Shown piece by piece: positions 1 to 64,000 of a stretch of DNA of 64,000 nt; position 1 is the first letter of the stretch; each line of letters opens with the position of its first letter. The position numbers were made by a program, and so were the translations under genes. The stretch covers positions 1,248,001 through 1,312,000 of the forward strand of contig CAXXTH010000017.1 of assembly GCA_963668025.2 (NCBI GenBank). Reading direction: 5' to 3'. Source of the stretch: Candidatus Hydrogenedentota bacterium (lineage in GTDB: Bacteria; Hydrogenedentota; Hydrogenedentia; Hydrogenedentales; SLHB01). A model generated the notes under the pieces. That model searched no databases. It was not told the origin of the DNA and worked only from the letters and a program-made list of their open reading frames with translations.

Positions 1-1
1 G

Positions 2-1307
<1,306 letters not shown>

Positions 1308-1311
<4 letters not shown>

Positions 1312-2087
1312 ACGAAAACGAAAAAAAAGAGATGATTATCCAGGTGCGCGGCTTGCACACCTTCTACGGGGAACGAAAAATCCTCGAGGATGTGTCGTTT
1401 GATGTGAACCGTGGCGAGATCTTCGTCATCATCGGCGGCAGCGGATGCGGCAAGACCACGCTCCTCAAGCATATGGCCGGTCTCTTGCAGCCCTCGGAGG
1501 GGTCCATCCTGCGCGACGGTGAAGACATCGCGCACATGGATGAAGACCAGCTTTCGGCCATCAAGCGGAAAACCGGCATCGCCTTCCAGTCGGGCGCGCT
1601 GTTCAACTCGATGACCGTGGGCGGTAATGTGGCGCTGCCGCTGCGCGAATACGGCCATGTGGACAATGACCTTATCGAGGACATTGTTCGTTTAAAACTC
1701 AGCCTGGTGGGATTGGCCGACGCCGAACATAACTTGCCGGACGAGCTCTCGGGCGGCATGCAGAAACGCGCGGGCCTCGCACGGGCCATCGCCGTGGACC
1801 CGCCTCTGGTATACTTCGATGAGCCTTCGGCGGGCCTCGACCCCATTATGGCCAGCGGATTGGACGACTTGATCTTGCGCCTGCGCGACTTGCTTGGCAT
1901 CACCTTTATCATCGTGACGCACGAACTGGATTCCATTAAGAAAATCGCGGACCGCGTGCTGATGCTCGATAAAGGCAAGACGATCTTTCTCGGGACGCTC
2001 GAAGAGGCCCTAGCCTCGCAAAACGAGCGCGTCCGCCAATTTTTCGAGCGCCGCGCGGATGAGTACATCATGCAGCGAAATATTTGA
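1308..2087 (+). CDS. mlaF: MlaF-family ABC ATPase
   Basis: Walker A GGSGCGKT, LSGGMQKRAGLARA, DEPSAGLDP; lies between mlaE and the MCE gene. Confidence 0.92.
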
Positions 2088-2098
2088 GTTTATATTTT

Positions 2099-2253
2099 AA
2101 CGCGGAGACGCAAAGGACGCAGAGATTCGCAGAGAATAAACAGCAATACAAACAAGGATGGCGCAGTTGTTTTTGTGGAGTGGGGTAATATTTATTTCTT
2201 ATATTTATTAAATCCGGCTCTGCGAAACTCCGCGTTCCCCGCGCCTCTGCGAT
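2099..2253. repeat. Intergenic imperfect inverted repeat pair with ~9-nt periodic arms
   Basis: AACGCGGAGACGCAAAGGACGCAGAGATTCGCAGAG (2099-2134) pairs with CTCTGCGAAACTCCGCGTTCCCCGCGCCTCTGCGAT (2218-2253). Confidence 0.7.
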
Positions 2254-2318
2254 AGAAAAAGCGCGTTTCACGCAAACATACATGCAAAAATGGCCAGTAT
2301 GAATGAAAGGGCACTATA

Positions 2319-3305
2319 GTGGCGACGCCAGCCCAGAAAACCAAAGTAGGCGTGTTTCTCACGCTATGCACGATCTTGATTGCCGGAGGCCTGATCTATG
2401 TGGCGGGATTCCGGGGCAAGGATGAACGGGCGTATACCGTCGTATTCCGCGAGAACGTGCTTGGCTTAAGCCAAGGCAGCGTCGTGCAATATGAAGGCGT
2501 CATCGTCGGCAGTGTGGAAGACATTATAGTTGCTCCTGATCACACCGTTCATGTGAACATTCTGGTGGACCAAGGCAAGGTGAAGCTCTATCCCGGCGTG
2601 AAAGCTGTATTGCAGATTTACAGTCTTGCCGCGGGCACGATGACCGTTGCGCTCTCGGGCGGTGATTCGCCCGGTGACGCGGAAGTGTTGCCCGAAGGTT
2701 CTCTGATTGAAGCGCAGCCGTCTTTGGTTTCCGCGTTCAGTTCGCAAGCCTCCGAGATCATGGATGGCATTCGTGACTTCGTGGACCGGGTAAATATTGG
2801 CCTCGAAGGGATGGAAAAGGGTGAATTAACGAAGGTGATCCGGAACACCGACTCGACGATCGTGGAATTGCGCGCCACGGCGCAGCGCATCCAAACGCTT
2901 GCGGATGATGCATCGAAGCAAATAAACAGTTTGTCGGGCGGCGTGCATGATACGGTGGAGGAGATCAATACATTCGCGCAAAAAGCCACGGAATTGGCGG
3001 GCAATGCCAATGACACGGTGCTGGCGGTGAAATCCAAGATCGAGCCGCTGGATCTCAACAAAACGGTGAATGAATTGCAAGCGGAAATCAATCGCCTGGG
3101 CGCTCAGTTGTCGGAATTGGCGAATTCGATGAATGATGCGACCAAAACCATTGTATCGCAGGGCGATAATGTCCAATACAATAGCGTTGAGACCATGAAG
3201 ACGTTGAACGAGACGCTGGAGGCGGTGCAAGGCCTGGCCCAGTATCTGCACGATAATCCATCGTCCCTTCTGCGGGGCAGGGGAAAATCATCTGAGGAAG
3301 AATGA
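2319..3305 (+). CDS. mlaD: MCE/MlaD-family protein with long helical C-terminus
   Basis: N-terminal TM, GLSQGSVVQYEGVIVGSVEDI MCE motif, C-terminal LHDNPSSLLRG. Confidence 0.9.
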   Translation: MATPAQKTKVGVFLTLCTILIAGGLIYVAGFRGKDERAYTVVFRENVLGLSQGSVVQYEGVIVGSVEDIIVAPDHTVHVNILVDQGKVKLYPGVKAVLQIYSLAAGTMTVALSGGDSPGDAEVLPEGSLIEAQPSLVSAFSSQASEIMDGIRDFVDRVNIGLEGMEKGELTKVIRNTDSTIVELRATAQRIQTLADDASKQINSLSGGVHDTVEEINTFAQKATELAGNANDTVLAVKSKIEPLDLNKTVNELQAEINRLGAQLSELANSMNDATKTIVSQGDNVQYNSVETMKTLNETLEAVQGLAQYLHDNPSSLLRGRGKSSEEE

Positions 3306-3314
3306 GAAACGACT

Positions 3315-3336
3315 GATGGGGCAAGCCCCATCCTAC
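3315..3336 (-). repeat. GTAG-type REP palindrome
   Basis: Minus strand GTAG-GATGGGG-CTTG-CCCCATC; near-identical copy at 4922-4943. Confidence 0.7.
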
Positions 3337-3351
3337 ACCTGGAGAAACGCC

Positions 3352-3930
3352 ATGCGCTATATGGCCATTATGATGTGTTTGTGTGCGGCAGGCTGTTTAT
3401 CGCGCAATGAAACGCCCATTGTCCGGTATGTGCTCGAGCCGCCCATTGTGGTGGCGCAAGCGCCGGGCGATGGCCCTTCCTTGGCGCTTCGGGCGCTGCG
3501 GGTGTCGAATGCCTACCGGGAGAGCGTGGCCATTTACAAACCCGGCCAAGTGCTCGCCAATTCGAGCACGACAAAATGGGCGGAGCCGCCTGCGGCCGCC
3601 ATGGGGCGTGCGCTCGCGGACGCTTTGACGGCCACGGGCCGTTTTTCCGACGTGGGCGCGGCGGAGGCGATTCTCCAGCCTGGCTTGGTATTGACTGGTG
3701 AACTGCGAAAATTTCATCTAGATAAGACGGCCTCGCCATGGACCGCCGTGTGTGAAGCGCGGCTCGAGTTGCGGACGGGCGGCGATTACGAGGTAGTATG
3801 GAGCGGCACTTTGAGCGCCGCCAAGCCGTTGGCCACGGATTCGATGGACGCCTTGCCTATGGCCATGAGCAGCGCCGTGGGCGATGTGGCCAGCCAGGCA
3901 GCCAACGCCATGGCCGCCGCAGTCAAATAA
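3352..3930 (+). CDS. PqiC-like ABC auxiliary lipoprotein
   Basis: Lipobox AAGC, RYVL and WAEPP motifs; follows the MCE gene; GGAG RBS before ATG 3352. Confidence 0.8.
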   Translation: MRYMAIMMCLCAAGCLSRNETPIVRYVLEPPIVVAQAPGDGPSLALRALRVSNAYRESVAIYKPGQVLANSSTTKWAEPPAAAMGRALADALTATGRFSDVGAAEAILQPGLVLTGELRKFHLDKTASPWTAVCEARLELRTGGDYEVVWSGTLSAAKPLATDSMDALPMAMSSAVGDVASQAANAMAAAVK

Positions 3931-3938
3931 TTTCGCGG

Positions 3939-4835
3939 TTACAGCCGTTCGGCAAGGGCCTCGAGTGAATCCGCCACGCCTTCCATGGGTGGCATGCCGG
4001 AGCTTGTGGCAAAGCCAGTAAATCCCAGCGCCGTAAAGGCGCTGATGACATCTCTCGGGTGTTCGCTCCCTAATTCGAGCGGAACCACTACAGCATTGCA
4101 GCCCTTGCGGCGGAGCTGGACGTTGATATGCGCCAATTCTTCTAAGGGCGCGGGTGCGGGCGCAAGATAACCGCCCACGCGCGTTTCGGCATCTATTTCA
4201 TCCACTCGATACGTCCCGTGCAACACCTCGATAGACACTTGCCCCGGCGCGGTCTCGCGTCCTGGCTCGCCCAAGCTGGCGAAGGTTAGGTACGCGCCAT
4301 ATTTGAAGGCGAGAATACGGCTCACGATTCCCGGCGCGCCCATGGCCAGCGAAATAGCGGGCGTATCCGCGCTTTGCAGCGCGCGCAGCGCCATGGCGGC
4401 ATCAAGAATCGTGGACGCCATGCCCACGGCCTTGGCGATGTCCGCCCCAGCCACGCGGCAACGATACAGGGCTTGGGCCAAATCGGGCATTCGCGTAAAA
4501 TCGTGGTGCGACAAAATGAGTTTTGCATTTCCTAAGGCGCGCCGGTCGAGACGTTCGATGGCGGCAAGTTCGCAATCAATGTGTTCGGCGCCTTCCGCCG
4601 CCGCCTCGATAAGTGCGCCCAGCCGCGCGGATTCATCGCCATCGCAGCGGCCGCCCTCCCATACGGGCCGGTTAGTCACGATGACCGGGCATGGCTTATC
4701 GTGCAGCAATGCATGGAGATTGCACTCGCGCATGCCGTCGATGCGCAATTCGACCAGGCCCACCTTGCCCGCATAGGCTTCAAGCGTGCGCCGCGCCTCA
4801 CCGGTCGTTTTCGCCGCCAGCGCTAGAGCGATCAT
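3939..4835 (-). CDS. aroD: Type I 3-dehydroquinate dehydratase with a C-terminal degenerate shikimate-dehydrogenase-like extension
   Basis: VELRID, TNRPVWEGG, LSHHDF, DIAKAV, AMGAPGIVSR, TAPGQ motifs. Confidence 0.88.
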   Translation of the reverse strand: MIALALAAKTTGEARRTLEAYAGKVGLVELRIDGMRECNLHALLHDKPCPVIVTNRPVWEGGRCDGDESARLGALIEAAAEGAEHIDCELAAIERLDRRALGNAKLILSHHDFTRMPDLAQALYRCRVAGADIAKAVGMASTILDAAMALRALQSADTPAISLAMGAPGIVSRILAFKYGAYLTFASLGEPGRETAPGQVSIEVLHGTYRVDEIDAETRVGGYLAPAPAPLEELAHINVQLRRKGCNAVVVPLELGSEHPRDVISAFTALGFTGFATSSGMPPMEGVADSLEALAERL

Positions 4836-4896
4836 CGTTTTATGTCTGGTTGCCACTATCGAATAAACCTCGTGTATATCACCATCAACAACGGGC

Positions 4897-5074
4897 TTAA
4901 CAACTAAATACACTAAAATATGTAGGGTGGGGCTTGCCCCACCTTATAACTATCTAAAACCTGAAGATATTTGGATCCGCAGATGACACAGACGATCAAT
5001 TAATAACAACGTTACCAGAGTCATAAAGTATTTGGTGTAATATTTTAGTGTATTTAGTGTATTTAGTGGTCTAA
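4897..5074. repeat. Inverted repeat pair (9-nt periodic ACTAAATAC arms) enclosing a GTAG REP at 4922-4943
   Basis: ACAACTAAATACACTAAAATA vs TATTTTAGTGTATTTAGTGTATTTAGTGGT; GTAGGGTGGGGCTTGCCCCACC. Confidence 0.7.
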
Positions 5075-5124
5075 ATCCGGCTCTTTGGTTGTTGCTCCGC
5101 CGTGCTAGGCATTTTGTGGTCTAT

Positions 5125-6168
5125 TCAAGAACGATTACGGAATTCTCCCAGTTTATCCGCGATTTCGATGGCTTCCTCCCGCGTGGCGGCTGGCGCTGGG
5201 ATCACCACGCGGCAACCGGGTGGATATTGGCCTGGCCATGTCCATGCCGGGCCGGTTTCACGGGACTTGGCGTGCATATGCAGTACTTCGCCGCCGAAGA
5301 AATCGTAGGTTTCCCAGGGATCCATCTTCGGGCCGACGAAGTTGAGCACACGCAAATTTGGGAGGGCGCGGAAACTCTCCCATTGGTGGCGCGCGCCCGC
5401 GCAACAATGGATGCCGATCTGCCCATAGCGTTTCGACAGCGCCGCCAGTTCAGGCAAGAAAAACGTTTCGAAAGTCTCGGAATTGACCGAGCCAATCTCA
5501 TCTTCCGAAAGGGTCACCCCATATGGCATGTAGTAGTCTGGATAATGGGCGATGAAGGCCTGGCCATAACGGCCGAACCATTCATCAAGAAAGGCGCACA
5601 AGAATTCGCCCACCTTCGCGGCCAGTTCGAGCACAACCTCGGGCGTTTCCATCAAGGCGGCATAAAAACTGCTCTTTTCCCAGATCAGCGCGGCGATGTC
5701 CATGGGGCTTTGGATATCCACGAGGCGTACAAGAGCTTCTCCGCCCGCACGGGCCTGCAACTCATCCGCCATGTCGAACAGATAAGTCAGAGAGCAAGAG
5801 GATATGTTCGGCACGCGTAGTTTTGCTATTTGGGAAGCCGAATGTATCAGCGGTTTCGCGGCGGGCAAGTCGAAATCGGGGCGGTACACGCCGCATCCGA
5901 ACGCCTCGGCGAAGATCTCCGTGCCGGTGGTCATGTCGAGATACGGCAGGGCGTCGTCGTGCAACCACTTCATGCGCTCAAGCTGTAGCTGGTACTTGTT
6001 CCATACCCACTCGATTCGCTCCGCCCGGTATTCCGGCCACAGCGGCGGGCGTTCGGACATCTCTGGAGTATATTGGACCAAATAAAGAAATCCCGGAAGC
6101 GCATCCGGATCTTGGATCCGCGTCCAGCGTTGAAGCCGCTCCGTATAGGTATCTCCCCGCATAGCCAC
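5125..6168 (-). CDS. Uroporphyrinogen decarboxylase / MtaA-like methyltransferase family protein
   Basis: DIQSPMDIAALIW, SEDEIG..NSETFETFFLPEL, IHCC motifs. Confidence 0.7.
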   Translation of the reverse strand: MAMRGDTYTERLQRWTRIQDPDALPGFLYLVQYTPEMSERPPLWPEYRAERIEWVWNKYQLQLERMKWLHDDALPYLDMTTGTEIFAEAFGCGVYRPDFDLPAAKPLIHSASQIAKLRVPNISSCSLTYLFDMADELQARAGGEALVRLVDIQSPMDIAALIWEKSSFYAALMETPEVVLELAAKVGEFLCAFLDEWFGRYGQAFIAHYPDYYMPYGVTLSEDEIGSVNSETFETFFLPELAALSKRYGQIGIHCCAGARHQWESFRALPNLRVLNFVGPKMDPWETYDFFGGEVLHMHAKSRETGPAWTWPGQYPPGCRVVIPAPAATREEAIEIADKLGEFRNRS

Positions 6169-6307
6169 CCCCTTCCGCGTTCCATCGATTCTCGACGGAT
6201 TATATGAAACACAAGAAGACTATACCAGATAGCATGCACTGAGAATCGCATATCAATCAAGAGCATCGGGGGTAATCAGCATCGCCGCTGTTCTTGATGC
6301 ATATGAG

Positions 6308-6338
6308 AAACGAGGAGTCCATTCAGACTCCTCGCTTT
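6308..6338 (-). terminator. Intrinsic terminator ending the phage-like operon
   Basis: 9-bp stem CGAGGAGTC/GACTCCTCG with short T-tracts on both sides, ~20 nt after the holin stop. Confidence 0.65.
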
Positions 6339-6356
6339 CAGAAATTTGCAATTGCT

Positions 6357-6725
6357 TCAGGCGTTCTTCAGCTTGCTCACCAGCCGTGTGATCCATAGGT
6401 CGATATACGAATCGCCCAGCTCTTTCAAGACATCCACGCCCGCCGTGCGGCCATATTCGACAGCCGTTTGGCGCGCCATGCTCCGGGCCTGCTCACGCTC
6501 CTGCGCCGTCAGCTTTCCGTCCTCACGCGCTTGTTTCAATTGCTGCACATAGGTGCGGTAGGTGGCGTCCACCGCAGCTTCAACGGCTTCGACCGCTGTA
6601 TAGTAGCGTTGTTTTTTCACGCGGGCGAACCAGTCGCCCGTCTTGAACATAGCCCACAATCCCCCGACCAAACTGCCCACTGCAGCCACCACTTGGTCCG
6701 CTTGAATCACTTCCGCCAGCACCAT
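6357..6725 (-). CDS. Holin-like protein (LL-H type)
   Basis: Single N-terminal TM then TYRTYVQQLKQAREDGKLTAQERE; last gene after the endolysin. Confidence 0.6.
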   Translation of the reverse strand: MVLAEVIQADQVVAAVGSLVGGLWAMFKTGDWFARVKKQRYYTAVEAVEAAVDATYRTYVQQLKQAREDGKLTAQEREQARSMARQTAVEYGRTAGVDVLKELGDSYIDLWITRLVSKLKNA

Positions 6726-6742
6726 CCGCCTTGCTCCTTTCG

Positions 6743-7237
6743 TTATTGTCCCCGTTCCCGGTTGTCCGCATGCACATGCCCGTCCCGGTAATCATCCTTC
6801 ACCCAATCGAAATGCCGCCTACACGCCGCCCCCAACACCTGCTGGGGAATACGCACCCGGCCGCGCACCCGCACAGCCGCCAAATCCACCGCAATGCCGC
6901 CGAACCGCGCCAAATGCTTCGACTGCCGCGCCACCGCGCCGCCTTCATCCGCCCAGCCCAAACGCCGCGCCAGGCGCTCGAGATCCGCCTGTGTCCGCAT
7001 GGCGTCCGTTACCACGAGCCAGACTTCTTCGCCCGCCGCCGCGCACAGTTCCCTCCGCACCCGTTCGAGAGACTCGATGACGCTCCGGTGGACCATGCAC
7101 AACCCTTCGCCGTTCTCGAATTCCTTCAGCCGGAAATGCGCCAGCGCTTCGCCGTCCACGTCCACCAACAGGCGCAGGTCATTACGCCCTTTATACGAAT
7201 TCCCGCTTGTCGATGATGTATCCATTGGTTCCGTCAT
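6743..7237 (-). CDS. Peptidase M15-family zinc peptidoglycan hydrolase (endolysin); true start may be slightly downstream
   Basis: HFRLKEF, VVTDAMRT, SKHL..GGIAVDL, HVHAD zinc-binding motifs. Confidence 0.8.
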   Translation of the reverse strand: MTEPMDTSSTSGNSYKGRNDLRLLVDVDGEALAHFRLKEFENGEGLCMVHRSVIESLERVRRELCAAAGEEVWLVVTDAMRTQADLERLARRLGWADEGGAVARQSKHLARFGGIAVDLAAVRVRGRVRIPQQVLGAACRRHFDWVKDDYRDGHVHADNRERGQ

Positions 7238-7712
7238 CCGTTTGGTTAATGGCCGACATGCCCAGCCGTAAAAATAGGTGCGCCAATGGAATGCAGTCCG
7301 TGTCAGGCGTTGGCGCGGATGGAGAGGCCGACTCCGTTCCAGTTTTTACACTGACATCCCACGTTCCCAGCCTGGCCTGCACCAGATCGAGCCGCACGCC
7401 AGTCAATGGTTCCGGTACGGCAGGCGTCTGCACGGATACATCCAAGTGGTATGGCAGATGGGAAATGAACGCCCAACCCGGCTGCACCATTACCGACATT
7501 CCCGGCGTAGCGCTAGGTATAACCTGCAAATCCGATTCCGCCGCCCCGCGTATCACGCCGTCGCCGCCGCCCCATGCCAAATTCAACAAATAACATACCC
7601 GTTCAAGCGCCGCCTCGATGCGGTCATCCCACAAGTTCAATTTCGCCGACGACACGGGCCGTTCCTGAAATGCCCACGCCGTCTTGATGTACGCTTGCCC
7701 CTTAATCGCCAT
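7191..7712 (-). CDS. Phage baseplate / minor tail structural protein
   Basis: N-terminal KTAW....SSAKLNLWDDRIE fibre-attachment-like motif; GMSVMVQPGWAFI, RLDLVQARL, KTGTESASPSAP, IPLA motifs. Confidence 0.6.
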   Translation of the reverse strand: MAIKGQAYIKTAWAFQERPVSSAKLNLWDDRIEAALERVCYLLNLAWGGGDGVIRGAAESDLQVIPSATPGMSVMVQPGWAFISHLPYHLDVSVQTPAVPEPLTGVRLDLVQARLGTWDVSVKTGTESASPSAPTPDTDCIPLAHLFLRLGMSAINQTDDGTNGYIIDKREFV

Positions 7713-7741
7713 CTTGCCCTCCATGCCGTCCCGGCAGGCGT

Positions 7742-9475
7742 TCATGCATCTAAATGCAGCCCCGCATCCAGCGTTATCGCTTCTTCATCGAGTGAAAACG
7801 CGCTCAGATAATCGGCTCCCGGTTGATTCGCTTGCAGGAATCCCAGCGGTTCCGCCACCGAACGCAACGGAGAGGCCAGTTCCGCTACCGTCTGCACCGA
7901 ACGCCCAGACAAACGATGGGATACCCGCGCCACCCGGCCCGCCAGCCTCCCTGCGAACCGGCTTCCCCATTCGCCGTCCAAGGGCGCATCCAGCCGCTTC
8001 AATGTGCTTCCACGCACTTCAATGATATCGCCCGCATCAAGGTGGGCATCCCCAGCGTAAAATTCGATGGTTCCCACACACCCCGGATACGCCACATCAT
8101 CCAGCAGCCCCGCCGCCAGCCGGTCCGCATCCTCTTCAAGCCGTAATGCGGACACTTCCAGGCTAGATGCATGCGCACCCAGCAGCGCCACGCTCTCCGC
8201 GCGCACATACGTTTTTCGCAGCGCCCCACCCACGGGATCGCTCGACAACACCAGCTCATTCACGATCCCTTCCGAGGAGGCCCCCAGTTCAACGCCCGTC
8301 CGCGTACGGTTCGCAAATGCCACACGCTTTACCTGCGCCGGACCGAACGACACGGCCCCGTCCACATCCAGGCTCCATACATGGCCGCCCGCCGCGTAGG
8401 CGAGCAGCGCCAGCAATCCGAATAATCCGCCGTCATAATCCAGACGTCCCAGCACGGTTGCCGCACCCGATACCGAATCCGTGTTTGCCGTGCGATACGA
8501 CAGAAAATCCTTCAGCGCCATCTCCGGCTTGAGCAGCGCGCCATTTTCCGGCAATTCCACATCCGCCGCGCCTTGCTCCACCATCGCCGCGTTCACGCAT
8601 TCTCCGCCGCCATACGCCAGGCCCACATACCGGCCCGCCGCATCCATCCGGAAGTCATATGCTCCCCGCGCGTTCCGGTGCGGGTTCAGTTCGACGTAAT
8701 CCACGCCCTTTTCATCGAGCCAGGCTTGCAGCGCCTCTTTCGCCGTTTTAGCATTCAAGGCATATCCGCTTGCCGCATACCGCGCCGCCGTCCATTCCTC
8801 CGTCTCCGGATGGCGCGCCACGGCTTCCGCATCGAGCGCCAGAGATTCACAGTCCAACATGAGCAACCGCAAATCTGGCCACGCCACGCCGTCCACTACA
8901 AGGCCCGCGATGGTGCGCCCATCTTTCGCATAGGCCCCGCTGGCATCCACGCGCACCCCGCCCGCCCATTGGCCTGAAGCAATGCCGCCCACTGCCAATG
9001 CATTTCCGTCTGTCTTGCGCGTCAGAAACTTTTGATACTCCCGCCGCGCCCCATCGGGATACGCCTCATGCGCCACGTTGTAATGGATGGGGCTTATCGC
9101 GCGCTGAATGGCGTCCTTCACGATGGCCCCCACGGTCCGGTTCTGGTAGAGCTGCGAAAGGGCCACATCCGCGAACCGCGCTTCCGTCTCGAACGCCACC
9201 AGTTCATGGAATCGCACATATCGGTCCAGGATTAGCTTCTTCGTGTCGCTCCATCGCGCCGACGCCTGGGTGACGTACCCAACGCAGGCCTTCCGGCCTT
9301 CGAGCCACAACTCGACCCGGTAGCCTGGCCCCAGCGTATCGATGGACACGGGCAGTAATCCCGCGATATGGTCCGCTTGCCCGGCCCATGCCCGTTCCGC
9401 GTCGAGGAGCGGCGCTTCGTGAAACCGCGCCACGCGCCGCCCCCACGTGTCATACACATCAATCCGGTAATCCAC
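7742..9475 (-). CDS. Tail hub / Tal-like baseplate protein
   Basis: YRIDVYDTWGRRVA start, YQNRTVGAIVKD, GHVWSLDVDGAVSF, GIVNELVL, AGDIIEV..RVARVSHRL; follows the Dit-like gene; GTG start 9475 inferred. Confidence 0.6.
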   Translation of the reverse strand: MDYRIDVYDTWGRRVARFHEAPLLDAERAWAGQADHIAGLLPVSIDTLGPGYRVELWLEGRKACVGYVTQASARWSDTKKLILDRYVRFHELVAFETEARFADVALSQLYQNRTVGAIVKDAIQRAISPIHYNVAHEAYPDGARREYQKFLTRKTDGNALAVGGIASGQWAGGVRVDASGAYAKDGRTIAGLVVDGVAWPDLRLLMLDCESLALDAEAVARHPETEEWTAARYAASGYALNAKTAKEALQAWLDEKGVDYVELNPHRNARGAYDFRMDAAGRYVGLAYGGGECVNAAMVEQGAADVELPENGALLKPEMALKDFLSYRTANTDSVSGAATVLGRLDYDGGLFGLLALLAYAAGGHVWSLDVDGAVSFGPAQVKRVAFANRTRTGVELGASSEGIVNELVLSSDPVGGALRKTYVRAESVALLGAHASSLEVSALRLEEDADRLAAGLLDDVAYPGCVGTIEFYAGDAHLDAGDIIEVRGSTLKRLDAPLDGEWGSRFAGRLAGRVARVSHRLSGRSVQTVAELASPLRSVAEPLGFLQANQPGADYLSAFSLDEEAITLDAGLHLDA

Positions 9476-9494
9476 CGCACACCCCGCTGTCCGT

Positions 9495-10172
9495 TCACCA
9501 CCACCGGTCCCGGAACGCCACCGTGACATCCGCCGCATGTGAGCCTCCCGGCCCATCCGCATACGCCAGCGCCGTTCCGCTTGGCGCAATCACGGGAAAC
9601 AGGCCCGAGGTATACGGCGTCACGTCCACGCCTTCCAGCGTGGCCCGTTCCGCCACGCCGTCCAACACGAGCGACTGCCCATCCGCCACCGTGCCCGCAT
9701 ACGCAATCGTCCGCACGCCATCGCTGAACGAAGGATTTTTCACCGTTCCTACCGCCACAAGCGTGATCACGACGGGTGAATTCATATTGCCTTGCGCGTT
9801 CAATGTCCGTATGGCGCTTGCGGTGCGTATTTGCCATGCCGTGGCCCGCTCCACCTCTGACTCCTCGAAAGGCTCCCGCGCCGACAATTGCAGCGTAAAC
9901 GAAGCCGCCAGTGGTTGCGCCGACACTTCCCGTGTGAATCCCGCGCGCCGCACCCACATCCGCCGTCCGTCACGTAGCGACAACGCCGCCGAATAGTCTT
10001 CCGCCGAAGCCACGTTCACGATGGCGTCCAATTGGGCTTCCGCGTCCGCCACATTCACGAGAAGGCCCTGAATCTCGATGGACCGTTCATCCCGGCCGCC
10101 CACCTCTTCGAGCTTCTCCTGCGCATGAGTGTGCAGTGGGTCCAGCGCCAGCGCCCCCAGCGTGATCCCCAT
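9495..10172 (-). CDS. Distal tail (Dit-like) protein
   Basis: FTLQLSAREPFEES, NAQGNMNSPVVITL, DGQSLVLDG, FPVIAPSG, VAFRDRWW match the siphophage Dit pattern. Confidence 0.7.
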   Translation of the reverse strand: MGITLGALALDPLHTHAQEKLEEVGGRDERSIEIQGLLVNVADAEAQLDAIVNVASAEDYSAALSLRDGRRMWVRRAGFTREVSAQPLAASFTLQLSAREPFEESEVERATAWQIRTASAIRTLNAQGNMNSPVVITLVAVGTVKNPSFSDGVRTIAYAGTVADGQSLVLDGVAERATLEGVDVTPYTSGLFPVIAPSGTALAYADGPGGSHAADVTVAFRDRWW

Positions 10173-10175
10173 CGC

Positions 10176-10592
10176 CTACGCCTCCCTCAGCACGGACTGT
10201 GTATCCGTCACGTCCGCCACGGCCCGCGCGGGACGTTCCGCGCCCGCCGGTTCCAGTAAATACCACGCCTGGTCTTCGAGCCACGCCGCCATGGTCATCA
10301 GCGCCTGGAACCGGTTCCCGTCCGACACCACGTTCGATCCCAGCGACACCTGTTTCACGTCAAACGCATCTTTGGCCGCCAGCGCGCCATACAGCCGCGC
10401 CCCCGCCAGCAGCGTCTCACCCGCCACGAGCCCCTTATCCGGCGGGTCTATTTCCGCATCCGGGTCCAGCCTCCTCAACACCTCGCCGTGTGCTTCCTCA
10501 ATCACTTGTTCGATCAGTTCCGATGGAACGCGCGCCGCATCCCCAAGCTGGAACCGCTCCCGCACCAGCGCCTCAGTCGTAAACGCCGCCAT
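10176..10592 (-). CDS. Head-tail adaptor/connector-like protein
   Basis: 138-aa helical protein starting FTTEALVR..IEQVIEEAHGEV, first virion gene after the capsid gene. Confidence 0.55.
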   Translation of the reverse strand: MAAFTTEALVRERFQLGDAARVPSELIEQVIEEAHGEVLRRLDPDAEIDPPDKGLVAGETLLAGARLYGALAAKDAFDVKQVSLGSNVVSDGNRFQALMTMAAWLEDQAWYLLEPAGAERPARAVADVTDTQSVLREA

Positions 10593-10621
10593 CGCATCAC
10601 CCCCGTCAATTATTTTTCATG

Positions 10622-10737
10622 GGCATCTGGGGAACCCTTTCTTTCGTAGAAAGGGTTCCCCAGCCCCCCTCCTAAAAAACTTCAATTCCGCTTCGCGTGC
10701 GAAGCACAACTAAAAGTTTTTGGAGAGGGGTCCGGGG
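10622..10737. repeat. Inverted pair of REP-like GGGGAA-hairpin elements; the right copy is split by the IS and continues at 12084-12123
   Basis: Perfect 16-bp stem CTGGGGAACCCTTTCT/AGAAAGGGTTCCCCAG; homologous to 40089-40161. Confidence 0.75.
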
Positions 10738-12083
10738 CATAAGCGCTAACCTTATATTGCCTCCATCAAACCACGCAACTGTTGCATTCGCTTCCTTGGG
10801 GGCTCTGCCAGATCTCTCGCGATTTCCCGCCACTGGCTGATGCATTCGGATAATCCAAGCGTCGGATTGACCGCTTGGCGAAGGAGGTGCAAGGCGAAAG
10901 AGAGTTCGCGCCACAAGGAGGCCTCGCGGTAGATATCGTCACAGTGGATATCCCCAGGGGGAAAAAAAGCGCCCCTCATCAACAATGGCCTGGGCAAGGC
11001 AGGAGACAAGCATTTTGCCGTGGAGCCAAGCCTTGGCCGACTCCTCGTCTTCCTTTGGCAAGTGTCCCAATCCCATAATCGACTTCATCCGTTTGAAGGC
11101 CAACTCCACCTGCCAGCGCGCCCGGTACAACTCGATAACCTGGTGCGGCGATATTGAATCCGGCAAGGATGTGGCCAGTATGACGTAGCGATGCAGCACA
11201 AGCGTTTCGGGATCCAGACTCCGTTGCTTCTTGCTTAGCTCTTTCTTCGCCCGGCGGATGCTTTGCGCGGCGGCTTCCTCGCTCAAACGCAGCGCACAGA
11301 TCCGTAGCGCCAGCTCCTCCTGCCCCTTTGCCTGGCCAATCAGGGCCCAATCACCCACTTCCCCTACCTCTAGAGACGCCACCAATCCAGCCAGTGGACA
11401 GGTGTTCCCTGCGCCATTCCGAAGACTGAAGGCTTTATTCTTAAGACGCGTCAGAAAGTTCCCGTTATGGCCGAGCACATAACGAAAACCTTTGAGATGC
11501 CCATAAGCACGATCTCCGAGCAATAGGTCGCCAGGCGAGACTCGGAATCGCGCGAAACTCTCTCCAACCTTCGGGCCGGTAATATGAAACTCATCGCATT
11601 GAAGACCGTATAAACATAGGCTGTAGTGAACGCGCCAGTCCGTTCCCGTGCTTCCCGGTTCGCAGACAACGCTCGCATCCACGACGCGAACACGGTAATA
11701 CTCCAGCCATGCAGGCCGAACGCACGGTCCCGCGCGACGTTGAAGTATCTCTACGGCCATCCACCGCAGCCATTCCCCCGAAGCACGCAACCGCTTAAGA
11801 AGTGCCACATCCGACACGGACGCCACATTCCCTTCTCGAGCACGAACGACAGCCTCACGCAGAGAACACCCATCCGCCAAATGGATCAACAGCAAGCGCA
11901 GGAGCGATTCCGTCGACGATATAGAACGAGGCTTGCGGTGCCACGCGCCCAATTCACGAGCCTTGTCCTCCCATCCAGCAGGGAGAAAACGCTGTAAACA
12001 CTGCCAATTCTCATTCCACGCTGCTTCCATGCACCCAGTATAGAAGATTCGTCAGGAGACATCAAATAAGGTTAGCGCTTATG
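10738..12083 (-). mobile_element. IS4-family (IS186-like) insertion sequence, 1346 bp
   Basis: Perfect 18-bp TIR CATAAGCGCTAACCTTAT (10738-10755 / 12066-12083); 11-bp TSD GGGGTCCGGGG (10727-10737 / 12084-12094). Confidence 0.95.
10939..12030 (-). CDS. IS4-family DDE transposase (IS186 InsL-like); possible frameshift extension to 10752
   Basis: SDVALLKRLR, VDAS, GDRAY, YRARWQVELAFKRMKS. Confidence 0.93.
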   Translation of the reverse strand: MEAAWNENWQCLQRFLPAGWEDKARELGAWHRKPRSISSTESLLRLLLIHLADGCSLREAVVRAREGNVASVSDVALLKRLRASGEWLRWMAVEILQRRAGPCVRPAWLEYYRVRVVDASVVCEPGSTGTDWRVHYSLCLYGLQCDEFHITGPKVGESFARFRVSPGDLLLGDRAYGHLKGFRYVLGHNGNFLTRLKNKAFSLRNGAGNTCPLAGLVASLEVGEVGDWALIGQAKGQEELALRICALRLSEEAAAQSIRRAKKELSKKQRSLDPETLVLHRYVILATSLPDSISPHQVIELYRARWQVELAFKRMKSIMGLGHLPKEDEESAKAWLHGKMLVSCLAQAIVDEGRFFSPWGYPL

Positions 12084-12136
12084 GGGGTCCGGGGAGAACC
12101 TTTTTCCAAAAAGGTCCTCCCCGCTGCTTATTCCCC

Positions 12137-13180
12137 TCAGCTCCAATCGCTCCGCACCACCACGCGGGCCTTTTCGTAGATCACCGCGAAGTCCGTCACC
12201 ACTGTCAGGTAGGTGCGATCCCATTGCTGGTTGATCAGCTTGTCGCTCTCCACCAGCAAATCCTGCTCCGTCAGCTTCTGCACGGCATACCGCGCATCCA
12301 AGATCGTTAGCTTGTTCGCAGGCTGCTCCGCCATGGGCACCAGCTTCGCCCCTAGCGGCGTCGGCAGTTCGCCCGACTGCGCGAAATTAAACAGCGTCGC
12401 GTCCTCGAACGGCTCCAGTTGCAACAACGCTTGCACCAGCGCCGCATCCGCCAGCATATGCGTCGGACGAAAGTAATGATCGAGCGCCAGTTTCATGTAG
12501 CCCTTCAAGATGTCCCCATACGCCCATGTCCCCGCCGTGGCCGTGTTGATCGACACCGGAGCCGTATCGCCGCCCGACGAATCCCCCTCCGCCAGCACCG
12601 TGGCCAGCCGTGCATCGAGATTCCGCCCCAGGCGTTCGCCAATGCGTTGGAGATGCACCCGCAGCACTTCCATCGACATGCGGCGGATCACCTCATACGA
12701 CGCGATCACTCCTCGCCCCTTCTTGTCCAGCCGCACCACGCGGTCTCCATATGTGATTTCCGACTCCGGGATTGAAGCCCCTTCCGCCACGTACATCAAT
12801 TCTTCCTGCGCCGCTGATTCCTGCACATACGGCACATCCACCGCCGCGCTTTCCACCGCCTGATCGTTCATGATCAACTGCGGATACATCGGCTTCGACT
12901 TCATCCCCGCCAGCACCGATTCCCGTACCATGTCCGGGAACAGCCATTTCGCGTTCGGGTCTGATTGGAAAAACCGGTCCACCGTGATTTTGTTCACGTC
13001 CACGCCGAACTCCGCCGCGCAGTAGTCCGCCGCATTCGTCCCCAATGCGCGGAAATACTGCCCATGCGATAGCCCCAGCGTGTTCAATGTTTCATACAGC
13101 TCGCGACCCCGGACCTGCCGCAGCCGTTCCGGCTCCTGACCCAAAAACGCCACCCGTTCCTTCATTCGCTCATGCGCCAT
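12137..13180 (-). CDS. Major capsid protein (HK97-like fold)
   Basis: ~347 aa; LFPDMVRESV, YVAEGASIPESEI, LDKKGRGVIASYEVIRR, LGRNLD, LLVESDKLINQQWD; position after the decoration gene. Confidence 0.88.
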   Translation of the reverse strand: MAHERMKERVAFLGQEPERLRQVRGRELYETLNTLGLSHGQYFRALGTNAADYCAAEFGVDVNKITVDRFFQSDPNAKWLFPDMVRESVLAGMKSKPMYPQLIMNDQAVESAAVDVPYVQESAAQEELMYVAEGASIPESEITYGDRVVRLDKKGRGVIASYEVIRRMSMEVLRVHLQRIGERLGRNLDARLATVLAEGDSSGGDTAPVSINTATAGTWAYGDILKGYMKLALDHYFRPTHMLADAALVQALLQLEPFEDATLFNFAQSGELPTPLGAKLVPMAEQPANKLTILDARYAVQKLTEQDLLVESDKLINQQWDRTYLTVVTDFAVIYEKARVVVRSDWS

Positions 13181-13210
13181 CGTTCTCATTCCCCCATCAT
13201 GCAAATGGCT

Positions 13211-13585
13211 TCACAGCAGCACGTGCGCCGCTCCCAAGCCCGATTTCACCACGATTCCTGAACCACTCCCCGAAGCCGGGGCCTTCACCTTGCCCGCCGT
13301 AGCCGATACCGAAATCCCATGTATGCCATCCACTACCGGCGCATTGCCGTCATAGGCGAACACGCAGATCCCCCGCACCCGCACGGGAATCCCCATGCGG
13401 TTCTCCGCCGCGTCCGCCAGCGCTTCGCCGAACACCGGCGCTTCCGCGCCCGCCGTATTGCTCACCGTATACGGCCCCACCAGCGCCACCGCGTCGCCCT
13501 TGCGAATATTCACGTTCCCGGAGGCCGCTGTCTGGCAGGCAATCACCAGCTCCGTCACCGGACCCCCCACATCTCCATACGCCAT
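13211..13585 (-). CDS. Capsid decoration/cement protein (DUF2190-like)
   Basis: 124 aa, IRKGDAVAL, VFGEALADA, IPVRVRG; immediately upstream of the capsid gene. Confidence 0.7.
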   Translation of the reverse strand: MAYGDVGGPVTELVIACQTAASGNVNIRKGDAVALVGPYTVSNTAGAEAPVFGEALADAAENRMGIPVRVRGICVFAYDGNAPVVDGIHGISVSATAGKVKAPASGSGSGIVVKSGLGAAHVLL

Positions 13586-13597
13586 TCCGCGAACTCC

Positions 13598-14284
13598 TCA
13601 CCCTTCCCGGGCAATCGCCAGCGCCACATCGGCGCGTTCTTCCGCATCGAGCGCCTCTGGCTGTGACACCGGTTCCGGCGGGTATTTCTGGTCGAACCGC
13701 ACTTCGAAAGCCCGCAGTTGCCCATGCACCTCATCCAGGCTCAGCCCATCGAGGGCTTTCCGCCAGACCGACTCATCAAATGTGTCTCCGTCCAATTCGC
13801 GCCCCAGCCCGCAGAATCGTTCGATAGCCCGCCGCCGCGCCTCGATGCCATCCCGCACCAGCCGCGCCGCCTGCCCGGACTCCACGCCCGCGGCATCGAG
13901 CGCCGCGCATACCGAACGCACCACGCCCAGCGGCAATCCCGGCTCCCGTTCCACGCATACCACCTGCCGTTCCGCGCCCAGCAGTAAAAACCGCTGCTGT
14001 CCCGGCCGCCCTTCGAGCCAGTAATACGTCCCCGCGTCCACCCGAACGGCGTCCCGGTCGTCATCCAGCCATGCCAGCGGATGCGGACCCTTCGCCTCTG
14101 CCCAACGCTCCTCCTCGAGCCCGCCGCCTTCGATCCGCCAACCCAGCAGGAAGCCGTCCGACTCGAGCCGCAAATCCAAGTGCGGCCCTTCCGCGTCCCG
14201 GTGCCGGTGCAGCACGAAACGCCCTGTGGGCGGCCCTGCCTTCACGCCTTCCGCGCCCGCTTCCCGCGTGATTTTCCAATACAT
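13598..14284 (-). CDS. LigD 3'-phosphoesterase-like domain fused to a scaffold-like helical C-terminus
   Basis: GRFVLHRHRD..GPHLDLRLE.DG.L.GWRI and KGPHPLAWL resemble LigD_N (FVVQxH...HYDFRLE..G...SW); charged helical tail. Confidence 0.55.
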   Translation of the reverse strand: MYWKITREAGAEGVKAGPPTGRFVLHRHRDAEGPHLDLRLESDGFLLGWRIEGGGLEEERWAEAKGPHPLAWLDDDRDAVRVDAGTYYWLEGRPGQQRFLLLGAERQVVCVEREPGLPLGVVRSVCAALDAAGVESGQAARLVRDGIEARRRAIERFCGLGRELDGDTFDESVWRKALDGLSLDEVHGQLRAFEVRFDQKYPPEPVSQPEALDAEERADVALAIAREG

Positions 14285-14296
14285 CCAACGCCTCCC

Positions 14297-14488
14297 TTAC
14301 CGGAGCAACTGCTCCGCCAGCGCCGCCACCACGCACGCCAGATTCGCCACCAGTAACAGCACCCCGCGCGCCAGCGTCGCCTCGAGCCGCCGCACCCGCT
14401 CCTTCAACTCGAGCAGGTCCGCCTCCACATTCCGGAACTGCACCTCATACGCCCGCTCGTACGGGCATGGTTCACAATTCACGCTCAT
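14297..14488 (-). CDS. Small coiled-coil plus TM protein (XhlA/holin-like)
   Basis: 63 aa; CxxC, LLELKERVRRLE coiled coil, hydrophobic C-terminus; GAGGAG RBS. Confidence 0.5.
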   Translation of the reverse strand: MSVNCEPCPYERAYEVQFRNVEADLLELKERVRRLEATLARGVLLLVANLACVVAALAEQLLR

Positions 14489-14496
14489 GGCCCTCC

Positions 14497-15186
14497 TCAC
14501 TCCGCCGCCCAAGCCCGCCGCGTCCATATTTCGAGCGGGCGATGGTAGGCCGCGCGCGCCGCTTCGAGCGCCCGCTCCGCGTTCAATGCAGGCTCACTCG
14601 CCACGAATCGCGTGCCCTGCGACCCTGACGGCACCACCGAGCCTTCGATCACCTCCAGCACGTTCCGCATGATGTAATGGCACGCCGCATCACCATACGA
14701 ACGCCCTGGCACGTGGTCGCAGGTCCGCAGATCTTTCCCGCACACGCTGCACTCCGGCGTCTGGAACGAGAACCCAATCGACGTCTCGCGGTACACTCCG
14801 CCCTCGATGTTCAAGATGAATCCCTCGTTCTCCCGCGTCCGCAGCACATACACATCCGGCCGCACCGATACATGCTTCTCATCCCGGTGCAGCCGCGACC
14901 GGAAAAACGTCCCCCGTGGCAGCGAACCCCGCACGTCATGCCGCTCCATCAGCGGACGCCCCGGCGTCAGTTCGTTGATCTTCACCAGCTCCTCTTCCGG
15001 GAAACGGCTGAAATGGCGGTCCACCTGGTCATGGCACAAGTCCATGGTGAACGCCACAAATTCCTGGCGTTCCAGGGGGCGCAGCGCGAAGCGGTTCACC
15101 TCCGCCAGCGTCCCGTCGTCCGCCGCATCCGCGCGCATCCCCACCAGCACGCCCTCGTGCCGGAAAACGAACGGTTCCAGTTCCAT
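14497..15186 (-). CDS. Prohead (capsid maturation) protease with Cys/His-rich insert
   Basis: LCHDQVDRHFSRF, LMERHD, IEGGVYRETSIGF, CSVCG..CDHVPG..Y...C, EGSVVPSGSQ. Confidence 0.75.
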   Translation of the reverse strand: MELEPFVFRHEGVLVGMRADAADDGTLAEVNRFALRPLERQEFVAFTMDLCHDQVDRHFSRFPEEELVKINELTPGRPLMERHDVRGSLPRGTFFRSRLHRDEKHVSVRPDVYVLRTRENEGFILNIEGGVYRETSIGFSFQTPECSVCGKDLRTCDHVPGRSYGDAACHYIMRNVLEVIEGSVVPSGSQGTRFVASEPALNAERALEAARAAYHRPLEIWTRRAWAAE

Positions 15187-15200
15187 GCATCCCCCTTTGC

Positions 15201-15233
15201 CTTTTGCGCTTTTTGTGCCTCTTGTGGCTAGAA
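15201..15233. repeat. Single arm of the host 9-nt periodic repeat family inside the phage-like operon
   Basis: TTTTGCGCTTTTTGTGCCTCTTGTGGCTA resembles the arm at 17337-17365. Confidence 0.55.
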
Positions 15234-15245
15234 AAACTCGTCCAC

Positions 15246-15926
15246 CTACAGCAGCGTCCAAACATAGCCGCCGCCCACCGCCACCGCGATGGTGGCCGCC
15301 GCATCTGCTACATCCACCTGCGTGTTGTCCCAGTCATCCGCCGCCACAGTCACCACCGCGCCGTCCACTGTCGCCGTCACGCCCGTCACGCCATACGTGG
15401 CGTCATTGATCACCGAAGCCAGCGCCGCCGCATCCGCCGCATTGTCCCCGCTGATCGAATATTTCCGTTCCGAAGGCGTCGTCGCCGTGGCATGCGCTGT
15501 GAACGTCACTCCATTGATTGTCACGGCATCTCCCGCCGCCACCGATGTGAGCGTCAGATACCGCTTTGTGGTCTCCGTTTTCAGATTCCGGCCCGTCCCA
15601 TTGCCCGACGCGGGCGGCTTCACGATCCCCCGGTTCACCGAAGCCGCGACGCCCCGCAGGCCATCCGTGGCCGGCAGCCCGCTCGAGAAGCGGAACTTCG
15701 CCACGCCTGACACCAGCACCGGTATCACTTGCGCGTTCTTGGTGGCCGCCGCCATGGCCTGCCCGAAGACCACGTCCTCCGCCGAGAACTCGTTCGTCAC
15801 ACGGAAAAGCCCCGTCAGCTTCACCGCGTCCCCTTTTGCGATATTCACGCCCCCCGAATTCGGCGTCACCATTGTCAGCACGTGCCAATGCTCCTGCCCG
15901 CCAACACCCTTGCCATACGCCACCAT
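15246..15926 (-). CDS. Second capsid decoration protein (paralog of 13211-13585) with a ~100-aa inserted domain
   Basis: AYG..GG..NIAKGDAVKL..VFGQAMAAA..IPVLVSG..DGLRG..VKPPASGNGTG aligns with the paralog; Ala/Thr/Val-rich insert before the final strand. Confidence 0.7.
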   Translation of the reverse strand: MVAYGKGVGGQEHWHVLTMVTPNSGGVNIAKGDAVKLTGLFRVTNEFSAEDVVFGQAMAAATKNAQVIPVLVSGVAKFRFSSGLPATDGLRGVAASVNRGIVKPPASGNGTGRNLKTETTKRYLTLTSVAAGDAVTINGVTFTAHATATTPSERKYSISGDNAADAAALASVINDATYGVTGVTATVDGAVVTVAADDWDNTQVDVADAAATIAVAVGGGYVWTLL

Positions 15927-15948
15927 GCCTAAATCCCCTTTCTTGTTT

Positions 15949-17193
15949 TCAGCCGATGCCAAGCGTGCGGGCCGCTTCCCCATGGGCCATAAAGCCCTGA
16001 TCCCGCAGCTTCACCGCATTGTCAATCGCCTTGCCCCGCGCCGACGCCTCCTTCAGCGCGTCCACCGTCCGGTTCTGCCGCATATGCACCCGCGCCCGCG
16101 CGCTGCCCCACATCAGCGCCAGCTCGAAGTTGTAGAGCCGCTCCAGAATCCGCTTCACGCTCCGGTTCACCGCCTCCACCTGCCGGTTGATGATCTCGAA
16201 CTGCGCCGTCCCATAGGTCTCCGTAGTCCCGTAGTTGCGACCCAGCAGGATAGGCATCAGGTGCGTTCCTGTGATCACTTGCTCCTCGATGGCCTTGTGG
16301 TTCTCGTAAAACACCAGGCCCTCCTGGCCCCCGCGCACCAGATTCACCTGCACGTTGTCATAGGTCACCAGATTCTGATCCACCTCGAGGCCCGACAGCT
16401 TTTCCCGCAGCCCCGCGAAGCTCCCTTCGACCCGGTTTCGGTATGCCTCCGCCGATTCCCCCCGCTCGCGTGGCTCCGGCGCATACTGCACGTGCAGCTT
16501 AGGCCACCCCGCGTTATGCGCCGCCTTCGCCATGTCCTCCAGCAGCCGCTGCTGGATCTTCACCACGAACGGAATCGACCGTAGCATCGAACGCCCATAC
16601 GGATTCGTCCCGTCCCGGTCCAGGCCCACATACACGAAGCGCTCCTTCGGCAGCCGGACCTCTTCCCCGTTCACCACCTGGTACGGTTGTAAGCCCCCTG
16701 CTTCGCGCTTGAACCGCACCGTCCACACATCCACCGGAACCACGTCGTGGACGGACTCCCGGCTTTTCGACAGCACGATCTCGAGCGCCGCCGCCCCGTA
16801 CGTGAACAGCGACGCATAGAACACATCCAGCAGCCCGTCCATCCCCCGGTCGCCGCCGTTCACCCGCGTATCCAGCTCCCGCAGCAGACGCTCCGCGCGC
16901 CACTTCGCCACATCCGATGAAGGCTCCACGATCTCGATGTCGTAGCCCGTCTGGCATAGCCGCTTCCACGTCCACACCGCATCCGAGATATCCGGGATCG
17001 CATCCCGCAGAAACCGGTACACCGGCAGCATGAAAAACGGCGTCTCATTCGGCAGCCGCACGAACTCATGCGCGCCCATCCCCAGCGCCCGCACATCCTC
17101 CGCCACCGAAACCGCCCGGAATGTCTCCAGCCGCGTCCCCCGGGGCCGACTCTCTTCCTGCTTGCCCATCCAACGCTTCAGCCACTTCGCCAT
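15949..17193 (-). CDS. Phage portal protein
   Basis: ~414 aa; YRFLRDAIPDISDAV, LFTYGAAALEIV, VPVDVWTVRF, NPYGRSMLR, TETYGTAQ. Confidence 0.85.
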   Translation of the reverse strand: MAKWLKRWMGKQEESRPRGTRLETFRAVSVAEDVRALGMGAHEFVRLPNETPFFMLPVYRFLRDAIPDISDAVWTWKRLCQTGYDIEIVEPSSDVAKWRAERLLRELDTRVNGGDRGMDGLLDVFYASLFTYGAAALEIVLSKSRESVHDVVPVDVWTVRFKREAGGLQPYQVVNGEEVRLPKERFVYVGLDRDGTNPYGRSMLRSIPFVVKIQQRLLEDMAKAAHNAGWPKLHVQYAPEPRERGESAEAYRNRVEGSFAGLREKLSGLEVDQNLVTYDNVQVNLVRGGQEGLVFYENHKAIEEQVITGTHLMPILLGRNYGTTETYGTAQFEIINRQVEAVNRSVKRILERLYNFELALMWGSARARVHMRQNRTVDALKEASARGKAIDNAVKLRDQGFMAHGEAARTLGIG

Positions 17194-17260
17194 CGCACCA
17201 CCCCCCGCTCCATATCCATCATTCACCCTTTATGGCCACTCTGTTGCACAAATCCTATCC

Positions 17261-17365
17261 CGTAGCATGGGCGTCCCGCCCATGAAAACGCAGGATTTAT
17301 TACCAGCTAAAAAAGCGCAAGAGATCACAAACATCTTTTTGCGTCTCTTGCGCCTTTTGAGGCCA
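17261..17365. repeat. GTAG REP (GTAGCATGGGCGTCCCGCCCATG) plus 9-nt periodic inverted pair (17305-17331 / 17337-17365)
   Basis: Direct reading of the divergent intergenic region between portal and ruvA. Confidence 0.65.
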
Positions 17366-17376
17366 AATATCCCTTC

Positions 17377-17406
17377 TTGCCCTATCCCCTCCGCACGCGC
17401 TACAAT
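17377..17406 (+). promoter_or_regulatory. Putative sigma70 promoter for ruvA (probably leaderless)
   Basis: TTGCCC-18-TACAAT, ending 7 nt before the ATG; no SD sequence. Confidence 0.5.
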
Positions 17407-17413
17407 CCCCGCC

Positions 17414-18013
17414 ATGTTTGCTTTTCTACGAGGTATCATTGCCCGGAAAGACGCCCAACGTGTCGAGCTCGATGTGAACGGAGTGGGCTACGCCCTCCTC
17501 GTGCCTGAACGCATCACGCATAAACTCTCGATTGATGCGCCCGCGACGCTTCTCACGTACTGCTATATCCGGGAAGACGCTTTTCAGCTCTACGGATTCT
17601 TGCGGGAAGAAGAGCGCGCCCTTTTTAAAACCTTGCTCGGCGTCTCTGGCGTAGGCCCCAAGGCCGCCCTCTCGATTCTCTCGGCCATGTCCGTGCAGGA
17701 GATTGGCCGCGCCATCCTCGAAAATGATGTCAAGGCCTTCACCCGCATCAGCGGCATCGGCACCAAAGGCGCGCAGCGCATCATCCTCGAAATGAAGGCC
17801 AAACTCGGCCAGGACACCGAACTCAGCGTTTTGCTCGGTGAAGCCCCCGAACCTACCGCCGATACAGATGATGTCATCGCTGCGCTATGCGCCCTCGGTT
17901 GTACGCTCCCCGAAGCCCGAAAAGCCGCCGCCCGCGCCCGCCAAGGCCTCCCCGCGGACGCACCCGACGAAGAAGTGGTCAAGGCCGCCCTGCGCTCCCT
18001 CGCCAAAACCTGA
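17414..18013 (+). CDS. ruvA: Holliday junction branch migration protein RuvA
   Basis: MFAFLRG..LDVNGVGY..YIREDAFQLYGF..VSGVGPKAAL..ISGIGTKGAQRIILEMK. Confidence 0.96.
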   Translation: MFAFLRGIIARKDAQRVELDVNGVGYALLVPERITHKLSIDAPATLLTYCYIREDAFQLYGFLREEERALFKTLLGVSGVGPKAALSILSAMSVQEIGRAILENDVKAFTRISGIGTKGAQRIILEMKAKLGQDTELSVLLGEAPEPTADTDDVIAALCALGCTLPEARKAAARARQGLPADAPDEEVVKAALRSLAKT

Positions 18014-18020
18014 CCACTAC

Positions 18021-19547
18021 ATGGTGATTCCTGTGCAAAACTTCCTGATCCATTTTGACAACGTCACGCTGCGCGTGGACGGGCGCGATCGGTTTAAAGA
18101 TATCCAGTGGACGATTCGCCCCGGCGAACAATGGGCGGTTATCGGCCCAAATGGCTCTGGCAAAAGCACCTTGCTACGGGCGCTCTTGGGGCAGACGCCC
18201 GTGTCGGACGGCGAGATCCGGTATCAATTGCGTGGAAGCGATGAGGAGCCTGCATGGGATTATCCGGATGGGGCCATCGGCTACGTCTCGCAAGACGAAC
18301 ACCGCGCCCTGCTCCAATCCGTCCTGGCCTATCACCAAGCCCGATGGACTCCCGTGGACGACACGCCTCCCCTGCGCGTGCGTGACGTGATTTCGCAGCG
18401 ACAATATGATCTCGATGAACGCCAGCGCGGCATCCATGAATTACTCGGCATCACCCATCTGCTGGATCGGGGACTCGAAACTCTATCCAACGGTGAAATG
18501 CGCAAGACGCTTATCGCACGCGCCCTGGCTTCCTCTCCAAAAATTGTGCTGCTGGACGCACCTTATGCCGGATTGGACACAGGCGCACGGAAGCATCTAA
18601 AAATATTGCTTGGCCAGCTCATGCACGAAGGACTGAGCATCATCATGTCCGTGCAGCGTCCCGAGGAGCTGCCCCGCGCGGTGACGCATCTCATGTGCAT
18701 GGAAAACAATCGCATCGTGGTCCAAGGGCCTCGTAGGGCGATTATGAAAACCCCGGCCTTTCAACAATGGAAACAACCGCCAACATGCTGCGCCGACTTC
18801 TCCCATGCCACCGCTTTGTTCGACGCCAAGCGTGCTGCAAACAGCAGCAATACCCCTTTGGTCGAGATCAAAAACGCCTCCGTGGCGTACGATGAAGCCC
18901 AAATCCTGTCCAACGTGAGCTGGGAGATCCGACCTGGCGAGAAATGGGTATTGCGCGGTCCAAACGGCTCCGGCAAGAGCACCTTAGCCAGTTTAATCCT
19001 CGGCGACAATCCCCAGGCCTATTCCAACCATGTCCGCGTCTTCGGCTTTTTGCGGGGCCACGGCGAAAGCCTGTGGGAGATCAAAGAGCGGCTCGGATGG
19101 ATCTCGCCCGAACTGCATTATCAATGCGGCCACATGGCCACTTGCCGCGAGATCGTTTGTTCCGGGCTTTACGACACCATGGGCGTCTATCAGGATGGCT
19201 CCGCCCGCGAAGCGCGCCAAGTGCAACGGTGGATGCGCGCCTTGGACATTCATCGCTGGCGCGATGAATATTTCGGGGCCCTTTCAGACGGCCAGCAGCG
19301 CCTCGTATTAATGGCGCGCGCCCTCGTGAAAGAGCCCCCGTTGCTTATTCTAGACGAGCCCTGCCAAGGGCTGGATATCACCCACCGGCAAATCATGCTC
19401 GCATTGCTCGATGCATTGGCCCGGCAGCCTGCCACGGCCATCATCTATATCACCCATCACACCAGCGAGATCCCCGGCTCCTTCACCCACGAACTCTATC
19501 TGAACGCGGGCCGGGTGCTCCGGCAAAAACGCAGGACGCTCGCCTGA
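18021..19547 (+). CDS. modF: ModF-like duplicated ABC ATPase
   Basis: Two GPNGSGKS Walker A motifs, LSNGEMRK, GDNPQAYSN, GESLWEIKERLGWISPELH, DEPCQGLD. Confidence 0.85.
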   Translation: MVIPVQNFLIHFDNVTLRVDGRDRFKDIQWTIRPGEQWAVIGPNGSGKSTLLRALLGQTPVSDGEIRYQLRGSDEEPAWDYPDGAIGYVSQDEHRALLQSVLAYHQARWTPVDDTPPLRVRDVISQRQYDLDERQRGIHELLGITHLLDRGLETLSNGEMRKTLIARALASSPKIVLLDAPYAGLDTGARKHLKILLGQLMHEGLSIIMSVQRPEELPRAVTHLMCMENNRIVVQGPRRAIMKTPAFQQWKQPPTCCADFSHATALFDAKRAANSSNTPLVEIKNASVAYDEAQILSNVSWEIRPGEKWVLRGPNGSGKSTLASLILGDNPQAYSNHVRVFGFLRGHGESLWEIKERLGWISPELHYQCGHMATCREIVCSGLYDTMGVYQDGSAREARQVQRWMRALDIHRWRDEYFGALSDGQQRLVLMARALVKEPPLLILDEPCQGLDITHRQIMLALLDALARQPATAIIYITHHTSEIPGSFTHELYLNAGRVLRQKRRTLA

Positions 19548-19553
19548 ATCCGC

Positions 19554-22334
19554 CTACTCCCACTCAAACAATACGGTCGTCAGGCCATACGGCGGAACGG
19601 CCACCGGAATACCGCCGTCCGCATCCAAGGCAATCGGCTCGATGGGCGTCTCGGCTAAGTTACAGCGCTGGGCGGAAACGATCCGGCTTTCAAAATGCAC
19701 CGTATCCCGCGCTTCCTCTCCGCCAGGATTCCACAAACGGATGCAACCGTGCCGCAAGGGCTGCGTGGGATCATACCCTTCCGCAGGCTTGAGCGCCGTC
19801 ACAATAGCGGAATTCTTTTCCAGCCGGACAAACGAACAGGTCGCGGGAACCTCTTCCGTTAGATGGCTCCGCACGCCCGCCTGGGCCACCGCCACGTGGT
19901 GCAATGCATCCACGGCGTCAAACGCGCCCCCAAAGGGATACAGCATGTACTCGAACGTGAGGTCGCCTTGCAACTCGCCATCCGGTTCGCCGCCCGTCAT
20001 GACCGTCTTGTAGGTCGAACGGAACAACGTCAGCGCCAGCGCGCCGCGCGGCTGCTCCATCACTTCATATTCATGCATCCCCGCTGGCGACAGCACCGCC
20101 AGTCCGCCTGCGTTGTCCTGAACGCCAAAGAAGGACGTATACGCCTTCTCCGGGTTGACCCGTTCGTACCACTGGGCCGATTCCGCCGGAATGGCCACAT
20201 CGCGTTCCACCACGGCAAAAGGCGTTTCCGCAAAGGACTTCTCGGCGGCGATGCCCGTCGGGAACACCACGCGGAGCCGGTGATCTTTGATATTGTTATG
20301 GACGGTCGTGCGTACCCGCACATACGGTGCGTGTTTCTCCACATAGATCAGGTCTTCCACCCGTAAAATCGCGTGCTCGCTGGAACGCTGCTGCGTGTCG
20401 CGAGCGACATGGGAGGGCAAATCAAACTCACGCTCCACGCGAAACACCGTGCGCAAGGAGCCATCCTCGTCCACTGATGTGCTCACCCGCGCACCCGGCG
20501 TGCGATACGCCACATCTTTGACCGCCCGGCCCAGTGTCCATCCGTCACCTACATCCGCACCATCTTCGTAGCAGAATAAACCATCAAATGCCTGGCCTGT
20601 GGCCTTGTTTGTCAGGCATGCACTGCCATCCGTATGCAGCTCGAACGCAACCGACTCATTCGCCGCGCTCAACAAGCCCGTGCGCAGTGTGCCGAAATTA
20701 CGTATAGCCTCTGTCGAATGCTCGACGCGGAAACCGGTATACCCGCAAGATGGCAGTTCCATCTCCACCGCCAAGTGGTAAATATCACCGCTGGCATACT
20801 GCCGGCGGCCCGTGTCGTTCAACTGCTTCAACACGTCGTTACGCTCGATGCTGCTCAATTGGAACGGCATCACTTTACCTTCGGCGTCCACCAGCTTGAA
20901 CAGATTGACCGATTCTCCGCTCGATAACCCATCGATAAATCTATCTTTCCAGTCGCCGGGGAAAAGCACATCCAGCTCGATGATCCCCTTGCGGGCAAAT
21001 GGCAGCGGTTGATGCACCACCACTCCAGATAGCTTGGACACATCCGCTTGGGGATTGCTCATACCCGCTATGGCCCGGCGGACCAGCCCGTCCGCCAGCA
21101 TCCGGCTCTGGTCGAAGCGATACATCATGTCCCGGTGGACCTGATCAATACTGCACCCGCAAATCGAATCATGCGGATGATTCTTAACCAGATACTCCCA
21201 CGAATGCTCCAGGTAGCTCAGGACCGGCTTCCCACCCGCCATGGCATGGAACAGCGCATACGGCTCCGCCCACTTCTCCAACAGCGCCGTGCATTGGTCG
21301 TTTTGCTGTTTCACCGGATACCGCGACGAAATCGTGTGAACGATCAAATACTGGCACGTGGCATCACGGTCACGGCGTACTTCGCGCAACTCGCCTTTCC
21401 GCTCGGGCAACGCATCTACCTGGGCCGATATGGCATCGCCATACTCCTCGAGTGTGCCCCACTTGAAATCCACATCCGGATTATTCGTGGCGATTTGCTT
21501 GGCCAGTTCCATCATCATCTCTGTAGGCTCTTGATGATCTTGTCCATCTAGCATCAAGGCCATCGAGATAGGAGAACGCCCCAGTTCCGAGTGCATGCTA
21601 TTCGCGACTGATTGCAACGCTTCCTCGTCTAGAGCTCCCGAATTCCCCAGCCGCTGACGCGCCGCATAAAATGGCCACCCATACGACATCTGGTCCGCCA
21701 ATTTATGCGTCGCCATCTTCGAGCCATCTGGCCCCACCCATGCATATTGGGTGGGATACTGCGAATCCTCGGTTCCACGCCACACGACGCCCGCCGGAAT
21801 GCCCATCCCTGTCATAATCATCGGCAGCGCGGCGATGTGGCCAAACTGGTCCGGCGTATACGCGAAACGCAACGGCTCGAAACCCAATTCCTGGCACGTG
21901 CGCCGTCCAAGTTGGATGTTGCGGATAAAGCTCTCCCCCGAGATCAGCCATTCATCCGGCAGATCAAACCACGGCCCCGCAAGGATGCGCCTCTCTTTCA
22001 GCAATTTGACCAACCGCTCTTTGTTTTCTGGCCGAATCTCCAGATAATCCTTGAGCACCACGGCCTGGCCATCCAGATGAAAATAACGAAACTCCGGATA
22101 GGTCTCCATAAGTCCAAGCAGCCGGTCAATCATCTCGACCAGCCACATGCGGTATTCCTGGTATGGTTCGTACCATTCACGATCCCAGTGGCTTGACGTG
22201 CAATAAAACACTTTCGATTTCACGGGAGTACCTTTCATGTCCTGCTGTATCTCATTTTCCGCCTGGCCCAGTGAAGCAATGAATATGCCGCCCGCCAGGA
22301 ACAGCGCGCCCACGATAAACTTCTTGCCGAACAT
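19554..22334 (-). CDS. GH38 alpha-mannosidase family protein with signal peptide
   Basis: SHWDREWY, FHLDGQ, DEWLISGESFIRN, PDQFGH, NHPHDSICGCS. Confidence 0.92.
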   Translation of the reverse strand: MFGKKFIVGALFLAGGIFIASLGQAENEIQQDMKGTPVKSKVFYCTSSHWDREWYEPYQEYRMWLVEMIDRLLGLMETYPEFRYFHLDGQAVVLKDYLEIRPENKERLVKLLKERRILAGPWFDLPDEWLISGESFIRNIQLGRRTCQELGFEPLRFAYTPDQFGHIAALPMIMTGMGIPAGVVWRGTEDSQYPTQYAWVGPDGSKMATHKLADQMSYGWPFYAARQRLGNSGALDEEALQSVANSMHSELGRSPISMALMLDGQDHQEPTEMMMELAKQIATNNPDVDFKWGTLEEYGDAISAQVDALPERKGELREVRRDRDATCQYLIVHTISSRYPVKQQNDQCTALLEKWAEPYALFHAMAGGKPVLSYLEHSWEYLVKNHPHDSICGCSIDQVHRDMMYRFDQSRMLADGLVRRAIAGMSNPQADVSKLSGVVVHQPLPFARKGIIELDVLFPGDWKDRFIDGLSSGESVNLFKLVDAEGKVMPFQLSSIERNDVLKQLNDTGRRQYASGDIYHLAVEMELPSCGYTGFRVEHSTEAIRNFGTLRTGLLSAANESVAFELHTDGSACLTNKATGQAFDGLFCYEDGADVGDGWTLGRAVKDVAYRTPGARVSTSVDEDGSLRTVFRVEREFDLPSHVARDTQQRSSEHAILRVEDLIYVEKHAPYVRVRTTVHNNIKDHRLRVVFPTGIAAEKSFAETPFAVVERDVAIPAESAQWYERVNPEKAYTSFFGVQDNAGGLAVLSPAGMHEYEVMEQPRGALALTLFRSTYKTVMTGGEPDGELQGDLTFEYMLYPFGGAFDAVDALHHVAVAQAGVRSHLTEEVPATCSFVRLEKNSAIVTALKPAEGYDPTQPLRHGCIRLWNPGGEEARDTVHFESRIVSAQRCNLAETPIEPIALDADGGIPVAVPPYGLTTVLFEWE

Positions 22335-22847
22335 CAAACAACCCTCCTTTTCCCAGTGCTCAGTTTCTTGCTATACCCTCCCTGCGGCATTTGGATAAAA
22401 GCCATGAAAAAAAGACATCAAACGAACGGCTCCAGCACATAAACTCTATCGATACACTATTCGACGAATTAATGCAAATTCTCAAAATCACTCTTCAGGC
22501 AATAGAGCCTAATACTTCAAAAACATTCATATTGCGTAAGCATGAATCGCTTTAAAACCAAGCCCATCCGATTAAAATAGCGGAATTATTCAATGTTTAC
22601 AGGATTCTAGATGGCTCATGCGTCCGCACGCATGAGTGTCAATCCTATAAAAATCCCCTTCGTTCAACATGTATGCCCTTCTACATAAACTGTCCTAGCC
22701 ATCTTTTTGTAAATAGAGCCCAGTCCATCTCAAAATGGATTGTAGGAGCATTCTGATTGGCCATCTTGTGAATCAGGCCTGTAAAAACACCTCTAGATGG
22801 CATGATTCTCTACCAGCCCTCGTCCCCAAACCGCGGCCCATCCGAAT

Positions 22848-22876
22848 TTGCATTTGCCTTATAATGGTGGTAGATT
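22848..22876 (+). promoter_or_regulatory. Putative sigma70 promoter upstream of the FmdB-like gene and argD-argF
   Basis: TTGCAT-17-TAGATT with an extended -10 TG. Confidence 0.45.
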
Positions 22877-22950
22877 ATCCGTTTTCTTGAAAAATGCATT
22901 TTCCGCCAAACAGCATGAGTCTGTTAGGTGCGCTGTAAGGAGTCTGCACC

Positions 22951-23286
22951 ATGCCTACCTATACTTATAGGTGCAAAAAATGCCAGCACGAGATGGATGT
23001 GTTTCATTCCATTAACGCGGAGCCTGAAATTCGCTGCGAAGCTTGCGGCAGCACCCACATGGATCGCCTCATCGGAACGGGCTCCGGGATCATTTTTAAA
23101 GGTTCTGGATTCTACGAGACCGATTATAAGAAAGACGGCAAAAGCGCCTCGAAAAGAGATTCGAAGTCGCATGCAAGCGGGGAATCCAAGTCCGAAACCA
23201 AATCGGAATCCAAAACCGAATCCAAGCCGGATTCGAGTTCGAGTAGTGATTCGGGCGCCGCAGCCAGTTCAACCAGCGCCGCCTAA
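22951..23286 (+). CDS. FmdB-family zinc ribbon protein
   Basis: MPTYTYRCKKC..CEACG..IFKGSGFYETDY plus low-complexity Ser/Lys tail. Confidence 0.9.
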   Translation: MPTYTYRCKKCQHEMDVFHSINAEPEIRCEACGSTHMDRLIGTGSGIIFKGSGFYETDYKKDGKSASKRDSKSHASGESKSETKSESKTESKPDSSSSSDSGAAASSTSAA

Positions 23287-23405
23287 CCGCCTGCACATTT
23301 TCATATGCCGATCCGGTGTGGAGGAGCTTTGTTTCATGAGAAAATGCGCATAAGGCCAAGGATAGGTATTCCTATCGGCTATACACAAAAGGAGGGGCCC
23401 CTTGG

Positions 23406-24593
23406 ATGAACACCAGCGAAATTAAATCACTCCATGACAAATACATCATCAACAGCTACGGCGAACGGAAGCTGGCGCTCGTGCGCGGCGAAGGCATGCG
23501 CTTGTGGGACGCGGAAGGGCGCGAGTACCTCGATTGCTTCGCGGGTATTGCCGTAGTCGCCCTGGGACATTGCCATCCCGAAGTCACGGCGGCTATTTGC
23601 GAACAAGCCAAGACGCTTGTGCATGTCTCGAATCTATACTTCATCGAGCCGCAAGTGCGCCTGGCGGAATTGTTAAGCCAGCATTCGTTCGCGGCTCGCT
23701 GGTTTTTCTGCAATTGCGGCGCAACGGCCAACGAAAGCGCCATCAAACTGGCCCGGCGGTATTGGGTGCAAAAGGGCGCGCCCAAACCCGGCTTGATCAC
23801 CGCCTTGCATTCATTCCATGGCCGCACCCTGGCCACGATCACCGCCACCGGCCAAACCAAATACCAGCAAGGCTTCGAACCACTTATGCCGGGTGTCTCG
23901 TATGTGCCCTATGATGATATCGAAGCGCTCGAAAAAGCCATCACACCCGAAACAGGCGCGATCCTTCTCGAACCCATCCAGGGCGAAGGCGGCGTGCGCA
24001 TGCCTTCGGATGGTTATCTGCCCGCCGTGCGAAAACTCTGCAACGAGCGCGGCGTGCTGTTGATCTTGGATGAAGTGCAGACCGGCTTAGGCCGCACGGG
24101 CCGCCTGTTCGCCCATGAACACGCGGGCATCACGCCGGACATCGTCACCGTAGCCAAGGCCCTGGGCAATGGCGTGCCCATCGGGGCCATGGGATGCACG
24201 GAAGAAGTGGCCCAAGGTTTTTCGCCCGGGACGCACGCCTCGACATTCGGCGGCAATCCCTTATGCTGCGCCGCCGCGCTGGCGACAGTTAAGATCCTGA
24301 CCCGGCCCGGTTTCCTCGATAATGTCGCCAAGATGGGCGCGTATTTTGTCGAAAGCCTGCGCGGACTCCAAGCAAAACATGCCTGTGTGGTGGACGTGCG
24401 TGGGCGCGGCCTTATGATTGGCGTGGAACTGAATTACGACGTGAAACCTGTAGTGGAACGTCTTCTCGACAAAGGAATCATCTGCGGCCCAGCGGGGCCG
24501 CGTGTCCTGCGGTTTGTGCCGCCCCTCATCATCGAACAAACACATATTGACCGCGTAGTGTCCGCACTCGATTCGGCATTGGGAGAGACATGA
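23406..24593 (+). CDS. argD: Acetylornithine aminotransferase
   Basis: FHGRT, EPIQGEGG, DEVQTGLGRTG, AKALGNG, HASTFGGNP; upstream of argF. Confidence 0.93.
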   Translation: MNTSEIKSLHDKYIINSYGERKLALVRGEGMRLWDAEGREYLDCFAGIAVVALGHCHPEVTAAICEQAKTLVHVSNLYFIEPQVRLAELLSQHSFAARWFFCNCGATANESAIKLARRYWVQKGAPKPGLITALHSFHGRTLATITATGQTKYQQGFEPLMPGVSYVPYDDIEALEKAITPETGAILLEPIQGEGGVRMPSDGYLPAVRKLCNERGVLLILDEVQTGLGRTGRLFAHEHAGITPDIVTVAKALGNGVPIGAMGCTEEVAQGFSPGTHASTFGGNPLCCAAALATVKILTRPGFLDNVAKMGAYFVESLRGLQAKHACVVDVRGRGLMIGVELNYDVKPVVERLLDKGIICGPAGPRVLRFVPPLIIEQTHIDRVVSALDSALGET

Positions 24594-25495
24594 TGTTAAC
24601 AGACCTGATTTCGCTGGCCGACCTTACTACGGACGAGATCCTGGGCCTCTTGGAACAAGCGGACCACCTGAAACAGCTTCAGCATGACCGCAGGCCCTAC
24701 CGCCCCCTCGAGGGCAAGACCCTCGCCATGATCTTCGAGAAGCCGAGCCTGCGAACGCGGGTCACCTTTGAAACCGGCATGTTCCAATTAGGCGGCCATT
24801 CCATCCTCATGGAAATGTCGCTGGGCGAACGCGAGTCCGTGCCCGATGTGGCGCGCAATCTCGAACGCTGGGTCGATGGCATCATGGCGCGCACATTCAG
24901 CCATGAAGCGGTCATCGAGATGGCGGAAAACGCCTCCGTTCCTGTCATCAACGCCCTGACCGACAAACTGCACCCGTGCCAGATCCTCGCCGATGCACAG
25001 GCCCTGCGCGAACATAAGGGCAAACTCGATGGCCTCAAACTCGCCTTTGTGGGCGACGGCAATAATGTGTGCGCCTCCTGGTTCCACTTCGCCGCGCGCG
25101 TGCCCCTTAGCGTGACCCTTGTTTGCCCTCCGGGCTACGAAGCGGACCCCGAGATCACGGCGTTCGCGCAATCGCAAGCCAAAGGCGCGGTCGTGGTGAC
25201 CAATGATATCGAGGCCGGGCTTAAAGACGCCGACGCCGTCTATACGGATGTGTGGGCCAGCATGGGCCAGGAAGAGGAATCCGCCGAACGCGCCCGCGTG
25301 TTCCAGCCATACCAAGTGAACGCCAAACTCATGTCCCTCGCCAAGAAGGATGCGATTTTCATGCATTGCTTGCCCGCCAAGCGCGGCCTCGAGGTGACGG
25401 ACGAAGTGCTAGACAGCCCGCAGTCCATCGTGTTCGATCAAGCCGAAAACCGCCTGCACGCCCAAAAAGCCGTGCTGGTGGCGCTGATGGGGTAG
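24590..25495 (+). CDS. argF: Ornithine carbamoyltransferase
   Basis: SLRTRVTFE, HPCQILAD, DVWASMGQE, HCLP, QAENRLH. Confidence 0.95.
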   Translation: MMLTDLISLADLTTDEILGLLEQADHLKQLQHDRRPYRPLEGKTLAMIFEKPSLRTRVTFETGMFQLGGHSILMEMSLGERESVPDVARNLERWVDGIMARTFSHEAVIEMAENASVPVINALTDKLHPCQILADAQALREHKGKLDGLKLAFVGDGNNVCASWFHFAARVPLSVTLVCPPGYEADPEITAFAQSQAKGAVVVTNDIEAGLKDADAVYTDVWASMGQEEESAERARVFQPYQVNAKLMSLAKKDAIFMHCLPAKRGLEVTDEVLDSPQSIVFDQAENRLHAQKAVLVALMG

Positions 25496-25508
25496 CCATT
25501 GAAGAACG

Positions 25509-25633
25509 AACGCAGAGGCGCGGAGAAGCAAAAAAACGTGAAAATGAGGTATTGTGGGTAGGATCACACGAATAGTCAATCATCTTGCATAAACCGGCTC
25601 TACGAAACTTCGCGTTCTCAGCGTCTTTGCGTT
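25509..25633. repeat. 9-nt periodic inverted repeat pair
   Basis: AACGCAGAGGCGCGGAGAAGC.. vs ..CTTCGCGTTCTCAGCGTCTTTGCGTT; related to 2099-2253. Confidence 0.6.
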
Positions 25634-25702
25634 TAGAAAGAATGCAACTTCACGTATACTATAGAGAAACGACAACAAACAATCGTGGAGGGCTTACTAC
25701 AT

Positions 25703-26173
25703 ATGGACGGCAAAATCGTAGCGGACAATATGCGGCGGGAGAAGAAGTGTTTGCTGAACGTGCTGAGCGGCTTCAAGCCCGAGCATGGCGAGTTCATCCC
25801 GGAAGAGGGCATGATGAGCGTGGCGCAGCAAATCCGCCACATCGCGTTCACGGTGAAATGGTTCCGCGAAGGCGCGTTTGGCGCGGGCTTCAATATGGAT
25901 TTCGAAGCGCTCGAAGCGGAGAACCGAAAAGAGATCTCGCTCGCGGATGCCTTGGCGGAGGTGGCGCGCGAGTATGATGAATTCGCGGCTTATGTTGAAC
26001 CGATGAGCGAAACGGAGCTAATGCAGCCGTTCCCGCCCAATCCTGTTTTCGGCGAAATTCCCCGCATCGCGGTGTTCAGCGCGCAGATGGACCATACGGC
26101 GCACCATCGCGGCTCGCTGGCGGTGTATTTGCGCCTGCTAGGCATCACGCCGAAAATGCCCTATACAAAGTAA
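25703..26173 (+). CDS. DinB-family protein
   Basis: MSVAQQIRHIA, DHTAHHRGSLAVYLRLLGI. Confidence 0.85.
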   Translation: MDGKIVADNMRREKKCLLNVLSGFKPEHGEFIPEEGMMSVAQQIRHIAFTVKWFREGAFGAGFNMDFEALEAENRKEISLADALAEVAREYDEFAAYVEPMSETELMQPFPPNPVFGEIPRIAVFSAQMDHTAHHRGSLAVYLRLLGITPKMPYTK

Positions 26174-26230
26174 TAACAGATGGAGATCGCTCCACCTAAA
26201 CGATTTTTATCTCCATTAATGCAAGAGCCT

Positions 26231-26315
26231 TTTTAGACATGATTTACAAGATGAACAAGATTGGGCGAGATCGCCATCAGAAAATCTTGTATAATCATGT
26301 AAATCATGTCAAAAA
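26231..26315. repeat. 9-nt periodic inverted repeat pair
   Basis: GACATGATTTACAAGATGAACAAGATT vs AATCTTGTATAATCATGTAAATCATGTC. Confidence 0.7.
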
Positions 26316-26373
26316 AATCATCCACTTTGGTTAAAATATTGCCTATTTCCACTGGCATGAAAAGGAACTGGTC

Positions 26374-27591
26374 ATGGCGAATGTAAAGAAAATCGTGCTG
26401 GCGTATTCGGGCGGCTTGGATACGTCCATCATCTTAAAATGGCTCCAAGAGACCTATAAAGCCGATGTGGTGGCCTTCGTGGCCGATGTCGGCCAAAAGG
26501 AAGAAACGGAGCCTGCGCGGCAAAAGGCCATCGACACCGGTGCGTGCGCCGTGTATGTCGAAGACCTGCGCGAAGAATTCGCCCGCGATTACGTGTTCCC
26601 CGCTCTGCGCGCCAACGCCATCTATGAAGGCACGTATCTCCTCGGCACGAGTGTCGCCCGGCCCCTCATTGCCAAGGCCCAAATCGACGTGCTCCGCAAG
26701 GAAAACGCCGATGCCGTCTCTCACGGGGCCACCGGCAAAGGCAACGACCAGGTGCGTTTCGAGCTGGCGTATTATGCCCTCGAACCGAATGTCACCATCA
26801 TCGCCCCGTGGCGTGATCCCAAGTGGAATATGCGCGGCCGTATGGACATGATCGCATATGCCGAGAAACATGGCATTCCGGTCCCCGTGACGCAAAAGAA
26901 ACCGTACAGCATGGACCGCAACCTGCTGCATATTTCGTACGAAGGCGGCATCCTCGAGGACCCCTGGGCCGAACCGCCCGAGGATATGTTCGTCCTCACG
27001 GTGGACCCGCGCAAGGCCCCCGATACGCCCACATACATCGAGATCGACTTCGAGGAAGGCACGCCCGTGGCGGTGGACGGCAAGCGCCTCTCGCCCGCGA
27101 ACCTCATGGACACCCTCAACACCCTCGCGGGTGCGAATGGCGTTGGCCGGGTGGACATGGTCGAGAACCGCTTTGTGGGCATGAAATCGCGCGGCGTCTA
27201 CGAGACGCCCGGCGGCACGATCCTGTATAAGGCCCACCGCGCCGTCGAATCCATCACCATGGACCGCGAAGTCATGCTGGCGCGCGACCAGATGTCCCCG
27301 AAGATCGCCCAGCTCATGTACAACGGATTCTGGTTCTCGCCCGAGATGAAGCTCATGATGGACTTCGTCAATTCGACCCAGGAGAACGTGACGGGCACGG
27401 CGCGCGTGCGGCTCTACAAGGGCAACTGCGATGTCGTGGGCCGCAAAGCGCCGAAGTCGCTGTACGACCCAAAGGTCAGTTCGTTCGAGGAAGACGAAGG
27501 CGCGTACCAGCAATCAGATGCGGGCGCGTTCATCAAGCTCAACGCTCTCCGCTTGCGCGTGCGCAATAAAGCGGGGCTGCTGGATCTCTAA
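26374..27591 (+). CDS. argG: Argininosuccinate synthase
   Basis: [34 protein letters not shown]. Confidence 0.97.
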
Positions 27592-27599
27592 AATAACGA

Positions 27600-27638
27600 A
27601 CTGGGGAAGCCTCTCTTGTGAGAAGAGGCTTCCCCAGT
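27600..27638. terminator. Hairpin between convergent argG and fabA (GGGGAA-hairpin family)
   Basis: CTGGGGAAGCCTCT/AGAGGCTTCCCCAG 14-bp stem. Confidence 0.6.
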
Positions 27639-27685
27639 GTATTTCCACCGCTGTTCATCGCCACGAGATGATGTCTTTTCCTTCG

Positions 27686-28204
27686 TTATCCTTTGGCGCT
27701 GTTTGGAAACAAGCCTACCTGCAATCCCTTTACATAATAAATGTCGTGCCCATCCACCGAAACCGTGCCATCCGCGATGGCCATGGTGATCGGTTTGGTG
27801 CGGGTTCGGGTAAAGTCAAGACGGTAGCTGACCGTTTTAGCGCCGGGTAATATCTCGCCGCGAAATTGGGCTTCTTTCAGGCCTAATGCCCGGGCTTTGC
27901 CCATATGCCCAGTCCATGCCAGGTAAAAACCCACCAATTGGAGCAAGGCCTCTATGCCAAGCGTGCCCGGCATGATCGGATCGCCCTTAAAATGGCATGC
28001 AAAAAACCACAGATCCGGGCGCACATCCAGCTCCGCGAGGATCTCCCCCTTTCCATGGGAGCCGCCATCGCCATCGATATGCACGATGCGATCAAACATT
28101 AGGAAAGGAGGGCAGGGAAGCAGCGCGCGGCCTGCATCAAATAACTGGCCTTCCGCGGCTTGAAGAATGTCTTCACGGGAGTATGCATTTCGATATTGTG
28201 TCAT
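27686..28204 (-). CDS. fabA: FabA-like 3-hydroxyacyl-ACP dehydratase
   Basis: LPCPPFLMFDRI, AELDVRPDLWFFACHFKGDPIMPG, QLVGFYLAW, GKARALG, GLQVGLF. Confidence 0.85.
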   Translation of the reverse strand: MTQYRNAYSREDILQAAEGQLFDAGRALLPCPPFLMFDRIVHIDGDGGSHGKGEILAELDVRPDLWFFACHFKGDPIMPGTLGIEALLQLVGFYLAWTGHMGKARALGLKEAQFRGEILPGAKTVSYRLDFTRTRTKPITMAIADGTVSVDGHDIYYVKGLQVGLFPNSAKG

Positions 28205-28285
28205 GGGTCGTCTCCACCGTCTTGGACGGGCCTGTTGTCGGGCGTCCCCGGCGGGCGGCCCATTACAAGCGATTCCATTCTGAAT

Positions 28286-28319
28286 AAAAAAGCCGGAAGA
28301 CTCGCATGTCTTCCGGCTT
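28286..28319 (-). terminator. Intrinsic terminator after ppiD
   Basis: AGCCGGAAGAC/GTCTTCCGGCT stem followed by a T-run on the minus strand. Confidence 0.75.
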
Positions 28320-28330
28320 CTTCTTGCGAA

Positions 28331-30343
28331 TTACGAGGCCGGCTGCGGAGCGGGCGCTGATTCCACCGGGGCTGCAGCAGGTTCGGCGGGCGTTGCTTCT
28401 GGCTTCGCAGGCTCGCCTGTGGCGGCGGGCGCCTCCGCGGGTGCGGAAGACTCCGCACCGCTTTCTGGCGCACTATCTTCCGTGGCGGCTGGCGCTTCCT
28501 CTTGTTCTTTTTCCGGTTTCACCAGATATTGGTATACCTCTTCATCAACGGACCATTTGGCCGTCAAACGGCGTTCCGCGAAATAATCCTCGATGCGGTC
28601 ATTCTGCGCTTCCGTCAGCAGCGCTTTGCGGATATTGGGTTCTTGTTCGGCGAATTTCTCATCGAACACCGATTGCGCGGGAGGAGTGGCGCTAATCAAT
28701 TCGACGAAGTATACTTCCCCGGTATAGGGGCTGATGATAGGCCCGCCAAACGCCCCTGGCTTGCCTTTTCCCACGGCCTTCAACACTTCTTCCGGATTCC
28801 AAAGAGGGCCCATTCCGGGCGCAAAACTGGCAACGCTGAACTCGGGGCTTTCCTCCGGCTGCACCGCCAATTCCGGATGGCTGGCGGCGATGTCCGCGAT
28901 GCTCTTGGCGTTTTCTTTAATCTCTTTGGCTATATCCGCGATCTTCTTGATATGTTCCGGCGTGCGCTTGATGGCGTTGACAGTGTCAAGATCCACGCGC
29001 TGGCGTACTTTCTCGATGGGGATGGGTTTGGCCGGGATAACCTCGACAACCCGTGCGACATAGAGGTTTTCCGTGCCTTTAATGACTTCGGAAATCTGGT
29101 TCAATCCCAGAGAAGACGTGCCATTGCGGAAAGTCCAGCTATCGGACCGAGGCACAACATCACCTTCGAAGCTCTTCTGCGAGTAGAAGCCCGTCTGCTG
29201 GACCGTCAAGCCTGCTTCCGCGGCGGCGGCGGCCAAGTCATTCGTCTCAAGGGCTTTCTTTGCGATAGCCTCCGCCTGGGCGGTGCGTTTCGCCGTTTCC
29301 TCTTCCGCAAGCTTGGCGCGAATAATAATCTGGCGCCCTTTCACCTCGCGTTGCCCTGTCTCGGCGCCGGTGCGTTCTTCTTCCGGCTTATAAATATAGT
29401 AGCTGTTTCCAGGCCCCTCTATGGCGCTAGAAACAATGCCTACCGGTGTCGTGAAAATCGCCTTTTGGTACTCCGGCATATTCGGATTTTCGCTGCGCCA
29501 GTCAAACGCGCCGCCTTGCTCCTTCATCGGATCTTCAGAGTACTGTTTGGCCAGTTCGCCGAAATCTTCACCGCTTTGGGCGCGCTGGACAATCTCATCC
29601 ACGATGGCCGGCTTATCCGCGCGCAAGGATACCGCAGCGAATTCCGCCCGCAATTGCTCCGGCTCTTCATAGCGCTCCGGGTTGTCTTTATATTGCGCTT
29701 GGATCTGTTCTTCCGTAGGTGTGACTACGGGGTCGATGGCCACGTAGCGCACCTTGAGCATGGTGTTGTTTTCAGTAAAACGCTGCCGCACTTCATTGTC
29801 CGTGACGCGCGCCGAGGACATCACGCGCTGAATAACCACATTTTGGCGCAAATTTTGCGCTAAGGATGCATATTGCTCGTTCCAATTCACCCCGCTGCTG
29901 TCTTCCACCCAGGAATTCCAGAGCTCTTTGTCAAATTTGCCGTCCGTCTGGAAGCGAGGATCTTTCTTAAGCTGTTCATCAAGAAGCTTACGGTCGAACT
30001 CAAGACCGGTGGCGGCCGCGTCATAATCTAGAATATACTCGTCCACCATACGCTCGAGTATTTTCCGCGCCGTGCCGTCTTTCTCCAGATCTTCGACCGT
30101 CACGTCAGGATTGCCCCGCCGCATTTGTTCAAGTTGTTGATTAAGGGCTTGCCGGAACAATGCAGCCGGAATGGCCTGGCCTTCTACCACGGCCACAGGC
30201 TCATTCGCCAATCGGCTGGCCTCGTTTCTGGATGAGCCGCTAGACCCAAAATTGCCGCCCCAATATACAAATGGCACGATCACAAACGCTAAGGTGATAA
30301 ACATCACCGCTCTTTTGTGTTTGCGCATCAGATCCTGAATCAT
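28331..30343 (-). CDS. ppiD: PpiD/SurA-type membrane-anchored peptidyl-prolyl isomerase
   Basis: N-terminal TM (FVIVPFVYWG), SurA_N region, rotamase GEDFGELAKQYSEDP..GG. Confidence 0.85.
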   Translation of the reverse strand: MIQDLMRKHKRAVMFITLAFVIVPFVYWGGNFGSSGSSRNEASRLANEPVAVVEGQAIPAALFRQALNQQLEQMRRGNPDVTVEDLEKDGTARKILERMVDEYILDYDAAATGLEFDRKLLDEQLKKDPRFQTDGKFDKELWNSWVEDSSGVNWNEQYASLAQNLRQNVVIQRVMSSARVTDNEVRQRFTENNTMLKVRYVAIDPVVTPTEEQIQAQYKDNPERYEEPEQLRAEFAAVSLRADKPAIVDEIVQRAQSGEDFGELAKQYSEDPMKEQGGAFDWRSENPNMPEYQKAIFTTPVGIVSSAIEGPGNSYYIYKPEEERTGAETGQREVKGRQIIIRAKLAEEETAKRTAQAEAIAKKALETNDLAAAAAEAGLTVQQTGFYSQKSFEGDVVPRSDSWTFRNGTSSLGLNQISEVIKGTENLYVARVVEVIPAKPIPIEKVRQRVDLDTVNAIKRTPEHIKKIADIAKEIKENAKSIADIAASHPELAVQPEESPEFSVASFAPGMGPLWNPEEVLKAVGKGKPGAFGGPIISPYTGEVYFVELISATPPAQSVFDEKFAEQEPNIRKALLTEAQNDRIEDYFAERRLTAKWSVDEEVYQYLVKPEKEQEEAPAATEDSAPESGAESSAPAEAPAATGEPAKPEATPAEPAAAPVESAPAPQPAS

Positions 30344-30664
30344 GATGCGGAGGTCCTCCAATCCATGGTTATTGCCCGGACCGATATGGTACGAAGCGCC
30401 CCGAAGTAATATGTGAAACCTGCGGAGAGTAGCATACCCCCGGCACAACCCGCAACCCTTTCCCCATCCTAAAATTACGGAGCCCATTGAATTTATGTGG
30501 AAAACAGGTGTTGCCGCTTATTATCTGCCCGCCAGGGGCGGCGGTCTCGTACGTTCCCGCTCTGCCGCTCGAAAACAAACCCATCCGTTACCGTGAATAG
30601 ACAGGCGTCAAATCGTGTTTTAAAAAGACGCACGGCCCAGGGAGAACCTGGATTCATATTCTAT

Positions 30665-30698
30665 ATGTAGCGAAGGAATTAATGTAGCGAAGGAATTA
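30665..30698. repeat. Perfect 17-bp tandem duplication
   Basis: ATGTAGCGAAGGAATTA x2. Confidence 0.9.
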
Positions 30699-31037
30699 GC
30701 CCTAAGCCCTTTCCCGTCGGATCCGTCTGTTGCACTTCTCCTGTGTCCAGTGGAGAATCTATTATCGCTACTAACTTATTTCGGAGGAGAGCTTGATGCG
30801 TAGCTTTTCGTAGTATTGTCAATAGAAACTGATAGGCGTTCTTGAATTATACAGTCCTGAGAGAGCTTAGATGGCCGATACCTATCTTTGTGTATCCTCA
30901 TAGCAGAATTCGGCTTTAGGCGCATTCGCGGATGAAACGAACACCCATCACTATGAGTCATGGGATTAATGCGAGCACTTTGGCTCTCCAAGAACCCAAT
31001 ATACGGCAACGGAATTCTTGGTATTACCTGTTCACTC

Positions 31038-32582
31038 TCAAGATATTCCAGTGGAGTCCTTTGACTCTAGTTTATATTCGGGAAGCTTACGGAGTCCGGC
31101 ATAAGGAACACGTTCTGTTTGCTTATTAAATAGCTCTATACTCCTTGCTGCTCTCATGCCTGTGTAGAAACCATAGTCCAGGATCAAACCAAGGTACTTC
31201 CGCCCAGCTTCACTTACAGTGATCCCCTCGCTGATAACGTGTAGGAGACGCAGATCTACAAGCTTTCGCACGTTCTCATAGGTCTGGTCGTCTGCCTTTA
31301 TCTCCACTAAAAAGGCATTCCCACGGTGTTCTTTAATGCAAAAGTTTCTAATCTTTTCAAGTAGGTCTTTCAAAGGGCTAGCTAGTCCAGATGCATCTGC
31401 TTCAAGCTCACGCAATTTTATATTTATAGTTTCGGAGGCGGCAACGTTAATATTGGAGACACTAACCCTCGAACGGCTCGATAATATGGCTTTCGAAATA
31501 GCCTGTGAGAATAGGTTCAATGCGTCGCGCGGCACGCCGGCTGCAACCCATGTAAGTCGAGGAACAACATCCCCACTTGTACAAATGCGTCTGACTGAAG
31601 GCAAACCGCAATAGAGGGCATGAGAGTCGAGAATTGCTTCAATATGCTGCGTAGCTTTGTCAGGTATTGTTAAATTGTAGTCGAGAGGTATGATTTGAAC
31701 ATCATGAGAGATCTCTAGTCCTTTTTTTTTGTTAGGATCAAATGTTTTTGTCAGTGTCTCAATAGCAGACAGCTTAAGAAAAAGCTTGTTGCCTCGGCAC
31801 AATGAATATAGAACATCGAGAAGGCTTGGTTGGAGCTCTGGTGCCAAGACATGAAAATCATCCAGAAATATAAACAGCTCTTGCCCGTTATTAGCAAAAT
31901 ATGATAAAAGTCGGCGTAACGTAGGTAGCTGTTTGCGAATTCCTTTCTCTGTGAGGCCAGCCTTACTATAAGCCGCAAGTGACGATGCGTACTCTGGAAG
32001 ATCGCCTACATATACAGCTACTTCACGAATAATATCTGCAAGTACATCTGTGATGACTGCCTCATCGTCTCGACGTGCGTAAACCTGCATATCAATCCAG
32101 ACACATGGTCTAGATTCCTTTTTCCTAGTGTGCATTGCATAGAGAAGGAGAGTTGACTTTCCTGCTCCACGCCTCCCAAACACGACATGGTTTGCGGCAG
32201 CAGTGACTTGCTCCTCTGCGCCAGTAACTGAACGTGTATATCGTGAGAGAAAATCGGCTTCAAAACTATACCGATTGATGTTAAGGCTCTCAGCAAGTGT
32301 TTTGAGAAAAAGCTTTCCTTCTGGTCCTCGTAAAAGGTTCTCTCCCAACTTCTTAATCAGTGTAGCCATAGGTGGTTCCTGGCCTTCAATTGCGAAATGA
32401 TTGCGGACCTCTTCCAATATTGAATAGAGTCTTTCGGTGGGATTAGCTACCTTGAGAATAAGAATTGGATTTCCTTCTCTTTCATGCAGATTGTAGTCTA
32501 TTCGCATGAGCCCGGATTCATTTTCGAACTCTTTTCTGATTCTATCGAAGACGCTTTCTTCTATTGTTGTGGTTAGCTTCAC
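31038..32582 (-). CDS. P-loop ATPase (ORC/CDC6- or STAND-like), low GC
   Basis: Walker A GRRGAGKS, Walker B FIFLDDFH, GVPRDALNLF sensor-like motif, C-terminal wHTH-like region. Confidence 0.75.
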   Translation of the reverse strand: MKLTTTIEESVFDRIRKEFENESGLMRIDYNLHEREGNPILILKVANPTERLYSILEEVRNHFAIEGQEPPMATLIKKLGENLLRGPEGKLFLKTLAESLNINRYSFEADFLSRYTRSVTGAEEQVTAAANHVVFGRRGAGKSTLLLYAMHTRKKESRPCVWIDMQVYARRDDEAVITDVLADIIREVAVYVGDLPEYASSLAAYSKAGLTEKGIRKQLPTLRRLLSYFANNGQELFIFLDDFHVLAPELQPSLLDVLYSLCRGNKLFLKLSAIETLTKTFDPNKKKGLEISHDVQIIPLDYNLTIPDKATQHIEAILDSHALYCGLPSVRRICTSGDVVPRLTWVAAGVPRDALNLFSQAISKAILSSRSRVSVSNINVAASETINIKLRELEADASGLASPLKDLLEKIRNFCIKEHRGNAFLVEIKADDQTYENVRKLVDLRLLHVISEGITVSEAGRKYLGLILDYGFYTGMRAARSIELFNKQTERVPYAGLRKLPEYKLESKDSTGIS

Positions 32583-33073
32583 AGCTTAATCCCTTTTCCT
32601 TTGAGATAAATAAATACATCCTTTAAGAACTCACCAACGAGTTTCGTGGAATCGCGAGAACCTAGGACAAGATCCTTATCAGAAGACAAGTGATCATAAT
32701 CACATGTATTGCGATCTTCGCGTAATACCTGAAGTTTATTCACATACTCGGATCTGCTAGGAAAATCATCTGGAAGATTATAGAATCGTTGATGGTCTTT
32801 CACATCGGCAGAGTAGTCGCCAGAAACAAATAACCGGACAGCCCTAGAAGCATTATAAGCAGAATAGTAGAGGCGCGAGACTCTTTGACGCCAATTTGAC
32901 CTAGATAGGTGAATAGCGAAACTATAATGATTTTTGGCCAAAGATAATAGCGCGACGGTATTGGCTACAATATCCGCCTCAATTAACTCTAATGAGGCTG
33001 AATCTAGAATCCCCGACAGATGCTCCTTAACTTTTCGTGGATTACCCAGATTGAGTAAGTGAGGCGATCTCAT
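32579..33073 (-). CDS. HEPN domain protein
   Basis: VSRLYYSAYNASRA, KDH, LREDRNTCDY; GTGA overlap with the ATPase gene. Confidence 0.75.
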   Translation of the reverse strand: MRSPHLLNLGNPRKVKEHLSGILDSASLELIEADIVANTVALLSLAKNHYSFAIHLSRSNWRQRVSRLYYSAYNASRAVRLFVSGDYSADVKDHQRFYNLPDDFPSRSEYVNKLQVLREDRNTCDYDHLSSDKDLVLGSRDSTKLVGEFLKDVFIYLKGKGIKL

Positions 33074-33284
33074 AGCGTTAGTCGACCCTCATGAATAAAA
33101 ACTAGATCTCTGTTTTCGAAAAGAACCTCATAGTTCCAATATCAAAGCTATTATAAAAAAATCCATCTCACTATATATACTGCATTAAGCCGATATTTAC
33201 TTATTATTTTATGGCGCTTCATCGCATGTTTTGTCTAGCAGGTAAATCCCGTTAGCCATAGCTATCTTACAACCATTTTTTTAG

Positions 33285-33314
33285 TTAGCGCAAGTAGATT
33301 TAGCGCAAGTAGAT
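33285..33314. repeat. Perfect 15-bp tandem duplication
   Basis: TTAGCGCAAGTAGAT x2. Confidence 0.9.
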
Positions 33315-33530
33315 ATTATATTTTCATAATCCATGATACAAGTGAAATGAAACACGGGACCAAGTGAATAGATACTATTGAACACTTGTTTCCCTATGAT
33401 GCGAGGCACCCAAGGAAACGCGCATCGGAACTCGGTTTCAGGTAGAATACAGTATGTTGTGTTAGAATGCGGAAGATGAACCGCTAGGTTCGGAGCGGTG
33501 CATCACCGGATAAAATGGGAGATATGAAAA

Positions 33531-34280
33531 ATGCCGTTCTTTTTCTGGGATTCGACCATGATTCTGCTGGTTCCAGCATTGTTATTGGCCATGTGGGCCC
33601 AGTTCAAGGTGAAGTCCACGTATGCCCATTATGCACAAGTAGCGAACCGTTCCGGATTGACCGGAGCCCGCGTGGCGAGTTTGATCTTGCGCGATGCCGG
33701 TATCGAAGTGACGAACAGCCCGGAGCGCGCAAGCGGCCCGGCCTGCGCCATCGAGCCTATCGGCGGCGAATTAACCGACCATTATGATCCCCGCGACCAC
33801 ACCTTGCGGTTGTCCGAGGGCATCTATGATGGCCGCAGCGTGGCGGCGCTGGGCATAGCCGCCCACGAAGTAGGGCACGCCATCCAGCATGCGAAAGGGT
33901 ATGCCCCGATGGCCCTGCGCAGCATCATCTACCCGGCGTCGTCCATTGGCTCGACTCTCGCGTTTCCGTTGTTCTTCATCGGCCTGCTGGTTCCCCGCCA
34001 TTTGGCCATTGGCGGCATGGACCTTGGCCCCATGCTGATGAACAGCGCGATCTTGCTTTTCGCCATGGCCGTGATGTTCACACTGGTGACGTTGCCGGTT
34101 GAGTTCAACGCCAGCAACCGCGCCCTCAAGGCATTAGCCAAGGGCGGCTATCTGGCGGAGGATGAAATGGCGGGGGCGCGCAAGGTGCTGAGCGCCGCAG
34201 CCATGACCTACGTCGCCGCGGCCGCCATGGCGCTTATGCAGCTTCTGCGCCTTATCCTGCTCGCACAGCGGCGCGATTAA
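33531..34280 (+). CDS. YugP-like membrane zinc metallopeptidase
   Basis: LTDHYDPR, AAHEVGHAIQH, TLPVEFNASNRA, AAAMTYVA. Confidence 0.92.
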   Translation: MPFFFWDSTMILLVPALLLAMWAQFKVKSTYAHYAQVANRSGLTGARVASLILRDAGIEVTNSPERASGPACAIEPIGGELTDHYDPRDHTLRLSEGIYDGRSVAALGIAAHEVGHAIQHAKGYAPMALRSIIYPASSIGSTLAFPLFFIGLLVPRHLAIGGMDLGPMLMNSAILLFAMAVMFTLVTLPVEFNASNRALKALAKGGYLAEDEMAGARKVLSAAAMTYVAAAAMALMQLLRLILLAQRRD

Positions 34281-34295
34281 CACTGCGGCCGCCAA

Positions 34296-36368
34296 TTAAC
34301 GTTTGGCCTTGTACACGTAGAAACCAGTTCCAGGGCGCTGCCCGATAACCACGGGCAGCCCTTCTTTTAAGAGCGCGGCTCCGGAATACTCCTTGGATTC
34401 CGTTGCGTTGTCCAGGTCCGTTACAACATATGTTGCCGTTTCATCCAGGCCTTTCAACGGGAATCGCGCGGATTCATACACGCTTTCCTCCCTGCGGAAA
34501 ACCTGCACCATCCCGCCGTGCAGTTCTTCGCGATGGAATTGCCAGGCAATCCACTGATCATGAGCCAGGGAATACGAGGTCAACGGATAGTAATCGCCGA
34601 AGTAATAAGGCCCGAATTCCCGCCATTCATGAATCAGCTTCGCCAGACCCGCAAAATCGATGCTTTCGTCGCGCATGTCCCAGCACGCGTTGAAACTGGG
34701 GCACAGCACACTGCGCACCTGGTAAGAGTCCGTTTTGGACGTGCCTGTGCCGTAGAAGGGAATCCACTGCGCCAGCGCCCAGGTATGGCATTGGTTGCCC
34801 ACCGGCTCCATGATGTAGTCGCTTCGCAACAGCGGCACGGCCCGCCGCAAGGTTTCCAGGTCATTACGGCGGCCGCCGCTCGCGCAGGAATCGATCAGCA
34901 TATCCGGATGCCGCCGGAGCAATTCGTCCCAGTAGGCCAAATATCCCGTTACATACCGGTTTTCGCTAATGCCTTTTCGATCTTCGGCGTCGTTGGCCCG
35001 CCAAAAACTGAGCGGCTCAATATTAAAATCCTGCCGGTATAGGTCGATGGCTTCGTCCTTCAGAATCGTGTCCACGTGATTCGTAACCCATTCACGAACC
35101 TCCGGCTCATTCAGCTTGAGGAGGCCTCCATTGGTTCCACCGAACACCCAGCCGGGCCGCTCGTTTGTCAGCCAGGTGTCCGCGGCCACCCGTTCCGGCT
35201 CAAACCACACAATCGTTTGCACCCCGAGCGCATGGGCATGATCCGATATTTCGCGCAGGCCCTTGGGGAACCGCCCGCGATCCACTTCCCATGTGCCCGT
35301 GTGGGTCCACCCCGTCTTGTTAGGATACCAGCCCGCGTCCATCCACCAATAATCCAGCCGCATGTCGTGCTTGAGATAGGCATCCACGAAGAATACCTGG
35401 TTTTCGGTGTTAGCGTGGATCATCTCACCAAACTGGTGGGAACTGCACGCTTCGAGCAGCGGGAGCGGCGGGAGCTGGCCTCCCGGCCTTGGCATGTTGT
35501 GGGCGATCATCCACTGCCGCCAGACATTCTGGGCATGCAATGGATCTCCTTTCCAAAACTGGAGGACAATCATGGGCGTACGCACTTCCTCACCGGGATA
35601 CAGCGTAAAGTGGGTGTCTTCCTGGCCCGCCTTCAACCGCACCCCGCTTTCCCCTTCCCGCACCATATCCGTCTTCCATTGCCCCGGCCAGCTCACGACG
35701 AAGATAACCCCCTCATCGCCGTATTGCAGGTTGAAGTACGGGAACTGGTGCTGGGTGCCACGCCCGCCCGTATTAGCCACGGAAAACGTCTGCCCCGGCG
35801 CGATGGCCGTTTCATGGGGCTCGTAACTGTCAGCCGTGCATTCATCGCCGGTATGATGGCGCAGCACGAGTGGAATCTCTGGATTCCAGTCAAGCGATGT
35901 GTCAATCGCCCGCAGTTCGCTGATGATCGGCGTGTTGGCCGCGCCTTCATTCTTGAGGTATACCGTCCATTCCACTGTCGGAAAATCCGCATACGCCACG
36001 CCCACGCATCGCACGCGCAGCTTGGTGGCCGGATCAGTGTAGTTTATCGTGTACTGAGTCCGGCTGGCGTCCAACGGCTGCGTCTTGCGCGATACCTCCC
36101 ACGAATCAATAAATTCCTTCGACGTTTTTTCACCATAGTTAAACGAAAAAAGGGGGGCCGTTGAATAAGGCGGCCGGGTCCAGGTTTGCAACGGCACATC
36201 GCCCATGGCAGGCGCCGTTCCGCCGTCTAGGTTAGCAGTGGCTTCCTCTTGGGGAGCGCCGGAAAATGCGGCTCCAGCCCACCGCTTAGCCTCATCCAGT
36301 TCCACCTGTGCAGGTATCGCCGCGAAACAAGAATTTATCGTCCACAGCGCCATAATCGCAGTCATCAT
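34296..36368 (-). CDS. GH36 alpha-galactosidase family protein
   Basis: WWMDAGWY, RFPKGL, WFEPERV, LYRQDFN, DSCASGGRRND. Confidence 0.88.
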   Translation of the reverse strand: MMTAIMALWTINSCFAAIPAQVELDEAKRWAGAAFSGAPQEEATANLDGGTAPAMGDVPLQTWTRPPYSTAPLFSFNYGEKTSKEFIDSWEVSRKTQPLDASRTQYTINYTDPATKLRVRCVGVAYADFPTVEWTVYLKNEGAANTPIISELRAIDTSLDWNPEIPLVLRHHTGDECTADSYEPHETAIAPGQTFSVANTGGRGTQHQFPYFNLQYGDEGVIFVVSWPGQWKTDMVREGESGVRLKAGQEDTHFTLYPGEEVRTPMIVLQFWKGDPLHAQNVWRQWMIAHNMPRPGGQLPPLPLLEACSSHQFGEMIHANTENQVFFVDAYLKHDMRLDYWWMDAGWYPNKTGWTHTGTWEVDRGRFPKGLREISDHAHALGVQTIVWFEPERVAADTWLTNERPGWVFGGTNGGLLKLNEPEVREWVTNHVDTILKDEAIDLYRQDFNIEPLSFWRANDAEDRKGISENRYVTGYLAYWDELLRRHPDMLIDSCASGGRRNDLETLRRAVPLLRSDYIMEPVGNQCHTWALAQWIPFYGTGTSKTDSYQVRSVLCPSFNACWDMRDESIDFAGLAKLIHEWREFGPYYFGDYYPLTSYSLAHDQWIAWQFHREELHGGMVQVFRREESVYESARFPLKGLDETATYVVTDLDNATESKEYSGAALLKEGLPVVIGQRPGTGFYVYKAKR

Positions 36369-36540
36369 GGATTGCTCCCCTCGTAGATAGTACATTTTCG
36401 CCCATCCCATCGGTCTTTGTAGATGAGATGGATGAAGTATGAGCAAGGATGCTCACGCAGTCAATCTTTTAGGCGGTTTTGAGCCATGAACACGCGAATA
36501 AACGAATCGCGTATAGCCGCAATCGAAGAGCCCGATTTTG

Positions 36541-36681
36541 CACCACCAAGAGTTCTAAGTGTTTCTACGTGTTTACTTGTCTGCTCTGCTTTAGATTTAT
36601 AAATATCAGACATATTTACTGGCTACCGCCGCAGCCTAATTCTTGCGAGCCTCTTTTTGTGTCTTTGTGACTTGGTGGTGA
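36541..36681. repeat. CACCACCAAG-type inverted repeat pair
   Basis: CACCACCAAG (36541) vs TTTGTGTCTTTGTGACTTGGTGGTGA (36656-36681); same family as 53538-57179. Confidence 0.6.
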
Positions 36682-36778
36682 ACTCTCCGGAAAGATCGCC
36701 ATACGAGAGATAGTTACACAAACCCGCCGCTATCATTTTGGAATGATAACGGCGGGCGTATAGAAGCGTCTAGCGGTT

Positions 36779-38089
36779 TTATACCCTTGCGCAGGCTTTC
36801 TCGACATCCGCCTTCGCATCCGCGCCGATAGGCTTCAAGTCGAAGGTCTTCACCAGGAGATCCAGCACATTCGGCGTGACGAATGCGGGGAGCGCCGGGC
36901 CGAGGATGATCCCTTTGACGCCCAGTGACAGCAACGTCAGCAGCACCGCCACGGCCTTCTGCTCGAACCACGAGATGCACAACGTGAGCGGCAGGTCGTT
37001 AACGCCGCAATTGAAGGCCTTGGCCAGCGCCAGCGCCACTTGGATCGCCCCATAGGCGTCGTTGCATTGGCCCATGTCCAGCAAGCGAGGCAGGCCCGCC
37101 ACCGTGCCATAATCATAATCGCGGATGCGGTATTTGCCGCAACCCAGCGTCAGGATAATGCTGTCCGGCGGCGCACTTTGCGCATACTGGGAGAAGTAGT
37201 TGCGCCCTGGCTCCGCGCCATCGCAGCCGCCAATCACGAAGAAATGCTTGATTTTTCCGGACTTTACCGCCTCGACGACTTTGTCCGCCAGGCCCAGAAT
37301 CACGCTGTGGTGGAAGCCGATGGTGTTCGTCTTCAATTCCGTCGGCTTAAGGGGGCCAACGGCCTTAGCCCGTTCAATCAGCGGAGTGAAGTCGTTGCCT
37401 TGAATCCGGGTTGCGCCGGGAATCGCCGTGACGCGCGTCGTGAACAGCTTATCCAGATACGTATTCGCCGGACTAGGGATCATCACGCAGTTGGTCGTGG
37501 CGAGGATGGGCCCGCCGAAGGCCTCCCATTCCATACGCTGTTTTTGCCACGCCCCGCCATAATTGCCCGCCAAGTGCGAATACGCCCGCAAACCGGGATA
37601 CATATGCGCCGGAAGCATCTCGCCGTGCGTGTAGACCTTAATGCCCGTGCCCTTCGTCTGTTCGAGCAAATCGCGCAGGTCCACCATGTCGTGGCCTGTC
37701 ACTAAAATGCCGGGGCCTTCTTGAATGCCTTCCTTTATCTCCACCGGACTCGGCTGGCCGAAGGTCTCGACATGGCCCGCATCCAACAGCTCCATGACCC
37801 GCAGATTCATTTTGCCGCATTCGAGCACCAATTCCAGTAGGCTGTTCATATCGAAATTGACATTCGTGACCGTGGCAAACAGGGCTTCTTCCACAAAGGC
37901 GTCCACGGCCTCATCAGTTTTGCCCAAGCGCCGGGCGTGGTGCTTGTAGGCAGCCATGCCCTTGAGGCCATATAGCAAGATTTTCTGGAGAGACTCCATA
38001 TCGGCGTTTTTACCGCAGACCCCCTTCTCGCCCCGGCACCCAAGCCCGTCCCGTGTTTGCTCGCACTGATCGCAGAACATATCCACCAT
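36779..38089 (-). CDS. hcp: Hybrid-cluster protein (hydroxylamine/NO reductase), short form
   Basis: MFCDQCEQT..C..GVCGK, YTHGEMLPAH, GGCDG, GCGKYR, GQCNDAY, SWFEQKA. Confidence 0.95.
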   Translation of the reverse strand: MVDMFCDQCEQTRDGLGCRGEKGVCGKNADMESLQKILLYGLKGMAAYKHHARRLGKTDEAVDAFVEEALFATVTNVNFDMNSLLELVLECGKMNLRVMELLDAGHVETFGQPSPVEIKEGIQEGPGILVTGHDMVDLRDLLEQTKGTGIKVYTHGEMLPAHMYPGLRAYSHLAGNYGGAWQKQRMEWEAFGGPILATTNCVMIPSPANTYLDKLFTTRVTAIPGATRIQGNDFTPLIERAKAVGPLKPTELKTNTIGFHHSVILGLADKVVEAVKSGKIKHFFVIGGCDGAEPGRNYFSQYAQSAPPDSIILTLGCGKYRIRDYDYGTVAGLPRLLDMGQCNDAYGAIQVALALAKAFNCGVNDLPLTLCISWFEQKAVAVLLTLLSLGVKGIILGPALPAFVTPNVLDLLVKTFDLKPIGADAKADVEKACARV

Positions 38090-38147
38090 TATAGATCCTC
38101 CTTATCTGATTTAGGGCTGCGCCTTTCGCCTCCCGTTTGCTGCTCTT

Positions 38148-38642
38148 TTAGGATTTTTCCCGCATCTCTTCTTGCATCACAGTCTCATCCGCCAGAAGTG
38201 CAATCCGGCCCATTTTACAATCCACTTTTCCGCGCAGCACGTGATCGGGCGTGGGCCGTTTAGCCAGGTCCGCCACGGTCCATCGTTTTAATGTTTCCAC
38301 AATGGCCTGATGCAGCGCCGCCATGGCTTGATGATACGCGCATGTCATTTGTAGTGGGGCCACCCCGCCGCAAAAATCGCCCAGTACTTTTCCCTGGCAC
38401 GCTTCCACCACATCCAGCAAGGTGATCTGTTCGGGCCGGTTCGACAGTGTCACGCCGCCCTGCGCTCCACGCGTGGCATGCAAAATTCCAGCTTTCACCA
38501 GCGAGCCGGTGATCTTCGCCATGTAAGAAGGCGACGCATCCAAAATATCCGCCAGCGCTTTTGGCGGGATAGGCTCCTTGCTGTTGCGCATGGCCAGGTA
38601 AGCCAGCACTTGAAGCCCTATCTCGGAAGTTTGAGTAAGCAT
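38148..38642 (-). CDS. Rrf2-family transcriptional regulator
   Basis: SPSYMAKI..LVKAGIL..TRGAQGG..L...PEQITLLDVVEA; Cys residues in the C-terminal region. Confidence 0.92.
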   Translation of the reverse strand: MLTQTSEIGLQVLAYLAMRNSKEPIPPKALADILDASPSYMAKITGSLVKAGILHATRGAQGGVTLSNRPEQITLLDVVEACQGKVLGDFCGGVAPLQMTCAYHQAMAALHQAIVETLKRWTVADLAKRPTPDHVLRGKVDCKMGRIALLADETVMQEEMREKS

Positions 38643-38667
38643 GGGAATGAATCGCGCTCCTTATTAC

Positions 38668-38702
38668 AGATAAAGCATATCTTAAATATCCCTAAATGTC
38701 AA
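38668..38702 (-). promoter_or_regulatory. Sigma70 promoter for rrf2-hcp with an overlapping palindromic operator candidate
   Basis: TTGACA-17-TATGCT on the minus strand; AGATA-N5-TATCT palindrome over the -10. Confidence 0.7.
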
Positions 38703-38728
38703 GCCTCTTTTTCCGCCGTGAAACAGTT

Positions 38729-38875
38729 GCGCCGGACACCCCCCGGTGTCCGGCGCATCGCCTTTTCCCTCTCGTCTAGAGAGGATCCTTCCCACTCCCA
38801 GCCTGGTGTGCTTGTGTCTGCTGGTTTAGGAGAAATGAGGAGACCCTCCCTCCTCATTTCTCCTAACCAGAGCAC
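38729..38875. ncRNA. Candidate structured RNA (three hairpins)
   Basis: TGCGCCGGACACC/GGTGTCCGGCGCA; CCTCTC/GAGAGG; ~21-bp stem 38821-38870. Confidence 0.35.
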
Positions 38876-39048
38876 TCGTTGAGCGTCGTATGCGAGAGAT
38901 AATATCATTAATTACTCTTTACTCATTTCTATTATATATAAATTGCTACAAGATAGCCAGCAAAAAAAACGGTAGGAGAAAGCACTAAATTAGGTTGCGA
39001 TGAGGAACAGCCTTGGATTCATTATTGCCACGCTTTTATTTCCAGTGA

Positions 39049-40029
39049 TTAATCGTATATCTGCCCGTTCAACACCCGCGTGCAAGCCGTATGATGTCCG
39101 GGAGCCATCTCGCGTAATGCGATAGGTTGCGCCTTGCATTCAGGCTGTGCTTGTTCGCAGCGCGCGGCGAAAGGGCAGCCGGAGATGGGCTGAACCAGGT
39201 CCGGCGGAAGGCCGGGAATGGTATACAGCTCCTCGCCTTGCCCGCGCATCGAAGGCAGCGATGCCATGAGCGCTTTTGTGTAGGGATGGCGTGGATGCGT
39301 GAAGAGTTCGCTGGCCGAAGCGGCTTCCATGGCTTCGCCCGCGTACATGACCACGACGCGATTGCATGTGCCCGCCACGACGCCGAGGTCGTGGGTGATT
39401 AAAATGACGGCCATGCCGATTTCCTCTTGAAGCTGCTTGATCAGCGCCAATATCTGGGCTTGCACGGTCACATCCAGCGCCGTGGTCGGTTCGTCGGCGA
39501 TGAGGAGTTTCGGGCGGGTGATCAGGGCCATGGCGATCATGACGCGCTGTCGCATGCCGCCGGAGAATTGGTGGGGATATGAACCCAGGCGCTCCTCGGC
39601 ATCGTGAATGCCCACGCGCCGCAAGGCCTCGATAGCGCGTGCGCGTGCGTCCGCGCGTGAAGCGCCTTCGTGAACGCGCAACGGCTCCATGATTTGCGCG
39701 CCGATGGCCATGAAGGGATTCAGGGCCGTCATGGGATCTTGAAAAATCATCGAGATGGATTTGCCGCGTATGGCGCGCAGGCGCGCCGAGCCACATTGCA
39801 GCAGATCCACGCCATCGAAACGCGCCGTTCCCGATTCTATCCGCCCTGGAGGCATGGGGATAAGCCCCAGTATCGAGAGCATGGCGACGGATTTGCCCGA
39901 GCCCGATTCGCCAACAATGCCTAGCGTTTCGCCCGCATCGAGGGCATACGACAGCCCGTTCACGGCGCGCACGACGCCATTGCGCGTGTGGAAATACGTA
40001 CGCAGATTCTCGACTTCCAACAGTGGCAT
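39049..40029 (-). CDS. oppD: Oligopeptide ABC ATPase
   Basis: [45 protein letters not shown]. Confidence 0.92.
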
Positions 40030-40045
40030 ATAGCAGTTCCTACGT

Positions 40046-40073
40046 ATGACCGGCGAGGGCGCCGGCCCCACAC
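40046..40073 (-). repeat. GTGG-type REP palindrome
   Basis: Minus strand GTGTGGGGCCGGCGCCCTCGCCGGTCAT; near-identical plus-strand copy at 43702-43729. Confidence 0.75.
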
Positions 40074-40088
40074 TTTTATGTTTATCCA

Positions 40089-40161
40089 CACGCGAAGCGA
40101 ACTAAAGTTTCTAGGAAGGGGGCATGGGGGAAACCCTCTTTTCAAAGAGGGTTTCCCCCAT
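40089..40161 (+). repeat. GGGGAA-hairpin repeat element
   Basis: CACGCGAAGC..AAAGTTT..GG..GGGG then stem ATGGGGGAAACCCTCTTT/AAAGAGGGTTTCCCCCAT; homologous to the elements flanking the IS at 10622-12123. Confidence 0.75.
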
Positions 40162-40168
40162 CTTCCTC

Positions 40169-41062
40169 TTAATCCTTCGATGATTTCGGGTCGAGGGCGT
40201 CGCGCAGGCCGTCGCCTAGGAAATTCAACGAAAACAACGTTAGCGTCAGCGCCGCGCCGGGAAACATCAGCACCCACATGAACTCTTCCATCGAGCCCGT
40301 GCCTTCCTTGATCAACGTGCCCCAGGAGCTCATGGGGGCCTGCACGCCCAGGCCGAGATAACTGAGGAAAGCCTCGAGCAACATGACGCGCGGCACGGTG
40401 AGCGTGGCGTAGACGATGATCGGGCCGAGGGCGTTCGGGATGAGATGCCGGAATAGGATGCGCATGCGCGGCAGGCCGAGGGCTTCGGCGGCCTCGACGA
40501 ATTCTTTTTCCTTGAGCGACATAATCTGCCCGCGCACGATGCGGGCCATAGTGAGCCATTCGACGGCCCCGATAGCAGCGAAGACCAGGATGATTTTCCG
40601 GCCAAAATACGTGACTAAAATAATGGCGAATATGGTGAATGGCAGCGTGTAGAGAATATCGACGATGCGCATCATTAGATTATCGATGCGCCCGCCCGTG
40701 AAGCCCGCCATGGCCCCCCACGTGACGCCGATGCACAGTGATACGGCGGTCGCGGCGAAGCCAACCATAAGCGACACGCGGCCCCCGATGAGCACGCGGG
40801 TGAGGAGGTCGCGCCCGAGGTGGTCCGTGCCAAACCAATGCTGGGCGCTGGGCGCGATGAACTTGTCGTCCCGGTTTTGCTCGCTGTACGAATAGGGGCT
40901 AAACCACGGCCCCACGATGACGGCGATTGCCATAAAGGCCAGCACAAACAGGCCGATCATGGCGAGCCGGTTTTTGCGCAGGCGGTAATACGCGTCATGC
41001 CAGAGCGACGCGCCCTTTTCGGCCCGTGCGAAAGATTCCGTGATGGCGGTTTCGTTAGGCAT
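40169..41062 (-). CDS. oppC: Oligopeptide ABC permease
   Basis: HWFGTDHLGRDL, EFVEAAEALG, EAFLSYLGLG, SWG. Confidence 0.92.
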   Translation of the reverse strand: MPNETAITESFARAEKGASLWHDAYYRLRKNRLAMIGLFVLAFMAIAVIVGPWFSPYSYSEQNRDDKFIAPSAQHWFGTDHLGRDLLTRVLIGGRVSLMVGFAATAVSLCIGVTWGAMAGFTGGRIDNLMMRIVDILYTLPFTIFAIILVTYFGRKIILVFAAIGAVEWLTMARIVRGQIMSLKEKEFVEAAEALGLPRMRILFRHLIPNALGPIIVYATLTVPRVMLLEAFLSYLGLGVQAPMSSWGTLIKEGTGSMEEFMWVLMFPGAALTLTLFSLNFLGDGLRDALDPKSSKD

Positions 41063-41972
41063 TGCGCAGCCTCGGATCGAGCCAGGCCTGGACAATGTCC
41101 ACGGCTAAGTTGAACGTCATGATCAGTACGGCGAAAAAAAGCACCGTGCCGAGGATCATGCCGTAGTCGCGGTTGAGCGCCGATTCAATGAATTGCGTGC
41201 CCAGGCCCGGTATGCGAAAGATGTTCTCGACCACGAACGAGCCGGTCACGATGCCTGCCGACGCCGGGCCTAAGAAAGACACCACCGGCTGTAGCGCGCC
41301 GCGCAAGGCGTGGCGTATGACCACACGCGGCTCGCTCAATCCTTTGGCTCGGGCGGTGCGGATGTAATCCTGTGAAAGCACGTCCAGCAGGCTCGCGCGC
41401 GTCAAACGGGCGATATAGGCCGCGTAGATGGCTCCGAGGGTGATCGTGGGCAGGATTTTGCCGCTCGGCAGATCCCACAGCGCCACAGGCAGCCAGCCCA
41501 GCCAAATAGCGAATATTAAAGCCAGCACAGGACCCAGCACGAAATTGGGAATGCAGATGCCGCCCATGGCCAGCGACATGGACGTGTAATCCAGCCAGGT
41601 ATTGGGCCGCCATGCCGCTAAAATGCCCGCTGGCAGCCCGGCGCACAGCGCGAAAAGCATCGAATAGCATCCGAGTTCAAGGGACACGGGAAAGGTGATG
41701 CCGATCCATTCGGCGACGCTGCGGCTCGGATTCTTCAGCGAAGGCCCGAGGTCGCCCCGTACGAGGCCCCCCAAGTAACTCGTGTATTGCCGCCACAACG
41801 GCTGGTCGAGTTTGTAGTACGCCTGGATTTGGTGGAACGCTTCGTCACTGATGGCCCGCTCGCGCGACAAGGGGTCACCGGGGGCCAATCGCGCCAGAAA
41901 AAACGTCACGGTCACGATAACAAACAAGACCGGGAAAAACTCCATCAATCGCCGTGCGACAAACCGCCCCAT
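41055..41972 (-). CDS. oppB: Oligopeptide ABC permease
   Basis: LAPGDP, GDLGPS, QDYIRTARAKGL, NRDY, DPR. Confidence 0.92.
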   Translation of the reverse strand: MGRFVARRLMEFFPVLFVIVTVTFFLARLAPGDPLSRERAISDEAFHQIQAYYKLDQPLWRQYTSYLGGLVRGDLGPSLKNPSRSVAEWIGITFPVSLELGCYSMLFALCAGLPAGILAAWRPNTWLDYTSMSLAMGGICIPNFVLGPVLALIFAIWLGWLPVALWDLPSGKILPTITLGAIYAAYIARLTRASLLDVLSQDYIRTARAKGLSEPRVVIRHALRGALQPVVSFLGPASAGIVTGSFVVENIFRIPGLGTQFIESALNRDYGMILGTVLFFAVLIMTFNLAVDIVQAWLDPRLRNA

Positions 41973-41975
41973 CCG

Positions 41976-43622
41976 CTAACCCTCGGATGGCGCTGCCGCG
42001 CCGCCGCGTTCGAGCCAGAGCGACTTAAAATTGATATAGCCCAATAAGCTTGGCTTGAATCCCTTGACATCCGCCGCAATCAGCCTCGAGTTGGTATAGA
42101 AATACAATGGAATGAGGGGCGGCTGTTCGAGCAGCATTTGCTCGGCTTCCTGCATCACCGCGATTCGCGCCTGGGGATCAAGCGTATATACCGCTTTTTG
42201 GATGAGCGCATCATACTCTGGCGAGGTGAATCCCGTCCGGTTGTTGCCATTGCCCGTGGTGAAGCATTCGAGGAAATTCATGGCGTCCACGTAATCGCCA
42301 ATCCAGCCCGAGCGTGCAATGTTGTAATCGAGCTTCTGCATGCTGTCCAAGTAGACTTTCCACTCCTGATTTGAAAGGGTCACATTGACATTCAAGTGCT
42401 TCTTCCACATGGCCTGAATGGCTTCGGCAATCGGTTTGTGGGCCTCGCTCGTATTGTAAAGAATATCCACTTGCGGGAAATTCGCGCCATCTGGATAACC
42501 CGCCTCGGCGAGCAATTGCCGGGCCTTCTCCGGATTAAACGCCTGGGGATGTGCGCTGTTGTATCCCGCGACATTAGGCGGAACGTACGAATAGGCCGCC
42601 GCGCGGCCCTTGCGCACCACATTGCGCACCAGATCATCCCGGTCAATGGCCAATGCGAAAGCCAGGCGCACCCGCGCGTCATTAAAGGGTGGCTTCGTCA
42701 CATTCAAGCGGTAATAGTACGTCCCAAGGAAAAGATCATTGTGGAGCAATTCGGGATGCTCTTTCTGGTATACATCGAATTTCTCCGTCGGGATGTTCTC
42801 CGTCATATCGAGCAATCCCGTGCGGAACATCTGCTCTTCGGTCTGGTCATTGTCAATGGGACGGAATTTCACGCCGTCGAGCTTCACGTTCGCCGCGTTC
42901 CAATAATGCGGATTTTTCACCACCGTGATGTGGTCTTTGGGAGCCCACTCGGAGAGCATGAATGCGCCATTCCCCACATAATTGCCGGGGCGTGTCCACT
43001 TCGTGTTACGTTCCGTCATCGAGCCGAATTGCTCGATGGTGGCCTTATGCACGGGGAACCACGCATAATGGATTTGCATTTGTAAGAAATACGGTGCGGG
43101 ATAGGCCAGCGTAATCTCGATAGTGTAGTCATCTAGGGCTTTCGCGCCAACTTCCGCGAAATATTTGACGGTTCCTTTATTAAATTCCTTGGCGTTTTTC
43201 ATGGGATACAGCATCGAGGCATATTCGGCTCCCATGGCGGGTGTGAGAATGCGCTCCCATGCATACAGGAAATCGCCCGCCGTCACCGGCTCGCCGTTGG
43301 ACCACTTGGCATTATGGCGCAAATAGAAAACATAGACGATGCCGTCGCCGGAAATATCCCAAGATTCCGCTCCGGCAGGCTTGGGTTCGAGGGTCTCCGG
43401 GTCCATGTCCACCAAGCCTTCGAGCAGCGTGCCGATAATGCGGTGCTCGGGAACGCCCGTGACCACATGGGGATCGAGGTCCTGGGGCTCCGCGCCATTT
43501 CCCACGAACAGCACGTTGCCCTTCGCTCCGCTGGAGCCACATCCGCTGAACAGGCCAGCAATACTCAACAAAACCAGGCAAATCCCTGCATAATAAGTTA
43601 ATCGGCGCATGAGCCTCTCCAT
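41976..43622 (-). CDS. oppA: Oligopeptide-binding lipoprotein
   Basis: Lipobox FSGC, EPQDLDP, AKWSNGEPVTAGDF, RSGWIGDY. Confidence 0.92.
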   Translation of the reverse strand: MERLMRRLTYYAGICLVLLSIAGLFSGCGSSGAKGNVLFVGNGAEPQDLDPHVVTGVPEHRIIGTLLEGLVDMDPETLEPKPAGAESWDISGDGIVYVFYLRHNAKWSNGEPVTAGDFLYAWERILTPAMGAEYASMLYPMKNAKEFNKGTVKYFAEVGAKALDDYTIEITLAYPAPYFLQMQIHYAWFPVHKATIEQFGSMTERNTKWTRPGNYVGNGAFMLSEWAPKDHITVVKNPHYWNAANVKLDGVKFRPIDNDQTEEQMFRTGLLDMTENIPTEKFDVYQKEHPELLHNDLFLGTYYYRLNVTKPPFNDARVRLAFALAIDRDDLVRNVVRKGRAAAYSYVPPNVAGYNSAHPQAFNPEKARQLLAEAGYPDGANFPQVDILYNTSEAHKPIAEAIQAMWKKHLNVNVTLSNQEWKVYLDSMQKLDYNIARSGWIGDYVDAMNFLECFTTGNGNNRTGFTSPEYDALIQKAVYTLDPQARIAVMQEAEQMLLEQPPLIPLYFYTNSRLIAADVKGFKPSLLGYINFKSLWLERGGAAAPSEG

Positions 43623-43662
43623 TCAGTTTCCCCCAACTAGGAATTAATTATACAGAAGGGCG

Positions 43663-43700
43663 GGGTTTAGGGTCTAGGGTTCAGGGTTTAGGGTTTTGGG
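43663..43700 (+). repeat. Heptamer tandem repeat (GGGTTTA-like x5), G-quadruplex-capable
   Basis: GGGTTTA GGGTCTA GGGTTCA GGGTTTA GGGTTTT GGG. Confidence 0.85.
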
Positions 43701-43701
43701 T

Positions 43702-43729
43702 GTGTGGGACCGGCGCCCTCGCCGGTCAT
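43702..43729 (+). repeat. GTGG-type REP palindrome
   Basis: GTGTGG GACCGGCG CCCT CGCCGGTC AT. Confidence 0.75.
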
Positions 43730-43870
43730 TCTTCACCACTTGGCTAAAGTGTTACAAAAATCAGATGCTTCTTCCGTCGGCTAAAGCATTACCTCTATTT
43801 AATGCGATTGCCCTGTATGTGGCGTCCATATGGGTTTGTCCAAAAAGCATTCCGTGATATAATACCCCGC

Positions 43871-44257
43871 ATGATGATAAAGCGAGCCATAGGAGGCCTC
43901 GTGGCGGGCCTAATGTTTATCGCATTATGGGCAAGTGTTTGCTTGCTGATGGCATGGCTCTCCACCGCCTCCACATGGTACCCTGATTCTCGCATCCTCC
44001 ACTTCATACATTTCCCTGTGCACGTCATATGGATGGTCTTGTCCGATTTTCCATTGCTGTCTACGGCCATGGCAGTGCCTGCGATCTGGCTAGCATGTCT
44101 AGCCATGCATTCCAATGAAGACCGAGCGAGAATGACCTTCGGGCAGTGGGTGTTTCTAGCGCTCGTCGCCATTGTCTTTGTGTTCGCGGCATTTTGGGCT
44201 GGCCAAGGCTTGTTGACGGCAATGGATGCCTTGATGACACACGGCGGATCTACGTAG
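43871..44257 (+). CDS. Hypothetical membrane protein (3-4 TM)
   Basis: Hydrophobic ORF; start uncertain. Confidence 0.5.
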   Translation: MMIKRAIGGLVAGLMFIALWASVCLLMAWLSTASTWYPDSRILHFIHFPVHVIWMVLSDFPLLSTAMAVPAIWLACLAMHSNEDRARMTFGQWVFLALVAIVFVFAAFWAGQGLLTAMDALMTHGGST

Positions 44258-44341
44258 ACGCCGGGCTACCAGAATTTGTCCCTTAGCGCCTGTCTATCCA
44301 GGTATGTGCTGCTTCTCTGGATGGCGTACCGCGTAGGGATA

Positions 44342-46163
44342 GAGGCATTTGCGAAATAAAGAAAATCCGTATTGACAAGGGTTTACAAAGCGGCGGAATT
44401 GGCGCCTACCCCGGAGAATGCGGGGAAAGGGGCTTGGCGGGGGCATGAATAAGGATTTTTTGTGAAAAATCACCCCAAATGCCCTCGGCGAGCGGGAAAA
44501 GGCGTAACGTCTCCCGTGTGTGATTGTAGTATAGTTGACCACATAACCACGCACACACCAAGGAGACGTTTGCGATGGCCATTATACACCAAATGGGGTT
44601 GTTCTCGTGGAACCAGGTCGACGCGGCGTCGGATCTGGATCGGCTGAACCTGTTGCTGGCGGCGCTGCCGGATGAAGATTTGATGCGGGCGATGGAAGCC
44701 GAACGCAAGGGGCGGCGCGACGATTATCCTATCCGCGCGATGTGGAACAGCATACTGGCGGGGATCGTCTTCCAGCACGACGGCGTCGAAAGCCTGCGCC
44801 GCGAACTAGCCCGAAACGGGCAATTGCGCCAGTTGTGCGGATTCGACGTGTTGCGGGGCGCCAAGGCGGTCCCGCCCGAATGGGTGTACACGCGGTTCTT
44901 CGCCAGATTACTGCGCCACTGGAAAGAAGTGGACCGGATGTTCGACGCGCTCATCGTCCGGCTGATGGAACGCTTGCCGGATCTCGGGGTGCGTCTGGCC
45001 GTAGACTCGAAAGCCATCCAAACCCACGCCAAGCCTCCGCGCAAAGACGCGGTCCTGGAAAACGAAGAGCCGGACGGGCGGCGCGACCGCGACGCAGACT
45101 GGGGCACGAAAACCTACAAGGGCGTTCACAAGGACGGCACGCCCTGGGAGAAGGTCAAACGGTGGTTCGGCTACAAGCTGCACCTCATCGTGGACACGAA
45201 ATATGAATTGCCGCTGGGCTACGCGGTCACGAAAGCCAGCGCCAACGACTCGCCCTTTCTGCTGCCCCTCGTGGCGGCTCTCGACGCGCGCCACCCCGAA
45301 CTCGTCCAACGCGCCGAGTACCTCAGCGCCGACAAGGGCTATGATTCCGAAGCCAACAACAAGGGCCTCTTCGAGGAACATGAAATCCGGCCCATCGTGG
45401 ACATCCGGGCGACCTGGAAAGAAGAACCGGAACGGCCCCGCCCTTTATATCCCGAACGGGTAGACACGATCTTCCATACCGAACGAGGTGAAGTCCTCTG
45501 CCGGTGTCGTAACGGCGCCCCAAACGAACGCGACAACTATGATTCCATGGCCTACCAAGGATTCGAGCAAGATCGGGGAACCTTGAAATACCGTTGCCCA
45601 GCCAAGGCACGCGGGAGCGCCTGTACCCAGCAAGACCTCTGCAACCAAGGATGCCAGCCCGAACACGGACGGATTGTCCGCGTGCCCATCGCTATCGACC
45701 GGCGCATCTTTACCCCCCTGCCCCGCAGCGCCAAATCCTGGCGCCGCGAATACAAACACCGCACCGCCATCGAGCGAGTCAACAGCCGACTCGACGGCGC
45801 ATACGGATTCGAGCGCCACTACATCCGCGGTATGAAAAAGATGCGCGCCCGCACCGGATTAGCCCTCCTCGTCATGCTCGGCATGGCCCTGGGATGGCTC
45901 GAAGCCGGCCAGGCAGAACGCATGCGCTCGCTCCTCGGACAGCCCCGCGCCGCATAGATCACATCGAATCCGCACAAGCAATGATGGCCCGAATCAAGGG
46001 CAAACCATGCCCATTCGGGCCGCAAGGGTCCTACACGCGAACCTCCTGCATGATTTATTGCACCCGTAGCGGAGGCGTAATCCCATTGCCACAGGCGAAA
46101 ACCGCTCCGCGTGTGCCCGCACCGTCCGCGCGTTCGCAAACCACGCTATTTCGCAAATGCCTC
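44342..46163 (+). mobile_element. IS5/IS1182-like insertion sequence, 1822 bp
   Basis: Perfect 17-bp TIR GAGGCATTTGCGAAATA (44342-44358 / 46147-46163); 5-bp TSD GGATA (44337-44341 / 46164-46168). Confidence 0.93.
44575..45957 (+). CDS. DDE transposase (DUF772-like N-terminus)
   Basis: LAVDSK, DADWG, WFGYKLHL, ADKGYDS, YKHRTAIERVNSRL. Confidence 0.92.
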   Translation: MAIIHQMGLFSWNQVDAASDLDRLNLLLAALPDEDLMRAMEAERKGRRDDYPIRAMWNSILAGIVFQHDGVESLRRELARNGQLRQLCGFDVLRGAKAVPPEWVYTRFFARLLRHWKEVDRMFDALIVRLMERLPDLGVRLAVDSKAIQTHAKPPRKDAVLENEEPDGRRDRDADWGTKTYKGVHKDGTPWEKVKRWFGYKLHLIVDTKYELPLGYAVTKASANDSPFLLPLVAALDARHPELVQRAEYLSADKGYDSEANNKGLFEEHEIRPIVDIRATWKEEPERPRPLYPERVDTIFHTERGEVLCRCRNGAPNERDNYDSMAYQGFEQDRGTLKYRCPAKARGSACTQQDLCNQGCQPEHGRIVRVPIAIDRRIFTPLPRSAKSWRREYKHRTAIERVNSRLDGAYGFERHYIRGMKKMRARTGLALLVMLGMALGWLEAGQAERMRSLLGQPRAA

Positions 46164-46201
46164 GGATACAACCGGCGTTGCAATCACGGAGTGAACCTGA
46201 C

Positions 46202-46879
46202 ATGAAGACCAATGAAAACCAGCCACAAACCGTCCGCTTGCGTTCCTGTATGCAGCGCCTACTGGCAATGTGTCTGCTTTTCCTGTTGTGCCTGGTCCCG
46301 GTAGCTCTGTTCGAATTGTCAACAGACATCCTGTACTTCCCAATGCCACACCAATCAGAGGCCATGGCCATCCTCATCGAGACAATCGGATTCCTTGGTT
46401 TTGTAAGCATAATACCGTTGGAATTCATGATACTGCTCATACCGGTCTTCCTCGCGGCTTTGAGTGTTCTCTGGCTCATGCGCCTCAGTGGGCTGGCGCA
46501 TCCGCGCGCGCTGCGCGTTTGCTGGATTGGCCTGTTCCTCTGTCTTTTGACTCCTGCCACGGAATACTCCTGTGGGCACGCCATAGGTCCCGCGGTGAAA
46601 GAACATGCGTGCTACTGGCTGGCAGACTACCAGCGCCCCCTCATCGACGCGTTGGAAGCCTATCGTACGGAACATGGCTCATACCCAGAAACGCTCGATG
46701 CGTTGACGCCCCAGTATCTGAACCGCCCGCCCATGGCCGGTCTGGCGGGCTTCACGGAGTTCGAGTATTCCTCTTCCGGGGCCGATTTCGACTTGGAGAT
46801 ACCGTGTGGGTCTCCATTGAATATGGACGATTCCAGCTATTTTGGCTATAACCGTGACGGCTTCTGGGAACTACGATGA
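46202..46879 (+). CDS. Hypothetical membrane protein with a GspG/pilin-like C-terminal motif
   Basis: Several TM segments, then LIDALEAYRTEHGSYPETLDALTPQYL. Confidence 0.6.
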   Translation: MKTNENQPQTVRLRSCMQRLLAMCLLFLLCLVPVALFELSTDILYFPMPHQSEAMAILIETIGFLGFVSIIPLEFMILLIPVFLAALSVLWLMRLSGLAHPRALRVCWIGLFLCLLTPATEYSCGHAIGPAVKEHACYWLADYQRPLIDALEAYRTEHGSYPETLDALTPQYLNRPPMAGLAGFTEFEYSSSGADFDLEIPCGSPLNMDDSSYFGYNRDGFWELR

Positions 46880-46910
46880 GTGAATTTCGTGACGAGCCGC
46901 TGCCCTCCAA

Positions 46911-47237
46911 ACCGCGAATGAACGCAAATGGACGCAAATAATCTGACGCGTTTATCTATTTCCACGGATGACGTCGATGACACGGATATTGGAGCGGTTC
47001 AACACCGCATGCACTTGCGCTTCAACGAGCGCAATGCATCGCATTCCACGCCGCTCATCTGTTTCCATTCATATCCCATTCAACGCCTTCTTTGCATGCT
47101 CCTATGAATCGCTCTGGCAGACCGGGCACATCCCGTCCCGCTTCTTAACCACGAATGGACACCAATGAACACCAATACGGAAGCGCTTGCATGTAAGCGC
47201 GCCAGATTATTCGCGTTCATTTGCGTGCATTCGCGGT
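46911..47237. repeat. MITE-like element with 44-bp imperfect terminal inverted repeats
   Basis: 46911-46954 vs 47194-47237 match at 39 of 44 positions by hand alignment; 9-nt periodic CGCGAATGA units; extra arm at ~47148-47176. Confidence 0.75.
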
Positions 47238-47352
47238 AAAAAAAAGGCACATGGGTTTGGTCGCAGCTACGCGTTCTCCGACCCGGATTTGACCCTTCGC
47301 TGCCGCCAGGGGTACTTTCGTACAGGTGGGATTCAACACGAGAGGACGAGGC

Positions 47353-48693
47353 ATGAACGATGGAGCGGGAGCATCTGCGCGCGGGGGATGGCGCAACCGC
47401 GCCGTGATGCTCGTGCGCGCCGTTCATCTTCCAGGATTCGGCCCGGTGTTTGGATTCAAACTGCTCTCCGCAGTGGCGGCCTTTGCGGCCATGGCGCTGG
47501 CGGGGCGCGTCCTCGGGCGTGCGGGGCTGGGCGACCTGACGATGCTGCGCACCGTCATGCTGCTGCTGGCGGGCCTTGTGGGGCCAGCGCTAGACATGGC
47601 CTTGGTGCGGTTCGCCGCCCACGAGATGGCCAGCGGAAACGGCCAAGGCGCACGATATTTCACCCTGATGTTTTGGTTAAAAGCCGCTCTTTCCGTGTTA
47701 TTTCTCCTGGCGGGCCTAGGGCTGGCCGGGCCTATTTACGAGCGTTTTTTCGAGGCGGACTCCACGGTGCGGCCTGGGGCGGTTTACTGGGCCTTTGCGG
47801 GAGCCGTGGGCATCCTTTTTCTCGAGTATGAACGCGCCTATTTCCAGGCGGGCCAGCGGTTCTACGCGTTTGGACTCCTCGATTTCTTGCATGCCGCGCT
47901 ACGTTTGGGAGCTACGCTGGCGCTGGTATTGGCAGGCTTATCGGCTGCATCCCTTCTATTTGGCGTTTATGCCTTGGCGCCCGTATTGCTGGCCTTGGCG
48001 GCATGGTTTTGGATGCCCAAAGGCCTGCTTGCGCCGGTGCGTGAGGCGCGCGACGCCGCCCCGGAGGTCTTCCGTTATACGGGATGGGTGCTCATGGCGT
48101 GTATATGCACGAGCGGAGTGAATAGCATCGACATGATGCTCATCGGCTGGTTCAATGTGGATGAATTAGCCCGGGGCGACTTCAGCGCCGCGCGTTCATT
48201 GATGCAAGTGGGCGATTTGGCCATATTGGCCCTATTCAACGTCTTGCTGCCCAGCGCCAGCGGTTTGCGCACCGCTGGTGAGGCCCGCGCGTTTCTCCGG
48301 AGGCAGATGCTGCCCGCCATCGTGTTGGCGCTGCTCATGATACCGGGCCTGTTGCTGGCTGGCCCAGCCGTGCGGATCACGTTCGGCAAGGATTTCGCGC
48401 ATGGCGGGCCCCTATTCGCGATTCTGCTGTTGGGCATTATCTTTAACCTCGCCAGCGCCCCCGCGGGCACGGCCTTATACGGCATGGGGCGTTCCCGGAC
48501 CGTGGCGCTGCTCGAGGGGCTGAAACTACTATTCACGCTGGCGATTGGGTGGTGGGCCGTGCCACAGTATGGCGTGCTCGGTATGGCGTGGACCGTGGCG
48601 GGCGTTAAGGGTACAATAGGCGTGCTGACATATGGGGCCGCGCACTGGACCGCACAGCGCGCGGATGGCCATCGGGGTGAAGCAGGCGAATAG
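47353..48693 (+). CDS. Wzx-like polysaccharide flippase
   Basis: About 12 TM helices, LDMALVRF, IDMMLIG, QYGVLGMAW; start uncertain. Confidence 0.75.
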   Translation: MNDGAGASARGGWRNRAVMLVRAVHLPGFGPVFGFKLLSAVAAFAAMALAGRVLGRAGLGDLTMLRTVMLLLAGLVGPALDMALVRFAAHEMASGNGQGARYFTLMFWLKAALSVLFLLAGLGLAGPIYERFFEADSTVRPGAVYWAFAGAVGILFLEYERAYFQAGQRFYAFGLLDFLHAALRLGATLALVLAGLSAASLLFGVYALAPVLLALAAWFWMPKGLLAPVREARDAAPEVFRYTGWVLMACICTSGVNSIDMMLIGWFNVDELARGDFSAARSLMQVGDLAILALFNVLLPSASGLRTAGEARAFLRRQMLPAIVLALLMIPGLLLAGPAVRITFGKDFAHGGPLFAILLLGIIFNLASAPAGTALYGMGRSRTVALLEGLKLLFTLAIGWWAVPQYGVLGMAWTVAGVKGTIGVLTYGAAHWTAQRADGHRGEAGE

Positions 48694-48722
48694 GCCGCAG
48701 GGGATAAGGAGCACCGGGAACC

Positions 48723-50228
48723 ATGACTGCTGTGACACGAGAGGTTGGCGAAGGGCCGGGACGCCTGGCGGGTTTTCTAGCGATGCTCTTGGGGGCCGCC
48801 ATTTTGGCCGCGGCCATTGTCGCCACGGGCGAGCAGGCGCTATACGGCCTTGCCGGGGCGCTCTTGTTTGCGCTATTCCTGCGATACCCCATACTCGGCC
48901 TATATATCACGACGGCGCTGCTCCTCATTTCCGGCTCCGCCACCATTGTGGGCGGCCTGCGCGTGAGCATTCCGCTTACGGCGTCAAAGGTAGCCGGTTT
49001 CGCCGCATTCACCGCGTGGGCCATCAACGTGGTGGTGACGCGCAAAAGGATCCGCTTTACCGCGCCCACTGCCGTATTGCTTGCCTTCCTCGGATGGTCG
49101 GCTTTGGGCGTGCTATTCTCCTCCGCCTATGAACAGCAATGGGCGGAATGGTTCCGCATGGCCACGCTCGTGGCGTATTTCGTGCTGGCCGTCAATTTGC
49201 TTGATTCCGGGCCGCGCATCCGGACGTTCGTGATCATTGTGCTCTTGTGCGGTTTGGCCATGGCGGCCTTCGCGCTGGCGCAGTATGTATTGCCCTCCAT
49301 GCAGGTCGAAATTGACCAAGCCTCGGCGGACGTGGGCGCACGCAAGGAAGTGGCGTTGATCGAGGCGACGGGCGGCGGGGAAGCCGTCCGCGTGAGCGGC
49401 GGCGCGGGGCACTCGAATTGGCTCGCCATGATCATTTTGATGACCCTTCCCCTTACGGCGTACTGGTTTATGAGCGCCCGCTCGTTCGTGGGCAAGGGCC
49501 TTTCACTATTGACCGTGGCCTTCGGCCTCGTGGCCCTTGTGCTGACCTTCACGCGCACGGGCTTCCTGGTCGGCGTCATCATCCTCGCCATTCTAGGTTT
49601 GCGCAATCTCGTGCGTTTCACGCCGCAGCGCGTTGTCGCCGTGGCGCTGGCGCTCTTCTTTGCATGGTTTTTCCTGCCCCAATCCTACAAAGAGCGCGTG
49701 TTGAATCTCGATCAATACACCAAAAGCGAATCGGTGCGGAACCGCATGGAATTGCAGCAAGCCGCTTGGGAAATGGCGGGCGAACATCCCCTGTTTGGAG
49801 TGGGCCTCGGCGGATACGGCCCGCGCCTGCTGCGCAGCAATATCCACGTGGCCAACATCATGCGCTGGTTCGTCGAGGATCAAGACTGGCCGCCCCAGTT
49901 CATTGGCTGCCACAATTTTTATCTGCAAGTAGCCAGCGAAACAGGCATCGTGGGCTTATTACTGATGCTCGCCTTTCTCGCCTTGGTGCTGCGGGAAGTG
50001 CGCCGGGCGCACCGTGAATTTCGCGAAGCAGGCAACCAGGCGGGCATGGCCCTCACCTCGACCCTCGAGGTGTGCATCATCGCGTTCCTGATCGCCGCCG
50101 TGTTCCTGCATGCCTTGCAGCAAAAAATCCTATGGATGATCGTCGCCCTGGCCACGGCCTCCTCGTATTACCAATTTGGCGGGCGTGAAGCGCCGCACGC
50201 CAAATCCGTTCCGGAGGCGCGCGCATGA
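48723..50228 (+). CDS. O-antigen ligase / Wzy-type polymerase family protein
   Basis: RVSGGAGHSN, LTFTRTG, HPLFGVGLGGY, HNFYLQVASETGIVG. Confidence 0.85.
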   Translation: MTAVTREVGEGPGRLAGFLAMLLGAAILAAAIVATGEQALYGLAGALLFALFLRYPILGLYITTALLLISGSATIVGGLRVSIPLTASKVAGFAAFTAWAINVVVTRKRIRFTAPTAVLLAFLGWSALGVLFSSAYEQQWAEWFRMATLVAYFVLAVNLLDSGPRIRTFVIIVLLCGLAMAAFALAQYVLPSMQVEIDQASADVGARKEVALIEATGGGEAVRVSGGAGHSNWLAMIILMTLPLTAYWFMSARSFVGKGLSLLTVAFGLVALVLTFTRTGFLVGVIILAILGLRNLVRFTPQRVVAVALALFFAWFFLPQSYKERVLNLDQYTKSESVRNRMELQQAAWEMAGEHPLFGVGLGGYGPRLLRSNIHVANIMRWFVEDQDWPPQFIGCHNFYLQVASETGIVGLLLMLAFLALVLREVRRAHREFREAGNQAGMALTSTLEVCIIAFLIAAVFLHALQQKILWMIVALATASSYYQFGGREAPHAKSVPEARA

Positions 50229-52374
50229 AAACGCATACGCTGGCCGTATTGGCGCTGGCGTGCATGGCTGGTGCGTTCCCGGCATCCGCACTTTCAGGAA
50301 CGGTGCAAGGAGAGGATGGCGCGGAGGTTCCTTTCGCCTTCATCGGCTTGCTCTCGAAAGATTTCGCCCTTGACGCCCAAGCCGCTTCGGGCGCGGACGG
50401 GCAATTCCGCCTGGACGGCTCCGGCGGCTATCTCGTGGTGCAGCCCCCCGCCGCCGCCACGCCGGAAGGCATCGACGTATACGCCTATCAACCGCGCATG
50501 TACCAGCTCGATGGCGCGCCGGACACGGCGAACATTCAGCTCCCCGCCGCCGCGTGCCTGGTGATTCGCGCGTATGGGCCTGATGGCGCACTGCTGCGCT
50601 GGGAGGATTTCCAAAAACGCGGCGAATTCGGCGGCGTTTTCCTCTACGCCACGAACCTCAATGACGAAGCCGCCGAAGCCGTGTGCTGGCCCTGCCATGA
50701 TGCCGTTTCAAAAAAGGCCGGTTCGCCCCGCGAGAAAGGACTGCCCGCCCTCGTGGTGCGGCCCGGCGCGTCCTATGCCGTGCAGCCGCTTTTCTGGGAA
50801 GCCCCCGGCTACGGCAAAGTCCTCTTGCGCGCGGACAATGCCGGGCAAGGTTTCAAGCCAGGAAAAGCGGGCGAGGCCGTGTTCATCGACTTGAATCTCG
50901 AACTGGCCCGTACGGCAGTATATGCGCTCGAACGCCGCGCCAGCGCCTTCCCCGCATTGCGGTCGCTGGATATCGCCCTCGCGAATTACGAAATCGAGCA
51001 GGCCGCCGCACTGTCCGAGCCTGCCGCGCGCGCCGCAGCCGCCGACCGCGTCCTCGCCAAAGCGCTCGAGTTGCGCGATACCCTTGAACTGGAGCGGGCG
51101 CGCACCGCGATTCCTAAATTGCGCCAGGGGAGCATCGAGGTGCGCGTCGTGGACGCCAAAGGACAGCCCGTGTCCGGATGCACGGTGAAGATCGAACAGC
51201 AGACGCACGCCTTCCAGTTCGGCGTATTCGAGGGCGGACCGTATAACGCCCAGCCCTTTAAAACGGCCCGCGAAGCGGGCTTCAATCTGGCGACGACCCT
51301 CCCGGGCTGGGGATGGACCGATGCGCACAGCAAGACCCAATGGGACGCCCTCGACAAGACGCTGGGCCTCTCGGCGTTGCGCGCCCAGGGCTATACAGTG
51401 AAGGCCCACGGCGTGGTGTGGATGCAGGACTACGGCATTCTACCCAAAAAGGCCAAGGGAATGGCGAAGGCGGACCTGGCCGCCGCCGCGCTCGAGCACC
51501 AGCGCGGCATGCTCGATGCCTGGGCGGACTGCATCGGCTTGTGGGAGGCGGTGAACGAACCGGCCACGACCAACAACGCGGGTCTGTCCCGTGACGACAT
51601 GCTGGGCCTGCTGCGCGGCGCGGCGGACGCCATCAAGTCCCACGAGGGCCTGGCGTCCTTGGTGAACAGCCCCCATGAATCCGATTATGGCCGGAAATAC
51701 CTCTTCTTCGGCCTCGACAACCAACCGGTGAACAATTACCCCGAGACGTACTCCGTCTTTCTGAATCAGGCCCGCGCGGCGGGTGCGCTGGACAAGGTGG
51801 ATATCATCGGCCTCCAGTTCTACCCCGGCTACCGCTTCGCGGAGTACCTGGGCGGCTACCAAGGGCCGGGACATTGCCCCGGCTGGCTGGCGGATACGCT
51901 CGAACGGTATAACGCCTTCGGCAAGCCCATCCACATCACCGAGTTCTCCGCGCCATCGAGTTATGGCCCGGATTGGCATGCGGGCTATTGGCATGAGAAG
52001 TCCAGCCCGAAGACCCAGGCCGATTGGGGTCGAGGCGGTGTTCACGCTGGCCTTTGGCACGGAGGGCGTCGAGTCGGTCACCTACTGGGACATCACCGAC
52101 AAGAACCCGTCCGTACTGACCGGCGGCCTCCTCGACGCCAGCGGACAGCCCAAGCCCGCCTTTGACCGGGCGCGCGCCCTGCTCGATAGCTGGACGACCC
52201 ACGCCACCGCCATCACCGGCGAGGACGGCATAGCCCACGTGGACGCCTTCGCGGGAACCTATGCCGTGGAAGCCGCCACGCCGAAGGGCGAAAACAGGCA
52301 GCGCCACTATCGAGGTGAAGGCGCACGAAGCGGTGTCTTGTGAGGTCCGCTTGAAAGGGGAGGGCGCGCGATGA
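50225..52374 (+). CDS. Secreted GH10-like glycoside hydrolase with two apparent +1 homopolymer frameshifts (52026-52029, 52291-52294)
   Basis: Signal peptide; VKAHGVVW, WEAVNEP, IHITEF, then TYWD, GGLLD, PKPAF in the next frame; corrected ORF ends with TGA overlapping the next ATG. Confidence 0.7.
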
Positions 52375-53535
52375 ATCCGGTCCGGGTGTTGTATCTGATT
52401 CGTACGTGGGCCCTCGGCGGGTCGCACACCATCATGTATTTGCTGCTCGAACACCTGCCCAAGGACCGCTTCGAGATCATTGTCGTGCCGTATGACTCCC
52501 ATTCCGGGGGCGACGAGGCCTTCATCGCCGGATGCGAGAAACGGGGCATCCCCGTGGCCCCCGAGCGCATCCCCTGGAAGTCGCGCTTCGCGTGGAACCA
52601 GGCCCGGCAGGCCGTGTCCGATTTGGTCGCGAAATACCACATCGACCTCATCCACACCCACGACCCCCATTCGGACGTGCTCATCGGCATCGGCCGCAAA
52701 CGCTGGCCCTGCGCCTGCGTGGCCAGCCCCTATGGCTGGTGGGAACGCCTCTTCCCCCTGCGGAGCCACGTCCATGTGATGCTCGAAAAATACTGGGCGC
52801 TGCCGCAATTCGAGCGTCTCATCACCGTCTCCGAGAACATGAAATCGAAGATCCTCGAGGGCTTCGCGGACGCCGAACGCATCCGCGTCGTCCACACGGG
52901 CCTCGACCTCGCGTTTCTCGACAAAGGCGCAGCACGCGAGGCCGTACGCGCCGAACTCGCCATCCCCGCCGAGGCATGCGTCGTGGGCACCGTGAGCCGC
53001 ATCTACATCGAGAAAGGCCACACCTACCTCCTCCAAGCCGCCGCCCAACTCGCTACTGCCCACCCGGACCTCCACGTCCTCATCGTGGGTGACGGCCCCC
53101 CTGCGCCCCGCCCTCGAAGCCGAGGCCGCCCAACGAGGCCTCGTGGGACGCGCCCATTTCACCGGCTTCTACCATGATCTCCCCGGCGCACTGCGCGCCA
53201 TGGATATCTTCGCCTTGCCCTCGATTCTCGACGAAGGCTTCCCCACGGCCGTGCTCGAGGCCCAAGCAGCGGGCCTGCCCGTGGTGGCGTCGAACGTCGG
53301 CGGCACCAGCGAGACCATGGACGTGGGCCGGACAGGCCTGCTCGTGCCGAAGAAAAACGCGACGGCCCTAGCGGACGCCTTAGGCGGCCTGGCGTCCGAC
53401 GCCGCGAAACGCCAAGAAATGGGCGAAGCAGCCCGCCAATGGATCGCCCGTTCCTTCTCCCTCGAAGACATGATCGCCCGCGTGAGCCAGACCTACGAAG
53501 AAGCGCTGGCATGCTACGCGCGGAGGAGCGAATGA
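52371..53535 (+). CDS. GT4 glycosyltransferase with an apparent +1 frameshift in the C-run at 53096-53101
   Basis: DLIHTH, EKGH, VGDGP then LRPALE, EGFPTAVLEAQAAGLPVV. Confidence 0.85.
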
Positions 53536-53632
53536 TTTTCAACACAAAGACACGAAGACACAAGGAGGCTCGGGGGAGTTCGATTGCTAGACCGGGATAA
53601 GTAGATCATCTAATAAAAGGAAAGCAAGTGTG

Positions 53633-54430
53633 ATGAACAAACCGTCAAAATCAAAAGCACTGGAGCGTTTACGCAAAGCATTGGAGCCCATTCCAAATTT
53701 TCAGAGGGTAAATCCTGGTTCTGCTGAGTTGAAAGAGTGGCAACGGAATACTAGGATCGCCATCAAGAAGGTGTTTATTGATGATGAGCATGTAAAGGAA
53801 TTTGATAGAATCCAATTTGATGCTTGGAGCAAAGAGCGAGCCATAAACCGAGAAGATATCTACCAAAGCGGCCTCATCTCTGCGTTATCCATGCTCCGAT
53901 CAATGATTCATGAGGTTGAAGATGATTGGCCCGACGAAGAGGACGAGACCGGAGCTTCGTCGCTTTGCAATACTGCCCCTAAGATAATAGATCAAGTCTT
54001 CATAATCCATGGACGAGATAACGAAGTCAAAGAGACCGTGGCGCGTTTCATCGAAAAACTCGGTCTAAAACCTGTTATTCTACATGAACAGCCCAGCCAA
54101 GGTCGTACTCTCATGGAAAAATTCGAGCAGCACGCCGAGGTCGGATATGCCATAGCCCTGTTGACTTCTGACGATGTAGGCGCGCTTCGAGGAGACGAGC
54201 AAAACTCTAAGCCTCGTGCAAGGCAAAATGTGATCTTTGAATTAGGGTACTTCATGGGACGCTTTGGCCGTGCTCGGGTTTGTGCATTAACGAAGGGTGA
54301 TCTGGAACTACCATCAGACTACGCAAATACCGTCTACGTTCCTTTTAATTCATCGGGAGGCTGGAAATTTGATCTCGTGAAAGATCTGAGGGCTGCTGGC
54401 TTCGAAATAGATGCAAACCTCGTGTTCTAG
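53633..54430 (+). CDS. TIR-like (CAP12/Pycsar-type) nucleotide-binding domain protein
   Basis: VFIIHGRD, LHEQPSQGRTLMEKFE, LTSDD, RARQNVIFELGYFMG, ELPSD; lower GC than its flanks. Confidence 0.88.
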   Translation: MNKPSKSKALERLRKALEPIPNFQRVNPGSAELKEWQRNTRIAIKKVFIDDEHVKEFDRIQFDAWSKERAINREDIYQSGLISALSMLRSMIHEVEDDWPDEEDETGASSLCNTAPKIIDQVFIIHGRDNEVKETVARFIEKLGLKPVILHEQPSQGRTLMEKFEQHAEVGYAIALLTSDDVGALRGDEQNSKPRARQNVIFELGYFMGRFGRARVCALTKGDLELPSDYANTVYVPFNSSGGWKFDLVKDLRAAGFEIDANLVF

Positions 54431-54610
54431 GAAATGGCTGCTAAGTAGTATCGAGCAACCATTTAGCGCCAAGAAAACTTAACAAAACACAGGATAGCCA
54501 AACAATCACTTATAATTCGTTGTGTCTTCGTGTCTTAGTGGTGAATCTTCCGGATCTTCACCACCAAGACACGAAGGCACAAGGATGCTCTCAAGGACTG
54601 GAGGTGTGTG

Positions 54611-55174
54611 ATGGCCGATCAAGAGTCGAATGCCGATGCCGCTATCCCGGTGGATGTGTTGCGTGTAGCGTTGAGGGGCCAATACCACGCCGCCTTGGTG
54701 ATGTTGCAGCAGGCGGTCGAGCGGTGCCCCGAAGACCTGTGGAACAGCAGCGCCCACCCCAACCGGTTCTGGCACGTCGCCTACCACGCCCTGTTCTTTA
54801 CGCACCTCTACTTACAGCCCAATGACGCGGCGTTCCAAGCGTGGGAGTACCACCGTGAGGAATACCAGTTCCTGGGTAGGTTGCCCTGGCCGCCCCATGA
54901 CGCGCCCAAGATCGGCGAATCCTACGCCAAGGCGGAGGTGTTGGCGTATGGCCGATATTGCGCCGCCATGGTGAACGACGCCGTCGACCACCTGGACCTC
55001 TCCGCGCCGGACTGCGGTTTCTGGTGGTACCAGATGCCCAAGCTGGCCCACCAGATGGTGAACATCCGACACCTCCAACACCACGCGGGCCAACTGGCCG
55101 ACCGCCTCCGCGCCGCCGCCCACGTGGGGATCGATTGGATTGGCGCTGGCGATAAGGAAAAGCCAGGGGAATGA
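54611..55174 (+). CDS. DinB-family protein
   Basis: CPEDLW, FWHVAYHALFF, NIRHLQHHAGQL. Confidence 0.8.
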   Translation: MADQESNADAAIPVDVLRVALRGQYHAALVMLQQAVERCPEDLWNSSAHPNRFWHVAYHALFFTHLYLQPNDAAFQAWEYHREEYQFLGRLPWPPHDAPKIGESYAKAEVLAYGRYCAAMVNDAVDHLDLSAPDCGFWWYQMPKLAHQMVNIRHLQHHAGQLADRLRAAAHVGIDWIGAGDKEKPGE

Positions 55175-55605
55175 CACGACGGGCATTTGCCGGATCTTTC
55201 ACCACCAAGGCACAAAGACACAAGGAGGTTGGCATGGATTGTATGCCTGCTATAGCTAAAGAATGCATCTGCTAATGACATATCCAAATAAAAACAGGCC
55301 AATAATTACTTATAACTCCTTGTGCCTTAGTGTCTTGGTGGTGGAAAATCCAGATGATTTGCCACTTCGTTATAGCATGTTTGAGGAAAGAAAAAACATT
55401 GGTACCGATTTCTCTGTGGTCCTCCGTGGCCTCTGTGGTGAAAATTCCGGATTCTGCACCACAGAGGCCACGGAGGATCACAGAGAGAGCTTCAGCAAGG
55501 CAAGTTGGGCCGAAAATCACCAATAAATGCTCATGAAGAGGCTAGAAATCATATCCTAACCAGCGTATCGAATGGACGCATCTACGAACCGAGATAGGGT
55601 AGTAT

Positions 55606-56208
55606 ATGAAAGAAACGCACGGCGTCTATATCCGCGAGGCATACAAGGACTACACGCCGCCGTTTGACGCGGTGAAGGTGGTGGACCGGCTCCTGAACGG
55701 CATCCCGAAGAAGTATCTTGCGGGGCTTCACACCGTCGTCATCACGAACATGGGGCATATGTCCCGCGAGGAACGCCGGCGGAAGACAAAATCCCGAAAA
55801 CGTAAAGTCATCTTAAGCCAGCGTGGCGGGTCCTATTGTGAACAGTGGAAAGGGGAACCGGCTCATATCCAACTCATACTGGATAACATCATCGGACGAC
55901 GCCCAAAATGGTTGCTGCGTTTTCCTTATGTCCAAGATACTGCCCTTGCTACCGTGTTGTTCCATGAGATCGGCCATCATATTCACAAGACGCAAGCGCC
56001 GGAGAGCAGGGAACGGGAGAATGTCGCCGAAGATTGGTGCACGAAGCTGCTGGGTCTCTATATAGACAAACAGTACGGGTATCTACAGAAACCCATGAAC
56101 GCTGTGTTCTGGACAGCCATAAAGCCTATAATTTGGTTTCTAGAGAGACTAGTGAGAACCAGTAAACGTTCCCGTCACCATTCCCAGCGCCGCACACACG
56201 CGGGATAA
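55606..56208 (+). CDS. Hypothetical protein with an HExxH metallopeptidase-like motif
   Basis: VLFHEIGHHIH followed by a downstream Glu. Confidence 0.55.
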   Translation: MKETHGVYIREAYKDYTPPFDAVKVVDRLLNGIPKKYLAGLHTVVITNMGHMSREERRRKTKSRKRKVILSQRGGSYCEQWKGEPAHIQLILDNIIGRRPKWLLRFPYVQDTALATVLFHEIGHHIHKTQAPESRERENVAEDWCTKLLGLYIDKQYGYLQKPMNAVFWTAIKPIIWFLERLVRTSKRSRHHSQRRTHAG

Positions 56209-56250
56209 CGAGATTCTAGAACACGGAATAAAACAAAGGAGTTCAATGAG

Positions 56251-57033
56251 ATGAAGACCATTTTACTGATGGCCATTATGATGCTCGCCGCCGTGTCTCA
56301 TGCGGAGGACATGCAGAAATACCTGCACGACACGCGCGAGATGGTGAAACAGAAAAAATACGAGGAAGCCCTCAATCGCTGTATTTGGTTTCACGAGCAC
56401 GCACTCGAACATGATCCAGGGATGTACGGAGTCCGCTTGTCGTTTGCGCTGTCGGACTGGAAAGAACTGGGAGATGTCTATCCCCCCGCCAAAACGGCCC
56501 TCATTGAAACGCGTGATCGCAAGACAAAACTGATAGAGGAAGACAAGGGTAGCTTCTACTTTTTTGCCGATGTGGTTGCTCTGAATAGAATCCTTGGTGA
56601 GGCTCAGAAGACCGTTGCGCTCTTTGAACTCGTGGACCGTACGCAGCCCGAGTCAGCGAAGGAGTATTGGAACGTGGCGGAGGACGCAGTGATCTCCGCT
56701 AAGCGCTATGACCTCGTCCGCAAGTATATTGGAAATCCCGTGCGCGAGTTTCTGGAAGTCAAGGCTAGGTATGATGAGGAGAAAGCGTCGTACGATGACC
56801 CACGGATGGGAGGAGAGCACTTCAAGGCATGGAACGAAGACCATTTTGTCGAAGAGAGCGTCAAGCTGATCGGGGTCGCTCTTGCGCTGGACGATAAGAA
56901 GGCCGCCCAGGAGATCCAGCAACAGGCATTGGCCATACTCGATGATTATCGCCTCCGTGACGCCATCCCTAAAGAACAAGCTGAAACAGCGCCACCCAGC
57001 ACAGAAGGCGGCGGGCAGAAAACCACGCCTTAA
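56251..57033 (+). CDS. Exported hypothetical protein (helical)
   Basis: Signal peptide MKTILLMAIMMLAAVSHA; AAGGAG RBS; GVRLSFALSDW. Confidence 0.65.
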   Translation: MKTILLMAIMMLAAVSHAEDMQKYLHDTREMVKQKKYEEALNRCIWFHEHALEHDPGMYGVRLSFALSDWKELGDVYPPAKTALIETRDRKTKLIEEDKGSFYFFADVVALNRILGEAQKTVALFELVDRTQPESAKEYWNVAEDAVISAKRYDLVRKYIGNPVREFLEVKARYDEEKASYDDPRMGGEHFKAWNEDHFVEESVKLIGVALALDDKKAAQEIQQQALAILDDYRLRDAIPKEQAETAPPSTEGGGQKTTP

Positions 57034-57193
57034 TCGCCCCATGAGGTTTAGCAATCACTCACGCGAAGGCGCGAAGACGCGAAGATGCGCGCAAGGATGC
57101 CGTTATAGAGCGCAACTCATAAGGGGCGCAAGCAAACAATCCCGTATAACTCCTTGTGTCTTAGTGCCTTGGTGGTGAATAATCCGGTTCATC

Positions 57194-58303
57194 ATGACGA
57201 AACAACGCCCACGCATCGCGATTGACGCCCACGCCTTGGGCACCCAGGCGGGGGGCAACGAGACGTTCGTGCGCCAATTGCTCGAAGGCCTCCGAGCCGT
57301 GTCGCCCGATACGGACATCGTGGCGCTGGTCCATACCGGCGCGCCCGAGGGCCTTACGTCGGGTTTTCCGGCATACCCCATGCAGTCCCGCTCGTCGTGG
57401 CTGCGGGTGCCTTTCGGGCTGCCCGCCGCCGTCCGGGCCACCCATGCGGACCTGCTCCATGTGCAATACATCGCCCCGCCGGTTTGCCCCGTCCCTTTCG
57501 TGGTCACGCTGCACGACATGGTATGGAAGCGGTTCCCCGAGACGCTCCGCACGGTGGACCGGATGCGCCTGGCGGCGCTCGTGCCGGGCACGCTACGCCG
57601 GGCGGCGCGCGTGTTCGTGGTGAGCGAGGCGATGAAGCGGGAAGCCATGGCGTTCTACGGCGTTCCCGAGTCCAAGATCGACGTGGTCTACAACTCCGTG
57701 GACCCCTTGTACCGCCCGGTGGCGGACCCCGAGCGCCTGGCGGCTGTGCGGGCGCGATACGGCCTGCCGGAACGCTATGTGGCTTACATGGGCCAGCTCC
57801 AGCCGCGCAAGAACGTCCTCCGCCTTGCCGAGGCCTTCGCCCGCTTGCAGGGCGAAGCGCCCCATGCGCTGGTGTTCATCGGCAAACAAAGCTGGCGCTA
57901 CCGGGAGATCGGCGAAGGCCTCGAACGGCTCCATCTCGGCGAACGCCTCCGCTTCACGGGATACGTGGAACAAGAAGACCTGCCCGCCCTGCTCTCCGCA
58001 GCGGATGTCTTTGCCTATCTATCACTCTACGAAGGCTTTGGCCTTCCTGTAGCGGAGGCCATGGCTTGTGGGACGCCCGTCCTCACCTCGACGGACCCGG
58101 CGTTAAGTGAAGTGGCGGGGGGCGCCGCTCTCACGTGCGACCCCATGAGCGTGGACGACATTGAAGCGGCCTTGCGCCGCTTGCTGCTGGATGAAGGGCT
58201 TCGTAAAACGCTGGCCTTGGCTGGCCCTGAACGGGCAAAATGTTTCGCACGCGAATCCATGGCCCGGGCCGCTCTCGCCGGGTATGAAAACGCCCTCGCC
58301 TGA
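57194..58303 (+). CDS. GT4 glycosyltransferase
   Basis: VTLHD, QPRKN, YEGFGLPVAEAMACGTPV. Confidence 0.92.
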   Translation: MTKQRPRIAIDAHALGTQAGGNETFVRQLLEGLRAVSPDTDIVALVHTGAPEGLTSGFPAYPMQSRSSWLRVPFGLPAAVRATHADLLHVQYIAPPVCPVPFVVTLHDMVWKRFPETLRTVDRMRLAALVPGTLRRAARVFVVSEAMKREAMAFYGVPESKIDVVYNSVDPLYRPVADPERLAAVRARYGLPERYVAYMGQLQPRKNVLRLAEAFARLQGEAPHALVFIGKQSWRYREIGEGLERLHLGERLRFTGYVEQEDLPALLSAADVFAYLSLYEGFGLPVAEAMACGTPVLTSTDPALSEVAGGAALTCDPMSVDDIEAALRRLLLDEGLRKTLALAGPERAKCFARESMARAALAGYENALA

Positions 58304-58687
58304 TATCGCACATATGCCACTTCTAATACTTCCTCGATCTGTTGAATATACAATATATTGTGGTTGGGTAATGTTTATAGGTTATAGCAACATCTTAGCC
58401 CGGGTTTTTGGTTATTTAGTGTTATTATTTATTGTATTTCGGGTATAGCGAAGCATAAAATATAGAATACATCGGTATTATTATATGGGTATTCGGCGAA
58501 GTGGCGACAATTCTGTGAAATACTAGACACAAACACTGGCCATTTACGGTGAAAAACGGTTCCCTGCGCACCCATTCAGAGGTATGGATAACGTCAGTCA
58601 CCACAATATTTTGTTGCATTCATTATTGACACCTGATAGAATATGCGCAGGATAAGTAGTGAGAACCAGGTAGAGTGTTGGTAAGCG

Positions 58688-61600
58688 ATGAGCTTTAAGC
58701 CCCGATTGTCATCTGAGCGGCGATGCGAGATTTGCGGTGTGTTCGTGCTCGCATGCACGATTCTGTTGTTTCTTGCCCTTGTGACCGATGGATTCCATGG
58801 CGATATGCGCCGCCCCCTTGACGACATGAGCCAAGTGCCGAATGCCCTTGGCAAGCCGGGCGGCATTGCAGCGACGGTGTTGACGCTTGTGTTGGGGCGC
58901 GCCGCCCACATCCTCTATTGCGTGGGGGCCATTTGGGGCTGCATGCTCATGCTCCACATGCCCCTGGACCGCTTGTTTTCCCGGCTCAGCGGCCTGGTGG
59001 TGCTCGTGGTTGCCGCCGCCATGCTGTTCAGCATTGATGGGCCGTATGTGCTGCATGGCGCTGCGCTCACCGCGGCCGCCGCACCCAGTGACGCCATTCC
59101 AAAAGAAGAGCCTCTTGGAGGCCTTGTAGGCGCATTTTTGGCCGCCATGACAGCTCCCAATTTGGGCATGATCGGCGCGAATGTCATCGCGGGCGCGCTT
59201 ATTCTTGTAGGCATTTTGCTCTCGACGGAATTTTTGTTATTCCAGGCCCTCGGCCAAACAAAGCCGCTGTTTGTCGCCATGGGAGAGCTGGCGTATTACG
59301 TGGGATATGGCGTTTTATGGATGGCGGCCTGGATGCTGGGCGGCTTTTGGCGTCTATTAACGCAGCGCCGCACCAAGACAAGACGCCGGGTGCTCGTGCT
59401 CGCGCCAGAGCCTGCCATCGAGCGCTTCGATGACGATGAAGAATATGAGCCGGAGCTGCCCGTCGTACAGCCAGCGCCTCAAACGGTGCGGGAATTCATC
59501 GAGGTGGACCTCGGCTTTACGCCGCCTCCTGCATACCAAGCGCCTGCGCCCGCAGCGGCCCCATTGGAGCCTGCTATCGCGCCAATGGAAAATGTACATG
59601 CCCCCTCCGTATTAAATAGCGGTTTTATCGATGAGGGGGCGGACGAGATCCCGTTTGCGTTGCCCCCCATGGAGGAAAGTGTTGCGCTGTTTGATCCGGC
59701 CGCGACGCTTCCCGCCGCCCCGTTTGATTTGCCATCCGCCGCCCCAGTTCCGTTTGAATCGCCCGCTGCTGCTGTTCCATTCGAGATGCCATCCGAGCCT
59801 GTAGCGGTATTCGAGCAGCCCGTGGCACCGCCCGCTGAACGTATTGCGGAGCGGGAAATGCCTCGCATTGTCACATTCGCATCGCCGGTGTTAGCCACGG
59901 CGGCGCCCTCTCATGAAGAAGTGGAAGAGCCCATGGCGGAAGTATCGTGCGAACCGCCTGCGGCGGACTCGAATCTGATCGATTCGCTTGAAGAAGATGT
60001 GCAAGAGCGCATCCGTGTGGTGCAGCGCCTGATCGAGAATGGCGGCATTTCACAAGCCCCGGCAGCCGTTTCGGCCAACGACTCCGAACAAGAGGGGCAG
60101 GAGGAAGACGCGGCTTCCGAGAGTCTGGAAGCCGAATCGGAAATAGTTTCGGCTGTTCCACAGGCCACTGCTAAAAAAGTGAACACCAAGCCGCTTCCGC
60201 GCCGCAAGAATATGGAAATGGACGAGTTGCCCGCGGATTACGTATATCCCAAACGTTATGCCAAACCGCCCATCGACTTGTTTAATCCGCCGCCGCCTCG
60301 CTCGACCGCCGACCAGAGCAGCCATTTGCTGCGCACGAGCGCCTTGCTCGAGGAAACGCTACGGACGTTCAAAATCGAAGCGCGGGTGACGGATATTACG
60401 TGCGGGCCGACCATTACACGGTATGAACTGGAGCCCGCGCCGGGCATCAAAGTGAGCCGGTTCACTGCCCTTGCCGATGACATCGCCTTGGCCCTCAAAG
60501 CCCACCGGGTGCGTGTCGAAGCCCCTATCCCAGGCAAAGGGCGCGTGGGTGTTGAAGTGCCCAATATCCACCGGGAACCGGTGGTGTTCCGTGAGCTGTT
60601 GGAATCACAGAAATTTGCCAAAAGCAAAGGCGCATTGCGGCTGGTGGTGGGAAAAGACATCACCGGCGAGGTCGTCGTGGCCGATATGGCCGCCATGCCC
60701 CACCTGCTCGTGGCGGGCGCCACGGGCGCGGGGAAAACGGTCTGCGTGAAGACCATGATCGCAAGCCTGCTCTGCACGCTGACGCCCGAAGAACTGCAAG
60801 TGCTGTTTATCGACCCCAAAATGGTCGAATTGTCCATCTTCAACGATATCCCACACCTGATTACGCCGGTGGTCACCGATCCTAAAAAAGCCGCCACGTC
60901 GCTGCGCTGGCTCATCACCGAAATGGAGGAGCGCTACCGCCTCTTCTCCCACTTGCGCGTGCGGAACATCGAGGTGTACAACGCAAGTGTTGAAAACGGC
61001 GAGATCGAAATGCCTGAATCGGAAGGGCATGCGGTGGATTCCGTGGATGTCATCCGGAAACTGCCTTATATCGTCTGCATTATAGACGAATTGGCGGACC
61101 TGATGATGCTGGCGCGGGCGGAAGTGGAAGACGCCATCGCGCGGCTGGCGCAATTGGCGCGCGCGGTGGGGATTCATCTTATCATCGCGACGCAGCGTCC
61201 TTCCGTGGATGTATTGACCGGTGTAATTAAGGCGAATTTCCCGGCACGCATGTCGTTCCAAGTCTCCTCGAAGGTCGATTCCCGCTGCATTCTGGACCAG
61301 ATGGGCGCGGAGAAGCTGATTGGCAAAGGCGATATGCTGTTTCTGCCTGCTGGCCAGTCCAAACCTACGCGCGTGCAAGGGGCGTTCATCAGCGACGAAG
61401 AAATGAACGACCTAATCATGTATTTGAAGACACAAGCTCCGCCGCAGTATCGTGATGAAATTGCACGCTTCGGCTGTGATAAAGAAGCCCTCGAAAGCCT
61501 CGAGGGTGAGGACGACGATCTGTTTGAGGATGCCGTCCGGGTGGTTTTGGAGACGGGACAAGCCAGTATTTCGATGGTGCAAAGACGATTGCGAGTGGGG

Positions 61601-61720
61601 TATACTAGAGCCGCCCGCCTCATTGATATGATGGAAATGAAGGGGATTGTGGGGCCGCATGTGGGAAGCAAAGCGCGAGAGATCCTTGTCGAGATCACGC
61701 CTAGTGACGAGGTCGCATGA
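58688..61720 (+). CDS. ftsK: DNA translocase FtsK
   Basis: N-terminal TMs, Pro/Glu-rich linker, PHLLVAGATGAGKT, IDPKMVEL, ATQRPSVDV, gamma domain QRRLRVGYTRAARL. Confidence 0.96.
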   Translation: MSFKPRLSSERRCEICGVFVLACTILLFLALVTDGFHGDMRRPLDDMSQVPNALGKPGGIAATVLTLVLGRAAHILYCVGAIWGCMLMLHMPLDRLFSRLSGLVVLVVAAAMLFSIDGPYVLHGAALTAAAAPSDAIPKEEPLGGLVGAFLAAMTAPNLGMIGANVIAGALILVGILLSTEFLLFQALGQTKPLFVAMGELAYYVGYGVLWMAAWMLGGFWRLLTQRRTKTRRRVLVLAPEPAIERFDDDEEYEPELPVVQPAPQTVREFIEVDLGFTPPPAYQAPAPAAAPLEPAIAPMENVHAPSVLNSGFIDEGADEIPFALPPMEESVALFDPAATLPAAPFDLPSAAPVPFESPAAAVPFEMPSEPVAVFEQPVAPPAERIAEREMPRIVTFASPVLATAAPSHEEVEEPMAEVSCEPPAADSNLIDSLEEDVQERIRVVQRLIENGGISQAPAAVSANDSEQEGQEEDAASESLEAESEIVSAVPQATAKKVNTKPLPRRKNMEMDELPADYVYPKRYAKPPIDLFNPPPPRSTADQSSHLLRTSALLEETLRTFKIEARVTDITCGPTITRYELEPAPGIKVSRFTALADDIALALKAHRVRVEAPIPGKGRVGVEVPNIHREPVVFRELLESQKFAKSKGALRLVVGKDITGEVVVADMAAMPHLLVAGATGAGKTVCVKTMIASLLCTLTPEELQVLFIDPKMVELSIFNDIPHLITPVVTDPKKAATSLRWLITEMEERYRLFSHLRVRNIEVYNASVENGEIEMPESEGHAVDSVDVIRKLPYIVCIIDELADLMMLARAEVEDAIARLAQLARAVGIHLIIATQRPSVDVLTGVIKANFPARMSFQVSSKVDSRCILDQMGAEKLIGKGDMLFLPAGQSKPTRVQGAFISDEEMNDLIMYLKTQAPPQYRDEIARFGCDKEALESLEGEDDDLFEDAVRVVLETGQASISMVQRRLRVGYTRAARLIDMMEMKGIVGPHVGSKAREILVEITPSDEVA

Positions 61721-62190
61721 AACTGGAATCCTTCAACGGACAGATGCTCAGGGAACGGCGCATGGCAATGGGCCTGCGTCCAAAAGACGTGTACCTTAAG
61801 ACACGCATCCCCCAAGCATATGTGGAACATCTAGAGAGCGCCGCATTGGATGCGCTGCCTGCTCCGTGTTATACCGTGGGATTCCTGCGCTCCTATTGTG
61901 CTTTTCTAGGACTTGACGCCGAGCCGTTTTTACGCGCCTACCATGCATCCGTGCTGCCGCAGCAGCGCGTATTGTTCCGCCGGGGCGTGGCGATTCCTTC
62001 TTCCCGCCTTCGCGGGCTTTCAGACGCGCTTACCTGGGCTGCGGTATGCGCCTTTATTGGGCTGGCCTGGTTTGCGTATAGCGTGGTGGTCCAGCCTCAT
62101 GCGGATGTGGCCGAAAACCAAGTGGAAGCGACAACGAACCACATGGTCGTGCCGCCCACGCCCCAATGGCCTGGCCAGCCGCGCCCGTAA
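61717..62190 (+). CDS. rodZ: RodZ-like HTH membrane protein (short)
   Basis: GQMLRERR..GL..KTRI..LE..LP..YTVGFLRSY..LGLD plus one TM; follows ftsK. Confidence 0.75.
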   Translation: MKLESFNGQMLRERRMAMGLRPKDVYLKTRIPQAYVEHLESAALDALPAPCYTVGFLRSYCAFLGLDAEPFLRAYHASVLPQQRVLFRRGVAIPSSRLRGLSDALTWAAVCAFIGLAWFAYSVVVQPHADVAENQVEATTNHMVVPPTPQWPGQPRP

Positions 62191-62277
62191 AACTTCCCGT
62201 ATAAAACCTTGCACCAAAAAAAGCCCACCTAATGCGCAAGCCTAAGCCATTGCACTAGACGGGCATATGCGGCCTAT

Positions 62278-63279
62278 TCAGTTTTTCTTGGGTTGCATCA
62301 TCTGCTGCTGCAGCTTTGTCATACTTTCCATTTGCTGGATAAACGCATCCACTTGGCTCAGTTGATCCGGTTCAAGTGAGGTGGACAAGCGGTCCCGCGC
62401 CCGCTGGAAGGCGTCCAACTGGGCATTCTGTCCGGATGCTTGCCCCGTGGGATTCGAGAAATCGGCGCCTGTCGCCAGCAATTCCTCCGTAATAGTCTGC
62501 CTGGCCAGTTCGCGGCTTTCGGACGTAAGGCCGGGCGCCATCATACCGAGCTGCATGTCAATGCCTTTACTCACCATATTGGCTGATTTGTTGGCCTCAT
62601 AAGTTTCCCAAGTCGACATCTCGACGGGAGTGAGGACACTGCCCATTTGGGCGCGCAACGTTTTATCCAGTTCCGCCATTTTGGCTTGGGCGGCGGCGGC
62701 ATCGATTTTACCCTGCATCGCATCGAGGCCAATGCGCATGGCTTCCTTTTGATATTCCGATAATATGGATTTAGCTTGTTGCTGTTTTTCCGGGCTGAGC
62801 TGGGCTTCGTTGAAATAGTCGCCGTACATCATATTGAGCTGCGTTTGGACGCTCATATCCATCAAGGCTTCGCCCTTTTCACCTTCGAACATGGCCGCCA
62901 TTCCCGCCATGGGATTGGCGTTTTCACCCTCAGCCGGCTTGCCCTGTCCACCCAGCATCTTCGCGAATGCTTCGGCCATGCTTGGTTCGGCGGAAGCCTC
63001 TGGCGCTTTGGCGGCAGTTTCAGCCTTCTGCTTCAAATCGACAAGCTCCGCCTTGAGCGCGGCAAGATCATCGTCGGCTTTCGCAAGGTCGCTTTTCAGC
63101 TCCTTTATTACATCCTGCGTCTTTTCCTGCTCTGCTTGCGCGGTGGCTTGGGCTTGCTCCAACTGGCCGCGTAAATCCTTTACCACATTTTCGCGTGATA
63201 TGCCCCAAATGACTAGCGCGATAATGATCACGAAATCCATTGCGGCAACAAGCCATCCAATCCGGCCCATACCAGACAT
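62278..63279 (-). CDS. Membrane-anchored coiled-coil hypothetical protein
   Basis: N-terminal TM, coiled coil, Met/Gln-rich helical body; GGAGG RBS. Confidence 0.7.
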   Translation of the reverse strand: MSGMGRIGWLVAAMDFVIIIALVIWGISRENVVKDLRGQLEQAQATAQAEQEKTQDVIKELKSDLAKADDDLAALKAELVDLKQKAETAAKAPEASAEPSMAEAFAKMLGGQGKPAEGENANPMAGMAAMFEGEKGEALMDMSVQTQLNMMYGDYFNEAQLSPEKQQQAKSILSEYQKEAMRIGLDAMQGKIDAAAAQAKMAELDKTLRAQMGSVLTPVEMSTWETYEANKSANMVSKGIDMQLGMMAPGLTSESRELARQTITEELLATGADFSNPTGQASGQNAQLDAFQRARDRLSTSLEPDQLSQVDAFIQQMESMTKLQQQMMQPKKN

Positions 63280-63416
63280 ATTCGCCTCCCTCTTTTTGTA
63301 GCCGCCACGCCTGAACCTACCCACGGCGGTGTTTGCTAACGGTATACCATGTTATGGGTTCAGGTGTAAAACGCGCTGCATATAAATCCGTGCAAGCGCA
63401 AGGCGAAGGAGCCTGC

Positions 63417-63575
63417 TTATGTCTCCCCGTTCGCCGTCGGCATCAATTGCTGGAGTTGCTTTTGCTTTTTCATGATGCTTTCCCGTTGCAGAATATACCG
63501 GTCAATGAAGGCGATTTGGTCGGGCTTAAGTTCAGCGGCCAAGCGTTCCAGTGCATGCTGATACCAGGATTGAGC
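63417..63575 (-). pseudogene. C-terminal remnant of a paralog of 62278-63279
   Basis: AQSWYQHALERLAAELKPDQIAFIDRYILQRESIMK aligns with AQLDAFQRARDRLSTSLEPDQLSQVDAFIQQMESMTK. Confidence 0.6.
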
Positions 63576-63767
63576 TCAGAAACAGGAGTTCCCCCAGAAA
63601 AAGGGGTGTCATAACCGCAACTACTTATGCTGAATTGACTTACCTCTCTACAGAAGTATCCTTGGCGGATTTTGGGGGATCTTTCGTCAAGTTGAAACGG
63701 CCTCCCTGGTGCGAGAGAATCTTGGTGTGAAAAGCCACAACTCCAACGCAATCAAGGAGGACCGCCG

Positions 63768-64000
63768 ATGAATGCTACCAGAGTTGCTCGAAACTTGCGA
63801 GTTCGCATAGGGCGATTTTCGGGGGATCTCTCGAAAGGCCTTTGTGTAGCGGCCCAACGCTTCGTTTCCCAGATGGTGTACGGCATTCAGGCTTCCGAAT
63901 CGGTGCTGCTCACGGAGATAGGCCGAACCCTGGGGGAGGACATTCCCCTGCGCAAAACGCACAACCGGCAATCGAGGAATTTGCAGCGGCCCGAGTTGGA
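63768..64000 (+). CDS. Probable transposase N-terminus (runs off the window; IS left end near 63604)
   Basis: AAGGAGG RBS; open frame MNATRVARNLR..RFVSQMVYGIQASESVLLTEIGRTLGEDIPLRKTHNRQSRNL resembles N-termini of IS4-like DDE transposases. Confidence 0.6.
   Translation, partial: MNATRVARNLRVRIGRFSGDLSKGLCVAAQRFVSQMVYGIQASESVLLTEIGRTLGEDIPLRKTHNRQSRNLQRPEL

Follow-up and report, generated by a model that had tools for sequence, protein, structure and literature searches.

A 228-amino-acid (aa) protein encoded on the minus strand of the window (the whole 64,000-nucleotide stretch of Candidatus Hydrogenedentota DNA that was analysed; gene at 13598..14284) was found to join an N-terminal domain resembling the 3'-phosphoesterase (PE) of LigD to a C-terminal helical domain of assembly type, and to lie in the scaffold slot of a phage-derived particle operon. 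On balance, the sequence comparisons and structural models lean towards a reading in which this is the scaffold-slot protein of a vertically inherited particle operon and its PE domain an encapsidated passenger enzyme. The PE enzyme would then probably be carried inside a host-owned virus-like particle, with capsid loading suggested by the position of the gene and by protease fusions in two genera. In the available literature (titles and abstracts on the phylum's gene transfer agents and prophages, and on LigD phosphoesterases with capsid scaffolds), no description of the cluster, or of a LigD-type PE on a scaffold-slot carrier, was found.

The open reading frame (ORF) starts with ATG and is preceded, about 7 nt upstream, by GGGAGG, which reads as a Shine-Dalgarno-like sequence. 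Each of the motifs picked out in a preliminary description of this DNA was present in the translation (FVLHRH at residues 23-28, HLDLRLE at 35-41, GW at 48-49 and HPLAWL at 68-73). An AlphaFold2 (AF2) model of the whole protein had a mean pLDDT of 89.4, and its residues 20-119 (13928..14227, minus strand) were predicted to form the eight-stranded antiparallel beta barrel of the LigD PE superfamily, the strands spanning residues 21-114. The top seven Foldseek matches in the PDB were all LigD PE structures, with a probability of 1.00, and VIA-align placed the domain on 3p4h with Z 12.8 and an rmsd of 1.8 Å over 96 residues (model residues 20-119), followed by 3n9b with Z 11.1 (model residues 20-119/120) and then by a row at Z 6.6. 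At the sequence level, 3p43_A was reached by phmmer with the single sequence at E 1.8e-4, and a profile of 28 homologs matched 3p43_A at E 1.4e-7 and 3p4h_A at E 1.8e-5, over profile positions 10-110. The LigD-like N-terminal half claimed in the preliminary description is therefore supported by the predicted fold and by the profile; the comparison with Pfam LigD_N did return a match (E 0.01), but its 16.4 bits fall short of the cut-off (31.1 bits), and TIGR02777 likewise scored below its cut-off (E 4e-4, 20.2 bits against 144). The likeness is thus weak by single-sequence tools and clearly above chance with family profile and model, and residues 20-119 are, as judged from these two, a divergent branch of the LigD-type PEs that is recognisable only through profile and fold.

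Searches with the 228-aa protein returned 381 homologs at E<=1e-3; the source names of the homologs are Hydrogenedentes. No match was obtained by tblastn against 50,697 phage records or against PHROG at E<=0.01, and in BFVD a fold search with the protein model had no row below E 1e-3, CYTH domains ranking highest. One representative of the homolog set, P0158 (1588 aa, eight stretches), was repetitive, bore no likeness to the family by eye and was set aside as spurious. In a single case, P0174, a GAF-like N-terminus precedes the family's last ~50 residues, which could represent a different passenger or else an assembly chimera.

Along the minus strand the head genes are arranged in the order portal, 245-aa decoration paralog, 254-aa probable protease, 76-aa ORF, PE gene, 124-aa decoration-like gene and major capsid gene. 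The portal protein (15949..17226) was identified by phrog_3753 (E 5.3e-47) and Pfam Portal_Mu (E 1e-9), and the major capsid protein, of the HK97-type family (12137..13204), by phrog_3922 (E 3.4e-49) and Pfam Phage_capsid_4 (E 3e-12). The 124-aa decoration-like or virion structural protein (13211..13585) matched phrog_4588 (E 6.1e-6) and is syntenic in 10/10 loci. Of the loci compared, only the one in this genome has an additional 245-aa paralog of it at this place (15246..15983), as recognised from the ORF list and the comparison of loci; in the others the query matches the site of the 124-aa gene. The 254-aa protein (14497..15261) is, from sequence evidence, probably a prohead protease: it matched phrog_16951, a family of unknown function (E 1.6e-32), and a protein-atlas language-model lead pointed to viral clusters with Peptidase_S78/S77. 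It found no match in Pfam, NCBIfam or the PDB, comparison of its profile with PDB sequences included, and its AF2 model, built on a 10-sequence alignment, had a pLDDT of only 37.9. Between it and the PE gene lies the 76-aa ORF (14297..14527), which reads as coiled-coil-like with a hydrophobic C-terminus, was matched by tblastn in 8/10 distant loci and is missing from both lineages in which the PE domain has been deleted. In all ten distant loci the PE gene lies after the probable protease and ahead of the decoration and capsid genes, in agreement with the scaffold slot proposed in the preliminary description; this slot is defined by a prohead protease on one side and the major capsid protein on the other, and the identity of the protease is only probable. 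Neither the lack of a predicted PE fold nor the lack of a conserved position in homologous clusters, named in that description as refuting its reading, was thus observed.

The C-terminus had also been described as a charged helical segment. Helical it is, the AF2 model containing helices at residues 119-131, 136-168, 171-179, 183-200 and 214-227; rather than a low-complexity charged tail, however, residues 135-228 (13601..13882) constitute a folded, conserved domain, with D145, G146, A149, R150, A153, G161, F169, W174, L183, E194 and R196 invariant in a 28-sequence alignment, a Pro-rich linker (KYPPEPVSQPE) at 200-210 and an amphipathic terminal helix at 214-227. The domain belongs to no known family: the whole-protein model gave only non-specific helical VIA matches to it (Z<=6.6), and whole-protein queries found no scaffold family for it in PHROG at E<=0.01 or in BFVD below E 1e-3. 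Its helices, its conservation and its fusions to the protease suggest a scaffold or capsid-targeting module. In locus L022 (genus g32, family f2) and locus L044 (genus g61, family f11), the helical domain (helices 136-227 here) is joined in frame to the protease, as would be expected of a Nu3-like protein, and the PE domain and the 76-aa ORF have been lost. The deletion of the PE domain was seen in four genomes of g32 and in one of g61, and the sister genera of both within f2 and f11 retain the full two-domain protein; across lineages, the C-terminal domain is always present and the PE domain is not. Matches in G008 and G043 that appeared to consist of the C-terminal domain only were cut off at contig ends and do not represent domain losses. 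The loss of the PE domain in two genera, where the helical domain is fused to the protease, singles out the helical domain as the probable assembly module, with the PE domain as its accessory passenger. By analogy, the helical domain would act like lambda Nu3, or like the C-terminus of lambda gpC, by binding the inner face of the assembling shell, and would carry its attached partner, whether PE domain or protease, into the procapsid, from which it would follow that the PE domain is an encapsidated passenger. No second protein occupies the scaffold slot, and each procapsid would for that reason contain many copies of the PE protein, provided that the protease does not remove it.

The active-site strand of the barrel carries the motif H26-R-H28-R-D30-x4-H35-L-D37-L-R39-L-E41 (14162..14209, minus strand), as aligned to the solved archaeal enzymes MbaPE and CkoPE, and the stretch H68-P-L-A-W72 (14069..14083), aligned to HPLAY of MbaPE, supplies the second phosphate-binding residue and has Trp where the active-site Tyr sits. 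The metal ligands H28, H35 and D37 align to His36/His42/Asp44 of MbaPE and the phosphate-binding R39 and H68 to its Arg46 and His78, H28/H35/D37/R39 also aligning to His9/His15/Asp17/Arg19 of CkoPE, and W72 takes the place of MbaPE Tyr82 (CkoPE Tyr55). Residue mapping therefore located the His/His/Asp metal site that had been read from the sequence earlier, and with it an intact phosphate-binding Arg and His; at residue level, the two His and one Asp of the manganese site of LigD PEs are in place, and five of the six experimentally defined PE active-site residues are identical, the sixth being changed from Tyr to Trp. The strand motif, including an extra invariant residue, Asp30, was invariant in the 28/28 sequences of the family alignment. 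Among 185 distinct homologs covering the PE domain (P0158 left out), H28, H35 and D37 were retained in 181, 180 and 183, R39 in 183 and H68 in 178, and position 72 was W in 174 and Y in four; all five residues H28/H35/D37/R39/H68 occurred together in 175 of the 185 and in 28/28 of the family alignment. Excerpts of the report on the archaeal enzymes describe loss of activity in MbaPE alanine mutants of His36/His42/Asp44/Arg46/His78 and partial retention of diesterase activity in Y82A (PMC3082917). Because Y82A remains partly active, the Tyr can be regarded as the residue that matters least among the six. From alignment and model, the enzyme function of the PE domain is apparently intact, as an active DNA-end-cleaning domain. 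It would be a manganese-dependent 3'-end healer, converting 3'-phosphate or 3'-ribonucleotide ends to 3'-OH, and its activity might be used on nucleic-acid ends within the particle or following delivery. No further LigD_N-like sequence was found in this genome besides this gene, and neither Ku nor a ligase partner was found there; since no Ku was found, a role in classical non-homologous end joining is unlikely.

It may also be argued that the protein is a structural scaffold only, with a PE-fold barrel that provides a globular or oligomerising element, its enzyme activity irrelevant or lost and its His/Asp residues a structural metal site. That the PE domain can be deleted, leaving the C-terminal domain to be fused to the protease, agrees with such a role, as do the change of Tyr to Trp, the absence of a ~10-residue surface loop found in the solved PEs, the scores below the curated family cut-offs, and the decay of catalytic residues, which was seen in five or more of the full-length cluster representatives (P0127, P0130, P0141, P0156 and P0088). 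It is, however, rather unlikely in view of the retention of the metal ligands, R39 and H68 in 175/185 distinct sequences, the residual diesterase activity described for the Tyr-to-Ala mutant in excerpts of the archaeal study (PMC3082917), and the selection acting on the domain. Saturated or undefined dS removed 12 of 54 within-genus pairs and left 42 usable; the median dN/dS was 0.18 for the N-terminal domain (40 pairs), as low as the 0.19 for the C-terminal domain (39 pairs), which shows purifying selection on both. The Tyr-to-Trp change, the missing loop, the sub-cut-off scores, the dispensability of the PE domain, its decayed catalytic residues in some representatives, the lack of a scaffold-family match for the C-terminal domain and a protease whose identity is only probable also weigh against the preferred explanation, that of an encapsidated passenger enzyme, as does the possibility, raised by the failure to find a terminase, that the particle has no nucleic acid for the enzyme to act on.

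As had been remarked in the preliminary description, the cluster contains no large terminase. None was found in the 93.75%-complete genome either, using PF03237, PF03354, PF17289, PF04466, PF20441 and PF05876 in a search in which the controls were detected, so the DNA-packaging terminase expected of a gene transfer agent was not seen with these six families. A sole weak Terminase_6N match (E 0.006) proved to be a 779-aa HD-helicase beside a Cas6-like ORF, Cas3-like by sequence reading, and was rejected. Across the phylum, Terminase_6N was detected in 27/135 genomes, against 115-118/135 for the cluster. A very divergent packaging motor in the genome is possible. Such findings would suit a cytoplasmic helper that is not cargo at all, trimming DNA or RNA ends for a terminase-independent filling of the particle while the helical domain docks to portal, protease or nucleic acid. 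The scaffold slot and the protease fusions resembling lambda C/Nu3 point instead to an assembly role within the procapsid, and PE enzymes are described as healing ends, duplex-DNA cutting not being among their known activities in the excerpted text (PMC3082917); the helper role is accordingly held to be quite unlikely.

Downstream of the capsid gene, the cluster continues with a 138-aa conserved protein in head-tail connector position (10176..10592), which matched no family, and a distal-tail-protein (Dit)-like protein (9495..10172; phrog_33, E 7.2e-10; Pfam SPP1_Dit, E 0.0015). A 615-aa protein in tail-tip position (7742..9589) contains a central staphylococcal-nuclease (SNase)-like domain at about residues 215-345 (window positions 8555-8947). 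Pfam SNase was matched in 7/8 members of its family (best E 2e-6), the family profile matched thermonuclease 2pw5 at E 1.1e-5, and D223, G224, T226, R241, E248 and R320 were invariant in 8/8 sequences, SNase Asp21/Arg35/Glu43/Arg87 being presumably their counterparts. The cluster is closed by three small conserved ORFs recognised by synteny (6357..7745), of 184 aa (7191-7745), 164 aa (6743-7237) and 122 aa (6357-6725), with weak matches to phrog_5339 and phrog_13712 (holin). The 164-aa ORF contains what we take by eye to be a LAS/M15-type peptidase motif, and we presume that it may form a lysis pair with the 122-aa ORF; phmmer of the former against the PDB gave chance-level rows only. No tail tube or tape-measure gene was found in the cluster.

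The presence of two enzyme domains in one conserved operon raises the possibility of a cut-and-heal pair, in which the SNase-like domain of the tail-tip protein makes 3'-phosphates and the PE converts them to 3'-OH. SNase-type cleavage leaves 3'-phosphates, and the invariant residues of the tail-tip protein are of the catalytic type, if our presumed mapping holds. Ends of this kind are what PE enzymes remove, according to excerpts of the archaeal study (PMC3082917). Each enzyme nevertheless occurs without the other. A genome-wide search of genera g53 and g64 found no tail-tip protein in 8/8 genomes, with the positive controls G034 and G069 detected, yet the PE protein persists in these genomes, and purifying selection on it is strong (dN/dS 0.07-0.12 for the whole gene in g53, four usable pairs); in the opposite direction, the tail-tip protein or the cluster is retained in g32 and g61, which have the PE domain deleted. 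A cut-and-heal pair is therefore quite unlikely.

The cluster from portal to lysis genes was single-copy, syntenic and intact in ~115-118/135 genomes of the phylum. The PE gene was present in single copy in 118 and the capsid gene in 115, mostly as one copy and with 57-76% identity for full-length matches, and both were missing from 15. The closest phage relative of the capsid protein showed 33% identity. Chromosomal contexts were unrelated between loci, and the 28 flanking ORFs taken from 10 loci included 15 with matches to cellular Pfam families, none with a match to a phage family, and no integrase or terminase. In the PE tree, the six genera with at least two rows each fell on one side of a branch (6/6; SH-aLRT 93-100), and 11 label changes were counted, the minimum, against a shuffled mean of 27.6; identity and tree of the cluster thus follow taxonomy. 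In two genera, the cluster is cut down to head genes and two small ORFs. An IS element (10738..12083, minus strand) with a DDE transposase ORF at 10939-12030 (Pfam DDE_Tnp_1, E 1.7e-16) lies inside the operon between the capsid and connector genes. The genome holds 11 full-length copies at ~100% identity, the borders were taken from a separate multi-copy, high-depth contig among the contigs of four sequencing runs, none of these contigs spans an IS-free site at that position, and the element is not found there in the 10 other loci. A defective prophage of the ordinary kind that has picked up a repair gene of its host as a moron, which the phage-type head genes adjoining cellular genes and the active IS element might suggest, is extremely improbable given a cluster that is single-copy, syntenic and intact in 115-118/135 genomes in varied contexts with identity following taxonomy, flanks without integrase or terminase, and a genome without a second LigD_N-like sequence as source of capture. 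The cluster is not a prophage; it is a host-owned particle operon of phage origin, passed on vertically across the phylum, a phage-derived structural cluster maintained by its host as in gene transfer agents; of the "head module" named in the preliminary description, the capsid-type genes stand and the phage head module of a prophage does not.

A tentative extension, which we consider unlikely, is that the host-owned, portal-bearing capsid would be a protein-filled compartment or delivery particle, holding mainly scaffold-borne phosphoesterase, and not a vehicle for DNA transfer: a hybrid between phage head and encapsulin, with a nuclease tail stub in most lineages and the head alone in two genera. 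If the preferred reading of an encapsidated passenger is true, the protein would be an unusually clean natural case in which fusion to a scaffold module takes an enzyme into a virus-type capsid, and the two genera with the assembly domain on the protease instead would serve as natural "deletion mutants" supporting capsid loading. The PE domain (~120 residues) would offer a first biochemical handle on the phylum's apparently terminase-less particle, and its substrate, DNA or RNA ends, would tell what the particle contains, if anything. The separable distribution of phosphoesterase and tail-tip nuclease limits models of particle function.

Among known systems, the PE domain is closest to the stand-alone, minimised LigD-type PEs of archaea, CkoPE (117 aa) and MbaPE (151 aa; PDB 3P4H and 3P43, assigned to the two proteins here from chain lengths), whose genes, in excerpts of the report, do not form clusters with further DNA repair genes (PMC3082917). 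It shares with them the eight-stranded barrel (Z 12.8, rmsd 1.8 Å over 96 residues), the His-His-Asp metal site with phosphate-binding Arg and His, and the lack of linkage to Ku or ligase, neither of which was found in this genome. It differs in its nearly invariant Trp for Tyr, the missing loop of ~10 residues and the extra invariant Asp30, and, unlike them, scores below the Pfam and NCBIfam cut-offs, is fused to a 95-residue helical domain and lies in a capsid operon. In phage lambda, the protease gpC and the scaffold gpNu3 share one C-terminal domain. The order portal, protease, scaffold, decoration and capsid is common to lambda and to the present cluster, and in g32 and g61 the helical domain forms the C-terminus of the protease ORF; unlike in lambda, the stand-alone scaffold-slot protein has an N-terminal enzyme domain.

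Delivery of enzymes into capsids by attached sequences has precedents. T4 Alt and the T4 internal proteins have capsid-targeting sequences. Packaging has been predicted for enzymes that are fused to virion assembly proteins, as with the polyvalent proteins fused to MuF or portal in excerpts of Iyer et al. 2017 (PMC5512222), where, as proposed here, a covalently attached head-assembly module takes the enzyme into the capsid interior. The carrier here would be a scaffold-slot domain and not MuF or portal, and the enzyme is of LigD type; "LigD" and "scaffold" have 0 occurrences in the main text of that article, and its supplements may list more domains (PMC5512222). In contrast to the polyvalent proteins, the present particle belongs to the host, and the searches for a terminase found none.

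Gene transfer agents of the RcGTA type derive from a phage structural cluster that is single-copy, vertically inherited and under purifying selection over a large clade. The present cluster, known here from its genes alone, is likewise single-copy, vertically inherited and under purifying selection; unlike RcGTA, it comes without a large terminase that could be found and without a tail tube or tape-measure gene, and two genera keep only head genes and two small ORFs. In encapsulin nanocompartments, cargo-loading peptides direct enzymes inside a shell of the HK97 family. The likeness lies in an HK97-family shell protein accompanied by an enzyme whose C-terminal extension likely directs it inside, and the difference in the presence here of portal, protease and tail-tip genes and in a targeting part that is a folded 95-residue domain and not a short peptide.

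The PE gene (13598-14284, minus strand) encodes a protein of 228 aa from an ATG start, with GGGAGG about 7 nt 5' of it, and its TGA stop codon overlaps the ribosome-binding region of the following gene. The preliminary description had proposed a LigD-type 3'-phosphoesterase (PE) domain followed by a scaffold-like tail, and all of the motifs it quoted were found in the protein. As a single sequence, the PE protein matched Pfam LigD_N over residues 27-74 (E 0.01), although at 16.4 bits this falls below the curated cut-off of 31.1, as well as TIGR02777 (E 4e-4) and PDB 3p43_A (E 1.8e-4); taken alone, these weak matches are suggestive at best. A profile built from an alignment of 28 homologs (A1), however, matched both stand-alone PEs of archaea, 3p43_A at E 1.4e-7 and 3p4h_A at E 1.8e-5, over profile positions 10-110. 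The AlphaFold2 model generated from A1 (mean pLDDT 89.4) placed eight strands within residues 2-114 and helices across 119-227. The best seven Foldseek matches in the PDB were all LigD PE structures (probability 1.00), and a VIA-align search of 48,161 representative chains gave 3p4h as its top match (Z 12.8, rmsd 1.8 Å over 96 residues, model residues 20-119), followed by 3n9b (Z 11.1) and then a row at Z 6.6. The PE domain claimed for the N-terminal half was thus borne out by structure prediction.

The stand-alone archaeal enzymes CkoPE and MbaPE have six defined active-site residues, namely His9, His15, Asp17, Arg19, His51 and Tyr55 in the former and His36, His42, Asp44, Arg46, His78 and Tyr82 in the latter; activity is suppressed when any of the first five is replaced by alanine, whereas Y82A MbaPE retains some diesterase activity (PMC3082917). 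HMMER alignments paired these positions with H28, H35, D37, R39, H68 and W72 of the PE protein, so that five of the six are identical and the tyrosine is replaced by tryptophan. Among 185 distinct homologs covering the domain (identical sequences collapsed, spurious P0158 left out), all five identical residues were kept in 175, and position 72 was Trp in 174 and Tyr in 4. Relative to the solved archaeal enzymes, the PE protein lacks a loop of about 10 residues, carries an additional residue, Asp30, that is invariant in A1 and stays under the curated family cut-offs. The N-terminal domain thus has a predicted PE fold, and its active site looks complete.

The charged, scaffold-like tail of the preliminary description was modelled as helical, as stated, but is not a low-complexity charged segment; residues 135-228 are instead predicted to form a folded domain with invariant positions of its own (D145, G146, A149, R150, A153, G161, F169, W174, L183, E194 and R196 in A1). 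A Pro-rich linker in this domain, KYPPxPVSxPE, is also conserved, and the last helix is amphipathic. No family match was found for this domain, with no PHROG hit at E<=0.01, no BFVD hit below 1e-3 and only non-specific helical rows in VIA-align.

In minus-strand order, the cluster begins with the portal gene (phrog_3753, E 5e-47), a 245-aa paralog of the decoration-like protein with a C-terminal extension (15246-15983), a probable protease of 254 aa (phrog_16951, function unknown) and a 76-aa ORF (14297-14527). These are followed by the PE gene, a 124-aa decoration-like protein (phrog_4588), the major capsid protein (phrog_3922, E 3e-49), an IS element with a 363-aa DDE transposase (10738-12083), a protein of 138 aa, a Dit-like protein (phrog_33), a protein of 615 aa whose central part resembles staphylococcal nuclease (7742-9589, the nuclease-like part at about 8555-8947) and three small ORFs, among them ORFs of 164 and 122 aa (6357-7237). 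The IS element is present in the genome as 11 full-length copies of about 100% identity, indicating that it is active or was recently so; it was found at this position in none of 10 other loci, and in this strain its insertion may keep the tail-tip genes and the small genes downstream from being transcribed. Elsewhere, the region after the protease is variable, with inserts of 0.8-2 kb carrying unrelated ORFs in place of the 245-aa paralog, one of which, a 518-aa ORF in locus L016, had no Pfam match. The 76-aa ORF starts with a Cys-x-x-Cys-like motif, looks like a coiled coil in its middle part and is hydrophobic at the C-terminus. The 164-aa ORF contains an S-x-H-x-x-G-x-A-x-D stretch followed further on by H-x-H, a combination typical of LAS/M15 cell-wall peptidases, although database support for a peptidase was not found, and the 122-aa ORF has a hydrophobic helix at its start and a weak holin PHROG match (E 5.7e-4). 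From their sequences the two may form a lysis pair; both are present in the "head-only" loci L017 and L018, and tblastn detected them in 5 and 7, respectively, of 10 distant loci.

All 10 distant loci had portal, protease, PE protein (or its C-domain), decoration protein and capsid protein in this order, so that the scaffold slot between protease and capsid genes to which the PE gene had been assigned is a conserved position; the connector, Dit-like and 615-aa genes also occurred in 8 of these loci. The cluster is flanked by ordinary cellular genes of the URO-D and dehydroquinase families, together with ORFs that appear ruvA-like and ABC ATPase-like on reading of their translations, and of 28 flanking ORFs from the 10 loci none matched a phage family while 15 matched unrelated cellular families. 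The PE gene was found in 118 of 135 phylum genomes (79 of 86 high-quality ones), mostly in single copy, and the capsid gene in 115 of 135 (57-76% identity for full-length matches); both were absent from 15 genomes, including the well-assembled G132 (10 contigs) and G072 (40 contigs). At E<=1e-3, 381 full-length homologs were recovered, about 50-64% identical, whose source names, where given, were mostly "Candidatus Hydrogenedentes", with others such as "FCB group bacterium", and only 61 cluster representatives occurred in 1.84 billion proteins. In a tree of 40 PE proteins (one duplicate row left out), each of the six genera with at least two rows formed one branch (SH-aLRT 93-100), and the 11 label changes equalled the minimum possible, against a shuffled mean of 27.6, with none of 200 shuffles as low. 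The closest phage match of the capsid protein was 33% identical, and the PE protein had no match among 50,697 phage records. Distribution, synteny, tree and the distance of known phages together mark the cluster as a domesticated element passed on vertically, not a prophage.

The two domains have been separated naturally. Genera g32 (L022) and g61 (L044) have lost both the 76-aa ORF and the PE domain, and their protease ORF runs in frame into the helical domain, which starts there at about residue 137; the remaining three g32 genomes gave a C-domain match only, inside ORFs of 354-476 aa. As g32 and g61 fall into separate families (f2 and f11) whose other genera keep the full protein, this suggests two independent deletion events, and the joint loss of the 76-aa ORF in both means that it may work with the PE domain. 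Lambda gpC and gpNu3, protease and scaffold, share a single C-terminal domain, the same arrangement as in these fusions. Furthermore, at least five full-length representatives (P0127, P0130, P0141, P0156 and P0088) no longer have all five catalytic residues although their C-domain is kept, and P0157 has an N-domain without the motif. Within genera, median dN/dS was 0.21 over the whole gene, 0.18 over residues 20-115 and 0.19 over residues 119-212 (42 of 54 pairs usable; 12 dropped with dS saturated or undefined). Deletions, decay and dN/dS together identify the helical domain as the constant and presumably essential part, and the PE domain as an accessory under selection in most lineages and lost in a few. 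In a further protein, P0174 (222 aa), the family's last ~50 residues (linker and terminal helix) follow an N-terminal part that is GAF-like (Pfam E 0.002); this is either a different passenger attached to that targeting end or a chimera produced in assembly.

The reading we favour, by a modest margin over even odds, is that the PE protein is an enzyme passenger carried into the procapsid by its helical domain. The domain would attach, in the manner of a scaffold, to the inside of the shell during assembly, bringing in a Mn-dependent 3'-end-healing enzyme and, as the only protein in the scaffold slot, the PE protein would be abundant in procapsids unless processed by the protease. Predicted fold, active-site conservation, selection, position and protease fusions are the observations behind this reading, and from the position and the fusions we infer capsid loading. 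That the barrel is purely structural, as the catalytically decayed representatives might be taken to indicate, is unlikely given the five residues kept in nearly all homologs.

None of six Pfam large-terminase families was found in this genome (93.75% complete), control genomes being positive, and Terminase_6N occurred in only 27 of 135 phylum genomes in a sporadic, prophage-like pattern. A very divergent packaging motor could have escaped these profiles. The PE protein might instead act in the cytoplasm, aiding an unconventional way of filling the particle, a reading to which we give slightly less credence than to a structural barrel; its scaffold slot and the protease fusions point rather to assembly inside the procapsid. 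The single weak terminase match was, on reading of its sequence, a Cas3-like HD-helicase of 779 aa at L023 (contig 17, 327742-330882). It adjoins an ORF resembling Cas6, which gives the genome a CRISPR-Cas locus some 930 kb away from the window. Neither Ku nor a second PE-like sequence was found in this genome, making classical end joining unlikely. A weak second match in G114 (contig 538, 615-788; E 7.9e-4, residues 18-72), within an 864-aa open frame, is probably a conventional LigD, in which case some phylum members own both kinds of PE.

The 615-aa protein, in the tail-tip position, has an SNase-like domain (Pfam SNase in 7 of 8 members, best E 2e-6; profile versus thermonuclease, E 1.1e-5) with D223, G224, T226, R241, E248 and R320 invariant. 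SNase-type cleavage leaves 3'-phosphates, which PE enzymes remove, making an enzyme pair tempting. An obligatory pair is nevertheless the least probable of these three alternatives, since the 615-aa protein was not found anywhere in the eight g53 and g64 genomes (controls positive, 2 of 2), whose clusters are reduced to head genes and two small ORFs but keep the PE protein (dN/dS 0.07-0.12; usable pairs from g53, whole gene), and g32 and g61, without the PE domain, show the reverse.

At the level of titles and abstracts, no description of the cluster or of a PE-scaffold fusion was found. That enzymes can enter phage heads by being fused to assembly proteins has been published as a principle (Iyer et al. 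2017, PMC5512222), in a main text that mentions neither LigD nor scaffold. The PE protein would fit this principle as a candidate packaged enzyme on an assembly module, while the surrounding particle system may itself be of a new kind.
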